64,000 bases of DNA from Candidatus Dormiibacterota bacterium (GCA_963709585.1 CAVPXI010000006.1:64001-128000), one strand, 5' to 3'; shown: positions 1 through 64,000, counted from the first letter of the stretch. A program made the numbers and translations. The notes: generated from the sequence alone by a model not told the origin.

Positions 1-4466
<4,466 letters not shown>

Positions 4467-4474
<8 letters not shown>

Positions 4475-5810
4475 GGGTGACCTGCTCGGAGGTGATCGGC
4501 ACACGCGCCAGGTTCCGATGGATGACCCGTCCGCCGGCCATGGTGAGCAGGACCGTGCCCCGGAGGGTGGCGCCGAGGAGCGGTGTGTTGCGCGACCGCG
4601 ACTGCAATGGCTTCTCGCCGACGGTCCACTCCGTGTTCGGGTCGAAGAGCGTGCAGGTCGCCAACTCGCCGATCCGCAGACGCGGCTCGGGGACACCGGA
4701 CGCCGGTCCGAGAATCCGATGGGGCCCGACGGTCAATCGCTCGACGAGCGTCGCCAGCCACTCCCCTCCCATTCCACCGATGGTGATACAGGTCGCGAGG
4801 GCGGTCTCGAGTCCGATCATTCCCGGCGCCGCCTCGTCGTACGCGAGTGACTTCTCGGCGGCACGATGGGGCGCGTGGTCGGTCGCGACCGCCTCGATGA
4901 CCCCTTCGCGCAGCGCACGCACGAGCGCGTTGCGATCGCGCTCCGATCGCAGCGGAGGGTTGACTTTGCGCAGCGCCTGGGGATCCGGCTCCTCCGCGAC
5001 CGGGAGCCACATCGACAGGTGGTGGGGTGTGACCTCCGCGCTCACAGTCAAGCCCTGATGACGCGCACGCCGCAGCGATGCAACCGAGCCTTCGGCGGAC
5101 AGGTGCTGGAGGTGCAGGTGTCCGGATCGCGCGTGTGACAGCGCGCGAATCGCGAGATTCACTGCGCGGGTCTCGGATTCGGCGGGGCGGATGGGACAGC
5201 GCGTCACCGCCCCCTGGGTCGCGTTGGCCTGCGCGATCATCTCCTCGTCCTCGGGATGCACGAACACGGCGCGAGACAGATGCGCTGTTTCGGCAAGCGC
5301 GATCGCGAGCTGACGAGGGGAGACAGCGTTGCGTCCGTCGTCGCCGACCGCGACCGCTCCCGCCTCGACGCACTTGCGGATGTCGACCAGTTCGGCGCCC
5401 TCGAGCCCGCGCGTGAGCGCGGCGATCTGCAGGATCGACACCGGCAGCGCGTTCGCGGCGAGTCGCGCTTCCGCGACCCGCTCCGGTGTGTCGATCGGCG
5501 GTGATGTGTTGGCCATCGCCACGACATAGGCGTATCCGCCCGCCGCCGCCGCCCGCGCGCCGCTCGCGAGCGTCTCGGCATCGTCGTCGCCGGGCTCGCG
5601 GAGGTGGGCGTGCACGTCGATGAACGCCGGGCAGAGCACGCACGGATCAGCGCCGGGAGCCGGGGTCAGGTCGATGACCGGCACCCCGGCCGCGTCGATG
5701 TGGTGATAGATGGCAAGGATCTTGCCGCCGTCGAGCCAGACGTCCTGCCCGGCGGCGTCCAGGCGGCCAAGCGGATCGATGACGCGCACACCGCGCAGGA
5801 TCGCGTTCAC
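4467..5810 (-). CDS. pyrC: Dihydroorotase
   Basis: DVHAHLREPG, EVTPHHL, KVNPPLR and ATDHAPH motifs; GTGA overlap with the pyrR stop. Confidence 0.93.
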
Positions 5811-6385
5811 GGACGCACGCTGCGGCGCAACCACGCGCCGTCGACACCATCGACCTCGCGCAGGCGCACGAAGACGCGATCACCGAGTGCAGTCGGAACG
5901 TTCTTGCCGACATAGGTGGCGCGCAGCGGCAGCTCGCGATGGCCCCGGTCGATCAGCGCGAGCACCTCGACGGCGGCGGGACGTCCGCAGTCGACCAGGG
6001 CGTCGAGCGCCGCCCGAATCGTCCGGCCGGTGAAGAGCACGTCGTCCACCACGATCACCACCGAGCCGTCGATCCGCGGCGCGCAGCCGCCATCGACCTC
6101 GTCGAGGGCCGAATGCGGCGCCGCCGGGCGCGGGCGGTCATCGCGATGCGCGCTCGGGTCGAGTGCGGCCACGGGTGGGGCCGTGTGACCCAGGTTCGCG
6201 AGTTGGCGCGCCACCGCGCGAGCCAGCGGGACACCGCGGGTGGGGATGCCCACGAGCACCACGCTGTCCAGCGCCGGATGGCGCTCGGCGATCTCGTGCG
6301 CGAACCGCACGGTGATGCGCTGCACCGCGGCGGCGTCGAGCAGCTGCGGACTGTCGTCGAGCGGGTGCGCGAGGCCGGTCACCAC
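5807..6385 (-). CDS. pyrR: Bifunctional pyr operon regulator/uracil phosphoribosyltransferase
   Basis: GIPTRG, VDDVLFTGRTIRAALDAL and DRGHRELP motifs; start approximate. Confidence 0.92.
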   Translation of the reverse strand: MVTGLAHPLDDSPQLLDAAAVQRITVRFAHEIAERHPALDSVVLVGIPTRGVPLARAVARQLANLGHTAPPVAALDPSAHRDDRPRPAAPHSALDEVDGGCAPRIDGSVVIVVDDVLFTGRTIRAALDALVDCGRPAAVEVLALIDRGHRELPLRATYVGKNVPTALGDRVFVRLREVDGVDGAWLRRSVRP

Positions 6386-6392
6386 GGCTCCG

Positions 6393-7322
6393 TCATGCGA
6401 GCAGCATCTCGAGCAGCGCCATCCTGATGGCGACGCCGTTTGCCGCCTGGCGGAAGTAGGCTGCACGCGGATCGGCATCCACCTCCGGCGCGATCTCGTC
6501 AACCCGCGGCAACGGATGCATCACGATCGCGGTCGCGGGCAGCTGTCGCATGATCGCTCCGTCGATGCGGATCGCAGTCCGGGCCTGCTCGTACTCGAGG
6601 GGATCGGTGAAGCGCTCCTTCTGCACCCGCGTTTGGTAGACGACGTCGACGTCGTCGAGCACGTCGGTGAGCTGTTCGGCGAGCCGGCACTCGACCCCTC
6701 GAGCCTCGAGCCGCTCGAGGATGTCGCCGCCCACCTGGATCACCGCCGGGGCGACAAAGGCAAGGCGCACCCCGGGGTAGAGCGCGAGCAGCAGGGCGAG
6801 CGAACGCGCGGTCCTGCCGAAGCGAAGGTCGCCGCAGAAGGCGACGCGCACCCCCTCGACGTGTCCGAGCTCGCGCTCGATGGTGTAGAGGTCGAGCAAG
6901 GCCTGGGTCGGATGCTCGCCCGGCCCGTCCCCCGCATTGACGACCGGTACCGAAGCGACACTCGCCGCTCGCGCCGCGGCGCCGGCCTGGTCATGGCGCA
7001 GCACGATCAGGTCGGCGTACGTCGACACCATGCGCACCGTGTCCTCGAGCGTCTCGCCCTTGATCGCGCTCGAGAACGCGTGCGCCGCCTCGGTCCCGAT
7101 CACCGAGCCGCCGAGCCGGAGCATCGCCGATTCAAAGCTCAACCGGGTCCGCGTGCTCGGCTCGTAGAAGAGTGTGGCCATGACCCGGTGCGCGAGGCGG
7201 TCGTCACGCACCCCGGCCAGGGCGGTGGCGCGCCGAAAGATGACGTCGAGCAGCTCGCGATCGAACTGCTCGGCGGTGATCACGTGGCCGAGCATCCGGT
7301 TTGGCGCGGTGGTTGCCGTCAT
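6393..7322 (-). CDS. pyrB: Aspartate carbamoyltransferase catalytic subunit
   Basis: FYEPSTRTRLSFE, NAGDG.GEHPTQALLD and MHPLPR motifs. Confidence 0.96.
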   Translation of the reverse strand: MTATTAPNRMLGHVITAEQFDRELLDVIFRRATALAGVRDDRLAHRVMATLFYEPSTRTRLSFESAMLRLGGSVIGTEAAHAFSSAIKGETLEDTVRMVSTYADLIVLRHDQAGAAARAASVASVPVVNAGDGPGEHPTQALLDLYTIERELGHVEGVRVAFCGDLRFGRTARSLALLLALYPGVRLAFVAPAVIQVGGDILERLEARGVECRLAEQLTDVLDDVDVVYQTRVQKERFTDPLEYEQARTAIRIDGAIMRQLPATAIVMHPLPRVDEIAPEVDADPRAAYFRQAANGVAIRMALLEMLLA

Positions 7323-7324
7323 GG

Positions 7325-7420
7325 CGCTTCGCCCTCCAGCCCGGGCGGGTTCGGGCAAGGGCGGCCGCGCGGCGGCTCTGCGATCCCTTGCCGGCCTCTC
7401 CGGACCTGCTTGAAGTGGAT
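7325..7420 (-). promoter_or_regulatory. PyrR-binding RNA leader with anti-SD switch upstream of pyrB
   Basis: mRNA AUCCACUUCAAGCAGGUCCGGAGAGGCCGGCAAGGGAU resembles the PyrR binding-loop consensus (ARUCCnGnGAGGYU); alternative pairings GGCAAGGG/CCCUUGCC and CGCCCUU/GAGGGCG (SD). Confidence 0.8.
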
Positions 7421-7452
7421 GCGTTTCGCGGACTCTACCTTAGAGTGTCGTC

Positions 7453-7677
7453 ATGGCACTCGGTGATGCGGGCAAGCTGCTCCTGATCGCCGGCGCGGTG
7501 ATCCTGGTCCTCGGTGGCGTGCTCGTGCTCCTGACGCGCATCGGGGTCACCCAGCTGCCGGGGAGCATCTCGGTGAGCAACGGCAGCTTCTCGTTCTTCT
7601 TCCCAGTGGCGTTCTGCGTCGTGGTCAGCGTGGTGCTGACCTTGGTCATCAACCTGATCCTCCGTCTGCGTCAGTAG
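7453..7677 (+). CDS. Small membrane protein, DUF2905-like
   Basis: Two hydrophobic helices around LPGSI...FFFPV; TAGAGT -10 box 6 nt upstream of the ATG. Confidence 0.75.
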   Translation: MALGDAGKLLLIAGAVILVLGGVLVLLTRIGVTQLPGSISVSNGSFSFFFPVAFCVVVSVVLTLVINLILRLRQ

Positions 7678-7687
7678 CGGGCCGGCG

Positions 7688-8611
7688 ATGACCGACGCCT
7701 CGTCGAAGGATCTGACCATCACGCCCGACGGCGCATTCTCCCTGTCGGCAGCGGCAAGCTTCGGGTTCGGTCCGAACACGGGGCGACCCAGGCCGGACGG
7801 AAACTCGATGTCGCTGGCATTCGTCGCCGACGACCTCGTGCATCATGCCGCCGCGTCCCTCACACAGGATGCACAGGGCGTGGTCCATTGCCGGGTCTTC
7901 GGTGAGGCGGACCCCGGTCAGGTCGTCGACCAGGTGCGCCGGGTGCTCTCGCTGGACCACTCCGGGTCGGCGTGGGCCGAGGTCGGTGGCCGCGATCCCG
8001 TGATCGGCCGGCTCCAGACCGAGCTTCCCGGGCTGCGTCCGGTGCTGTTCCATTCACCCTACGAAGCGGCCGCGTGGTCGATCCTTAGCCAGCGCAGGCA
8101 CCGGACCCAGGCGACCGCGGTGCGAAAGCGGCTCTCGGCTGCCCACGGCCGGGTGTTCACGCTGGCGAGTGGCGACCTCGAGGCCTTCCCCACACCGGCT
8201 GCGCTGCTCGGGGTCGATTCCTTTCCCAGCCTGGAGCCGCAGCGCATCGACCGCCTCCACTCGGTCGCTCGCGCCGCCCTCGAAGGATTGCTCGACCCGG
8301 CCCGGCTCCTCGCCATGGCGCCGGAGGAGGCGATGGCAGCGCTGCAACAGCTCCCCGGGGTCGGGCCGATGTACGCCGGGTTGATCCTGCTGCGATCCAC
8401 CGGGGCGACCGACATCCTCACGCTCGGCGAGCCGCGCCTCGCGTCCTACATCAGCCACTTCTACGGGCTGGCCACCACCGCTAATCGTGAACAGATCTCG
8501 ACACTCGCGGAGGCCTGGCGCCCCTTCCGAACCTGGGCGAGCGTGCTCATCCGCGTCGCCGGCGACCGCGACGGGGTGGCCTGGGGGTCTCAGACCGGCG
8601 GCGGCAGGTAG
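7688..8611 (+). CDS. alkA: DNA-3-methyladenine glycosylase II (AlkA family, HhH-GPD)
   Basis: PGLRP, PYEAAAWSILSQ, AFPTP, LQQLPGVGP (HhH) and AEAWRPFRTWA motifs. Confidence 0.85.
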   Translation: MTDASSKDLTITPDGAFSLSAAASFGFGPNTGRPRPDGNSMSLAFVADDLVHHAAASLTQDAQGVVHCRVFGEADPGQVVDQVRRVLSLDHSGSAWAEVGGRDPVIGRLQTELPGLRPVLFHSPYEAAAWSILSQRRHRTQATAVRKRLSAAHGRVFTLASGDLEAFPTPAALLGVDSFPSLEPQRIDRLHSVARAALEGLLDPARLLAMAPEEAMAALQQLPGVGPMYAGLILLRSTGATDILTLGEPRLASYISHFYGLATTANREQISTLAEAWRPFRTWASVLIRVAGDRDGVAWGSQTGGGR

Positions 8612-9057
8612 CGGCCGCGGGCGATCCGTCCGCCGGACACGTCGAACGCCCACGTCCCCCCCTTGGCCCACTGCATGCCGCCGCGCATCGGCACGTGGGC
8701 GTCGGCCAGGCTGGTCACGATCGACGCCATGACGTCACCGTGGGTGCAGAGGACCGACCCGGGGGTTGACGCGAGCTCGGCCAGGGCCCATCCCGGGTCG
8801 GCGCCCTCGGCAAGGCGATCGTCCTCGTGCACGCGGATGCCGAGCGCCTCAGCGAGCGGCGCGACGGTCTCCACGCAGCGGACGTATGAGCTCGACGTGA
8901 CAGCGCGCGTGCCCGGTCCGAGCAAGCGCACCAGGGCGGCTGCCTGGAGCCGTCCCGCCGCGGTCAGCGGCCGGCCGCGATCCGGCGCAGTCCAGCGCTC
9001 ACGTGACCCCGCCTTGGCGTGGCGGACGAGGAAGCTCGTGTGCTCATCGCCAGGCAC
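8590..9057 (-). CDS. Histidine phosphatase (SixA/phosphoglycerate mutase family)
   Basis: LVRHAKA, RPLT..G..QA, SS.YVRC.ET and LCTHG motifs; start approximate. Confidence 0.85.
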   Translation of the reverse strand: MPGDEHTSFLVRHAKAGSRERWTAPDRGRPLTAAGRLQAAALVRLLGPGTRAVTSSSYVRCVETVAPLAEALGIRVHEDDRLAEGADPGWALAELASTPGSVLCTHGDVMASIVTSLADAHVPMRGGMQWAKGGTWAFDVSGGRIARGRYLPPPV

Positions 9058-10548
9058 CGGACCACCCTTGCTCGACGCGCTTCCAGACCGCCGGCCACCC
9101 GCGGCGAGCCTGCTCCGCGGCGTCGCGCTGGAGCGCGACAAGCTCCCCGGCGGCGAAGAGCGCCGTCTCGTGAACCCGGGGTGCGGCTGACCGTTCGCGC
9201 AGCCAGGCCTCGGCAACCACGGCATCGTGGAGCTCGCCGAGCACCTCCTGGAGGGCCGCGACCTCCCGCGCGAACTTCGCCGCGTTCTTCCCCGTCGCCG
9301 CCGCTGCAGCCTCGGCCGCGTAGCGGCACCGCTTCGCGCGGATGCGCAGGTCGTGGAGCTGCTCGTCGGGCACGTCGCCACCCGCGGCGATCGCGCCCGA
9401 CTTGAGCGATCGCCAGGGCTTGCGCACCAGCCCGGGGAGCACCTCGCGCGCCGGGGACGACGCCATCTCGGTGAGGACGGGGGTCCGGGCGGCCGCGACC
9501 AGGTGGTCGATCACCTCGATGTACCGGTCGGCGTCGATCGCGACGAGGAGATGGCGGCGAGCGGAGCGCACCTGCCCGACCAGCGGAGCGACGATCGCCA
9601 GCGCCGATCGGCGGTCCGAGGCCGGAAGCGTCGTGGCTGCCGCTTTCAGGCGATCGCGAAGTACCTCGGCGTCGCGGACCCTGCCGAGCTCGCCGCCGAC
9701 CCAGCGAAGATCGTCACGCAGTGCTTCGGCCCACGCCTCGTCGAGGAGGGGCCGGAACGTGCGCAGATCGCTGCGCAGACGGCGGGTGGCGACGCGCGCC
9801 TGGTGGACATCCTCGGCGTCGACTCCGAGCCGGACACCCGGATCGTGACGGAGGAGGCGGATGACCGACGTGCTCAGGGCGCGCCGCACCACGTCCCCGG
9901 CGGTCGCCGCACCGCCGAGGGTGACCGAGGCGATCTCCGGCGGGGGTATGCCCACGAGCCCGAGGGCTCGCGCGACCGAGGCTCGGGGACGCGCCGGCTG
10001 GGCGCCCGCAGCCTGGTACCGAGCGGCGATAAGGTCGAGCACCGGGCCGTTGTCGCTGAACAGGTCGATCTCGCGAAACCGCTGGGTGATCCGAGGACCC
10101 GAGTACACCGAGACGGTGTCGTCGACGAGACGTGCGATCACCGCCCCCTCGGCGTCGAGCAGCACGGTCTCGCCGGTCACGGTGACCAGACGGGCGACGA
10201 GCTCGACGGGCGCCCGGCGCGCATAGGCGCGAACCAGCTGGAGCGCCCGTTCCGGGGGACGCTCCGCAGCGCCCTCGAAATGCAGCTCGGCCCCGTCCGG
10301 CGCGGCCATCCCTTCGCTCGTGGCGGGCAGCCGCAGGACCCAGCCCGGGTCCGCCGAGTGCTCCAACGAGACGCCCCAGCGCGCCAGGCGGAGGTCGGCG
10401 GTGTCCCAGTGCGTGGTCCGCTGCCTTCGCACCGGCTCGGCGACGACCGCAGCGGAGGCGTCGAGGCCGTCGAGGGGCTCCGGCGAGAACGTGATCGGCA
10501 CCTCGAGACGGAGCCCGTGCGCAACTCGGCCCCCGCCGCAGTGGTCAC
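9044..10548 (-). CDS. CYTH + CHAD domain protein
   Basis: WDTADLRLARWGVSL and DD.VSV..FREI (CYTH-like); VHQARVATRRLRS, LHDLRIRAKRCRYAAE and LQEVLGELHD (CHAD). Start codon uncertain. Confidence 0.85.
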
Positions 10549-12659
10549 TTCGCGACGCGCTCGACCGCGAGCCGGTGCAGCTCCTCCTGGGCATCGAGAC
10601 CGCATACGGTCGGGACCTTGTGCCAGCTCCCGTCCGCCTGAAGCTCGGAAGCAAGCACATCGTCGGCGAGGAGCACCTCCACGACCTCGGCGAGCCGTGC
10701 CTGCAGGCGGGGGTCGATCACCGGCACCACCGTCTCGATTCTCCCGTCGAGGTTGCGCCCCATCAGATCCGCCGACCCGATGTACCAGCGGTCGTCGCCG
10801 AAGTGGTAGATCCGGGAGTGCTCGAGGTAGCGCCCGACAAGCGAGCGCACCCAGATGTTCTCGGACATCCCGGCGATCCCCGGACGCACCCCGCAGGAGC
10901 TGCGCACGATGAGGTCGATCCGCGCCCCGGCGCTCGACGCCGCATAGAGCGCTTCGATGACTTCGGGGTCAATGAGGTGGTTGCACTTGATGATGATCCG
11001 GCCGGTGCCGTGAGTCTGGGTGCGAATGAGCTCGACGATCCCGCTGCGCAACGTGACCGGGGCCACGAGCAGGCGCCGGTACTGACGCTGGCGGCTGTAG
11101 CCGGTCAGATAGTTGAACAGGTCGGTCAGGTCCTCACCGAGCTCCGGGTCGGACGAGAGCAGGCCGATGTCCTCGTAGAGGCGGGCGGTCTGTTGGTTGT
11201 AGTTCCCGGTGCCCATGTGGCAGTAGCGGCGGATCCCGGTGCCGGTGCGTCGGACGACCAGCGTGGCCTTGGCGTGCGTCTTGAGGCCGACCACGCCGTA
11301 GACGACGTGGACGCCTGCCTTTTCGAGCTCGGCCGCCCAGGTGATGTTCGCCTCCTCGTCGAAGCGGGCCGTCAACTCGACGAGCGCGACCACCTGCTTG
11401 CCGGACTCGGCGGCGCGGATGAGGGAGCGGACGATCGGGCTGTCCGGACCCGAGGTTCGGTACAGCGTCTGCTTGATGGCGAGCACGTCGGGATCGCTCA
11501 CCGCCTGGTCGACGAAGGCCTCCACGCTGCTCGCGAAGGACTCGTACGGATGGTGGACCAGGACGTCTCCTGCGTCGATCGCGCGGAAGATGTCCACCTC
11601 GCCCTCGTCGCCCGGGGGCTTGGCGAGAGCCGGCGGGATCACCGGGGCGGGAAGGCGCTCCTTGAGATCGGGCCGGTTCAGCTCGTACAGGCCCCACAGG
11701 CCGCTGAGATCGAGGGGCCCGGCGACCGTGTAGACGTCCTCGCCGGAGAGCTCGAGCTCGCGCATCAGCAGCCGCTTGACCTCCTCGGACATGGTGTCGT
11801 CGATCTCGAGGCGCACGACCTGAGGCGAGCGGCGCCGGCGGCGGAGGTACTCCTGGACAGCGGTGCGCAGGTCCTCGGCCTCCTCCTCCTCGAGCGCCGG
11901 GTCGGCGTTGCGGGTCACCCGGAACGGGAATTGACCGATAACTCGCATGCCGGGGAACAACCGATCGAGGTGCGCGGCGATCACCTGCTCCACGGGGACG
12001 AAGCGTTCGCCGTCCGGCATGACCACGAATCGAGGCAGGAGCGGGGGAACCTTGACGCGTGCGATCCGCTGCTCGCTGCCTCGGGGCGCGCCCACGACGA
12101 CGGCCAGGTTCAGGGACAGGTCGCTGATGTAAGGGAACGGATGCGCCGGGTCCACCGCGAGCGGCGTGAGGACTGGGAAGATCCGCTCCTCGAAGACCGA
12201 GTCGACGTTCTCGCGGTCGCCAAGGTCGAGCGAGCCGTAGTTCGAGAAGCGGAGTCCGACCTCACCGAGACGTTCCACGATGGCCCGGAACGCGCGCATC
12301 TGCCGGGCTGTGAGGTCGATGGCGCGACGCTGGATCTCGGAGAGCTGCTCGTCCACCGTCATCCCGTCGGGGCTCAGCGCGGCAACACCGGCTCGACGCT
12401 GCTCGATCAGTCCGCCGACTCGGACCTGAAAGAACTCGTCGAGATTGCTGCTCGAGATGGCGAGGAACTTCGCCCGCTCGAGCAGCGCACGCGCGCTGTC
12501 CTCGGCGAGCTCGAGCACGCGGGTATCGAAGTCGAGCCAGCTGAGGTGCCGGTTGATGTACCGATGCCGGCCGCCGAGGTCGGCGGCATGGTTGGGTCCC
12601 CGATCCCGGACTCGACCCGGTGCCTCGTCGCGCGCCCGCTCACGCTCGGAGAGCGCCAT
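10545..12659 (-). CDS. ppk1: Polyphosphate kinase 1
   Basis: INRHLSWLDF, SSNLDEFFQVRV, LTPLAVDPAHPFP, HHPYESF, KTHAK, GTGNYN and GRYLEHSRI motifs. Confidence 0.96.
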   Translation of the reverse strand: MALSERERARDEAPGRVRDRGPNHAADLGGRHRYINRHLSWLDFDTRVLELAEDSARALLERAKFLAISSSNLDEFFQVRVGGLIEQRRAGVAALSPDGMTVDEQLSEIQRRAIDLTARQMRAFRAIVERLGEVGLRFSNYGSLDLGDRENVDSVFEERIFPVLTPLAVDPAHPFPYISDLSLNLAVVVGAPRGSEQRIARVKVPPLLPRFVVMPDGERFVPVEQVIAAHLDRLFPGMRVIGQFPFRVTRNADPALEEEEAEDLRTAVQEYLRRRRRSPQVVRLEIDDTMSEEVKRLLMRELELSGEDVYTVAGPLDLSGLWGLYELNRPDLKERLPAPVIPPALAKPPGDEGEVDIFRAIDAGDVLVHHPYESFASSVEAFVDQAVSDPDVLAIKQTLYRTSGPDSPIVRSLIRAAESGKQVVALVELTARFDEEANITWAAELEKAGVHVVYGVVGLKTHAKATLVVRRTGTGIRRYCHMGTGNYNQQTARLYEDIGLLSSDPELGEDLTDLFNYLTGYSRQRQYRRLLVAPVTLRSGIVELIRTQTHGTGRIIIKCNHLIDPEVIEALYAASSAGARIDLIVRSSCGVRPGIAGMSENIWVRSLVGRYLEHSRIYHFGDDRWYIGSADLMGRNLDGRIETVVPVIDPRLQARLAEVVEVLLADDVLASELQADGSWHKVPTVCGLDAQEELHRLAVERVAK

Positions 12660-13333
12660 CAGCCGAGCTCCTCGATCGCGCCGGAGTTGAGGAAGACCAG
12701 GTCCTCCGCGATGTTGGTGACTCGATCGGCGATGCGCTCGAGATGGTGGGCGATGAACACGAGATTGGTCGCCCGGAAGACCGTGGTGTTGTCCTCGGTC
12801 ATCATCTGGATCAGGTCGTCGAACAGCCGGTGGTAGATGCGGTCGACCCGGTCGTCGCCGGCGGCGATGCGACGCGCCTGGAGGACGTCGCGCGAAACCA
12901 CGGCGGCGAGGATGCCGCGCACCTGGTCGCTGCAGTAGGCGGCCATCTTGGGGACATCGACGTAGGTCTCCAGGGGCGGCAGATCAGCCAGGTTGCGGGC
13001 GAGCTTGGCGATGCTCACGCAGTGGTCGCCCATGCGCTCCAACTCCGAGGACATGTTGAGCAAGCCGATGATCTCGCGAAGCTCGCGCGGCTGCGGGCTC
13101 TGGTTAGCGATGAGCGAGAAGGAGATCTCGCGCAGCTCGCGCTGACGGTCGTTGACCAGCGCGTCCTCCGCGATGACGCGCGCGCACAGGCTCACGTCCC
13201 GCTCGGCGAGGCCGCTGGTCGCCTGGGTGATGGCGGTATCCACAAGCTCGCCCATCTCCGCGACGATGCTTCGCAGGTGGGTCAGCTCCTCCCCGAGCGT
13301 GGGGTGATGCGGGTGCAGCAATGGCTCGCTCAT
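12659..13333 (-). CDS. phoU: Phosphate signalling complex protein PhoU
   Basis: ELERMGDH, DDRVD and LERIADRVTNIAE repeats. Confidence 0.93.
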   Translation of the reverse strand: MSEPLLHPHHPTLGEELTHLRSIVAEMGELVDTAITQATSGLAERDVSLCARVIAEDALVNDRQRELREISFSLIANQSPQPRELREIIGLLNMSSELERMGDHCVSIAKLARNLADLPPLETYVDVPKMAAYCSDQVRGILAAVVSRDVLQARRIAAGDDRVDRIYHRLFDDLIQMMTEDNTTVFRATNLVFIAHHLERIADRVTNIAEDLVFLNSGAIEELG

Positions 13334-13437
13334 CTCCAAGGACTCTAATGTCCCCTGCGGGCCACCATCACATCCGCCCCGCACCATAGCCATTTCACAA
13401 TCGCTTTGCGCCTCGGGGTCACCGCATACTCGCAGTC

Positions 13438-13647
13438 GTGCAGCGAGTCGCATCGGCGAACTTGGACAAGATCGACGCGGTCGACGGCCTGCGCCGCCAG
13501 GTTGCAACCATCGAGGCGCTCATGTTCGCCTGCGATGCGCCTCCGATCCTGATCACGCTCGTCGAGGACCTCTACCAGTCGATCGACCGTTTGGAGACTC
13601 GGGCCCCCTCGTTCGATCAGCCGCCGTCTCTGCAGAGCGCAGGCTGA
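13438..13647 (+). CDS. Small hypothetical protein (69 aa)
   Basis: Helical, non-shadow-like composition; CATACT -10 box 7 nt upstream of the GTG. Overlaps the tail of ppx convergently. Confidence 0.5.
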   Translation: MQRVASANLDKIDAVDGLRRQVATIEALMFACDAPPILITLVEDLYQSIDRLETRAPSFDQPPSLQSAG

Positions 13648-15118
13648 GGGTTCGCCCCAGGCGGGTGCGGAAGCGGCGGGTCAGGTCGTCGGGCTCCCAG
13701 GTGTAAGGAAGGCCGGTTGAGACCACGACCCGGTTGCGGCGGTCGTCGTAGCGGTAGGTCGGGGGGCCTCCACCGTCGACACGGCGGTCGAGCTCGTCGG
13801 CGAGTTCGAGGATGACCGCGAGCCGGTCGATGCGCTTGATGTCATCTCGGGTGCAGAGCCGCGCATACCGTGGGAGGTTGCTCCGTGCCTTGCCCAGGCG
13901 GGCGAGGGTCGTGGCGATCAGGGCCACCTCGCGGTGGGTGAAGCCCTGGAGGTCGGCCGAGGCGGTCACCCCCGCGGCGTGGCTCCAGCGGTCGTAGTAG
14001 TTGATGCTCTGGCCGACGTCGAGCAGCGTGGTGGCGTGATCGAGCACCTCGCGCATCTCGGCGGGCATGGTCGGATCGGCGACGCCGAGGATGGCTCGGG
14101 TCATCTCGACGCGCCGGGCTGCCCTGTGCTCGTCCCAGGTCGAGAACCGCGATGCCAGCGCGGTCACCGACGCGCGCCGGACCTGCCAGACCTCGGGCAG
14201 CGGCAGGTTCAACTCCGCCAGTGCGATGCCTTCGCGCAGCCCATGCCCGGAGACCATGAGGCTGCGGGCACCCAGTGCGTCCATGGCGGCGATGACCACC
14301 AGCGCGCCGCCGGCGATCGAATCCGCCCGGTCGGTGGAGAGTCCCGGCACGGTGCGCAGCGACGAGCGGTTCCGGGTGGTCAGCCGCGTGGTGAGCTCGC
14401 GGACCTCGCGCCGCTGCAGGACGTACCCGTCGACCCGGGCGATCGGATGGGCGACCGATCGCATGTGGATCTTGGCGAGGTTCCGCACCGTGCCTCCGGT
14501 GCCGACCATGCCGCCGCCCTCGGGAAGGACCGGAACCCCGGCATCGCTCAGGGTCTGACTCACGTGGTCGCGCAGCGCCGCCATCTCCGAGGGTCGCGGC
14601 GGGTCGCTGGCGAGGAACTGGTCGGTCGCGACCAGCGAGCCGAGCTCGAAGGTCCACCAGCGGAGGGTCCGCCGGCGCTCGAAGTAGGCGAGCTCGAAGC
14701 TCCCGCCACCGACATCCACCAGGTAGCCGCTGTCGATCGGCAGGCCGTGGACGGCTCCCAGAAACGCGTATCGCGCCTCCTCCTCGCCATCGATGACCTT
14801 GATCGCCAGCCCGGTGTCGGCCTCCAGCCTGGCGAGCACGCTGTCGCGGTTGGTCGCGGTGCGGATCGCCGCGGTCGCCACCGCGACGGTGCGATCGGCG
14901 CCGGCCGCGGCAGCCACCGCTTGGAAGTCGCGCACCGCGGCAACCGCCTCGGTGATCGCGCTCGCCTCGAGCCGGCCGCGCGCGTCGATGTGGCGCGCGA
15001 GCTGGAGCGACGTTCGCGCGTCGGCAATGATGTCGAGCTGGCCAGATGCGTCAAGGCGCAGCACCGCGATCCGGGCCGAGTTGGAGCCGATGTCGATGAC
15101 TGCGAGCGGAGATTCCAA
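13553..15118 (-). CDS. ppx: Ppx/GppA exopolyphosphatase family with C-terminal HD-like domain
   Basis: VIDIGSNSAR, ATAAIR.A.N, IDGEEEA, DVGGGSFE, GTGGT and GLREG motifs; TTG start with GGAGAGG upstream. Confidence 0.9.
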   Translation of the reverse strand: MESPLAVIDIGSNSARIAVLRLDASGQLDIIADARTSLQLARHIDARGRLEASAITEAVAAVRDFQAVAAAAGADRTVAVATAAIRTATNRDSVLARLEADTGLAIKVIDGEEEARYAFLGAVHGLPIDSGYLVDVGGGSFELAYFERRRTLRWWTFELGSLVATDQFLASDPPRPSEMAALRDHVSQTLSDAGVPVLPEGGGMVGTGGTVRNLAKIHMRSVAHPIARVDGYVLQRREVRELTTRLTTRNRSSLRTVPGLSTDRADSIAGGALVVIAAMDALGARSLMVSGHGLREGIALAELNLPLPEVWQVRRASVTALASRFSTWDEHRAARRVEMTRAILGVADPTMPAEMREVLDHATTLLDVGQSINYYDRWSHAAGVTASADLQGFTHREVALIATTLARLGKARSNLPRYARLCTRDDIKRIDRLAVILELADELDRRVDGGGPPTYRYDDRRNRVVVSTGLPYTWEPDDLTRRFRTRLGRTLSLRSAETAADRTRGPESPNGRSTGRGPRRA

Positions 15119-15186
15119 GGCGACCCTCTCCCTGGTCCGTACTCGGTTGGGAGCGGCAAGTATAGGCAGGGCCAACTCCCGGGCCG

Positions 15187-15933
15187 TCAGCGGCTCCCGC
15201 GCACCGCGACGTCGGGCGAGGCCGGCTCGTGTTGCTCGAGGACGCGGTCGAGCCGGTAGCCGACGCCGTAGACGGTGGTGATCCTGAAGGGCAGCGCCTC
15301 GAAGGGCTCGAATTTCTCGCGCAGCCAGCGCACGTGGACGTCGACGGTCTTGCGCTCGCCAAAGAACTTGGGGCCCCAGACGCGCCGGATCAGCTGCTCG
15401 CGCGAATGCACCCTGCCAGGATTGGCGAGCAGGAACGAGAGCAGATCGAACTCCTTCGGTGAGAGGCGCAGGCCTTCCTGGCCCACCCGCACCGACCGGG
15501 CGCCGCGATCGAACCGGAACTCGCCGAACTCCTCGACCTCGACCACACCTCGTTCCTCGATGGCGGGCTGGGCACGGCGGAGCAGCGCCATCACTCGGGC
15601 GGTGAGCTCGGCGAGCGAGAAAGGCTTGGTCATGTAGTCGTCGGCGCCGACGCGCAGGCCGACGATCTTGTCCAGCTCGCTGTCGCGCGCGCTCAATACC
15701 AGGACGGGCGTCGTGGTCTCCTGGCGGAGGATGCGGCACACCTCCAGGCCACCGAGCTCGGGCAGCATCAGGTCGAGCACGATGAGATCGGGGCGCAGCT
15801 CGCGGGCCTTCTCGAGCGCCTCGATGCCGTTGGACGCCTGGCTCACCTGGTATCCCTCGCGCACGAGATTGAAGCGGAGGGTCTCTCGGATGACCTCCTC
15901 GTCCTCGACCACCAGGATGTGCTTGGCTCCCAC
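15187..15933 (-). CDS. OmpR/PhoB-family response regulator
   Basis: VVEDE, LDLMLP, GADDYMTKPFS, LSPKEFDLL, RKTVDVHVRWLREK and TVYGVGYR motifs; heads the phosphate cluster. Confidence 0.93.
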   Translation of the reverse strand: MGAKHILVVEDEEVIRETLRFNLVREGYQVSQASNGIEALEKARELRPDLIVLDLMLPELGGLEVCRILRQETTTPVLVLSARDSELDKIVGLRVGADDYMTKPFSLAELTARVMALLRRAQPAIEERGVVEVEEFGEFRFDRGARSVRVGQEGLRLSPKEFDLLSFLLANPGRVHSREQLIRRVWGPKFFGERKTVDVHVRWLREKFEPFEALPFRITTVYGVGYRLDRVLEQHEPASPDVAVRGSR

Positions 15934-15960
15934 GATACGGGCTGAGCCTAGCCACCTCCC

Positions 15961-15984
15961 CTTTATGGAGGGGTTAAGAAAAGG

Positions 15985-15989
<5 letters not shown>
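15961..15989 (-). promoter_or_regulatory. Putative Pho box (11-bp periodic direct repeats)
   Basis: Minus strand TTGACC-ttttc-TTAACC-cctcc-ATAAAG, an AT-rich patch just upstream of the regulator. Confidence 0.55.
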
Positions 15990-17636
<1,647 letters not shown>

Positions 17637-17640
<4 letters not shown>

Positions 17641-18593
17641 TGGTCAGTTGTTTCCTTGCGGTGCCCGTTGAGGATGCGTTCGGCCAGGGCGTACGGGTCC
17701 ACCTGGCTCAGATCGCCCTCGAGCTCTCGACTCATTGTCCCCTCATGCAGCGCGGTTCGCGCGCGCTCGGCCGCCCGCTCGATCACGATCGCCTCGACCT
17801 CGGCGCGGAGACGTGCGACCCGGCGGCGCTCGAGCTCTCCTGATTCCGCAATGGTGTCGCCGTGACGGTCGATGGCCCCCACCAGTTCGTCAACGCCTTC
17901 CCCGGTCTCCGCAACCGTGGTGAGGACCGGCGGCGACCATCCGGCGCGGATCGCGCCGTGGCGCACGAGCTCCTTGAGATCACGCACGACCTTGGAGGCG
18001 CCGGGAAGGTCGGCCTTGTTGACCACGAAGATGTCGGCGATCTCGAGGATGCCCGCCTTGATGATCTGGACGGCATCGCCAGTCGCGGGTGTGGTGACCA
18101 CGACCGTGGTGTCGGCGGTCTCCATCACCTCGAGCTCGGACTGGCCGACGCCGACCGTCTCGAGCAGGCACCGGTCACGGCCGGAGGCGTCGAGCAGGCG
18201 GATCGCCTCCCGGGCAGCGGCGGCGAGGCCCCCGAGATGCCCGCGGGCGGCCATGCTCCGGATGAAGACCCCGGGATCGAGCGTGTGCCGGACCATGCGG
18301 ACCCGATCGCCCAGGATCGCGCCGCCGGTGAACGGGCTCGAGGGGTCCACCGCGATGACGCCGATCAGGTGTCCGCCGGCTCGCCAGCGCTCGATCACCT
18401 GGTCGCAGAGGGTGCTCTTGCCGCTCCCTGGAGGGCCGGTGACCCCGATCACGCGCGCCCGGCCGGCTCGTTCTCGAACCTGACGGAGAAGATCGGCGAT
18501 GCCCGGGTCGCGATCCTCCACCATGCGGATCGCGCGTGCCAGCGCGCGCGTGTCGCCGGCCATCAGGCGTTCGGCAAGCTGTGCTTCGGACAT
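17637..18593 (-). CDS. meaB: MeaB/ArgK mutase-associated GTPase
   Basis: [41 protein letters not shown] and VVNKAD motifs. Confidence 0.95.
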
Positions 18594-18673
18594 CGCTCGA
18601 AGTCTACCGGCGCCCCGAGGTCAACCCGGCAACCGTAACCCTGACGTCAGGCGAGTTCGTTATAAAGCCTCAG

Positions 18674-19723
18674 GTGAGACGACAACGCGCCTCGTTGCGC
18701 CGCCATCACGGTCGGCGCAGCCGGGTCTTTCTCGGGTTCCTGATTGCGCTCGGCTTCGTGCTGTCCGGAGCGATCGGCGCGGTGGCGTACTTCATGCCGG
18801 CGATCGTGACCGCATTCCAGGACACGGGACACTCCATCGATCGGAGCTTGCAGTCGCCTCAGGCATCGGCACAAGCATCGGCTGCAGCCTCGGCGTCAGC
18901 GTCTGCAGTGGCGTCGGCACCGCCGGCGGTGGCGCCGCCGGGGAAGCCGTTCACGGTCCTCCTGCTCGGCTCCGACAACGACTCCAAGTTCGGCGGCATC
19001 GTTCTCACCCAGTCGATGATCCTGGCAAGGGTCAATCCGACCACCAGGCAGGTGGTCATGGAATCGATCCCTCGCGACCTGTGGGTACCGCTTTCGACCG
19101 GTGGCAGCGCGAAGATCGATGCCGCCTACTTGCACGGGGGTGCGAGCGCCGCGGTTGCCACGGTCGAGGAGAACTTTCACATCCACATCGACCACTACGC
19201 CTGGATCGGGTTGCTCGGCCTCGTGAACCTGATCAACCAGGTTGGGGGCATCGACGTGGTTGCGACCAATCCGGTCATGGACGACTTCTATCCGGCCGAC
19301 CTGAGCGGAAAGAATCCCTATGCGTATGAGCGGGTCGCCGTCCTGCCCGGTCCCCAGCACATGAACGGCATGCAGGCGCTGATGTACGTGCGATCCCGTC
19401 ACGGTGATCTGCGCAGCGACTTCGGCCGTTCCCAGCGTCAGCAGCAGGTGCTGCTCGCCCTGCGAGCCAAGGCGAAACTGCTCGGGATCGCCGACCTTCC
19501 TGACATCGCGACCGCCATGGCCAACGACTTCTCCACCGACATGAGCATCGGTGAGATTGCGTCGCTGCTGCCGATCGCGAGCAGCGTGCAATTGCAGAAC
19601 GTGCGCCAGGTCATCCTCGCGTCCCCGTACACGTCGACGGGAAAGCTCGACAACCAGGACGTGCTGCTGCCGAACTGGAATCTCATCCTCCCGGAGACGC
19701 ATCTGTACTTCCCCGCGGTCTGA
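18674..19723 (+). CDS. LCP (LytR-CpsA-Psr) family protein
   Basis: N-terminal TM helix; LLLGSD, SIPRDLWV, KIDAAY, YVRSRH and SDFGRSQRQQQV motifs. Confidence 0.9.
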   Translation: MRRQRASLRRHHGRRSRVFLGFLIALGFVLSGAIGAVAYFMPAIVTAFQDTGHSIDRSLQSPQASAQASAAASASASAVASAPPAVAPPGKPFTVLLLGSDNDSKFGGIVLTQSMILARVNPTTRQVVMESIPRDLWVPLSTGGSAKIDAAYLHGGASAAVATVEENFHIHIDHYAWIGLLGLVNLINQVGGIDVVATNPVMDDFYPADLSGKNPYAYERVAVLPGPQHMNGMQALMYVRSRHGDLRSDFGRSQRQQQVLLALRAKAKLLGIADLPDIATAMANDFSTDMSIGEIASLLPIASSVQLQNVRQVILASPYTSTGKLDNQDVLLPNWNLILPETHLYFPAV

Positions 19724-19732
19724 GGGCCAACG

Positions 19733-20818
19733 ATGAGACGCGCGCTCACCGTCATCGTGCTGCTCGCGCTCATGGCCGGATTCGGGGTCGGCGTGAACCG
19801 GCTGATCGCGTCGAGAAAACACCCGATCCCAAGTGAGGCGACGGTGTTCAGCCCCACGGCAGAACGGCCCAAGGTGGTGCTCCCGGGCACGCTGTACCTG
19901 GCGCAGAACGGCGACGTCTACCGCCTCAGCGATGGATTCTTCACCGACCTCCACCTGTCGACAGGATCTGGACAGTGGATGCAACCCGCGTACGTTCCCA
20001 ATTCGCAGGATATCGTCGCCGTGCTTCGCGCCGCCGAGTACTCGAACCTCTACCTGCTGAACAACCAGGGCTTGATCATCCGCCGGCTCAGCAACAACGC
20101 ATGGACGCGTACCAACCAGATCTTTCTCAACCACTGGATGTTCTTTCCGCACATGGGCGCCGACGGCAACACCATCTTTTTCAGCTATGACCAGCCCAAG
20201 GACTCGGCGACGTACGCCGTCGACTTCTCGGTGTGGTCCGGGACACTCGACGGGAAGCTCGCCGCCACGCAGCTGAGCAACTCCAACAACTTCACCGGTG
20301 GCGACGTGAATCCCACGCCGATGGCCAACGGCGACGTCATCTACTCGAAGTACGCGATCGGCGGTGGCAATGCGTTCTCGCAGATCGCGATACAGGTCAA
20401 GCCGCGTGGCCGGACCATCCTGCTCACGACGCCCACCCAGGATTGCGGGCAGCCGGCGCCATCACCCGACGGCACCAAGGTGGCGATGATCTGCATCGGC
20501 GGCACCGGCCTGCAGAGCACGCGCCTGGAGGTCGCGACCTTGAGCGCCGGTAAGCCTGGGGCGGCGGTGACCATGGGGCTGCCGGAAACCCTGGTCAACA
20601 ACTGCCTGTGCGCGGCCCCGGTGTGGGCGCCGGACGGCAGCGGGCTCGTCTACTACAACACCGCCGATGCCACGGGACACTTCGAGCTGTGGTGGATCAA
20701 GGGCGCGTTGGGCGCCACGCCGTCGGCGCCACTACAGGTGACCACAAACCTCGACTTCGACGCAAGCTCGCCGCCGAGCTGGTCGCCGCTGAGCAGCGTC
20801 CCGGTGATGGCCCGGTAG
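19733..20818 (+). CDS. Secreted/anchored TolB-like (PD40) beta-propeller protein
   Basis: N-terminal signal/TM segment; repeated P..SPDG / PVWAPDG / PSWSP motifs. Confidence 0.7.
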   Translation: MRRALTVIVLLALMAGFGVGVNRLIASRKHPIPSEATVFSPTAERPKVVLPGTLYLAQNGDVYRLSDGFFTDLHLSTGSGQWMQPAYVPNSQDIVAVLRAAEYSNLYLLNNQGLIIRRLSNNAWTRTNQIFLNHWMFFPHMGADGNTIFFSYDQPKDSATYAVDFSVWSGTLDGKLAATQLSNSNNFTGGDVNPTPMANGDVIYSKYAIGGGNAFSQIAIQVKPRGRTILLTTPTQDCGQPAPSPDGTKVAMICIGGTGLQSTRLEVATLSAGKPGAAVTMGLPETLVNNCLCAAPVWAPDGSGLVYYNTADATGHFELWWIKGALGATPSAPLQVTTNLDFDASSPPSWSPLSSVPVMAR

Positions 20819-20843
20819 CTCGCGCGGCAACCGGCAAAGAGAA

Positions 20844-21884
20844 CTAGTAGAAGACCTGGGCGAGCTCGTACAGCTCGCGAGGTACCCGCCGCTGCTCCGC
20901 GACGACGTCGGCGATGCTGGCGACATCGACCATCCCGCCAATCACCACGGGCATCTCGCCGAACAATCCCTCGACGACGAGGTCGTATGCCTTCGCCCCG
21001 ACACGCGTCGCCCAGATTCGGTCGTAGGCGGTCGGCGAACCGCCGCGCTGCACGTGTCCCAGCACCGTCGCCCGAGTCTCGTGCCCGGTGCGCTCCTCGA
21101 TGATTCGAGCGAGGTTCTCGCCAACCCCGCGACGCGAGAGCTGGACGTGGCCGAACGCATCCCGTAAGCCCGCCGCATCGTCTTTTGACTGCAACCCGTC
21201 CATCTCGACGCCCTCGGCGACGACGATGATGCTGAAGTCGCTCCCCGCGTTGCGTCGCACCTCGAGATGGGCGACAACCTCGTCGACGGTGACGTCGAAC
21301 TCGGGGATGATGATCATGTCGGCGCCGCCCGCGAGACCGCCCATGACCGCGACCCAGCCGGTATCACGACCCATGACCTCACACACCATCACGCGGTGGT
21401 GCGACGACGCTGTGGTGTGCAAACGGTCGAGCGCTTCGGTGACCACGCTCACCGCGCTGTCAAACCCGATGCAGTAGTCGGTGATGCTGAGGTCGTTGTC
21501 CATCGTCTTGGGGACACCGACCACACGCGCGCGCTCCTCGGCCAGGCGCGCGGCGACGCTCAGCGTGTCGTCGCCACCGATGGCGACCAGGGCGTCGAGG
21601 CGGAGGCGCTCCATGTTGTGCAGGACCTCGTCCAATCCATGGTCGAGCTTCATCGGATTCACACGCGAACTGCCGAGCATGGTGCCGCCGAGTTGCAGGA
21701 TGCCGGAGAGCTTGGAACGCTCCAGCGTCATCACATCACCCTCACCGATCAGGCCCGCCCACCCGTTGCGGATTCCGAACAGTGAATCGCCGGCCGCGAG
21801 CGCGCGTCTGCCGATCGCGCGGATCGCGGCGTTGAGGCCTGGTGCGTCACCGCCGCCGGTCAGGACGGCAATCCTCTGTCCCAC
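20844..21884 (-). CDS. pfkA: 6-phosphofructokinase, PPi-type signature
   Basis: LTGGGDAPGLNAAIR, GGTMLGSSR, AIGGDDT, PKTMDND, EVMGR and LGHVQRGG motifs. Confidence 0.92.
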   Translation of the reverse strand: MGQRIAVLTGGGDAPGLNAAIRAIGRRALAAGDSLFGIRNGWAGLIGEGDVMTLERSKLSGILQLGGTMLGSSRVNPMKLDHGLDEVLHNMERLRLDALVAIGGDDTLSVAARLAEERARVVGVPKTMDNDLSITDYCIGFDSAVSVVTEALDRLHTTASSHHRVMVCEVMGRDTGWVAVMGGLAGGADMIIIPEFDVTVDEVVAHLEVRRNAGSDFSIIVVAEGVEMDGLQSKDDAAGLRDAFGHVQLSRRGVGENLARIIEERTGHETRATVLGHVQRGGSPTAYDRIWATRVGAKAYDLVVEGLFGEMPVVIGGMVDVASIADVVAEQRRVPRELYELAQVFY

Positions 21885-21907
21885 TCTTCGCCCTATGTTC
21901 TGCGGAG

Positions 21908-23465
21908 CTAGTGACCAACCCCGGGATCGCCGAGGAACGCCTGCTCTTCGGCGCTGCCGAGTATGACGGTCACGCCCCCGGCCGGGGCAGCCGCGGGCGT
22001 TGCCGGCGGGGTCGTCGCCGCCGCGGTGGGGGCGGGCTCGGTGGTGACGCTGACTCCGAAGTAGGCGGCCAGCCACTGTGCGGCGGCGGTGTCCGTTCCA
22101 CCGCTGTTGTCGATCACCTGGGTCGCGGCCTGCGTGGGCGCTTTGCCGCCGGCTGCCGTGGCGAACCCAACCATGTGCATCAGCGACGCCCAGCGAGTGG
22201 TTGCGTCGTTCTTGCGCCCGCTGGCATTGACGAAGGTGACCTGCGCGCCGTCAGCGAGCGCCGCGGGCGTCGGAAGGACGTCCTGGACGAAATGCGAGAT
22301 CGAGTTGAAGCTCTGATCGTTCGCGAAGAGGTAGTAGCTGCCGCAGCGAGTTCGGATACCCGCAGTCGTACAGGAAGTTGGTGTCGTCGATACTGATGTG
22401 CTCGATGGACGCGGGGTTCACGCCATTCACGAGTCCGTAGAGGGATTCGGCGTCACCGATGCTGAGATCGGTAAGCACATTGTTGCCAAGTGCGTTGAGG
22501 ACATCCGGGAGCTTGCCGATCCCGCCGACGCTCTCGATCTGCGATTTGAGCGCAACGATGATCTGCTGCTGCCGGCGGCTTCGGGCGAAGTCCGATCCCT
22601 GCCCATTGTTCCCATGGCGCGACCGAGCGTAGATCAGCGCCGTCGCTCCGTTCATGTGCTGCATGCCCGCCTTGAAGCGAACGGTCATGTACCCGCAGTT
22701 GCCAAGGTCGCACTCGCCGGCGGGGTACTGATAGTCCGTGAAAGCCGCCGGGACATCGACATTGATGCCGCCCACCGCGTCGACGGCTTGCTTGAACGCG
22801 TTGAAGTCGACGCCCACGAAATAGTTGACGCCGATCCCGAGAAGATGCGCGATCAGCGGATCCGCGACCGCAGCGCCCGCGTCCACCGCGCTCGCGGGCT
22901 GCGGTCCCTCACCGAGCATGCCCGCCGCATACGCAAAGTTGATCCGCTGCTCAGTCGACTTGCCGTTGCTCAGAGGGATGGTCACATACCAGTCGCGCGG
23001 GATCGAGATCTCCGCGATCTGGGGCGGGCGGCCCTGAAGGGGCTGGATCGAGATGACCATGATCGAATCGGTGAGGAAGGCGCCGGAATGCTGATTGCCG
23101 CCATATCCATAAAGGACGAGGTTGATGCGCTGGTAATGCTGGGCGTGCTGTTCGACGGACGAGCCGCCGCCGCCCTGGAGCGCGCCGATCACCGCACTGA
23201 TCGGGTTGGTGTGGAAGGTCTTGGCGAGTGCGAGCGAGAGACGCACACCGTAGACGCCACCGGTGACGAGCAGCAGGGAGAACATCACGATCGTCGAAAT
23301 CACGGCGCGCTTTCGCGTGAGCCAGTTGGGCACGGCGTTGTACCGGGACCGGCGGCGCCGGCGGACCGATGTGCTGCTGATTGTTGCCATAGTTGAGGTG
23401 TTGCTCTCGACTTTCCGAACGGGTGTACCGGCCGCCGCGAGGACGGTGCGGGGCCGGCGCGCCAC
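21908..23465 (-). CDS. LCP family protein with LytR C-terminal domain (apparent frameshift at ~22350)
   Basis: LTDSIMV, SIPRDWYV, YARSRH and SDFARSRRQQQ motifs. Removing one base at GAGTTC 22348-22353 joins it to FVNASGR...VTVILG. Confidence 0.85.
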
Positions 23466-23601
23466 GGTGCGCTCCTCCTAAGGGGAACGTTGCTGGCAGC
23501 GTCTGGTTACCCGCCGCGAGGCACAAGGGTACCCCACGCCCCGCTGAGGCGGCGCCGACAATGGCATCATCAGCGGCCACAAGCGGGACGGAGGAGAGAG
23601 G

Positions 23602-24567
23602 GTGCGGGCGCAGCAGGTTCAGGGCCTCGAGGGTCCATCCGGCCTCCGTATGGTCGAGGTCGACGAGCCGGAGGATGCAGCGCGTGTGGTCATCGACGTC
23701 GCCGCCGCGGGCGTGAGCTTCCCGGATCTCCTGCTCACCCGTGGCGAGTATCAGATGAAGCCACCACTCCCGTTCGTGCCGGGGGTCGAGGTTGCCGGTC
23801 GTGTCCGCTCCGCGCCCGCGGGGTCGGGGTTCAGCGCGGGCGACAGCGTCATGGCCTTCACGATGCTGGGTGGCTTCGCGGACGTCGCCCTGGCCGAACC
23901 GGCGTTGACCGTCGCCATTCCGAGCGGGCTGACCGTCGAAGCCGCCGCCGGATTCGTCATGAACTACCACACCGCGCACTTCGCCCTGGCGCGCCGGGGA
24001 CGCGTCCTTCCGGGCGATCGGGTTGCGATCCATGGGGCGGCGGGCGGGGTCGGCACCGCCGCGATCCAGGTCGCTCGCGGCCTCGGTGCGGAAGTCATCG
24101 CCATCGCCGCGGGCCCCGACAAGATGCACATCGCCGAACGTGCCGGTGCGCATCGGGTGCTCGACGCCGAGGGCGACTGGGTCGCCGCGCTGCGCGCGCA
24201 GAACGACGGCCTCGGTGTCGACGCGATCCTGGACCCGGTCGGCGGGGAACGCTTCGACCAGAGCGTTCGCTGCCTTGCACCCCAGGGCCGGCTCATCGTG
24301 GTGGGATTCACGGACGGGCGGATTCCAAGCCTGCAGGTGAACCGTGTCCTGCTGCGCAACATCGATGTGGTCGGCGCCGCGTGGGGTGCGTTTCTCGCCG
24401 TCCAGCCCTCGCTCTTCGCGGAGACCCAGCGGGCTCTCAACGCGATGATCGAGACGGGCACGGTCGCGCCCATCGTCGGCGCGACCTATCCGCTCGAAGA
24501 GGCGCCGGCAGCTCTCAATCTCCTGGGTCAGCGGCGGGCGCGGGGCAAGGTCGTCCTCACGATGTGA
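23602..24567 (+). CDS. NADPH:quinone oxidoreductase (MDR family)
   Basis: AAGVSFPDLL, PFVPGVEVAG, HGAAGGVG, DPVGG and GKVVL motifs. Confidence 0.9.
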   Translation: MRAQQVQGLEGPSGLRMVEVDEPEDAARVVIDVAAAGVSFPDLLLTRGEYQMKPPLPFVPGVEVAGRVRSAPAGSGFSAGDSVMAFTMLGGFADVALAEPALTVAIPSGLTVEAAAGFVMNYHTAHFALARRGRVLPGDRVAIHGAAGGVGTAAIQVARGLGAEVIAIAAGPDKMHIAERAGAHRVLDAEGDWVAALRAQNDGLGVDAILDPVGGERFDQSVRCLAPQGRLIVVGFTDGRIPSLQVNRVLLRNIDVVGAAWGAFLAVQPSLFAETQRALNAMIETGTVAPIVGATYPLEEAPAALNLLGQRRARGKVVLTM

Positions 24568-24595
24568 TGCCGGCGCGGCCGGACGGCGGCGACGG

Positions 24596-25744
24596 TCAGT
24601 TGCGCAGCAGGTCTCGAGCGATGACGACGCGCTGGATCTGGCTCGTTCCCTCGTAGATCTGGGTGATCTTGGCGTCGCGCATCATCCGTTCGACCGGGTA
24701 CTCGTTGACATACCCGTAGCCGCCCAGGATCTGGACCGCGTCGGTGGTGACCTTCATCGCGGTGTCCGCCGCGAGCAGCTTCGCGATCGCGGCGAAATGA
24801 CCCACCTCCGGGCTCTTGTCGTCGATGAGCTGCGACGCCCAGTAGACCATCGCCCGAGCGGCCGCGGTCTGCGCCTCCATGTCCGCGACCATGAACTGGA
24901 TCCCCTGGAACTCCGCGATCGCCTTGCCGAACTGCTTGCGCTCCTTGGCATATCCGACCGCGTAATCGAGGGCGCCCTGAGCGATGCCGAGCGCTTGTGC
25001 GGCCACCCCAGGCCGGGACCGGTCGAGCACCTGCATCGCGATCCTGAAGCCGTCGCCCTCATCGCCGAGGAGGTTCGCCGCGGGGGTCACCACTTCGTCG
25101 AAGTGGAGCTCCGCGGTGTTGCTGCCGCGAATGCCGAGCTTGCCGTGGATGGTGTTCGCCGCGAAGCCCTTGAGATGCTGCGCGTCCTCGAGCACGAACG
25201 CGCTCACCCCCTTCGCCCGCTCATCGGGATCGGTCTTGGCAAAGACGGTGATGGTGTCGGCGATCCCACCGGCGGTGATCCAGATCTTGCTGCCGGTGAT
25301 GACGTACTCATCGCCGTGGCGCTCGGCGCGGGTCTGCATCCCCGCCGGGTCGCTGCCGGCCCCGGGTTCGCTGAGCGCGTACGCGCCGAGCTTCGCCCCG
25401 CTCGCCAGCTCCGGGAGCAGCCGTGCCTTCTGCTCATCCGTCCCGGCGATCATCAGCGGATACCCGCCGAGCCCCTGCACGACGAGGATCAGTGCGCTCG
25501 TCGCGCAGACTTTGGCCACCTCCTCGATGGCGACGTTGAGCGTCAACGCACTTCCGGAAAGGCCGCCGTACTCGGGCGGGAAGGGCAGCGCGAAGAGATC
25601 GTGCTTGCGGAAGACATCGACGACGTCCCACGGGAATTCGCCGGTACGATCGATCTCCGCGGCACGGGGCGCGATGCGGTCGCGAGCGATATCCCGCACC
25701 GTGTCGCGGATCATGGTCTGCTCGTCGTTGAGGCGGATGTCCAT
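24596..25744 (-). CDS. Acyl-CoA dehydrogenase
   Basis: YALSEPGAGSD, GSKIWIT, KLGIRGS, RKQFG and RDAKITQIYEGT motifs. Confidence 0.95.
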   Translation of the reverse strand: MDIRLNDEQTMIRDTVRDIARDRIAPRAAEIDRTGEFPWDVVDVFRKHDLFALPFPPEYGGLSGSALTLNVAIEEVAKVCATSALILVVQGLGGYPLMIAGTDEQKARLLPELASGAKLGAYALSEPGAGSDPAGMQTRAERHGDEYVITGSKIWITAGGIADTITVFAKTDPDERAKGVSAFVLEDAQHLKGFAANTIHGKLGIRGSNTAELHFDEVVTPAANLLGDEGDGFRIAMQVLDRSRPGVAAQALGIAQGALDYAVGYAKERKQFGKAIAEFQGIQFMVADMEAQTAAARAMVYWASQLIDDKSPEVGHFAAIAKLLAADTAMKVTTDAVQILGGYGYVNEYPVERMMRDAKITQIYEGTSQIQRVVIARDLLRN

Positions 25745-25775
25745 GCGGCTGCTGATGCTACCAAGCCAACCGGGA

Positions 25776-26895
25776 TCAGTCGTTGAGGAGATGGCGGGCG
25801 ATGACCACGCGCTGGATCTGGTTCGTCCCCTCGTAGATCTGGCACGCCTTGGCGTCGCGGAAACGCACCGCGGCGGGATGGTCGTCGACGCCCGACTCCG
25901 GGGCGCACATGTCGACCGCCGACTGCGCCACCGCAACACACGTGTCGGTCGAATACAGCTTTGCGATGGCGGCGTCGAGGGTGACGCTCCGGCCGGCATC
26001 CACGAGCGCCGCCGCGTATCGAGTTCAGCTGGCGGGCGGCGACGGTGCGAACCTCCATGTCCGCCAATGCCTCGGCGTCCACCTCCACTCCCGCGTCGCG
26101 GCGGCGGCGCGATGACTCGATGGCGGCATCGAGCGCTCCTTGGGCGATGCCCACGGCCTGCGCCGAGATACCGACCCTGCCGCCGTCCAGTGCCGACATC
26201 GCGACGGTGAACCCGGTTCCCTCATCGCCGAGGCGGTTCGCGGCCGGGACGCGCACGGTGTCGAGCACGAGCTCGGCCGTCCAGGAACCATGCAGTCCCA
26301 TCTTCGCGAGCGGTGTCCCGGCCGTGACCCCGGGCAACGCGGACTCGACCAGAAAGGCGCTGACACCGTGCGTGCCCTCGCCGGTGCGTGCCATGACGAT
26401 GTAGAGATCGGCGTCGCCGGCACCGGTGATGAAGGTCTTGGCTCCGTCGAGAACGTAGGTGTCGCCGTCGCGCACGGCGCGGGTCCGCATCGCGATCGCA
26501 TCGCTCCCCCCGGCGGCCTCGGTCAGTGCGAAGGCCGCGAGCCATTCGCCGGAGGCGAGCCTGCGCAGATACCGCGACTTCTGGTCATGGTTGCCGAAAA
26601 CAAGCAGGGGCTCGGTGCCGACCGACAGATGCACGTCGAGGATCACCGCGCAGCTGGCGTCAGCGCGCGCAACCGCCTCGATGAGCAGGATGAAGTCGGC
26701 GTGGTTCCCACCGGCGCCGCCGAAGGCCTCGGGCGTGAGGATGCCCGCAAGCCCGGCTTCGCCCGCCGCCTCGACGATTCGCTTGGGGGACGGACCGTTC
26801 CCGCGCGCCATCGCCGGCGCGATCGGTGTGATGGCCTCGTTGACAAAGCCGGCGATGCGTGCAGCGAGCCCCGGGTGGTCGATGTCAGTCGACAC
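25776..26895 (-). CDS. Acyl-CoA dehydrogenase (apparent frameshift at ~26023)
   Basis: FALTEAAGGSD and KMGLHGS motifs; the C-terminus RDAKACQIYEGTNQIQR is in another frame, joined by removing one base at GAGTTC 26021-26026. Confidence 0.85.
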
Positions 26896-28060
26896 GGACG
26901 AGGGTGGCCTCTCCCTGCGCGATGCCGCTGCAGATCCCGACGGCTCCATATCCGCCGCCGCGCCGGCGGAGTTCGTAGAGCAGCGTCATGAGAATCCGCG
27001 CGCCACTGGCGCCGATCGGGTGCCCGACCGCGATCGCGCCGCCATTGACGTTGACGCGGTCCGGATCCACCTCGAGCATCCGCGTGCTCGTGATCGCCAC
27101 CGCCGCAAACGCCTCGTTGATCTCCACCACCTCGAGCCTGCCCGTATCGACCGCCCCGCGAGTCTTAGCAAGCGCGGCTTCGACGGCGAGCGCGGGCACC
27201 GTTGCCAGGTACGGGTGCTCCGCGGCCGATTCCCCGTAGGTGAGCCAGGTTCCGAGTGGCGCAAGCCCCTCGGCGCGGGCCCGTTCCGCACTCATGAGCA
27301 GGACGGCGGTGGCGCCGTCATTCATCCCGGGTGCGTTGCCGGCGGTGACGGTGGTGCCGTCGCCGAAAGCGCCTCGGAGCGCGACGAGCTTCTCGATGGT
27401 TGTGTCGGCGCGGGGTTGTTCATCACCTCCGACAGAGGAGCCGTTCACGCTCACCGGGACGATCTCGTCGGCGAACCAGCCTGCCGCGAGCGCCGCCTGG
27501 TAACGCATCTGCGAGCGAAGCGCCCACGCATCCTGCTCCTCACGCGTGACCCCGAGCTCCGACGCGACATCGCTCCCGTGCACGCCCATCAGCACGCCGT
27601 CCACGGGACAGCAGAGTCCGTCGCGCATCATGCTGTCGACGGCGATCCGATCCCCGAAGCGGCTGCCGAAGCGCTGGTCCTCGAGCAGGTACGGAGAGCG
27701 CGACATCGACTCCATACCGCCGGCCACGACCACGTCCGCCTCGCCGGAGCGGATGAGCAGCGCACCGAGGTTCACCGCTTTCAGCGCGCTCGCACAGACC
27801 TTGTTCACGGTGAAGGACGACACGCTCGCCGGAAGCCCGGCGCGCAATCCCGCCTGGCGCGATGGCACCTGTCCCTGTCCGGCGGCGAGCACCATCCCCA
27901 TGATCAGCTGATCCACCGCACTGGGATCGGTGCCTGTCCGCTCGAGGACCTCTCGAATGACCCGCGCGCCGAGGTCGACCGCCGGCACCGATGCGAGCCC
28001 GCCGCCGAGCTTGCCGAAGGGTGTGCGCGCCGCCGCGACGATCACCGCATCAGTCGCCAC
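26885..28060 (-). CDS. Acetyl-CoA C-acyltransferase (thiolase)
   Basis: RTPFGK, NKVCAS, GGMESMS, EINEAFA and GHPIGASGAR motifs. Confidence 0.95.
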   Translation of the reverse strand: MATDAVIVAAARTPFGKLGGGLASVPAVDLGARVIREVLERTGTDPSAVDQLIMGMVLAAGQGQVPSRQAGLRAGLPASVSSFTVNKVCASALKAVNLGALLIRSGEADVVVAGGMESMSRSPYLLEDQRFGSRFGDRIAVDSMMRDGLCCPVDGVLMGVHGSDVASELGVTREEQDAWALRSQMRYQAALAAGWFADEIVPVSVNGSSVGGDEQPRADTTIEKLVALRGAFGDGTTVTAGNAPGMNDGATAVLLMSAERARAEGLAPLGTWLTYGESAAEHPYLATVPALAVEAALAKTRGAVDTGRLEVVEINEAFAAVAITSTRMLEVDPDRVNVNGGAIAVGHPIGASGARILMTLLYELRRRGGGYGAVGICSGIAQGEATLVRVD

Positions 28061-29228
28061 GATCGCCCTCCAGAACCTCGAACGGGCGGAGCAGGTGCCG
28101 CGCGATCAGGATGCGCTGCACCTCGCTGGTTCCCTCGCCGATCTCGTTGATCTTGACGTCGCGATAGAGGCGGGCAACCGGTGACTCCTCCATGAAGCCC
28201 ATGCCTCCGTGGATCTGGACTGCCTGGTTGGCGCACGCAGTGGCGACTTCGGATGCGTGCAGCTTCGCCATCGATGCATACGGCACGGGGCTGCGACCCG
28301 CATCGATCGCTGCGGCCGCGCGCCAGGTCATGATCCGAGCCAGTTCGATCTGCGTCCCCATGTCGGCGAGCTTGAACTGGGTCCCCTGGAAGGTCGCAAT
28401 CGGCACGCCGAACTGGCGTCGCGCCGCCGAGTACGCCAGCGAGGCATCAAGGCAGGCCTGGGCGACGCCGACCGACAGCGCCGCGATGGCGACGCGGCCG
28501 CTCTCGAGTATCTGCAGGAATTGAGTCAATCCCTGGCCGGGGGTGCCAACCAGGTTGTCGAGCGGAACCCGGCAATCCTCGAAGATCAACTCTCGCGTAT
28601 CGGACGCGTGCCATCCGAGCTTGCGGTACTTGGGAGCCTGCGAGTACCCGACGGTCCCCCGCTCGACAGCGACGGTGCTGATCTGCTTGTGGCCGTTATG
28701 GGAGCCTGTGACGGCGGTGATGGTCACCCCCGCGCTGATGTCGGTCCCCGCGTTGGTGATGAACGCCTTGCGGCCGTTGATGACCCATTGATCGCCGTCG
28801 CGGACTGCGCGCGTCTGTGTGGCGGCGGCGTCCGAACCGGCGTCGGGCTCGGTGAGCCCGAACGCCCACAGCCGCTCTCCGGCCATGAGCGGCGCGAGCC
28901 AGCGCTGCTGCTGTTCTCGGGAGCCGAACTGGACGATCGGCGAGATCCCCAGCGAGACCGCCGCCTCGAGCGTGATCGCGCAACTCGCGTCGGCTCGAGC
29001 GATCTCCTCCATGGCGAGGCAATACGAGATGAAATCGCCTCCGGCTCCGCCGATGTCCTCGGGAAACGGGAGCGCGAACAGGCCGAGCCTGGCCATCCCG
29101 GCGACGAGGTCGTAGGGAAACTCCCCTGTCTCGTCGTAATGGGCAGCCGCCGGCGCGATCTCCGCCTGGGCGAAGTCGCGAACCACGTCGCGAATGTGAC
29201 GTTGCTCGTCAGTGAGATCGAAGTTCAC
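28050..29228 (-). CDS. Acyl-CoA dehydrogenase
   Basis: FGLTEPDAGSD, KLGWHASDT, RRQFG and RDVKINEIGEGT motifs. Confidence 0.95.
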   Translation of the reverse strand: MNFDLTDEQRHIRDVVRDFAQAEIAPAAAHYDETGEFPYDLVAGMARLGLFALPFPEDIGGAGGDFISYCLAMEEIARADASCAITLEAAVSLGISPIVQFGSREQQQRWLAPLMAGERLWAFGLTEPDAGSDAAATQTRAVRDGDQWVINGRKAFITNAGTDISAGVTITAVTGSHNGHKQISTVAVERGTVGYSQAPKYRKLGWHASDTRELIFEDCRVPLDNLVGTPGQGLTQFLQILESGRVAIAALSVGVAQACLDASLAYSAARRQFGVPIATFQGTQFKLADMGTQIELARIMTWRAAAAIDAGRSPVPYASMAKLHASEVATACANQAVQIHGGMGFMEESPVARLYRDVKINEIGEGTSEVQRILIARHLLRPFEVLEGDRGD

Positions 29229-29284
29229 TCCAACCTAACGGTAGCGCGGCGGGATGGGCTGCAGGCAGGGCGGGGCACGCGCCC

Positions 29285-30169
29285 TCAGCGGGGGTTGGTG
29301 CCCAGCCTCGCCGCAGTCAGGCGCACGACGTCCTCGATGGTGTCGGCAATCTGCGCACCGGCGGCCGTGAGCGCGTCGAGCTTGTTCTGTGCACTGCCGG
29401 TGGTGCCGCTGATGATCGCGCCGGCGTGGCCCATGCGTTTGCCGGGCGGCGCGGTGCGTCCGGAGATGAACGCGATCACCGGCTTGTCGAAACCCGTGTC
29501 GCGAATCCATGCTGCGGCGGTCTCCTCGTCGGAACCACCGATCTCGCCGATGAGCACGACCGCGCGTGTCTCCGGGTCGTCGGCGAAACGCTGGAGGACG
29601 TCCGGAAAGCTGAGGCCCATCACTGGGTCGCCGCCGATGCCGACCGAAGTGGTCTGGCCCATCCCCGCCTCGCCGAGACCCTGGATCACCTCGTAGGTCA
29701 GCGTCCCGCTGCGGCCGACGATCCCCACAGGGCCGGGCGTGTTGATGTGGTTGGGGATGATGCCGACCTTGCACTGATCAGGGGTCACGATTCCGGGGCA
29801 GTTGGCTCCGAGCAATTGGTGGCCGCTGCGAATCACGAAATCGCGCGCGCGGATCATGTCGTGCACCGGGATCAACTCGGTGATGCAGACGGTCAGCTCG
29901 ATCCCCGCCGCCGCCAACTCCATGATCGCGTCCGCCGCGAATGCCGGCGGCACGAAGATTCCCGAGACATCCGCCCCGGTTGCGGCGACAGCATCGGCGA
30001 CCGTGTCGAAGATCGGCACCCCATCCTGGTCGGTACCGCCCTTGCCAGGAGAGACACCCGCGACGATGTTGGTCCCAAAGGCGCGCATCTGTCCCGTGTG
30101 GAAGCTGCCTTCGCGCCCGGTAATGCCCTGGATGAGCACGCGGCTGGATCCGTCGACAAGCACGCTCAC
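29285..30169 (-). CDS. sucD: Succinate--CoA ligase alpha subunit
   Basis: [26 protein letters not shown] and RMGHAGAI motifs. Confidence 0.97.
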
Positions 30170-30240
30170 GACGGGTCCCCGATGGGGAGGTCAGCGGCAC
30201 GAACAGAGGTGGCAGCGCCGCAGCCCACGACGCGCCCCCC

Positions 30241-30366
30241 GGTGGGGAGGGTGTGGGCGGAGGCGGGCCATCTCGCAGCCGGGGCTACCCCCCCCGGCGA
30301 GAGTGAGGGGCGGAACGGCGAAGGCGTTCCGACCCCGTGCCCGCCGTAGCCCACACCCTCCCCGCC
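30241..30366. repeat. Palindromic intergenic element with imperfect 28-bp inverted repeats and nested hairpins
   Basis: GGTGGGGAGGGTGTGGGCGGAGGCGGGC (30241-30268) matches the reverse complement of 30339-30366 at 24/28, with a perfect 15-bp core; inner hairpins GCCGGGG/CCCCGGC and GGGGCGGAACG/CGTTCCGACCCC. Confidence 0.75.
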
Positions 30367-30389
30367 GCGCTCAGCGCCCCCACCGCAGT

Positions 30390-31580
30390 TCATGCGCTCC
30401 CCTCCCGCCGCGTCAGCGCGACGATGGTCTCGGCCGCACCGGTCGCGGTCGTAGCCGGGACGATGCCGGCCGCCTCGAGCAACCGCCGTCCCTCCTCTTC
30501 CATGGTGCCGGTCATGCGCACCACCAGCGGCTTGGTGATGTGCAGCTGGTCCCGCGCGGCTATGATCCCGCGGGCGACCTCGTCGCCACGAGTGATGCCG
30601 CCGAAGATGTTGATGAAGACACCGCGCACCTTCGGGTCGAGGAGCACCATCTCGAGCGCGTTGCGCACCCGCTCGGCGTTGGCGCCGCCGCCGATGTCGA
30701 GGAAGTCGGCGGGCTCGCCCCCGTGTTGTTTGACGAGGTCGAGCGTGTTCATGGTCAGGCCGGCGCCGTTGCCGATGCAGCCGATGTCCCCGTCGAGGTG
30801 CACGTAGGTGAGCCCGCGCTTACGCGCCTCGACCTCGAATGGATCGTCGCCACTGCGACCGTCCTCGCCGGTCTCGTCGCGAGCGAGCTCTTCGGCGATG
30901 TCCTTGTGCCGCGAGTCGGCGTTCTCGTCGATCTCGAGCTTGCCGTCTGCGGCGACGAGCATGCCGTCCGGCGTGAGCACAAGCGGGTTGATCTCGCACG
31001 TCAACGCATCGAGCGACGTCGCGACCTCGTAGAGACGAGTGGTCAGGATCACGAGTGTGCTCACCAGCTTGGGCACCCGGTCGCGAAGCTCGGGCGCGTG
31101 CGCGAGCCCCGCAAACGCCAGCTGGCGGATCTCATACGGGTGCGGCCCGGCGAACGGATCGGGCCACAGCTTGGCGATCCGTTCGGGCGCATCCACGGCG
31201 ACCTGCTCGATCTCCATCCCGCCCGCGGCCGAGAAGATGATCACCAGGCGGCGGCGATCGCGGTCGAGCGTGATCCCGAGGTAGAGCTCGGCGTCGATGG
31301 TGAGCCCGGTCTCGCACCAGACGCTCCGCACCGGGTAGCCGCGAATGTCCATGGCCAGAATCCGCGCGGCTTCGCGCTGCGCCTCCTCGGGGGTATCGAC
31401 GACGGCGATGCCACCCGCCTTGCCTCGTCCGCCGATCGGCACCTGTGCCTTGATTGCGACGCGACCGAGCTCGCGAGCGGCCGCCGCCGCCTCCTCAGGG
31501 GTCCGCGCCAGCCGGCCCGACGGGACCGCGATCCCGGCCGTTGCGAATCGCTGCTTCGCCTGGTACTCCAAGAGCTTCAT
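30390..31580 (-). CDS. sucC: Succinate--CoA ligase beta subunit
   Basis: MKLLEYQAK, KAQV..GGRGKAGG, EINPL, GNGAGL and NIFGGITRGD motifs. Confidence 0.97.
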   Translation of the reverse strand: MKLLEYQAKQRFATAGIAVPSGRLARTPEEAAAAARELGRVAIKAQVPIGGRGKAGGIAVVDTPEEAQREAARILAMDIRGYPVRSVWCETGLTIDAELYLGITLDRDRRRLVIIFSAAGGMEIEQVAVDAPERIAKLWPDPFAGPHPYEIRQLAFAGLAHAPELRDRVPKLVSTLVILTTRLYEVATSLDALTCEINPLVLTPDGMLVAADGKLEIDENADSRHKDIAEELARDETGEDGRSGDDPFEVEARKRGLTYVHLDGDIGCIGNGAGLTMNTLDLVKQHGGEPADFLDIGGGANAERVRNALEMVLLDPKVRGVFINIFGGITRGDEVARGIIAARDQLHITKPLVVRMTGTMEEEGRRLLEAAGIVPATTATGAAETIVALTRREGSA

Positions 31581-31596
31581 CGGCGGGCCTGATGGC

Positions 31597-32547
31597 TCAT
31601 CGACGAGGAGCGACGCGGTCCAGCTCCTCCAGGTCGGCCGCGCTCGGGCGCCACCGTCCGGCGCGAGCGTTGGCGCGCACCTGTTCCGGTGATGTCGCGC
31701 CGGCGATCACCGAGACGACCTGTGGCTGGGCGGCGAGGCCGCCGATGGCGACGTCGAGCAAGGACATATCGCGCTCGCGCGCGAAGTCCTCCAGTGCCTC
31801 GACGATGTCGAAGTTGCTGTCGGTCAGCCATCGCGACGCTCCGGCTCCCGGCGCGGTGGCGAGACGGGTGCCCGGAACCGGCGGCAGGCCGCGGCGATGC
31901 TTCCCGGTGAGCAATCCGTTGGCAAGCGGCGTGTACGGAATCATCCCGACGTCGAAGTGGGCGCATGCGGGGATGACAGCCTCCTCGACGGACCGATCGA
32001 GGAGGCTGTACTCGTTCTGGGCGCTGACGAACCTGGTGAGGCCCCGGCTCCGCGCCACCCAGTCCGCATCCGCGATCTGCCAGCTCAGCAGGTTCGACGA
32101 CCCCGCGCAACGGATCTTGCCCTCGCTGACCAGCTCGGTCAGAGTCTCGAGCGTCTCCTCGATCGGTGTCCCCGGATCCGGGGTGTGGAGCTGGTAGAGA
32201 TCGATCCACTCGGTGTCGAGGCGTCGCAGGCTTGCCTCGACCGCGATCCGGATCCAGCGGCGCGACCCGCCGCTGCGCCCCTCACCACCCGACGAGTGCC
32301 CGAACTTGGAAGCGATCACCGCCTCCTCGCGACGGCCCTTCAGCGCTGCGCCGAGCATCTCCTCGCTCTGTCCGCCGCCGTAGATGTCGGCGGTGTCGAA
32401 GAAGGTGATTCCCTCCTCGAGCGCCGCGTGCACCACGCGGGTCGCACCCTCCGCGTCGATCCTGCGGCCGAAATTGTTGCAACCGAGTCCCACCACCGTC
32501 GCCTGCAGAACGCCTCCACCGACGGGACGAGTCTCGAGGTCGCTCAC
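31597..32547 (-). CDS. Aldo/keto reductase
   Basis: GLGCNNFG, FFDTADIYG, SLRRLDTEWIDLYQLH and PYTPLANGLLTGK motifs. Confidence 0.93.
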   Translation of the reverse strand: MSDLETRPVGGGVLQATVVGLGCNNFGRRIDAEGATRVVHAALEEGITFFDTADIYGGGQSEEMLGAALKGRREEAVIASKFGHSSGGEGRSGGSRRWIRIAVEASLRRLDTEWIDLYQLHTPDPGTPIEETLETLTELVSEGKIRCAGSSNLLSWQIADADWVARSRGLTRFVSAQNEYSLLDRSVEEAVIPACAHFDVGMIPYTPLANGLLTGKHRRGLPPVPGTRLATAPGAGASRWLTDSNFDIVEALEDFARERDMSLLDVAIGGLAAQPQVVSVIAGATSPEQVRANARAGRWRPSAADLEELDRVAPRR

Positions 32548-32748
32548 GCCGACAGGGTACGCAAAGCTCGTGTCTCCACAGCCGCTGGAGGCTGGTAGGC
32601 TGACCCGGTTGGCAAGACGCGTCGTCGGGATCCCACCAGACCAAGGTCCGGCGCCGGAGCCGCCGAACCTCGCATCGGGGCGGTTTCCGACCGCGTCGCC
32701 ATCGATTCGCAGAAGACCTCGCGTCGCGACGGCGGCAACGTCGTTTCG

Positions 32749-33846
32749 GTGCGCACGCTGGTGACCGCGGCACTGATCGTGCTCGGGATCGTGGCGCTGG
32801 TGGCGTTCCTCGCCAGCATCATCGGCATCGTCCTGGTCGTGCTCGTGGCCATCGTCTTCGCGGAGGGCATACGGCCGCTCGTGGCGGACCTGCAACGCCG
32901 GCGAATCCCACGGCCGCTCGGCATCCTGGCGGTGTACGTCGCGGTCCTCGCCTTTATTGCGGTCATGGTGCTGCTGCTCGTGCAGCCGATCGTCAGCGAG
33001 GCGTCGTCGCTCGCCACCAACTTTCCAACCTATCAAAAGGATTTCCTCAACTGGTTCACCGGGGTCGAACGGCAGTTCCACTTCAACGTGAACATCGCCC
33101 AGCAGGTGGGCTCGGTCATCAACTCCACGCGAAACATCCTGTTCGCGATCGGCAGCACGATCTTCAGCATCATCGTCGACTTCGTGCTCGTGCTCGTGGT
33201 CGGCTTTCTCTGGCTGGTGAGCAGCGACCGTCTCAAGGCATTCACCGTCGACCTGTTTCCCGAAGCCCACCACGACCTGGTCGTCGACATCTTTCGCGAG
33301 ATGGGATTCCGCATGGGCGGGTTTCTCCGGGCGGTGGCGATCAACAGCCTCGCGCTCGGGCTGGTGGTCGGAGTCGTCTGCTGGCTGCTACGCCTCCCGG
33401 ACCCGGTCATCCTCGGCATCTTTGCCGGTCTCACCGCGGCCATTCCGATGGTCGGCGGAATCATCGGCGTTGTGCCCGCCGTACTGCTCGGCTTCACCAT
33501 CAGCCCCGAATATCCGATCCTGGTGCTCGCCGTCCTCCTGGTGATCCAATTCGTCGACGCCAACACCGTGGTGCCCATGGTCATGAACCGCGTGGTCTCG
33601 CTGCCGGCGCTGGGGGTTGTGCTCGCGCTCCTCGTGGGCGGCGCCATCGAGGGCTTGATCGGCGCGATCCTCGCCGTCCCCGTGGCGGCGGCACTTCAGG
33701 TCCTCCTGGTGCGAGCGGCCGTCCCGGCGATCCACCATGCGCAGGGCCGCACCGACCAGGCGTACGCGAAGGCGTACGTCCCGCTGTCCGCCGGCCTCAA
33801 GGACTCGGCGCCGCGTACCGGCGGGCGGCGCGTCAATCCACGCTGA
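32749..33846 (+). CDS. AI-2E family transporter
   Basis: Multi-TM protein; IPMVG, Q..DAN.VVP.V and G.IGAILAVP motifs. Confidence 0.88.
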   Translation: MRTLVTAALIVLGIVALVAFLASIIGIVLVVLVAIVFAEGIRPLVADLQRRRIPRPLGILAVYVAVLAFIAVMVLLLVQPIVSEASSLATNFPTYQKDFLNWFTGVERQFHFNVNIAQQVGSVINSTRNILFAIGSTIFSIIVDFVLVLVVGFLWLVSSDRLKAFTVDLFPEAHHDLVVDIFREMGFRMGGFLRAVAINSLALGLVVGVVCWLLRLPDPVILGIFAGLTAAIPMVGGIIGVVPAVLLGFTISPEYPILVLAVLLVIQFVDANTVVPMVMNRVVSLPALGVVLALLVGGAIEGLIGAILAVPVAAALQVLLVRAAVPAIHHAQGRTDQAYAKAYVPLSAGLKDSAPRTGGRRVNPR

Positions 33847-33850
33847 CCGT

Positions 33851-35512
33851 TTAGAGCGGGATGTTGCCGTGCTTTCGCTGTGGGGTCCGAACCTGCTTGT
33901 CTCGCGCCATGCGCAGCGCGGCGATGAGCGCGCCACGCGTCTGTCGAGGCTCGATCACGTCGTCGATGTAGCCCCGTTCGGCAGCGTAGTACGGGTTGGC
34001 AAACTGCTCCCGGTATTCCTCGATCAGCTGTTCTGAGCGCTGTTTCGGGTCGGCTGCCTGGGATATCTCGCGCTTGAAGATGACGCTGACCGCGCCCTGC
34101 GGGCCCATGACGGCAATCTCCGCGGTGGGCCACGCCACGTTGTAGTCGGCGCGGATATGTTTGGAGCACATCACGTCGTACGCACCGCCGTATGCCTTGC
34201 GGGTGATCACCGTCAGCTTGGGAACCGTCGCCTCGCAGTAGGCGTAGAGGAGCTTGGCGCCGTGGCGGATGATGCCGCCGTATTCCTGGTCGGTGCCGGG
34301 GAGGAAGCCGGGCACGTCGACGAAGGTCACCAGCGGGACGTTGAACGAGTCGCACAAGCGCACGAAGCGGGCCGCCTTGATGGACGCGTTGATGTCGAGC
34401 GCGCCCGCGAGCACTCGCGGTTGGTTGCCGACCACGCCGACCGGGTGGCCGTCGAGCCTGGCGAAGCCGCAGATGATGTTCTCGGCGTGGTACTGCATCA
34501 CCTCGAGAAACCGGCCGTCGTCGACGATGCGCGTGACCAGGCTGCGCATGTCGTAGGGCTGATTCGGGTTGTCGGGGATGATGGTCTGCAGCTCGCGATC
34601 CTCGCGGTGCGGGTCGTCGAGGGTCGGCTGGTAGGGCGGCTGCTCGCGGTTGTTGGGTGGCAGATACGCGAGCAGCTCGCGCATCTGACCGAAGGCCTCG
34701 TCCTCGGTGTCGGCGATGAAATGCGCGACGCCACTTCGCTGGTTGTGCACGTCCGAGCCGCCGAGCTCCTCGAAGGTCACCTCCTCGCCGGTGGTGACCT
34801 TGATGACGTCCGGGCCGGTGATGAACATGTACCCCACCTTGCGCACCATGAAGATGAAGTCGGTCATCGCCGGCGAGTACACCGCGCCGCCGGTGCACGG
34901 TCCGACGATCAACGAGAGCTGCGGGACCACACCGCTTGCCTCGACGTTGCGATAGAAGATCTCGGCATAACCCGCCAGCGAGACCACGCCCTCCTGGATG
35001 CGCGCTCCGCCGGAGTCGTTGATACCGACGCATGGGCACCCGGTGCGGAGCGCGAGATCCATGATCTTGGTGACCTTTTCCGCGAACACCTCGCCGAGCG
35101 AACCACCGAAGACCGACGCGTCGTGACTGAAGACGAAGACCTGCCGGCCTCCGATCGACCCCCAGCCGGTGATCACCCCGTCGCCGCGGATCCTCCGCTC
35201 GTCCATGTCGAAGTTGGTGGTGCGGTGGAGGGCGAACATGTCGAGCTCGGTGAAGGATCCCGCGTCGAGCAGGCGGTCGATGCGCTCGCGCGCGGTGAGC
35301 TTGCCCTTCGCGTGCTGGGATCGCTCCGCGGCGCCGCCACGGTGGACCGCGTCGTAGCGGCGTTTGCGGAGCATGTTGATCTTCTTGCCGGTGCCGCCCG
35401 TCGACCCGCTCGTCGAGGCTGCTCCGGCGTCGATCGGTCCAGAGTTGGCGGCCGGAGCGACGGCATCGCTCGCACCGACGGGGGGAACGCCCTTGGGCGC
35501 CTGCCTGCTCAC
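33851..35512 (-). CDS. pccB: Acyl-CoA (propionyl-CoA) carboxylase beta subunit
   Basis: [44 protein letters not shown] and KHGNIPL motifs. Confidence 0.93.
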
Positions 35513-35549
35513 GCCGTCAGGCTACCAGGGGACCGCATCGCCGCTCGCT

Positions 35550-37140
35550 TCACACCGTGACCGGCGGACGGTAGACCCCGAAGATCTCGCGAAGCACGCC
35601 GCACACTTCACCGACCGTGGCCTGAGCCGCAAGCGCGCTGCGCATGAGCGGCAGCAAGTTGTCAGTGCCCTGCGCACCCGCGCGCACGGCGGCGAGCGCA
35701 CGGTTCACCTCGGACGCGGAACGGGCCGCGCGCATCTTCTCGAGGCGCTCGATCTGCGCCGCTTCAAGTGTCGCGTCGATGCGCAGGATCGGCACGGTGG
35801 GTTGCGACGTCTCGGTGAACCGGTTGACGCCGACGATGACCCGTTCGCCTGCTTCAACAAGGCGCTGGTGGCGATACGCCAACTCCTGGATCTGCTGCTG
35901 GTAGAAACCGGCCTCGATCGCCGCGACGGCACCGCCCTGGTCGTCGACGCGGCTCATGAGCGCCCGCGATTCGTCCATGAGGTCGTGGGTCAGCGCTTCG
36001 ACGAGGTGTGCCCCGCCCAGCGGATCGGTGACGCTGGCGGCGCCGGTCTCGTGCCCGATCACCTGCTGGGTGCGCAGGGCGATCTCCGCCGCCTGCTCTG
36101 ACGGCAGGGCGAGCGCTTCGTCGTAGCTGTTGGTGTGCAACGACTGCGCCCCACCGCACACCGCCGCCAGCGCCTGCAGCGAGACCCGCACCACGTTGTT
36201 GAGCGGCTGTTGCGCCGTGAGCGTCGCGCCGCTTGTCTGCGCGTGGAATCGCAGCTGCAGGCTGCGTGCTTCGGTCGCGCCGAAGCGGTCGCGCATCACC
36301 TCCGCCCAGAGCGCGCGGGCGGCGCGGAACTTGGCGACCTCTTCGAAGAAGTCGTTGCTGACATTGAAGAAGAAGCTCAGCCGGGGGGCGAAGTCCTCGA
36401 CCTCAAGGCCCGCGTCGATGGCCGCCTGCACGTAGGCGATGCCGTTGCTGAGCGTGAAGGCGATCTCCTGCGGTGCGGTCGCGCCCGCCTCGCGGATGTG
36501 GTAGCCGCTGATGCTGATCGTGTTCCAGCGCGGAAGACGCTGCGCGCAGTACGCGAACGTGTCGGTGACCAGCCGCATCGAAGGTCGCGGGGGAAAGATG
36601 TACGTCCCTCGCGCGGCGTATTCCTTGAGGATGTCGTTCTGGATCGTCCCCCCGAGCGTCGTGGCGGCGATCCCCTTGCGCTCGGCCGCCAGCTCGTAGA
36701 GCAGCAGGAGCGCCGCGGCCGGCGCGTTGATGGTCATCGACGTGGTGACGCGGTCCTGCGGGATGCCGCGCATGAGCAGCTCCATGTCCTCGAGCGAGTC
36801 GATCGCGACACCGACCTTGCCGACCTCACCGTGCGCCACGGGATCGTCGCTGTCGTAACCCATCTGGGTGGGCAGGTCGAACGCCACCGACAGCCCGCTC
36901 TGTCCGGCGCGCAGCAGGTAGTGGAACCGCTGGTTGGTCTGCTCGGCGCTTCCGAAACCCGCGTACTGGCGCATCGTCCAGAGCCGCGACCGGTACCCGT
37001 CCGCGCGGATGCCCCTGGTGTACGGGTAGTCACCGGGAGGTGGCGAGCCGTCCGGCTGGTCCACGTAGAACGGTTCGAGCGGGATGCCCGAACTCGGTCT
37101 CGGCGCGGATGCCGGGCTCTGCGCCGGGGTCCTCGCTCAT
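35550..37140 (-). CDS. Methylmalonyl-CoA mutase large subunit (no B12 domain; apparent frameshift at ~37092)
   Basis: [10 protein letters not shown] (Tyr) and KEYAARGTY (Arg). ATG 37140 overlaps the mce stop; removing one base at GAACTC 37090-37095 restores [11 protein letters not shown]. Confidence 0.9.
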
Positions 37141-37571
37141 GCGTCCGACCCGGGGTTCTCCTGGTCGGGCTGGCACAGCTCGGTGAGCACCCCGCCTGCC
37201 GCCGAGGGATGGAGGAACGCCACCAGGCGGCCGGCGGCGCCCCGTCGTGGACAGGTGTCGAGGAGTTGGAGGCCGAGCTCGGCGAAGTGGTCGATGCTGG
37301 CCTGAACGTCGTCGACGCCGTAGGCGACGTGATGGAGGCCGCTGCCCCGCCGGGCCAGGAACCCCGCGATCTTCGACTCCGGGCCGGTGCTCCCGAGCAG
37401 CTCGATGCGCAACTCCCCCACCTCGAACATGACCGCCTCGATGCCGTCGGAGGCGACGACCTGGCGGTGCACGGGGGTGGAGCCGGTCAGGCGCTCGTAG
37501 GTCGCGATCGCGACGTCGAGGTCGGCGACGGCGATTCCCACGTGGTCGATCCTCGTGAATGCGCTCGCCAT
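37137..37571 (-). CDS. mce: Methylmalonyl-CoA epimerase
   Basis: IDHVGIAV, IELL, GLHHVAY, FLHP and GVLTELCQ motifs. Confidence 0.93.
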   Translation of the reverse strand: MASAFTRIDHVGIAVADLDVAIATYERLTGSTPVHRQVVASDGIEAVMFEVGELRIELLGSTGPESKIAGFLARRGSGLHHVAYGVDDVQASIDHFAELGLQLLDTCPRRGAAGRLVAFLHPSAAGGVLTELCQPDQENPGSDA

Positions 37572-37646
37572 CGTCGGCCGAGTATAGGAAGCAATACGGC
37601 AACGCCGCGTTCGCGTCGGGGAACTCGATGCTAGCGTCCAGACGCC

Positions 37647-38918
37647 GTGAGCACCCGTCGCGCGGTCGCAGTCGCGGCCGCCGTCAGCACCGTCCTTCTC
37701 GCGTATTACGCGATCTCATGGGCCCAGGTGACCCCGGTTCGCGAACGCGGAACCGACTTCTCCGCCTCGTACGTGGCGGCGCTCCTGGTGCGCGGTGGTG
37801 ATGGAGCCGGACTCTACGACCAGCAGGCCGAGCATTCCCGACACCTGACCCTGCTCCCTGCCGGCACGGTCATCGACCTGCCCTTCATCACGCCCCCGAC
37901 CACAGCGCTGCTCGCCCTCCCTCTCACCGTCCTCGACCCGGGAACCGCCTTCAGGGTCTGGTCGGTCATGGAGCTCGCGCTGCTCGCGCTCGCCGTGTGG
38001 GTGGCGATCCGCGCCGGACCCTGGCCGTCGCGCCTCGGGCGCGCACCTCGAGCGGCCACGATGCTGATGGCGATCGCCGCCGGCGGGACCTACGCGTTCC
38101 TGCTGCTTGGTCAGATCGATGGCATCGCCGCCCTCGGCCTCGCGGCCTCATACGCGGCCTGGCGCAAGGATCGGCCCGCTGCCGCCGGCTTCTGCTTGGC
38201 GCTCGCTTTCGCCGCCACCAAGCCCCATCTTGCTATCGGGCTCGGCGTCTGGCTGGTCGCGCGCCGCGACTGGCGAGCACTCGGCGGGGCCGCGGCCGGC
38301 TGCGCAGCCGTCGCCGCCGTGTCCCTGGCACTGGTCGGCCCGGGGGGCCTCGCCGGGTTCGTGTCGGCATTGGGATTCGCCGTCGGCAACACCCCGGGAG
38401 CGAGCACGCTCGGCATTCCCGGGCTGGTGGCGTCCTGGCTCGGGGGGGGCACGGTCCCGGCGGCCATCGGGGTCACGGGGTCACTGATCGCGCTCGGCGG
38501 CTGCGGCCTGCTCGGGGCGCGATCGCGCGGCAACCGCGGAGCGCTCGAAGCCTCGCTCGCGGGTGCGGCGGCACTGTCGCTGGTGGCGTCCCCGCATCTC
38601 CTGCCCCACGACCTCGTGATCCTCGCACCGGCCTTCGCGTGGTGCGCGGCACGAGCCGCCGTCGCCGAGAGCGCGCCATGGCCGGGTCTGGCGACGATCC
38701 GGCTGATCGCGGCGTGGGCCGTGCTCGGCGTGCTCACCCTCGTCGATACCGGGAACGCGGCGCCCGCGCCTCCGGGGCGGCTCGTGCCCGTGGGGCTGCT
38801 CGGGATCGGCATCGCCGCCCTGATGATCCCTCCGTCGAGACCTCGCGTCGAGAATCCGGCGCGGGTCGCTCTCGCTCAGTCCGGCAGCGGAAGCGGCGCC
38901 GGGGGGTCGACGGCGTAG
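37647..38918 (+). CDS. GT-C fold glycosyltransferase (GT87/DUF2029)
   Basis: TDFSASY..A, LYD, PF..PP, GQ, KPHL and SPHLLPHD motifs; multi-TM. Confidence 0.85.
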   Translation: MSTRRAVAVAAAVSTVLLAYYAISWAQVTPVRERGTDFSASYVAALLVRGGDGAGLYDQQAEHSRHLTLLPAGTVIDLPFITPPTTALLALPLTVLDPGTAFRVWSVMELALLALAVWVAIRAGPWPSRLGRAPRAATMLMAIAAGGTYAFLLLGQIDGIAALGLAASYAAWRKDRPAAAGFCLALAFAATKPHLAIGLGVWLVARRDWRALGGAAAGCAAVAAVSLALVGPGGLAGFVSALGFAVGNTPGASTLGIPGLVASWLGGGTVPAAIGVTGSLIALGGCGLLGARSRGNRGALEASLAGAAALSLVASPHLLPHDLVILAPAFAWCAARAAVAESAPWPGLATIRLIAAWAVLGVLTLVDTGNAAPAPPGRLVPVGLLGIGIAALMIPPSRPRVENPARVALAQSGSGSGAGGSTA

Positions 38919-39793
38919 TCGTAGAAGCCGCGACCGTTCTTGCGGCCGAGGCGGCCGGCATTGACCATGCGCTCGAGGATCGCCACGGTCGCGACGTCGC
39001 CCGGGGCGTGGTCGCGTTGCATGCGGTCCCGGCGAATCGTCAGCACGGTATCGAGACCTGAGAAGTCGGAGAGCTGGAAGGGGCCCATCGGCCAGTTGAG
39101 CCCTTTGCGCACTGCGGTGTCGATGTCCTCCGCCGACGCAACCCCGCCCTTGAGCAGTGAGAAGGCCTCCCGGGACGCCGCGCCCAGGATGCGGTTGACG
39201 ATGAAGCCGTCGATCTCCTTCTCGACCACGATCGGCGTCCGGCCCATCCGCCGCGACCAGGCGACCGCACGGGCGCAGGTCTCGTCGGAGGTTTCGGGGC
39301 CGCGCACCACCTCGCACAGGTCCATGACCAGGACGGGGTGGAAGAAGTGCATGTTGCAGCAGAGCTCCGGACGCGCCGTCGCATCCGCGAGCCGTGAGAC
39401 CACGATGTTGCTCGAGTTGGTGGCGATCCCCGCATGCGCCGGCAGGTGCGCGTCCAGCGCGGCGAAGACCTCGCGCTTGACCGATGGCAGCTCGACGACC
39501 GCCTCGATCGCCCACGCCGAATCCGACGCCGCCGAGGCGAGGTCGGTCGTCGCCGTCACGCGGCGCGCGGCCGACTTCGCCTCCGCGCGTTCGAGCTTGC
39601 CCTTGTCGACACGGCGGTCGAGCCACTGGCGGTTCGACGCCATCGCGCGCTGGAGAGTCTTGGCGTCCACGTCGACGAGCGAGACTTCGATGCCGTGGAG
39701 CGCTGCCTGCTGTGCGATCTGCGCTCCCATGGTCCCGGCTCCCACGACGAGGAGACGCCCCTGGTCCCCACCGTCCGGCACGGTTGACGTCAT
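38876..39793 (-). CDS. 3-hydroxyacyl-CoA dehydrogenase
   Basis: VVGAGTMG, IEAVVE, ATNSS, MHFFHP, GFIVNR and PMGPF motifs. Confidence 0.93.
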   Translation of the reverse strand: MTSTVPDGGDQGRLLVVGAGTMGAQIAQQAALHGIEVSLVDVDAKTLQRAMASNRQWLDRRVDKGKLERAEAKSAARRVTATTDLASAASDSAWAIEAVVELPSVKREVFAALDAHLPAHAGIATNSSNIVVSRLADATARPELCCNMHFFHPVLVMDLCEVVRGPETSDETCARAVAWSRRMGRTPIVVEKEIDGFIVNRILGAASREAFSLLKGGVASAEDIDTAVRKGLNWPMGPFQLSDFSGLDTVLTIRRDRMQRDHAPGDVATVAILERMVNAGRLGRKNGRGFYDYAVDPPAPLPLPD

Positions 39794-39797
39794 CCGC

Positions 39798-40235
39798 TCA
39801 GCTTTCGTCCGGCCACCTGACCGGCACGCGGGTGGTGCAGTTGGTGAGCTCTTGCGAGGCCTTGGTGTAGCGGATGATCGTCGGGAAGTCGCCCTTCAGC
39901 TTCAGCCGGCCGAGCATGATCCCCTTGGTGGCGTCCAGCTCTTTTTGCGCCACCTGCTTCCAGCGCGAATACGCACCGGTGATCACGAACCTGGCCTGTT
40001 GCGCGTCCTCGCGCGTCCCGACGCGGACGTCGCGCGCCTCACCGTGCCACAGATCGAGGAACACACCGCGGTCGTCCGGGAAGTTCTTGTCCGGCTCGGC
40101 GAGCACCACCAGTCCGACCGTGCCCTCCCAACCCGCCGCCGCCTGCTTGTAGATCGACGACTTGTTGATCTCGGCCTTGAACGCGTCGGCCCACTCCTGG
40201 CTGTAGGCCTCGACGACGACGTCGCTGTCTGCCAC
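39798..40235 (-). CDS. SCP2 sterol/lipid-binding domain protein
   Basis: SQEWADA...IN, LDLWHGE and M.GRLKLKGD motifs. Confidence 0.8.
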   Translation of the reverse strand: MADSDVVVEAYSQEWADAFKAEINKSSIYKQAAAGWEGTVGLVVLAEPDKNFPDDRGVFLDLWHGEARDVRVGTREDAQQARFVITGAYSRWKQVAQKELDATKGIMLGRLKLKGDFPTIIRYTKASQELTNCTTRVPVRWPDES

Positions 40236-40550
40236 TGCTCTGCCTCCTTGGACGTGGGCTCCGGCGCCGCCGGGCAGCTAAGTGTGCGTTTCCTGCTTCA
40301 CTCTCCGCCACCGGCGTGAACCTGCCATTCTCTGCATATGTCCCGAACCACGCCGATGACCGTCGATGCCACGTGCGCGCGCTGCGACGGCACCCGGGTC
40401 ATTCCGCTGACCTTCGGCGATCGTCAGACCGGCTACGAACAACCCGGATACAAGTGCCCCGATTGCGGTGCGCGCTTTCAAGCCCTGCACAACCAGCGAC
40501 TTCCGCGCCCGATCTGAGCGGGGGGCGCGCCGCGTTGGCCATCGCGTCTA

Positions 40551-42731
40551 TCAGCCTTGCGCAGGCTCCTTGAGGGCGCGCGCGACGTAGACGGCCACGT
40601 CGTCGACCGCAATCGAACCGCCGATCTGCTTGGCCGAGATGCCTTCGTCGAACATGGCCAGGCAGAAGGGGCACGCGGTCGCGACCTTGGTGGCGTGCGT
40701 GTCCACCGCCTGGTCGACCCTGCGATGGTTGACCCGCGGCTGGTCCTCCTCCATCCACATCCTGCCGCCGCCGGCTCCGCAGCACATCCCCTCGCTCTTG
40801 CTCCGGGCCATCTCGACGACTCTCAGGCCGGGAATGCGCTCGAGGATCTCCCGGGGAGGGGCGAAGATGTCATTCCAGCGACCCAGGTAGCAGGAGTCGT
40901 GGTACGTGATCGTTTCGTCCTGCGCTTTGGCCGGATCGAGTGTGATCCGCCCTTCCTTGAGCAGGCGATCGATCAGCTGGGTGTGATGGACGACCTCGTA
41001 CTCGCCGCCGAAGTCCCCGTACTCGTTGGCGAATGTGTTGAAGCAATGCGGGCACGACGCGATGATCTTGCGCACGTTGTGCCGCTTGAGCACCTCGACG
41101 TTCTCCTTTGCGCGCTCCTGAAAGAGGTACTCGTTCCCGATCCGTCGCGCGGGATCGCCGGTGCACTTCTCCTCGGTGCCGAGGATGGCGAAATCCACAC
41201 CTGCGGCCTGAAGGATCTTCGAAAGCGCCGCCGCGATCGTCCTGGCGCGCTCGTCGAAGGATGCGGCGCACCCGACCCAGTACAGGTACTCGGCGTCAGG
41301 TTTGTCGGCGATGAATGACACGCCGAGGTCCTTCGCCCAATCCGCTCGCGACTGGTGGGAAAGGCCGTACGGGTTGGCGACGTTCTCGATGTTGCGCAGC
41401 GCCGATTCCGCCTGCTTCGGCAGGCGCGATTCGTCGAGGACGAGATGCCGGCGCATGTCCATGATCTTGGGAACATGCTCGATCAGTACCGGGCACTGAT
41501 CCATGCACGCACCGCATGTGGTGCAGGACCAGAGCGTCTCTTCGAGGATGGTGCCGCCGATCAGCGGTCGCGTTCCCCCGGCCGGAACCGCCGCGGCCAC
41601 CTCCTCGGGTGACAGCCACGAGGGTTGAAAATGCCCGGGCAGATCGTGCTCGGCGCCGGGGTGATGATCGCCGGTCGTCCACATCGCCGCGCCATCGCCG
41701 GACGTCTGGGCGATGTGGGCGTCGTGCCTGGTGGCGGCGTAGCCGCCCGCGAGGTTCTCGTACGCGAGGTCGCGGAGGTCGGTGATCAGTGTCTTCGGGG
41801 ACAGCGGCTTGCCCGTGTTGTATGCCGGGCAGTGGGTCTGGCACCGACCGCACTCCGTGCAGGTATAGAGGTCGAGCGTGTCCTTCCATGAGAAGTGCTC
41901 GAGCGCGCCGGCGCCGAAGTGCTGGTCCGCCTCGTTCTCCGCATTCATCACGGCCTCGAGATCGACGGTTCGAAACGCTCCCTTCGGTCGTTCGTTCTTG
42001 AAGAAGACGTTGGGCACCGAAGTGATGATGTGGAGATGCTTGCTGTAGCCGAGGTAGACGAGAAATCCGAAGACCAGGGTCAGGTGTGCCCAGAACAAGA
42101 TGCCGTGAATGACGATCAGCGCCTCGCTCCCCGAGCCGAGCGGCCGGAAAATGCCGGCGAGTGCGGACGCGATGGGTCGCCACTGACCGACCGCTTCGGG
42201 GGCGCCTTCGGCGATCCGCGTGGCGTAGTTGAGCTCCATGCAGATGAGGAGCACGGCGATCCACACGAGGATGAGGATGGCGTCACCACGGTGGCTGCCT
42301 CGAAATCGCGTGGGATTGATCACCAGCCGGTTGAACAGTGCCATCGCGATGCCGCAGATCACGACGAAGAAGAACAGGTCCTGCAGGAAAGCGATCGCGC
42401 CGCTCCCAGGGAGCAGGTTGAACTGAAACCCTTGCCAGAGCGCTTCGACGATCCCCTGTGCAATCGCGGTGAGCAGCACCACGAAGCCCCAGAAGATGAA
42501 GGCGTGCAGAAGACCCGCGAATGGCCACCTGAGCAACCGTCCCTGCGCCACCACGTACACGAAGAAGGCGCGCACTCGCGACGCCGGGTGGTCGAGGCGG
42601 CGCTCGGGGCGAGTCGATCGGCGCATCTCACCGAGCAGCCTTCGCCAGCGCAGCCCGCTCGCGGTCAGCGACGCTCCGGCGAGCAGCACCAACGCGATCG
42701 GACTGAGGATCGCGGTCGCAGCCGCGGACAT
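40551..42731 (-). CDS. FadF/HdrD-like membrane Fe-S oxidoreductase (TM domain, 2x4Fe-4S, two CCG domains)
   Basis: SKHLHI, CTECGRCQTHCP, CTTCGACMDQCP, YWVGC, CPHC, YHDSCYLGR, CCGAGGG and ACPFC motifs. Confidence 0.9.
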   Translation of the reverse strand: MSAAATAILSPIALVLLAGASLTASGLRWRRLLGEMRRSTRPERRLDHPASRVRAFFVYVVAQGRLLRWPFAGLLHAFIFWGFVVLLTAIAQGIVEALWQGFQFNLLPGSGAIAFLQDLFFFVVICGIAMALFNRLVINPTRFRGSHRGDAILILVWIAVLLICMELNYATRIAEGAPEAVGQWRPIASALAGIFRPLGSGSEALIVIHGILFWAHLTLVFGFLVYLGYSKHLHIITSVPNVFFKNERPKGAFRTVDLEAVMNAENEADQHFGAGALEHFSWKDTLDLYTCTECGRCQTHCPAYNTGKPLSPKTLITDLRDLAYENLAGGYAATRHDAHIAQTSGDGAAMWTTGDHHPGAEHDLPGHFQPSWLSPEEVAAAVPAGGTRPLIGGTILEETLWSCTTCGACMDQCPVLIEHVPKIMDMRRHLVLDESRLPKQAESALRNIENVANPYGLSHQSRADWAKDLGVSFIADKPDAEYLYWVGCAASFDERARTIAAALSKILQAAGVDFAILGTEEKCTGDPARRIGNEYLFQERAKENVEVLKRHNVRKIIASCPHCFNTFANEYGDFGGEYEVVHHTQLIDRLLKEGRITLDPAKAQDETITYHDSCYLGRWNDIFAPPREILERIPGLRVVEMARSKSEGMCCGAGGGRMWMEEDQPRVNHRRVDQAVDTHATKVATACPFCLAMFDEGISAKQIGGSIAVDDVAVYVARALKEPAQG

Positions 42732-43504
42732 CAACGCCCTTTCCACTCCGGTGGACGTTTCTGCATGAAAGCCGCGATGCCCTCCTGAGCGTCCTCGGTG
42801 GCGAAGAGCGCCACGAACTCGCGTCGCTCCTCCTTGAGCGCATCGGAGATGGGAAGTTGCGCGCCGGCGCGCATCGCGCGCTTGGTGGCAGCCAGCGCCA
42901 GGGGCGCCCTGGCGGCGAGAAGCTCGGCCCAGCGACGCGCCGCCGCGGCAAGCTCGTCGGGTTCGACGACCTCTGCGACCAATCCGATTGCCAGCGCCCG
43001 GTCGGCATCGATCGGATCGCCGGTGAGCAGCAACTCGGTGGCACGCGCGCTGCCGATCAGCCGAGGGAGCCGCTGCGTCCCGCCCCAGCCCGGGATGATC
43101 CCGAGCTTGATCTCCGGCTGACCGAAGCGCGCGGTACGCGCTGCAAGACGAACGTCGCAGGCAAGCGTCAACTCGCAGCCGCCGCCGAATGCGATGCCGT
43201 TAACCGCGGCGATGACGGGGAGCCGCGACGCCTCGAAGAGCAGGGTGAGATCGGTCGCCTTGCCGATCGCATCGGCGCCCGCGCCGAAGCCGGTGATGTC
43301 GGCACCGGCGGAGAAGAACTTGGGTCCGCTCCCGGTGATGACCAGGGCGCGGCAGGACTCATCGGCTTCGGCATTCGCGAGGCCCTCGACCAGGCCGTTG
43401 ACCACATCCCCGTTGACCGCGTTCGCCGGAGGGTGGTCGATGGTGAGCGTGACGACCGCGCCCTCGCGCTCGACGCGGATGACGTCGTGGAGAACCTGAC
43501 CCAC
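42731..43504 (-). CDS. Enoyl-CoA hydratase/isomerase
   Basis: FSAGADI, AAVNGIAFGGGCEL and GQPEIKLGIIPGWGGTQRL motifs. Confidence 0.95.
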   Translation of the reverse strand: MGQVLHDVIRVEREGAVVTLTIDHPPANAVNGDVVNGLVEGLANAEADESCRALVITGSGPKFFSAGADITGFGAGADAIGKATDLTLLFEASRLPVIAAVNGIAFGGGCELTLACDVRLAARTARFGQPEIKLGIIPGWGGTQRLPRLIGSARATELLLTGDPIDADRALAIGLVAEVVEPDELAAAARRWAELLAARAPLALAATKRAMRAGAQLPISDALKEERREFVALFATEDAQEGIAAFMQKRPPEWKGR

Positions 43505-43608
43505 GGGCTGTGCCTCCCTCGCGTGCGATGACAGTTGTGTGCGTAGTACAGCAAATGGACGGTCGCGCGCCGCGAGGCCGGCTCAGGCTGCGAGTAGAGT
43601 GCGTAGCG

Positions 43609-44181
43609 GTGGAGCTTCCCCCGATCGGCGACCGCGTCGAGCCCGACGCACTTCGCGCGTTGAGCGACGACGCCCTCGATGCTCTGGGGGCCGACCTGCA
43701 GGCGACCGAGCGCGCCACCATCGCGGCGATGGCCCCGTACGAGCAGCATCTCCGCGAGATCCGCACCCGCGCCACCGAGCTGGCAACCGAGCGCCGGCGG
43801 CGCGAGCGTGCTCAGCAGGTTGCGCAAAGGGCAGGCGTCCGCGAGGCCGCAAAGTCGGGCGGCATGCCGAGCCTGGCGGCGGCGCTGGCAAGCGGGGACG
43901 ACCTTTTCGACGGGGCAACGCCGCTGACCGGCGTGCAGGCATTTCTCAGCACCGGCGGCGAGGTCGGCTTCGGCTTTGCGACGCGGCCGGGGACCATGAC
44001 CTTCACCGATGGGCGCCAGCAACGCATGGCACGCACCTGGGGCGAGGCGCGCGAGTTGCATGCGCTCGGGTGGGATCCAGGCGCGCCGGGGGTTCCCGGT
44101 GTGCGTGTGCACCTCGCCGGCAGCCGCGTCGAGCGCGTGGTGCCGGCGTCGGAGGTGGTGCTCGCCGCCGCGGCGGAGTAA
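43609..44181 (+). CDS. Hypothetical protein (N-terminal coiled coil)
   Basis: Protein-like ORF with GC3-rich codons filling the gap between enoyl-CoA hydratase and tmk; TAGAGT box 8 nt upstream of the GTG. Confidence 0.7.
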   Translation: MELPPIGDRVEPDALRALSDDALDALGADLQATERATIAAMAPYEQHLREIRTRATELATERRRRERAQQVAQRAGVREAAKSGGMPSLAAALASGDDLFDGATPLTGVQAFLSTGGEVGFGFATRPGTMTFTDGRQQRMARTWGEARELHALGWDPGAPGVPGVRVHLAGSRVERVVPASEVVLAAAAE

Positions 44182-44235
44182 CCGCGCCTACGTGCTCTCC
44201 GCGACCGTTACCAACCCCACCAGGGTGAAGGCGGA

Positions 44236-44946
44236 TCAGCCGACCGGCGCGCTGCCATAGGGGCTCGACTCAAAACCACCGGTGCTCCTCGCCGGCGGCG
44301 ATGCCGGGGCCGGCGCGGGGAGCCGCTGCACGATGACCTTCTCGACATCACGCGAGACGGCGATCGCGGGTCGGGTGGCGTCGACGCGCACGAACCTTCG
44401 CGGATGCTGCGCCGCCAGTTGCTCGAAGGCGGCCTCCACGGCCGCGTGAAACGTCTCGGGCGCGACCTCGAAGCGGTCGAGCGGTAGCTGCTGGGCGCGC
44501 TGCCGCTGTGCCGCATTCGCCGCAGGGATTGCGAGATACAAGGTGAGGTCGGGCCAGACGTCGCCGCACGCGGCTGCGTGCAGCCGGAGCAGGTCACCGG
44601 GTGGGATGCCTCTTCCGCCACCCTGATATGCGATCGTCGAGTCGGCGTAGCGATCGGCGATGACCACGCTGCCACGCCGGAGTGCCGGCAGGATCATCTC
44701 GTGCAACAACTGCACGCGTTCCGCGGTGAAGAGCAGCGCCTCGGCCCACGCCTCGAGCGCAGGTCCTCGCTGGTGCTGGAGCACGAAGCTATGCAGGATC
44801 TCACCGAGCGGGGTCTCGTTCGGCTGCACCGTTACGACGTCATGCCCTTGCTGGCGCAACGCACCCGCCAGCGACGCGACCTGGGTGCTCTTCCCCGCAC
44901 CGTCAAGCCCCTCGAACGAGATGAAAAAGCCGCGCCAGACGCTCAT
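44236..44946 (-). CDS. tmk: Thymidylate kinase
   Basis: FISFEGLDGAGKSTQ, EALLF, DRYADSTIAYQG, PDLT and DRFE motifs. Confidence 0.95.
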   Translation of the reverse strand: MSVWRGFFISFEGLDGAGKSTQVASLAGALRQQGHDVVTVQPNETPLGEILHSFVLQHQRGPALEAWAEALLFTAERVQLLHEMILPALRRGSVVIADRYADSTIAYQGGGRGIPPGDLLRLHAAACGDVWPDLTLYLAIPAANAAQRQRAQQLPLDRFEVAPETFHAAVEAAFEQLAAQHPRRFVRVDATRPAIAVSRDVEKVIVQRLPAPAPASPPARSTGGFESSPYGSAPVG

Positions 44947-44990
44947 GTCAATCACCACTCCCCCGCCGTCGGGCCCCTCGCCCGAACGGC

Positions 44991-46662
44991 TCATTCCGAG
45001 GGTCGCAGTATGACGAGTCTGCGGTTGGGTTCGTCACCCGTGCTGCGTGCCGTGAGCGCGTGCTGTTCGACGAGCTGATGCTGGAGCCTGCGCACGTAAG
45101 CGTTCTGCGGTGTGAGCTCGACGTCGTTACCGGTTCGTTGCATCTGCTCGATACCCTCGAGCACATCCTGCATTGCCGGCTCGTTGTCACCGGACGTGTC
45201 GGCGGTTGTGTCCCCGGGCGCATCGACGCCGTACACCCGCGCGAGCGCACCCTTGATCTGCGCGACCGTGTTGCTGCGCAGCACCTGGATCGGGATGCCC
45301 GACGACTCGGCGGCGCGAACCGGCGAATCGTGGCGGCGGTAATAATTCTTCAAGGTGAGTACCAGGTCGGCGTCGTCAACGTGGTGCTGGATGCGGACTG
45401 GGAGGCGCATCTCGCGCAACGACTGCTCGAGGTAGCTGCGTGAGACCCCATATGGGAAGATCGAGAGCGGCGGTCCCGGACGCACCGGCGGAGCCGGTGG
45501 TTCCCACTCGCGCTCGCGTCGCTGCTGTCCGGCGATGTACTCATCGACGTCAAAGCGCCTCCGGCGCTCGCGAGTCCGCCTTCCGCCGCGTCCACCGCCC
45601 GGGAAAGGCGCCGGTTCGAAGGGCGACGGTCGGGTCGCGGCTGCGCTGGTGTCGACGCGACTGACGATCGCGCCCGACTCGTCGCGAGTTCCGCAGTTGC
45701 GGCGGGCGAACCCTGCCCCGCAGCGCCTCGTCCACGGTCTCCGCAAGCGGTGCATGCACGACCACGCGGTCGCGCTCCTGGATCTCGATGAGCACGTCGA
45801 AGGTGGGTGGCGATTTGCGCTCGAGCACCGACTTCTGCGTCCCGCGGCGCCGAGCCTCCTCGTCCGACAGGGTCACCGTCTGAATCCCGCCGAGCAGATC
45901 GTTGAGCGTCGGATTGACCAGCAGCGAGTCGATGTTGGAGCCATGCGCGGTACCGACCAGCTGCACGCCGCGCTCAGCGATCGTCCGCGCCGCGACGGCT
46001 TCCAGCTCGGTGCCGATCTCGTCGATGACAATGCACTGTGGCATGTGGTTCTCCACCGCCTCGATCATCACCGCGTGCTGGAGCGCCGGTGTCCGGACCT
46101 GCATGCGGCGCGAGCGCCCGATGCCCGGGTGAGGGATGTCGCCGTCGCCGGCGATCTCGTTCGACGTGTCGACGATGACCACTCGCTTGCCACATTCGTC
46201 GCTGAGCACGCGTGCGCATTCGCGGAGCATGGTCGTCTTGCCGATACCCGGAGGACCGAGCAGCAGGATCGACTGGCCGCTGATGACCATGTCCTTGATG
46301 ATGTCGATCGTTCCGGTGACGGCGCGGCCAACCCTGCAGGTCAGCCCCACGATCGTGCCCTTGCGGTTGCGGATCGCGCTGATCCGGTGCAGCGTGCGCT
46401 CGATCCCCGCCCGATTGTCATCACCAAAGAGACCCACGTGCTCGGTGACATAGTCGATCTCGGCGTTGCCCACATTGGCGGAATCGAGGATGGCCTCGCC
46501 GTCGGTGAACCTCGCCTCGGGCTCGCGGCCGAGGTCGAGCACCACCTCGAGGAGGTCACCCCGTCCTTGCGAGAGCCGTTGCGCGGCGGAAGCGATGCGG
46601 GGCGGGAGCGCTGCGAAGAGCAGGATGAGCTCCTCTTCCCATGAGGATCCGTAGGGCATCAT
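44991..46662 (-). CDS. Ycf45/SpoIIIAA-like AAA ATPase with C-terminal R3H domain (apparent frameshift at ~45688)
   Basis: [31 protein letters not shown] and IDEIG motifs; C-terminal [11 protein letters not shown] in another frame, joined at GAGTTC 45686-45691. Confidence 0.88.
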
Positions 46663-47753
46663 CTGGGCGACGATCTCTGTCTCCTCGTTGTGGTCGTTGA
46701 CAGGACGCGGAGCGGAACCGAAGGCGCCGCTGATGGCACACTGCGAGCGATGCCGGCGTGGATCAGGACAGGCTTCTTGCGCCGCGAGGGCGCGTTGATG
46801 CGCACCTTCTCGCCAAGCTCGCTGATGAGCAGCAATTGGGTGCCGTAGACGGCAAACCCGCGTACCTGCAGGGCGCGGATCAACTCGAAGTCGTAGTGAC
46901 GGAGCACGCAGGACGCCGGTCCGGACGGCAGCTCCGCGAGCACCGCGTCGATGATGGCGTCACGCAACCCGGGATCGTGCCCCTCGCACATCATGCTGAG
47001 GCTCGCCGGCTGCGCGGCGGTGGGCGGCCGGATCGCCGCCCAGGCGACGATCCCCGGACGCTCGACCACCAGGTGACGGACGTTGTCGCGACCCAGCGAG
47101 GCGATGAGGCCCTGCGCGTATCCGGCCTGCCATGTCTTGAGCGAAGGACCCTCGACATCGGCGACGTGGGAGGGCGTCGTGCGCAGATAGAGCAGGTAGA
47201 TGGCCCCGATGTCATCTCGGCGCGCCGGGCGGATGAGCGTCGACTTCACGCAGGGTTCGGGTTCGGCTGCGGCCTGGTCGCGATAGAGGATCTGCTCGGT
47301 GGCGAACTGGGTGAAGCCGTGCTCGAGAAACACAGGAAGCAGCGGATGGTCGAGGGGCAGGCGCACGTGGACGCGCTGCACGCCGTGCTCGAGACCTTGG
47401 TTGCGCACTCCGTCGAGCAATTCGGCGCGGGCGAAATGACCGTGCGCCGTCGTCGATGTGCACAGGTTGAGGATCTGCCACGAGCGTGGGCGAACCGACA
47501 GCGACTGGACCTGGACGAAACCGACCACACCTTCCTTCGTGTCCTCGGCGACGAGCATCTCCTCCGAGACGTCGGTGATCGGCACCAGCGACGACAGCGA
47601 CTTGGTGAGCGCCTGCCAGAGTTGGAGCAACGTCGCCTGGGGCACGGGGCTGTCGAGGGTCATCTGCGCGCCGTGGCGCTCGTCCTCGGTTGCCTCGCGG
47701 TACAACTGCTCGATCCGCGCGAGGTCGCGAAACGATGCCGAGCGGATGATCAT
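46659..47753 (-). CDS. Hypothetical protein with tandem GNAT-like folds
   Basis: Two IR.A...D..I..LY starts, VVGFVQV and F..HGF / L..RGF motifs; ATGA-coupled to pdxT. Confidence 0.65.
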
Positions 47754-48356
47754 GCCGCGTTGACCTCGAGGGCGGCGGCCGCTCGCTCCAGGAACAGCTG
47801 ATGCAGGCGAGGATCGTCGGTCATCTCCGGATGGAAGCACAGGCCGAGATGCGGCCCCTGGGCGACGGCCACTGGGTTGTTGCCGAAACTGGCCACAACC
47901 TCGGCGTCGGGGCCGGTGTGCTCGATCAGCGGCGCACGGATGAACACGGCGCGAAATGGCGCCACGCCGAGCAGCGAGACCGGGACATCGGCTTCGAATG
48001 ACTCAAGCTGGCGCCCGTAGCCGTTGCGGCGAACGCTGACGTCGAGGATGCCGAGTGCGATCTGGTCGGTGCGGCCGTCAAGCACCTCGCGGCTCATCAG
48101 GATCAGGCCGGCGCACGTCGAGAGCGTGGGCATGCCCGCGGCGAGCCGCTCCCGGAGGGGCATTTCGAGGTCGAAGACGCGGAGCAGCCGGCTCATCGTC
48201 GTCGAACTCGCCGCCGGGGAGGACGAGCGCGTCGACCTCGTCGAGCTCAGCCGGCGTGCGCACCGTGGACGCCTCGGCGCCGCAGCCGCGGAGTGCCATC
48301 AGGTGTTCCCGGACGTCGCCCTGGAGGGCGAGGACGCCTACCCGAAGGATGGTCAA
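47750..48356 (-). CDS. pdxT: Pyridoxal 5'-phosphate synthase glutaminase subunit (apparent frameshift at ~48206)
   Basis: [15 protein letters not shown][S]TT (restored at GAACTC 48204-48209), TCAGLI, RNGYGRQ, FIRAP and FHPE motifs. Confidence 0.9.
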
Positions 48357-48454
48357 TTCCCTCTCAGCGGACGCGACGGCTCCGTCCCTGGCGGGGCAGG
48401 CTTCGCGTCATTCGCACACCTCTAGTGTACGCCGGGCGCGAGCCGGCGGCAGCG

Positions 48455-49372
48455 TCACCAACCGCGGGTCGCGAGCAGCTCCCCGGCCGGCATCGACGCG
48501 ACGTCGAGCCCCGGCATCGCCTTGCCCAGGCCGGCGCTCACTTCGGCAATGACCTCGGGCTTGTCGAAGTACGTTGTGGCGGCAACGATCGCCTTCGCGT
48601 AGGCCTCGGGATTGGTGCTCTTGAAGATGCCGCTGCCCACGAAGTTGCCGTCGCAGCCGAGTTGCATCATCAGCGCCGCGTCAGCCGGTGTCGCGATGCC
48701 ACCTGCAGAGAAGTTGACGACCGGCAGCTTGCCCGTCCTGTGAATCTCCTGGATGAGCTCGAAGGGCGCGCCGAGATGTTTGGCCTCGGCCATCAATTCC
48801 TCCGGCCGCATCGACGCAATGCGCCGGATGCCGCCCTGCACTGCGCGCATGTGACGGACCGCCTCGACCACGTTGCCGGTCCCAGCCTCGCCCTTGGTGC
48901 GGATCATCGCCGCGCCTTCGCCGATACGCCGCAGCGCCTCGCCGAGGTCACGCGCCCCGCACACGAACGGCACATCGAACTGCCACTTGTCGATGTGGTG
49001 TTCCTCGTCCGCCGGTGTGAGCACCTCGGACTCGTCGATGTAGTCGACACCGAGAGCCTGGAGCACCTGTGCCTCGACGAAGTGGCCGATGCGGGCTTTA
49101 GCCATGACCGGAATGGTCACCGCCGCAATGATTTCCTTGATGAGACTGACGTCGCTCATGCGCGCGACCCCGCCGTCGCGGCGGATGTCCGACGGCACGC
49201 GCTCGAGGGCCATGACGGCGACCGCGCCGGCGTCCTCGGCGATCTTCGCCTGCTCGGCTGTCACGACGTCCATGATGACGCCGCCCTTCAGCATCTCTGC
49301 CAGGCCCCGCTTGACCCGCACACCGCCGGTGTGAGGCTCGTGTCCGTTGGCCGCTGTCTTATCGCTGCTCAT
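48455..49372 (-). CDS. pdxS: Pyridoxal 5'-phosphate synthase lyase subunit
   Basis: [29 protein letters not shown] and [11 protein letters not shown] motifs. Confidence 0.97.
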
Positions 49373-49417
49373 GTTCTCGCTCCTCGTCCGGCTCGCTCTG
49401 CCGGGAACGAGTTCATT

Positions 49418-50008
49418 CTAAGCGCTTCGTGGCGAGTTCTTCGCCTTCGATGCTGTTCGTGCTGCGGGCTTTGTTGCAGGTTTTGTGCTGCTTTTCGCAA
49501 CCGTAGGCGCGGTCTTTGTGGCAGGTTTCGTGGTGGCCTTTGGGTCCGGTTTCACCACCGATCGCCGAGGGCCCAGCTTCTCGGTGTGAAGCTTGAGTGT
49601 CTCGACAGATCGCTGCAGGTTGCCGCGCACGATTGGTTCGGCAGCGCGACCGAGCAGCTTTCCGGCGATCCCACCGCCGAACTCGTACTCCATGTCGAAG
49701 GTCACCTTGGTCTTCTCGCCCTTGGGCAGGAACGCCCACAAGCCGATCTGCTTGAAGCCTTCGTTGGAGTGCCAGCCGATCGCCGTGTTCTCAGACCAAG
49801 TGGTGATGTCTACCACCGATGTCAGCGTCGTCGGTCCGGCTTTCATACCGACCGCAAACTGCGCACCTTTGCCGTGGGTGACCTTGCCCGTCGGCTGCCA
49901 CTTCACCAGGTCCTTCATGTACTTCGTGGTGTTGCGATAGTCGTCGACGTACGCGAACACCGTGGCCACCGGAGCATTGATGGTCATGTCGATGGTGATG
50001 CGACCCAT
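49418..50008 (-). CDS. SRPBCC (START-like) protein with Lys/Ala/Thr/Pro-rich tail
   Basis: I.APV..VFAYV.D, TKVTF.MEY and C-terminal helix; tail with KPATK repeats. Confidence 0.8.
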   Translation of the reverse strand: MGRITIDMTINAPVATVFAYVDDYRNTTKYMKDLVKWQPTGKVTHGKGAQFAVGMKAGPTTLTSVVDITTWSENTAIGWHSNEGFKQIGLWAFLPKGEKTKVTFDMEYEFGGGIAGKLLGRAAEPIVRGNLQRSVETLKLHTEKLGPRRSVVKPDPKATTKPATKTAPTVAKSSTKPATKPAARTASKAKNSPRSA

Positions 50009-50128
50009 ATACCTGGACTCCTGGCGCGGCGGCACCGCGCGATTGCCTCAGTATGCGAGTCCGGACGGAGCCATGCGAGGGGCCGTCAGGGGCCCGCTGA
50101 GGCGGGTGGTATCATCCGGGCCGGGCGC

Positions 50129-50203
50129 CGGGAAGTAGCTCAGCCAGGTTAGAGTGCACGGTTCGGGACCGTGAGGTCGGGAGTTCGAATCTCCCCTTCC
50201 CGA
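50129..50203 (+). tRNA. tRNA-Pro(CGG)
   Basis: Acceptor CGGGAAG/CTTCCCG; anticodon arm CACGG-TTCGGGA-CCGTG; T arm GGGAG-TTCGAAT-CTCCC; no encoded CCA. Confidence 0.95.
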
Positions 50204-50234
50204 CGGTTTCGCAACCTCGGCATCGCCTTTCCCG

Positions 50235-50606
50235 TCAGCGCGGAACCGGGTACAACACGTCGGCCCACTGTTCGCCGCTCAGGTCGAGATCCAGATGGCG
50301 GAACGGACCGACGCCGCGCTGAATGAACCGAAGCTGTGCCGGCATGCGATCGATGAGACGCGCATCGATCAAGACCTCGCGACCGCGCAGCAATCCGAGC
50401 GCGACCCAGGACGCACCACTGGTGTCCGGTTGGGACGCGGTGGTGTCGACGCGAATACGCACATCGCAAACGCGAGCTCCGGAACAGCAGGCTCGTGACG
50501 ACATGTAGGCGATGAACAAACGTGAAGCCTGAGGGTGCTCATCGAGCCATTGCCGCGCGTGGTCGTCGACGTGCAGATCGAAGCGGTTGCGGATGGTCGC
50601 TCCCAT
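50235..50606 (-). CDS. Small CC-motif protein (HesB-like/CC-Se family resemblance)
   Basis: RACCSG...C followed by a G..VLID..L...L.F..RG.GPF..L pattern; start approximate. Confidence 0.55.
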   Translation of the reverse strand: MGATIRNRFDLHVDDHARQWLDEHPQASRLFIAYMSSRACCSGARVCDVRIRVDTTASQPDTSGASWVALGLLRGREVLIDARLIDRMPAQLRFIQRGVGPFRHLDLDLSGEQWADVLYPVPR

Positions 50607-50626
50607 CAGGCCAATGAGTATGGCGC

Positions 50627-51240
50627 TCACGCGCTGCAGACGGAGCGGTTGAGCCAGCCCGTGGCGTAGACGTCGCCGCCGGTCGGATCCGTACCCGTGC
50701 AATAGATGTCGTCGACCAGCAGCCGGCTGCCCTGGAGGATCACCACGAGGTCGTACTTGTCCATGATCGTGCCTGGACCGAATCCCAATGTCACGTGGGC
50801 GACACCGCCAGTCGCCGATGGCGTCGCGGTCACCAATTCGGTTGTCCATGCAGGATCCTGGCCGCCTCCGACCGGGTCCGGCGCACTCGTCACGTCGTTG
50901 ACATCATGCTTCAGTTGCGCGACCAGTCTCGAGGTCAGCGGGCACGACGCGAAGATGTCGGGTCCAGACGAGCCGGCATCGCAGGTCGTGAACATGGCGG
51001 TACCGATGCACTTTGCAGGCGTGCAGGCCGGATAGACCATGGATGCGATCGTGCTGAGCTGTTCGGCGGTTGCAGCGGACGTTGCCGGGGCCGGTGTTGG
51101 AGTTGCCGTTGCGGAGAAGGTGGGCGATACGGTGACGGTGCTCGTTGCGTGAGCTGTCGGTGTAGCCGATGACCCGCACGACACGAGCAGCGCGGCCGCC
51201 AGCATCGGCGCGCTCCGGGCGAATCTCGTGAGCCATATCA
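50627..51240 (-). CDS. Putative Cys-rich lipoprotein
   Basis: Lipobox LVSC, Thr/Pro/Ala linker, six further Cys, LLVDDIYC (NTF2-like end). Confidence 0.7.
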
Positions 51241-51292
51241 CGTGACGTTCTCGCAGTTGAAGATGACGGCGACCAGATAGCATAAAGATTAC

Positions 51293-51367
51293 GGCCCCGT
51301 AGCTCAGTGGATAGAGCAGAGGTTTCCTAAACCTTGTGCGCAGGTTCGATTCCTGCCGGGGCTACCA
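51293..51367 (+). tRNA. tRNA-Arg(CCT)
   Basis: Acceptor GGCCCCG/CGGGGCT-ACCA; anticodon arm GAGGT-TTCCTAA-ACCTT; T arm GCAGG-TTCGATT-CCTGC. Confidence 0.95.
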
Positions 51368-51617
51368 ACGTGATCTCGCGGGTCATCGAGGCCACCCGTC
51401 TCACGTCATGGTGGCCGGACGGAGGCGTCCCCAGGGCTGGGGTGGCGGGCGATGGGGTGCGCACCCGGGTCATCGCCGCTGTCCTCGAGGTCGTGGCGAA
51501 GAGGTCGTGGCGAAGCTGAAGGATCTCGGCCTGGATGTCGATCGGCGCCACGCCCCGAAGTGTTATTGCCGCAAATGGCTATAACCCCAGAGGGAACCAC
51601 AATTGTCCGTGCTGTAG

Positions 51618-51638
51618 CGAACAGGTGTTTGGTACAAT
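51618..51638 (+). promoter_or_regulatory. LexA (SOS) box abutting an extended -10 promoter
   Basis: CGAAC-AGGT-GTTTG (51618-51631), then TGG-TACAAT (hexamer at 51633-51638), with ATG 6 nt later. Confidence 0.7.
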
Positions 51639-51644
51639 GTAGCC

Positions 51645-52856
51645 ATGGAAGCGTTCGCCATACCGGATGCGCGAGACCGTGTGCATGACGCTGTCGATGC
51701 ACTCGTCGACGAGTTCCATCGACGATGTCTCGACACACGCTCTGGCCGAGGACCTGATCGACATCCGGCGGTCAATCGATCAACTCGAAGCGGAGTTCAT
51801 CCGTCGCTTGCACCGCTTTCATCACGCTGGCGGAGCGCTGGCCGACGGCGGGGTGAGCACGGTGTCCTGGCTGCGAGCTCGTTGCGGCATGACGGTGAAG
51901 GCGGCCGCGTATCGCGTGCACCTGGCACTGACCCTGGGCGAGCTGCCGGCCACCCTCGACAGCGCCCGTGCCGGTCGCGCCTCCTTCAGCAACGTGACCA
52001 TGATCGCCCACCTCGCCGAGGATGTCGGCGTGGAGCAGGTGGCGCCGCTCGAGAGCATCCTGGTGGGAGCGGCCGAGACGCTCGAGCCCGGTGCCATGCG
52101 CACCCTCACCCAGGCCACCCGGCTGCGGCTCGACCCCGATGGCGTGCTCGCCGATGACAACCACGCCCACGAGCGCCGCTGGTTCGAGTGCGACCAGACC
52201 TATGGCGGCGTGTTCGTCCTGCGTGGTGAGCTCGATGCCGAAGGCGGTGCGCTGGTGAAGACCGCGATCGATGCGCTCAGTCACGGTATGAGCCGTGGAG
52301 AGACGCGGACGGGGTCGCAGCGCCGTGCCGACGCGCTGGTCGATCTTGCCGCCACCCAGCTGCGCTGCGGTGACCACCGCGACGTGCACGGGCAGCGGCC
52401 GCATCTCACGGTACGGTGAGTGCGGAGACGCTGCGCTCTGGGGCCGATGCACAGCCTGCCGAGTTGAGCGGCGTAGGTCCGATCCACCCGGAGACCGCGC
52501 GCCGCATCGCCTGTGACGCGGTGCGAACGCTGGTGACGGTTGCGCCGCCTGCTGATGGTTTGGCCTGGACGGCCGGGAGTACGAGTGTGAGGCCGCTCTC
52601 GGTCGGCCGGGCCACACGCACGATCCCCGCACACATCCGCACCGCGCTGAACCTCCGCGACCAGGGCTGCCGCTTCCCGGGGTGCGACCGCCCGCCGGCG
52701 TGGACCGATGGACACCACATCATTTACTGGCCGGACGGTCCAACCGAGGTCGACAATCTGGTCTCCCTCTGCCGGCCGCACCACCGCGCGGTGCACGAGC
52801 AGGGTTGGCGCATCCACATCGCTGACGGAATTGCCGTCGTGGATCCGCCACCCTGA
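51645..52856 (+). CDS. DUF222 (13E12-repeat family) HNH endonuclease (two apparent frameshifts, ~51713 and ~52413)
   Basis: STVSWLR..C, G.LDAEGG, RT.SQRRADAL, RPHL.V, GPI..ETARRIACDA and RDQGCRFPGC..P...DGHH...NL..LC..HH motifs. Confidence 0.85.
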
Positions 52857-52946
52857 CGACGTGTCCTCACGCCGTAGCGCTACCCCAACTACGCGGCTGC
52901 TGCTAGGTGGCCACCATCTCCTGCGAGCCCAGCCGAAGAGCGGCCA

Positions 52947-53594
52947 CTATTTGGCTTGAATTCCACTCACTCCCGGGGCTACCAACGTCGTGTACGCGAG
53001 CGCGCCGCCGAATCCGATCAAGCCGGTACCGGCGACGCCATCGGTGACGCGGATTGCCCGCCGTCCCATCGATCGACGCGCGCGTGCAACCCCGGTTGCG
53101 AGCATGGTGACCCACGTCAGACTGCCGATCGCAACGCCGGCGACCAGGAGCACCGCAGCTCCCGTCGTTCGCACCAGTCCGGCAGCGCTCGTCGCGGCAA
53201 AGATGGCGCCCCAGGACACGATGGTTGAGGGGTTGGATGCAGTCCCGCCCAGCGCGGTGATGAAAGCACGCTTCGGACTCGACACCTCGAACGGTGTCTC
53301 CCCGCCGATGCGCACGCGTAGCGCGCTGTAGAGCGTCCGCGCACCGAGCCACACGAGCACGATCGCACCAACCAGGCCGAGCACGAGACGCACGGGGTGG
53401 ATGGCGAGAAGTGGCGTGGCGCCGCCGGCGCCCGCGGCCGCGTAGAGGCCGTCAACCGCGGCGATGCCCGCACCGATTGCGGCACCGACTTTCCATCCGC
53501 TGCGCAGCGTAGACCTGATCAGAAACAGCGACATCGGACCGAGTTGGAGCGCGACGAAGAACCCCAATCCAAGGCCGATGATGGCGGCGTTCAT
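52947..53594 (-). CDS. LysE family translocator
   Basis: GP..L...R..L..G, G.A.VD, LVWLG and NPSTI motifs; multi-TM. Confidence 0.85.
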   Translation of the reverse strand: MNAAIIGLGLGFFVALQLGPMSLFLIRSTLRSGWKVGAAIGAGIAAVDGLYAAAGAGGATPLLAIHPVRLVLGLVGAIVLVWLGARTLYSALRVRIGGETPFEVSSPKRAFITALGGTASNPSTIVSWGAIFAATSAAGLVRTTGAAVLLVAGVAIGSLTWVTMLATGVARARRSMGRRAIRVTDGVAGTGLIGFGGALAYTTLVAPGVSGIQAK

Positions 53595-53635
53595 GACTCA
53601 GAACTCTAATGGGAGTCGAGTGGTCACCTTCCGGA

Positions 53636-54199
53636 TCACGACACGCCCGGTGCCTCAACCGATCCGATTCGCTTCCAGTAGATCAGCGTCCCGGTCAATC
53701 CGCCGTGGGGCTTGAACGCATAATCGGGAATCTCGCCGGTCAGTGTGAATCCCAGCCGCTCATAGAGCGTCGCGGCGCCGCCCTCCACCGCAGTGTCGAG
53801 CACCAGCAGCGAACGCTCCCGCTCGGCAGCGACCGTCTCGAGGGCCAGCATCAGCGATGTTGCGATTCCCAGGCCTCGATGGCTCGGACGGGTCATCAGC
53901 TTGGCGACCTCGGCGCGATGCGGCTGGTTTGGCGGAAAGTCGAGCAGGAGCGTCGCCGTCCCGACCAGGACAGTGCCGTCCCAGGCCCCGAGAACGACTC
54001 GTTCGCCGCGGGCGGCGGCGCCCAGCGCATGGTCCCAGTAGGCGTCAGCCGCCGCCGGGGCCAGCGGGTGCATGAAGCTCACCGAACCGCCATTCGCGAC
54101 CACCTCGATGAGGATCTCACTCAACGATGCGCGCGTTGTCGGCGACGGCTCCAACCGGGTGATCACGATATCCGCCACGACCGTGGAGTCTGCCCGCAC
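53636..54199 (-). CDS. GNAT N-acetyltransferase
   Basis: GGSVSFM.PL, PNQPHRAEVAKL, HRGLGIA, LLVLDT, LYERLGF and GEIPDYA motifs. Confidence 0.9.
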   Translation of the reverse strand: MRADSTVVADIVITRLEPSPTTRASLSEILIEVVANGGSVSFMHPLAPAAADAYWDHALGAAARGERVVLGAWDGTVLVGTATLLLDFPPNQPHRAEVAKLMTRPSHRGLGIATSLMLALETVAAERERSLLVLDTAVEGGAATLYERLGFTLTGEIPDYAFKPHGGLTGTLIYWKRIGSVEAPGVS

Positions 54200-54230
54200 G
54201 CGGATACTTCTCGCACCGGCCGAGGACTCG

Positions 54231-55258
54231 CTAGATCGCTCCCGACGCGACCGCTTGCTCGATCCACGGAATGACGTTGTCGAGCATCTGATCGAGCGTG
54301 GTCGTTGCCTCGAAGCCGAGCACCCGCCTCGCCTTCTCCACCGACGGGATCCTCCGCTGGACGTCGTGTTCGAAGGGCGGGTCGCTGACGTAGCGGAAGG
54401 GCACGCCGTCGCCTTTGATCCTGTGCCAGATCTTCTCCGCCAGGGTGAGCACGGTCGTCGACTCGACCGTGGAGAGGTTGAAGTCGTCGTTGAGCGCCGC
54501 GGGGCTGTCCATCGCGGTGACGATTCCTTTGGCGAGATCGCCCGCGTATGTGTAGTGCCTGACCTGCGTCCCGTTCCCGAGGATATGCAATGGGTCCTGC
54601 CCCTTGATGACCTTTTGCACGAGGTCGGGCACGACGTGAACTCATCGCCAGCTTGACGTTGCCGCTGAGGATCTCCACGTCGCCGAGGGCGCGGCCCTCA
54701 CCGACACCAACGCAGTTGAACGGCCGGACGATTGTGTACGGCAGGCCGTGCTGGCTACGTGCGGCTCGGGCGAAGTACTCGACCGCGAGCTTCTGAAAAC
54801 CGTAGGACGATCTCGGAGGTGGGATCTCGAGTTCCTGACCCTCGGACGACGGCCAGGACGTGGCCGACTCGAACACCATCGATGAGCTGAGGTAGGTCAC
54901 CTTGCTCAGCGTCCCGTCGCGATGCGCTCGGATGGCCGCGTCGCAGGTGGCGGCGAGGATCCGTTCATTGGTCGCCAGCAGATCGTATGCGTATGTATGG
55001 AAATACGAGATGCCGCCGATCATCGCCGCGCCTGCGATCAGCTGGTCACAGCCGGCGAGCGCGTCGGTCATCAGGGCCGCGTCGCGCGCGTCGCCGCGGA
55101 TGAGCCGGTAGCGCGGATGGCTGTCGAACGATCGGACGACCTGACCGTATTTCGAACTCGTTGTCGACACCGACCACCTCATAGCCTTGTGTCAGCAACT
55201 CCTCAACCACGTACCCGCCGATGAAGCCGGCAGACCCGGTGACCAGGACTCGGGTCAC
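54231..55258 (-). CDS. NAD-dependent epimerase/dehydratase (two apparent frameshifts, ~55156 and ~54640)
   Basis: VLVTGSAGFIG, SSSMVF, YGFQK and RPFN motifs; both breaks lie at GAACTC and repair to GVDNESKYG and AMSHVVPDL. Confidence 0.85.
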
Positions 55259-55998
55259 GCGCCTTCTCCGGGACGGCGGCCGGATGCGCTGCGGTCTCGT
55301 CGAGTGAGGCCGAGCGCATAGAGGTACCAATGCAGGTACCGGGGAATCCACGCCTTGACCTTGAAATTGGATGTGCCGTCGGCACGGTCGAGCCAGATGG
55401 TCGGCAACTCCGCCACCGGCAGGCCGAGGCGCCGCGCTTTTGCCACCAGCTCGATCCCAAGCTCGAAGCCGGCATCGGAGTCGATGCCCACACGATCCAC
55501 GAACGCTCGCGAATATGCCTTGAAGGAGTTGGTCGCATCGTGTGTTCCCACGTGCGCGATGAGATTCAGCGAGACGCCGGCCAGGCGCGAGACGTGGCCT
55601 TTCACCCAGGGGCCACCCACCTGCTGACCGCCGCGCATGTATCGGGACGCACAGGCGACGACGACGCCGCGCTCCACGAGCCTGGTGAGTTGATCGATCT
55701 GCATCGGGTCATCACTGCCATCGGCCATGGTCACGACCACCACGTCGGCGGTAGCCTGTCCGATCCCGAAGCGCAGAGCGTTCGCCGGCCCACGTCCGAG
55801 CGTGTTGAGCACGGGCCTGAGGCGTGGCTCTCGCTGCACATACGTGTCGAGAAACGGAACCGTCGTGTCCTCGAGTGTGTCGTAGACGACGAGCACCTCC
55901 GCCGGCAGTGTGATCGCCTCAAAGATGCGTTCGAGAAACGGGACGACGGCAGCGCCCTCGTTGTATGCGGGTATCACAACGCTGACGCGTGGCTTCAC
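55255..55998 (-). CDS. GT2 glycosyltransferase (polyprenol-phosphate sugar synthase-like)
   Basis: VSVVIPAYNE, MADGS, ASRY..GG, DATNSFKAY, GFE..IEL and R..G.S motifs. Confidence 0.9.
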   Translation of the reverse strand: MKPRVSVVIPAYNEGAAVVPFLERIFEAITLPAEVLVVYDTLEDTTVPFLDTYVQREPRLRPVLNTLGRGPANALRFGIGQATADVVVVTMADGSDDPMQIDQLTRLVERGVVVACASRYMRGGQQVGGPWVKGHVSRLAGVSLNLIAHVGTHDATNSFKAYSRAFVDRVGIDSDAGFELGIELVAKARRLGLPVAELPTIWLDRADGTSNFKVKAWIPRYLHWYLYALGLTRRDRSASGRRPGEGA

Positions 55999-57188
55999 AC
56001 TCTGACCCCGTTGCCAAGGAGGTTGGTGATGTCGACCACCGGTTTCGTGGTGCGCAGGCCCGCGTATTCCCGGTGCGGGGCGGCGATGATCAGCAGATCG
56101 GACTCCGCGACCACGGCGTCGAAGGGCACGATGTCGGGATCGCCGACGACATACGGGTCGGTGCAGAGCACGCGCGCAGCCTTGCCGGTGAGGATGCGCT
56201 TCAGCTTGTAGCTCAGGCTGGAGCGGGTGTCGTCCGACTCGGCTTTGAATGCCATGCCCAGGAGACCAACGGTCAACGTCGTCAGGTCGAAGCGCTGCTC
56301 GAGCTTTCCCAAGACGTAGAGCGGCACTCCCTCGTTGACCATCACCGCAGCGTGACCAAGGGTGAAACGGTTCTCAGCGAACGCGGTGATCTGCATCGTG
56401 TCCTTGAGAAGACAGGGACCGGCGGTGAGCCCGGCCCCGGGAAGATCGGCGGCGCGTGGATAGTGAAAGGTCACCGCGCTGCGAATCCGCTCGTAGTCGA
56501 GCCCGTTGTCGTTAGCGATCATGTACAGCTGGTTGGCGACCGCGAACTTGAGATAGCGCCAGCTGTTGGTGAACAGCTTGGCGAGCTCGGCCTCCTCCGG
56601 TTCGAGCTCGACGATCTCCGGCGTCAGCCGCCGGAACAGCGCGTCGGCGCGCTGGACGGCCCTTGGAGTCGTGCCCGAGATGATCTGCGGGAGCGTGTGG
56701 AGCTCCACGAGCGCGTAGCCCTCCGCGATTCGCTCGGGACAGAAGCTGACATCGATGTCGCGCCCCAGCCTTCCGATCAGCCGCGCCACGCGCTCGGTCA
56801 CGCCCGGATACACGGTGCTGCGCAGCACCACGAGATGGCCGTCGACGAGGTGGTCGGTGAGCGGTGTGATCACTCGCGCGACCGCCTCGACATCCGGGCT
56901 CAGATACCGATCGACCGGCGTACCCACCACCACGACGATGTGCTCGCTCCGGTCGATCACCGCCGCGTCGGTGGTCGCGCGCAGCCGTCCAGCGGCGAGT
57001 ACACGGGTAAGCACCGGCGGCGCCCCCGCCTCCGCAAATGGCATCGTTCCAGCGTTGACGACGTCGACGACCGCGGCATTGGTGTCGAACAGGACCACGT
57101 CGAGCCCGCTGTCGGCGAAGGCGAGACCCAGGGGCAGACCCACGTGCCCGCATCCCCCGACAACGACGACGTCGTGCTCGAACTGCAT
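55995..57188 (-). CDS. UDP-glucose/GDP-mannose/UDP-ManNAc dehydrogenase family
   Basis: GGCGHVGLP, VGTP, LRSTVYPG, PERIAEG, AELAKL, GPCLLKD and GMAFKAESDD.R.S motifs. Confidence 0.92.
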   Translation of the reverse strand: MQFEHDVVVVGGCGHVGLPLGLAFADSGLDVVLFDTNAAVVDVVNAGTMPFAEAGAPPVLTRVLAAGRLRATTDAAVIDRSEHIVVVVGTPVDRYLSPDVEAVARVITPLTDHLVDGHLVVLRSTVYPGVTERVARLIGRLGRDIDVSFCPERIAEGYALVELHTLPQIISGTTPRAVQRADALFRRLTPEIVELEPEEAELAKLFTNSWRYLKFAVANQLYMIANDNGLDYERIRSAVTFHYPRAADLPGAGLTAGPCLLKDTMQITAFAENRFTLGHAAVMVNEGVPLYVLGKLEQRFDLTTLTVGLLGMAFKAESDDTRSSLSYKLKRILTGKAARVLCTDPYVVGDPDIVPFDAVVAESDLLIIAAPHREYAGLRTTKPVVDITNLLGNGVRV

Positions 57189-57200
57189 CGGTCTTCCCAT

Positions 57201-58421
57201 CTACGTGGCTGCGACGAGGTGCTGGTGACTCGCTGCGCTGATCTGCTCAGGCGTCTCCTCGGGAGGCGCTCCGTTCCGAACAATAAGGACAATGGCGAGC
57301 GTCACCGCCAGGAGGGGGACGACCTCGGTCGCCAGCAGGGGCGCGAGACCGCGCGGGTAGATGAGCTGAGCCAGCGTGAACGCCCACCCGGCCGCGACCA
57401 CCGACCATGGGCGCGAGCGAGCCACGACCATGCCCAACGGCGCCAGAAAAAGGACATCGTAGGCGAGGGTGTGGAGACCGATCACGACGGCGAGCGCGAT
57501 CGCCACAGCCACGAACAGTGGGGTCTCGACGCGCCGGCGAATCCGGATCAACAGGAAGACGGCGATGCCGGCGAGTATCAGGAAACCGACCTCAGCCACG
57601 GCTGTGCTGCCGGTCCAGCGCGCGAGCGTTCCCGGCAGGCCGATGCCGATCTGAAATTCCTCGAGCCTGGTTGCGCTGCCGAGCCACTGCAGGCTGCACG
57701 AAGGTCCGACCATGAGCACGCTGATCGCGCCGATTGCGGCGACAGTCGCAGTGCACGCGGCCACCACCCGCCATCGGTGATGGATGACCAGGGCGATCAC
57801 GGCGAGGAAGATCAACTGGGGCTTGACCGCGGCAAGACCAAGCAGCACACCTGCAGCGAGGTCCCGATGCCTCCTGAGCAGGTCGAGCGCCAACAACGTG
57901 GCAACCAGGAGCAGCGCGTCGTTCTGCGCCAGGCTGAACTCGGTGTTCGCGATCTCGTTGAGCAGAAGCGCGGCGACCACGGCCGCCATCAACCAGTGCG
58001 GCAGCCGGTTTCGGTCGCGCCAGAGCAGAACCGCGCAGGCGGCGAGCGCCACCGACAGCACGACCTCCCACAGGATCACCGCAGTCGAAAGACGCAGTCC
58101 CGCAAGCGGAGCGTTGAGAAGGGTCATCACCGGTGGCTCGTTGAAGCGCCAGATGAGATCCGCCGACGCCGAGGGCGCAACCAGCCCCGGAACCAGGTGG
58201 GAACCGGCGAGCTGCACCGATCGCGAATAGATGCACCCGAGCCCCGCGGCCTGGGCCTGGTGGGTCGCGGCGACGCCCGCGAAGTCCGAGGTCTGGGGAT
58301 AGATCACGGCATAGCGAACGGCGCCAACGGCCATCGCGATGGATCCGGTGACGCTCGCGAGCGCGACGAGGAGTAGCGGTCTCCGGCGTGGACTGTGCGC
58401 TCGAAGTCCTGGAAGGGGCAT
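57201..58421 (-). CDS. GT-C fold glycosyltransferase (GT87/DUF2029)
   Basis: SDF, F.EPP, AQND, VKPQL and H...YD motifs; multi-TM. Confidence 0.8.
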   Translation of the reverse strand: MPLPGLRAHSPRRRPLLLVALASVTGSIAMAVGAVRYAVIYPQTSDFAGVAATHQAQAAGLGCIYSRSVQLAGSHLVPGLVAPSASADLIWRFNEPPVMTLLNAPLAGLRLSTAVILWEVVLSVALAACAVLLWRDRNRLPHWLMAAVVAALLLNEIANTEFSLAQNDALLLVATLLALDLLRRHRDLAAGVLLGLAAVKPQLIFLAVIALVIHHRWRVVAACTATVAAIGAISVLMVGPSCSLQWLGSATRLEEFQIGIGLPGTLARWTGSTAVAEVGFLILAGIAVFLLIRIRRRVETPLFVAVAIALAVVIGLHTLAYDVLFLAPLGMVVARSRPWSVVAAGWAFTLAQLIYPRGLAPLLATEVVPLLAVTLAIVLIVRNGAPPEETPEQISAASHQHLVAAT

Positions 58422-58473
58422 CTGCGCGACGAACCTAACCCGGGCGATCGATCGCCGCCGGGGACGTTACCGA

Positions 58474-59742
58474 CTAGCTACGGCTTTGGGCGCCGCCCAG
58501 GCCGGCGACGCGCAACCTCGGTGCGTTCGCGAGCCGGCCGGTTCGCGCGGTCGCGATACAAGCGAGCGCAGCCGCCACCATCAATGCCCACCCGGCCAGC
58601 TGTCCCGGCGGGAAGGCCGCCCCGTCGATGAGGTCGGCGCCGGCGGCGACGTTGATCAGCAACCACGCTCCGAAGACGAGTGCGACCGGCGACGTGAACG
58701 TCAACACCGCCGATCGCGCGCGCCGTGCCGCCGCGGCAGCGCCGATCACCAGGGCCGGTGCCAGCATCACGAGATCGTCCGGGTAGGCGTGTGGTGATGC
58801 GAGCAGCGAGAGCACGGCGGCGCCGACCAGCGCCGCGTCCAGACGCCTCGGGTCGCGGCGCACGGTCATCCCGAGCCACAGCGCGGCTGCGCACGCAAGC
58901 AGGGATGCGACGAGCCCGATCACGTGCGCCACCAACCCATTGCCGGCCACCGAGCCCACCACCCCGATGAAGCTCACCATGGTCGCGAGCTCCCACCTGG
59001 TCGTCGACGAGGCGAGGACGCCGACGAACCCGGCGAGTTCCGCCGGCCCGACGAGGGCGAGCGACGCCACCGCGAGCCCCGCAGCACCGGCGATGGCGCC
59101 GGCGATGACCCTGCGTTCTCGCCAGCCGAGCAGGAACGCCAGGAGTCCGAGGGCGAGATGCGGTTTGGCTATCCCCGCCGACACCACAAGCACCGCAGCT
59201 CCGGTCGCCAGACGCCCGCACTTCCACGACCGATAGGCAACCACCAGACCGAGGGCGAGCAGCGGCGTCCACTGCGCCTGTACGAACGTCGTCAAGGTCC
59301 CCAACCCGGCGAGCGCCGCGGCACCTGCCGCCACCTGCCACAGGCGCGGCGTGCCGGCCGGCCACTCGACGCTCCGGACCGCCAGCACCACGGCGAGAAC
59401 CAGCACCGCAAGCTCGAGCACCGACCACAGGCGATACGCCGCATCGAGGGACAGCACCGTCGCAGGCAGCACGAGCGCGGCTGCCACCGGGGTGTTGACG
59501 AACGGAAGGTCCCCCTCGTGATCCGGGGCGATCAGCGCGCTGTGCAACGGCTGCTGCACCGCCTGGCTGTAGAGGTCGCCGGTGTGCCCCTCGCGGAGCA
59601 GCGTGCCGCCGACGTAGAACGCGGTGAAGTCACTCCGACCCACATCGAAGCTGCTGACCTGGGTCCACATGACCGCGTATGCGACCAGCACAGCCGCGGC
59701 AATCGCGATGATCAACCGGGCAGACCGGAGAGATCCGCTCAC
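58474..59742 (-). CDS. GT-C fold glycosyltransferase (GT87/DUF2029)
   Basis: SDFTAFY, LY, PFVNTP, AQ, KPHL and SPHAYPDD motifs; paralogous to 37647-38918. Confidence 0.85.
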   Translation of the reverse strand: MSGSLRSARLIIAIAAAVLVAYAVMWTQVSSFDVGRSDFTAFYVGGTLLREGHTGDLYSQAVQQPLHSALIAPDHEGDLPFVNTPVAAALVLPATVLSLDAAYRLWSVLELAVLVLAVVLAVRSVEWPAGTPRLWQVAAGAAALAGLGTLTTFVQAQWTPLLALGLVVAYRSWKCGRLATGAAVLVVSAGIAKPHLALGLLAFLLGWRERRVIAGAIAGAAGLAVASLALVGPAELAGFVGVLASSTTRWELATMVSFIGVVGSVAGNGLVAHVIGLVASLLACAAALWLGMTVRRDPRRLDAALVGAAVLSLLASPHAYPDDLVMLAPALVIGAAAAARRARSAVLTFTSPVALVFGAWLLINVAAGADLIDGAAFPPGQLAGWALMVAAALACIATARTGRLANAPRLRVAGLGGAQSRS

Positions 59743-59888
59743 CTCTGGCAGCCTATCCGCTGAGATCGCGGAAGCCCGATGCGTTATCAGCCCGTCACAG
59801 TGCGAGCGCGGCGCTTTCGTATGTCCGTTCGGGGCATCGATGGGAAGAGGATTCCCCGACCGTGCGCGCTGCTGCGACACTTGCCACC

Positions 59889-60254
59889 ATGATCACCGCC
59901 ACCCACGCCGTCCTGTACGCCGACGATCCCGACCGGGCCAGGGCGTTCTTCCGCGACGTGCTCGAGATGCCCAACGTGGACATCCATGGCGGATGGCTCA
60001 TCTTCAGACTGCCTCCCGCCGAGCTCGGGATCCATCCGTCGGGCGAGGGCTCCCCCGGTGGGCACCACGAGCTCTTCCTGATGTGCGATGACATCGATCG
60101 CACCGTCGACGAGCTCACCGCAAAAGGCGCCGAGTTCTCCGGGCCGATCAGCACCGCACGATTCGGACGCCTGACCCGCATACGCATCCCCGGCGGCGGA
60201 GAGATCGGCCTCTATCAGCCGTCGCACCCGACCGCATACGACCTCGACCCCTGA
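59889..60254 (+). CDS. VOC/glyoxalase family protein
   Basis: RAFFRDVL, GGWLIF.LPPAELGIHP, LMCDDI and PGGGEIGLYQP motifs. Confidence 0.88.
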   Translation: MITATHAVLYADDPDRARAFFRDVLEMPNVDIHGGWLIFRLPPAELGIHPSGEGSPGGHHELFLMCDDIDRTVDELTAKGAEFSGPISTARFGRLTRIRIPGGGEIGLYQPSHPTAYDLDP

Positions 60255-60299
60255 AACGCTCGGTCGTCACGGTCGGGAACGGGTCGGTACCATGATGCG

Positions 60300-61217
60300 A
60301 TGAGTTCCCAACCCCATCGGCAGATGATCCAGGCGCCGGACGGCCGGCAGCTCGAGGTCGTCTCCGACGGACCGAAGGACGGGCGTTGCTTCCTCTTTCA
60401 CAGCGGAACGCCGTCAGCGGCTGCTGCCTACCCGCCGCTGGTCGCGGAACTCGCCAAGCGAAGTCTGCGCTTCGTGACGTTCTCTCGCCCCGGATACGCC
60501 GGGTCGTCCGCCATGGCGGGTCGGGCTGTGGGCGATGTGGCAACCGACGTGCAGGCCATCCTCGACGCGCTGAAGATCGGTTCGTTCTTCTGCGCCGGCC
60601 AGTCGGGTGGTGGTCCCCACGCGCTGGCATGCGCGGCCCTCCTCTCCGACCGAGTTCTCGCTACGGCGACGCTCGCCGGGGTGGCGCCGTGGCCGGCCGA
60701 GGGGCTCGACTGGCTCGCGGGCATGGGGCCCGAGAACCTTGAAGAGTTCGGCCTGACCATGAAAGGTAGAGACGCGCTCGAGCCCTATCTGGAACGTGAA
60801 GCTTCGTCCCTACGGGGTGTGCAGGCCGCAGCAGTGGCGGCTTCCTTCGGAGGGCTGGTCAGTGACGTCGACAAGGCGGCGCTGACCGGTGATTACGCCG
60901 TGCACATGGCCGCCAGCCTTCAACGTGCCGTCTCGACCGGGATCGCCGGGTGGCGGGACGACGACCTCGCGTTCGCCGCCCCATGGGGATTCGATCTGGC
61001 GTCCATCGAGACCCCGGTCGCGGTCTGGCAGGGGGGCGAGGATCGGATGGTGCCGATGGCGCACGGTGCCTGGCTGGCAGCGCACGTCCGGGGGGCTGAG
61101 GAGCACCTCCTCCCCGATGAGGGTCATCTTTCGCTCGCGCTCAATAAGATCGGCGATGTGCTGGACGGCTTGCTCGCGATGGGCGAGGCCGCGGCGCACC
61201 CGGCTCACGCATCGTGA
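60300..61217 (+). CDS. Alpha/beta hydrolase
   Basis: RPGY..S, GQSGGG nucleophile elbow, WQGGED and EGHLS motifs. Confidence 0.9.
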   Translation: MSSQPHRQMIQAPDGRQLEVVSDGPKDGRCFLFHSGTPSAAAAYPPLVAELAKRSLRFVTFSRPGYAGSSAMAGRAVGDVATDVQAILDALKIGSFFCAGQSGGGPHALACAALLSDRVLATATLAGVAPWPAEGLDWLAGMGPENLEEFGLTMKGRDALEPYLEREASSLRGVQAAAVAASFGGLVSDVDKAALTGDYAVHMAASLQRAVSTGIAGWRDDDLAFAAPWGFDLASIETPVAVWQGGEDRMVPMAHGAWLAAHVRGAEEHLLPDEGHLSLALNKIGDVLDGLLAMGEAAAHPAHAS

Positions 61218-61269
61218 ACACCGTATAGTCGCCGCAGCCTTCGAGGACGCGGAGAGGAGATCAACACCA

Positions 61270-62145
61270 ATGACACCTGATGAGGTCAAGCAGAGCATCA
61301 CCGGTTGGTGCGCGTCCGACGACGACCTGGAGATGGCTTCCGACCGCTTCGAGCCGGGCACGGACTTTTCCTTCGGACTGAAGGCAGGCACCCTGAGCAG
61401 CGCGCCGGTCGACCTCGTCGTGCTCAAGGCTGCCGGCGCCGATCGGGTCACCATCCGGCGGAGCGTGACGCTCACCGGCGACCAGGTCGATGCAGCCAAC
61501 CAGCTTGTCGCCTCGCGTCCCGGCTCGGTCACCGCGGCGATCGAACGCTCCGGGGCGGACACCGCGGTCGTCGCGCAGACATACGTCTACCTCGACGGGT
61601 TGAGCAAGCACACATTCGTGCAGGCCGTCGCCGAGCTGGCACGGACCAGCACGCTCCTCGATGCGATCGGGGGTGTCGCCACGGCATCCGAGGTCGATGA
61701 GGAGGCCGCGACCGTCGCATCCGACTCCCTCGATGCGGACGCCGAGCCCGACTCCACCGCGATCCCTGCCGCATCGACGTTCCAGCAGCCGAGTCCGATG
61801 CCACAGCCGCTGCCCACGCCCAGCTTCGCGCCACCGCCGGTGCAGGCACAACCGGTCCAGCCGAGCCACACCCCGCAGCCGGTGCAGGCCTATCAGGCGC
61901 AGCCGGTGCAGGCGCAGCCGGTGCAGCAGCCCGCCCCGATGGGTGGATGGGCGCCGAGTCACTCCGTTCCCCCGCAGGGACTCCGCGCGTGGGGCGCTCC
62001 GGATCCGTCCGGACCCGTGGTCGCCAACCTCGCGCCCGGATTGCCCATCCAGGTCGCTGAAGTCCGAGGAGCGTGGGCGCGGGTGATCTGCTCCAACGGG
62101 TGGACCGGCTGGATCGACGGCCGGATCATTGGCGTCGCTGCCTGA
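61270..62145 (+). CDS. Hypothetical protein with Pro/Gln-rich linker and C-terminal SH3-like domain
   Basis: SD GAGGAG; QPVQA repeats; W..PD...V..L..G..IQV.EVRGAWARV...NGWTGWIDGR. Confidence 0.7.
   Translation: MTPDEVKQSITGWCASDDDLEMASDRFEPGTDFSFGLKAGTLSSAPVDLVVLKAAGADRVTIRRSVTLTGDQVDAANQLVASRPGSVTAAIERSGADTAVVAQTYVYLDGLSKHTFVQAVAELARTSTLLDAIGGVATASEVDEEAATVASDSLDADAEPDSTAIPAASTFQQPSPMPQPLPTPSFAPPPVQAQPVQPSHTPQPVQAYQAQPVQAQPVQQPAPMGGWAPSHSVPPQGLRAWGAPDPSGPVVANLAPGLPIQVAEVRGAWARVICSNGWTGWIDGRIIGVAA
61835..61930 (+). repeat. Coding tandem repeats (CCGGTGCAG/QPVQA)
   Basis: At least four CCGGTGCAG(GC) units within the linker. Confidence 0.7.
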
Positions 62146-62157
62146 CCCTCGGCCAAC

Positions 62158-62371
62158 GTGACCGAGGTGAAAGCCGAGCTGGTCGGCAATCTCTGGAAGA
62201 TCGTGGTCGCGGTGGGGCAGGCCGTCGAGGAGGACGACACGCTCATGGTCCTCGAGTTCGATGAAGATGGAGATCCCGATCACGACCCCGGTCTCGGGCA
62301 CGGTCGCGCAGATCCTTGTGGCTGAGGGTGAGGTCGTGCAGGAAGGGCAGACGGTCGCGATCATCGACTGA
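62158..62371 (+). CDS. Stand-alone biotin/lipoyl carrier protein (apparent frameshift at ~62256)
   Basis: A..VGNLWKI.V..G..V...D; LE[S]MKMEIP restored at GAGTTC 62254-62259; G.V..I.V.EG..V.EG. Confidence 0.85.
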
Positions 62372-62435
62372 GCGGGGCTGGTGACCGTCCCGCGATGATG
62401 GTGGCGCGCGCCGGCGCGCGTGCGACGATGAATTG

Positions 62436-63213
62436 GTGAATTCGAGCCAGCTCGACACGATCAGCGTCAAGACGTCGGACAACGTCACGCTGGGGTACAG
62501 CGTGGCCGGCCTGGGCAGCCCGGCTGGTGGCCCAGATCCTGGACAACCTGATCGCGCTGCCACTCGCGCTGGTTGCGATCCTGCTCTACGGGGCTCTCGC
62601 CGGCGTTTTCGTGACCAGTGCCCAGGGTGCAGGGTTCGCCGGTGCCGGCGCGGGATTCTTTGCCGGGTTCGTCTACTTCGGCTACTTCTTCGTGGCCGAA
62701 GCGGTGACCGGTGGCAAGACCCCGGGCAAGAGCGCCATGGGTCTGCGCGTCATTCGCATCGACGGCTCGGCTGCAAGCTTTGGCGCTCTCGCGGTCCGCA
62801 ACGTCATCCGTATCGTCGACGTTGCCGTGCTCCTGATCGGCGTCGTGGTGATGTTCTTTCAGCCGCAGACCCGCCGCCTCGGCGACCTCGGCGCCGGCAC
62901 GATCGTGGTTCGCGACCGGGCGATGGTCACGCTGGCAGCGGCGGTCACTCCGCCGCCGGTGATGCTTCGGACCCCCGACGCGGGGCCGCCCATCGACGGG
63001 CTCGACCGGATCGGGAGCTTCGAACGCGACGCGCTGCGCGTCTTTCTCTCGCGCCAAGGTCTGAGCCAGAAGCTGCGCGCAGACCTGGCAGCCGACATCG
63101 CGAAGCGCCTGCTCGACAAACTCGAACTGCCGTCGACAGCGCCGGAGCGCCTCTGGCCGCCCGAGCTGTTCATCGAGCGCATCTACCTGCAACTCGATCA
63201 GCGCCATCCATGA
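62436..63213 (+). CDS. RDD family protein (apparent frameshift at ~62520)
   Basis: T..NV.L.Y.VAGLGS[R]LVAQILD, GKTPGK..MGLRV, RN..R.VD and RRLGDL.AGT.VV motifs; extra C in AGCCCGG. Confidence 0.85.
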
Positions 63214-64000
63214 GCCTCGACGCGTTCATCGCGGAGCGCCAGGGGCGATGGTCCGCCCTGGAAGCGGCGATCAAGACCGCGAAACGCGGACGCCTGCGCA
63301 CGCAGTCCGCGAGCGACATCGAGAACTTCGGGCTGTTGCTCCGGCAGACCTCGAGCGACCTCGCGATCGCTCGCCGCGATCATCCGGACGCGCCGATCAC
63401 CGAGTACCTCAACACGCTCTGCGCGAGAGCGCATCCGCTGCTATATCGGGGCTCGCCGTGGCGTGCGGGGTCGATCGGGCCGTTCTTCGCGACCGCGCTG
63501 CCCCGATCGTTTCGGGCCGCATGGCCATACATCCTTGCGAGCCTGGCGCTCATGGTGATCGGCTTCATCGCGGGCTGGGTCGCGGTGTACGTGCGTCCCG
63601 ACCTGCGCGCGTCGCTGGTGCCATCCTCACTTTTTGACGAGATGGCGCGCGGCCAGATCGGAACGGGCGTGCAGGACGCGCCGTTCGCGGCGGCATTCAT
63701 CATCCAGAACAACATCCGCGTGGCGCTCATCTGCTTCGCCGGTGGCATGTTGCTCGGTATCCCTACCGTGCTCGTGCTGCTCGCCAACGGGTGGATGCTC
63801 GGGACCGTCGCTGCCGCCGTGCACCTGGGCGGCTACGACTATCAGTTCTGGTCGCTGATCGTCCCTCACGGCGTGCTCGAGCTCAGCGTGATCGTGATCA
63901 GCGGTGGCACCGGCCTCATGCTCGGCGCCGCGATCCTTCGCCCCGGGCAGCTCCGTCGAGGGGAGGCGCTAGCGCGAGTGGCGGTGCGCGCAGTGCTGCT
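63210..64000 (+). CDS. Stage II sporulation protein M-like (DUF95) membrane protein, 3' truncated
   Basis: MSLDAFIAERQGRW..LE, QTSSDLAIAR, NNIRVA..CFAGG, NGWMLG and IVPHGVLEL motifs; ATGA overlap with the RDD gene. Confidence 0.88.
   Translation, partial: MSLDAFIAERQGRWSALEAAIKTAKRGRLRTQSASDIENFGLLLRQTSSDLAIARRDHPDAPITEYLNTLCARAHPLLYRGSPWRAGSIGPFFATALPRSFRAAWPYILASLALMVIGFIAGWVAVYVRPDLRASLVPSSLFDEMARGQIGTGVQDAPFAAAFIIQNNIRVALICFAGGMLLGIPTVLVLLANGWMLGTVAAAVHLGGYDYQFWSLIVPHGVLELSVIVISGGTGLMLGAAILRPGQLRRGEALARVAVRAVL

Follow-up and report, generated by a model that had tools for sequence, protein, structure and literature searches.

A 1.6-kb islet at the 3' end of a tRNA-Arg(CCT) gene of Candidatus Dormiibacterota bacterium is probably a decayed insertion sequence of the IS481 family, set off by a 16-bp duplication of the tRNA end and carrying as its passenger a DUF222-HNH nuclease gene that is likely SOS-regulated; the composite, itself transposase-dead, has likely been mobilised in trans from one tRNA gene to another. 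An IS481 origin of the islet is very likely and, granted that origin, movement of the composite as a unit is itself likely, with gene conversion as the main rival to such movement.

Layout of the tRNA-Arg islet

The window, i.e., the whole stretch of DNA that was analysed (64,000 nt; GCA_963709585.1, CAVPXI010000006.1:64001-128000), belongs to a 3.52-Mb assembly that is 88.8% complete and is designated G000 below. The features of the islet and its flanks, with positions counted from the first letter of the window, are as follows:

51293–51367, plus strand: tRNA-Arg(CCT), intact by ARAGORN; its 3' end is the target
51353–51368, plus strand: left copy of the target-site duplication, CTGCCGGGGCTACCAA, 16 bp, in the register taken from intact IS copies
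51369–52969, no strand assigned: whole element, 1601 bp, IS481 shell plus DUF222-HNH passenger, delimited by empty alleles, which join 51371 to 52970, and by the end matches
51369–51426, plus strand: decayed IS481 right end in exact register, with CGTGATC for the TGTGATG or TGTCATG of intact copies
51437–51540, minus strand: IS481 transposase remnant, ~100 nt, IS positions about 935–1024 (nhmmer E 1.3e-7)
51562–51585, plus strand: leader hairpin opening the DUF222-HNH unit, shared among the genus copies compared (fold −5.3 kcal/mol)
51618–51638, plus strand: SOS-box-like site CGAACAGGTGTTTG and −10-like TACAAT, a pattern also found before repair genes
51645–52856, plus strand: DUF222-HNH (13E12-type) gene, about 402 codons (PF02720 E 5e-25; PF01844 E 7e-5)
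52857–52969, plus strand: transposase-start remnant and decayed IS481 left end, with terminal TCA for the ACA of intact copies
52947–53594, minus strand: LysE-type exporter gene (PF01810), crossing the right duplication, with its stop codon within the IS left end
52970–52985, plus strand: right copy of the target-site duplication, CTCCCGGGGCTACCAA, identical to the left copy at 15 of 16 positions

A preliminary description of this locus had reported that the end of the tRNA-Arg gene recurs about 1.6 kb downstream, and this repeat is indeed exact at both places: the 16-mer CCGGGGCTACCAACGT stands at 51356–51371 and at 52973–52988, permits no extension, and according to a script check has no other occurrence in the 3.52-Mb assembly, even with one mismatch allowed. 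The true duplication (51353–51368 and 52970–52985) lies three bases to the left; the three extra bases of the 16-mer owe their match to a coincidence between IS end and lysE codons, and in G048, a relative with the same islet, the two repeat copies disagree there. The left copy comprises the 3' acceptor strand, CCA and one further base, and starts 9 nt past the start of the T-arm, as in the intact IS copies described below. The right copy is the best match to the predicted duplication within the next 20 kb (the runner-up reaches 11/16), and the predicted 16-bp sequence has only two matches genome-wide at one mismatch. This right copy is the tRNA end that the host had before the insertion; it still supplies codons to the convergent gene, whose LysE identity was confirmed by Pfam (PF01810).

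Empty alleles and the history of the site

The search for an empty allele among 41 relatives of the genus, of which 40 matched the query, recovered an uninterrupted tRNA-Arg/lysE junction in 21, and the junction sequences were displayed for 14 genomes. The proposal of a genuine site-specific insertion is thereby borne out, and the islet is a real and derived insertion. In the empty alleles, the LysE C-terminus, TTLVAPAGIEPAHKV, is read antisense to the tRNA; the two tails that had been predicted, TTLVAP followed by GVSGIQAK in the filled allele and by AGIEPAHKV in the empty one, were both found. At other loci, away from the tRNA, lysE lacks the repeat sequence and ends in tails of the form TT(I/A/V)H(D/E)(R/H). 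A chance or coding match without any insertion, which draws on the coincidental agreement of three of the 16 bases, is refuted by the empty alleles and further contradicted by the tRNA-unlinked lysE genes and by the occurrence of just two copies in the genome; we give it next to no weight.

Phylogenetic reconstruction of rpoB from 34 genomes placed empty genomes on both sides of the filled ones. G000 and G048 group with one empty genome (91/73), G008 groups with a different one (97/85), and a clade uniting the five tree genomes with DUF222 at the tRNA-Arg site was rejected (p-AU 5e-5). Either insertion at this site has happened at least twice or precise loss several times, and the simplest view of G008 is that it represents an insertion of its own. 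At the strain level, no empty junction or circle was seen in read contigs, a kind of data that cannot show absence; the best-matching runs may include the one behind the assembly itself. One loose read-contig end at 51368 continues into lysE-type sequence and likely derives from another species in that sequencing run.

Intact tRNA-targeting IS481 relatives

A pattern consisting of a T-arm followed by TGT(G/C)ATG returned 56 matches in 27 of 42 genomes, against one in the control. The spacing was exactly 25 nt in 40 of these 56, and several were followed by an rve_3 gene oriented toward the tRNA. The ten intact IS copies examined are 1280–1296 bp long and possess TGT...ACA terminal inverted repeats and a single ORF. 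Intact relatives insert 24–25 nt past the start of the tRNA T-arm and duplicate 15–16 bp of the tRNA 3' end. Among the ten, the two duplicated stretches agree at 16/16 positions in four copies, at 15/16 in one and at 13/16 in one; of the remainder, two have unlike flanks and two are cut by contig ends. The transposase of one intact relative (L257) scores 239.4 bits against the NF033577 profile of IS481 (cut-off 224) and also matches rve_3 and HTH_32. By its DDE transposase type, ends, ORF count, size and duplication range, the parent element fits the IS481 family, whose duplications are given in the main text of PMC10045372 as mostly 6 bp and in some cases about 15 bp.

A search of GTDB relatives yielded at least 78 loci; of the 78 analysed, nine were dropped for short flanks. 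Among the 69 evaluable loci, a tRNA gene stood in fixed orientation at 48, compared with 1 of 64 controls. The targets comprise about 30 anticodon types, duplications were found at 39 loci, with a length of 15 or 16 bp at 36 of these, and the loci belong mostly to Dormibacterota, Chloroflexota and Solirubrobacterales. G000, an assembly of 88.8% completeness of which all but 8,000 bases were searched, gave no intact transposase of the group (best tblastn E 0.64); it is present in relatives. We propose that the DDE transposase would recognise the end of a tRNA gene and cut it 16 bp apart, whereupon repair would rebuild the tRNA end and leave the old end behind the element.

IS481 remnants inside the islet

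The sequence behind the tRNA-Arg gene of G000 was seen to resemble the sequence behind other tRNA genes in relatives. Positions 51369–51417 match each of the ten intact right ends, ungapped, at 33–36 of 49 nt, whereas 20,000 positions drawn at random from the window reach 28 of 49 at most; the right-end profile scores E 1.7e-6 within the window and E 9.5e-5 genome-wide, where it is the best match of the genome. Further inward, the minus-strand remnant encodes the peptide LRHDLEDSGDDPGAHPIARH (51442–51501), which corresponds to transposase residues 72–91 (tblastn, 60% identity, E 1.8e-6). Taken alone, the left end scores weakly (E 0.039, 0.21 and 0.046 in profile searches), but it stands in order and abuts the duplication, so that both IS ends flank a non-transposase gene within a duplicated target; it can also be aligned to the left ends of intact copies and to the better preserved ones of G002 and G047, and the predicted duplication was found, at 15/16, directly behind it. 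A profile of the intact IS, searched against the window, returned three matches, to IS positions 2–58 (E 3e-5), IS positions 935–1024 (1.3e-7) and the left end (0.039), in correct order and orientation, and none of 122 random control pieces gave any match. Since unfiltered blastn against the IS set matched 36 of 150 controls at E 0.01, and unfiltered tblastn matched 74 of 200 through a single frameshifted, low-complexity query, blastn and tblastn matches were used only if far below control levels and confirmed by profile.

The preliminary description had characterised the islet as a DUF222-HNH gene with no recognisable transposase: Pfam supports the former, and the minus-strand remnant at 51442–51501 qualifies the latter. 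What is left of the IS lacks positions about 70–930, and in the alignment the DUF222-HNH unit stands in for roughly transposase codons 9–60. Both terminal trinucleotides have changed (CGT...TCA), as has one base of the duplication. With neither an intact transposase nor intact TGT...ACA ends, the window copy fails as an autonomous IS, and with both terminal trinucleotides changed it is probably immobile now. The earlier suggestion of a minimal element mobilised in trans, or of a decayed element, thus comes close to this result; its alternative of a larger island does not, as the parent measures ~1.3 kb. Non-autonomous IS derivatives with a passenger gene are also termed mobile insertion cassettes.

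A repeated tRNA end also calls to mind the att sites of tyrosine integrases, and the islet could on that account be what is left of an island with its crossover in the anticodon loop, in which case the 16-mer would be the worn tail of a 45–50-nt attR. G000 offers precedents: 11 of its tRNA genes are followed by a repeat of their 3' half, with exact runs of 21–57 nt, and 8 of its 11 integrase (PF00589) matches stand just behind tRNA genes. At the same site, G008 carries a 44–48-nt anticodon-loop repeat behind its DUF222 gene, and the bases before the right repeat of the window resemble the G008 junction (10/12) and the T-arm. Nevertheless, we consider this account very unlikely. The search for an integrase acting on this att came to nothing, as none of the 11 PF00589 matches of G000, nor any remnant, stands at the site; what the spacers do match are IS481 ends and transposase; the repeat starts exactly where IS481 duplications start and spans 16 nt, against about 45–57 nt in the other islands of G000; and G008 and the G000–G048 pair each group with different empty genomes. 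A decayed anticodon-loop attR common to this islet and G008 was among the candidates tried, and was dropped after the IS481 register and ends and the rpoB tree. The repeat, first taken for an att-type integration duplication at a tRNA gene, is accordingly reassigned as the target-site duplication made by the DDE transposase of an IS481 element.

The DUF222-HNH passenger

The passenger unit extends from the hairpin at 51562–51585 through the SOS-box-like site and the −10-like hexamer to the stop codon. In the assembly, its gene lies in three frames, owing to one-base frameshifts near 51714 and 52411. Near-identical contigs from two runs lack base 51714, one of them (414 nt) without any other difference, and one near-identical contig, which may belong to a paralogue, has an extra base at 52411; moreover, comparison of the window with G048 reveals one-base indels in a neighbouring gene as well. 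On account of these contig differences and neighbouring indels, both frameshifts are likely assembly errors rather than decay, the second less surely so. Inspection of the translation found all residues of the HNH motif. Two uvrA genes, six DUF222 genes and one RecA-like gene have the same box pattern in front of them, and lexA and recA have sites resembling it. Judged by this promoter sequence, the DUF222-HNH gene is likely under LexA control and switched on by DNA damage; six 13E12 genes of M. tuberculosis are LexA-bound, according to the accessible text of PMC3381160.

G000 contains nine DUF222 matches. In a tree of DUF222 copies (51 rows, with 13 partial rows excluded), the copies group by genome rather than by site (19 changes, against 40 when shuffled), and a clade of the four tRNA-Arg copies is rejected with p-AU 9e-9. 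Such clustering fits recent spread or gene conversion; the REP13E12 loci of M. tuberculosis are described as gene-conversion hot spots in the accessible portion of PMC13061034. DUF222 copies lie within 330 nt behind a T-arm in 16 of 102 cases, compared with 88 of 20,000 random windows, a comparison in which related copies are not independent observations and tRNA-Val escapes the pattern. The majority of copies lie away from tRNA ends, at many unrelated sites. In G023, one clean insertion outside tRNA genes lacks IS ends; it is matched by four empty alleles and shows a possible short duplication (9 nt exact). No empty allele was found for the second G023 site tested, and few clean junctions emerged when G000 served as the empty reference for the DUF222 sites of other genomes.

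These distributions bear on the earlier idea of homing driven by the element's own HNH, in which the nuclease would have cut the empty tRNA–lysE junction, homed or transposed there and made the duplication. The complete HNH motif, the enrichment of DUF222 copies behind T-arms and the possible 9-nt exact duplication at the G023 site all lean that way. The idea nonetheless finds no support at this locus, where length and register of the duplication are those of IS481 copies without an HNH gene, identical duplications surrounding such copies. Besides, ~190 nt separate the left repeat from the start of the conserved DUF222 unit, and 113 nt separate its end from the right repeat, all of this intervening DNA being IS481-derived; most copies lie off tRNA ends, and the unit was not inserted directly into one fixed cognate site. 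We therefore hold it to be extremely unlikely and retain the IS481 transposase as the probable maker of the duplication.

The predicted structure of the DUF222-HNH protein is of middling quality (pLDDT 61.5). With this model, Foldseek returned nothing at E 0.001, and a wide structure search gave weak ParB/Spo0J/KorB-like helical matches (Z 4.7–6.7) and HNH domains (Z 4–5.5); a recombinase or transposase fold was not among the top 50 matches listed, a result that excludes nothing.

Composites at other sites and their proposed movement in trans

The junction between the transposase remnant and the DUF222 hairpin recurs in 9 others of the 102 DUF222 upstream regions, each at E 6e-5 or better (best control E 0.038 among 315), at tRNA-Arg, tRNA-Val, tRNA-Lys and non-tRNA places. 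An independent profile detects IS remnants in just 10 of the 102 regions; from this, and from the clean non-tRNA insertion without IS ends, it follows that IS481 is not the general vehicle of the DUF222 gene and accounts for a minority of its copies only. Within that minority, the large internal deletion is common to the tRNA-Arg copies of G000, G048 and G047 (in G002 by alignment only) and to the tRNA-Val copy of G046, and G047 and G046 have one further small deletion in common. G046 and G044, being 99.9% identical, were counted once. On the far side, a G047 contig (G047:C14) runs from the DUF222 stop codon into a well-kept left end with terminal ACA (E 8.8e-6) and then a duplication of a tRNA-Ser(TGA) end. 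G002 has a left end with a worn Arg duplication behind it, and G003:C1c, which falls outside the later parsed set, has a left end (E 1e-5 by blastn, 0.22 by profile) with a doubtful Lys duplication.

Parts of what may be one composite recur at several sites: its deletion and junction at Arg and Val, its far end with a duplication at Ser and probably at Lys. A composite with both ends in one contig was not seen at a second tRNA kind, the two halves in G047 lying on different contigs, and behind the tRNA-Val copy of G046 no left end or duplication was found. Because a deleted, transposase-dead element occurs at several tRNA types, it is most simply regarded as non-autonomous and moved in trans. 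In the sequence of events that we propose, the DUF222-HNH unit, from hairpin leader to stop codon, would have entered an IS copy near the start of its transposase gene, and most of that gene would have been deleted afterwards. An intact IS481 transposase, supplied in trans, likely copied the composite to further tRNA genes while its ends were still intact.

The alternative that competes most directly accepts the IS481 origin and denies that the composite ever transposed: an intact IS481 would have settled at tRNA-Arg, and the DUF222-HNH unit would have come later, by an unknown route of its own or by gene conversion from a composite elsewhere in the genome, with the IS as flanking homology. 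The clustering of DUF222 copies by genome, the rejection of the tRNA-Arg copies as a clade and the conversion hot spots at REP13E12 loci, as the accessible portion of PMC13061034 has them, are all compatible with it, and conversion could also account for a junction and a deletion common to several loci. DUF222 also stands at different points in some shells (after IS position 154–171 in G005 and G052), inserts elsewhere without IS ends, and is accompanied by partial transposase remnants where no IS end is visible (G000:C5, G008, G048:C258). Against this, a later arrival would require that an identical junction and an identical large deletion were brought into distinct IS copies of different species, and the Arg, Val, Ser and Lys composites with correct register or duplication are simpler by transposition. 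We regard a later arrival as a real but minor possibility, and transposition of the composite as a unit as the better account.

More speculatively, the damage-induced HNH nuclease might occupy a single position within the transposase gene of IS481, ride the dead shell to new tRNA genes with borrowed transposase and, on SOS induction, cut the intact IS481 copies there, repair turning these into carriers. We deem this unlikely; if true, it would amount to homing within an IS family and to a first concrete spreading route for 13E12 genes.

Relation to known systems

Literature searches, largely among non-subscription sources, gave no title or abstract opening on tRNA-targeting IS481 elements or on DUF222 within an IS, and the addition made here is the DUF222-HNH composite of a tRNA-targeting IS481. 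How a one-gene IS finds many tRNA genes and inserts in one register without harm becomes testable, its intact relatives constituting a small safe-site integration system; the islet suggests that IS481 ends accommodate some 1.3 kb of foreign DNA as cargo. The spread of DUF222/13E12 genes can likewise be tested now, for a minority of copies, with a defined junction in the transposase gene and a candidate vehicle. Finally, a short repeat of a tRNA 3' end is not always an integrase att site.

ISMac4 and ISA0963-1 (duplications of ~15 bp) and the eukaryotic IS481EU (15–16 bp), all described in the main text of PMC10045372, resemble the present group in their IS481 DDE transposase, TGT...ACA ends, single ORF, size of ~1.3 kb and duplication. 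In contrast to them, the group described here inserts at tRNA 3' ends in one fixed orientation, the word tRNA being absent from that main text, and the window copy has a passenger in place of a transposase. Non-autonomous IS derivatives and transporter IS (tIS), as presented in the accessible text of PMC9330008, likewise have IS ends around a passenger and depend on functions in trans; in the islet, decayed ends enclose a nuclease gene that is itself multicopy and looks selfish, and mobilisation in trans is proposed. The DUF222/13E12 (REP13E12) genes of M. tuberculosis (PMC3381160, PMC13157036 and PMC13061034) combine PF02720 with HNH, are multicopy, and show SOS-box-like promoters and signs of homogenisation, as does the passenger; the host here is of Candidatus Dormibacterota type rather than an actinobacterium, and the accessible passages of those sources name no IS vehicle for 13E12.

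Targeting of a landmark by IS481-like elements has parallels. A REP-targeting IS481 element is known from the accessible text of PMC11708052, and the ISAba32 subgroup of the IS1202 family, directed to XerCD (xrs) sites (bioRxiv 10.1101/2022.12.17.520857, available portion), has a one-gene DDE organisation, kinship to IS481, TGT ends, and a fixed distance and orientation to a landmark of varied sequence. Its target is the xrs site and its duplication 5–6 bp, whereas the present elements use tRNA genes and duplicate 15–16 bp. Among more distant systems, as far as the accessible parts of the respective papers describe them, the casposon of Aciduliprofundum boonei transposes next to a T-arm with a 15-bp duplication by means of a different enzyme, a Cas1 homologue (PMC5137440), and Tn7-like elements with a tRNA-targeting TnsD insert T-arm-adjacent as well, employing TnsABC and a dedicated targeting protein (PMC11406308); unlike both, the IS481 elements described here act on many tRNA types with a single gene.

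The tRNA-Arg(CCT)/lysE junction and its occupants

The lysE reading frame of 21 of the 41 genus relatives runs into tRNA-Arg(CCT) on the opposite strand: it covers about 41 nt of the tRNA's 3′ half and, in these empty alleles, terminates inside the anticodon loop. The join between lysE and tRNA-Arg(CCT) coincides in register with the point at which IS481 inserts. Features of this site in the window and in relatives are as follows:

L040:1509-1800 (window equivalent 51327-51367), lysE antisense to tRNA: example of the overlap in an empty allele
L074:6596-6643 (G008): repeat of the tRNA 3′ half, 44-48 nt, starting at the anticodon loop
L191:6302-6344 (G047:C9): 5′ half of tRNA-Arg(CCT), separated by 6 kb from the complete gene downstream

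The same site in the relative G008 was most simply filled in a separate event, with the tRNA-half repeat preserving both the LysE tail and its stop codon. This insertion carries a DUF222-HNH gene and a small gene of unknown kind, and no integrase was seen within it. The upstream 5′ half in the relative G047 is the signature of an element that restores the tRNA gene from its opposite side.

A second element encoding an rve_3 transposase adjoins a tRNA gene, in this case tRNA-Met:

L272:452-1790 (G006:C2): rve_3 element next to tRNA-Met

Its ends, repeats of TTCGGCTGA, differ from those of the first tRNA-adjacent type; its transposase is directed away from the tRNA, and the associated duplication is 11 nt. 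Degraded versions of the same ends lie ahead of several DUF222 genes.

DUF222-HNH copies and tRNA islands elsewhere

Several DUF222-HNH copies (L400, L401 and L421) share a break point in the HNH part:

Window 52763 (islet position 1395): shared end of the L400, L401 and L421 matches

L400 (G046:C73) and L401 (G044:C163) are 99.9% identical across 2.9 kb even though their species lie far apart in the rpoB tree, reflecting either recent island-borne transfer or misbinning. At a non-tRNA site in G023:C6 (L143), comparison with L373, L374, L375 and L377 defined a clean DUF222-HNH insertion after a stop codon. This insertion lacks IS ends, may be flanked by a degraded duplication (9 nt exact) and provides a lead toward the gene's own footprint.

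In the source genome, 11 tRNA genes are followed by a downstream 3′-half repeat (pieces L180-L183 and L188). Some of the islands are small (2.7-5 kb), with no integrase match close by.

Downstream of the islet, a long ORF region (window 54163-55351) is broken across frames; because the window differs from the relative G048 by one-base indels at ~54640 and ~55157, the sequence comparison suggests that these breaks are assembly errors.
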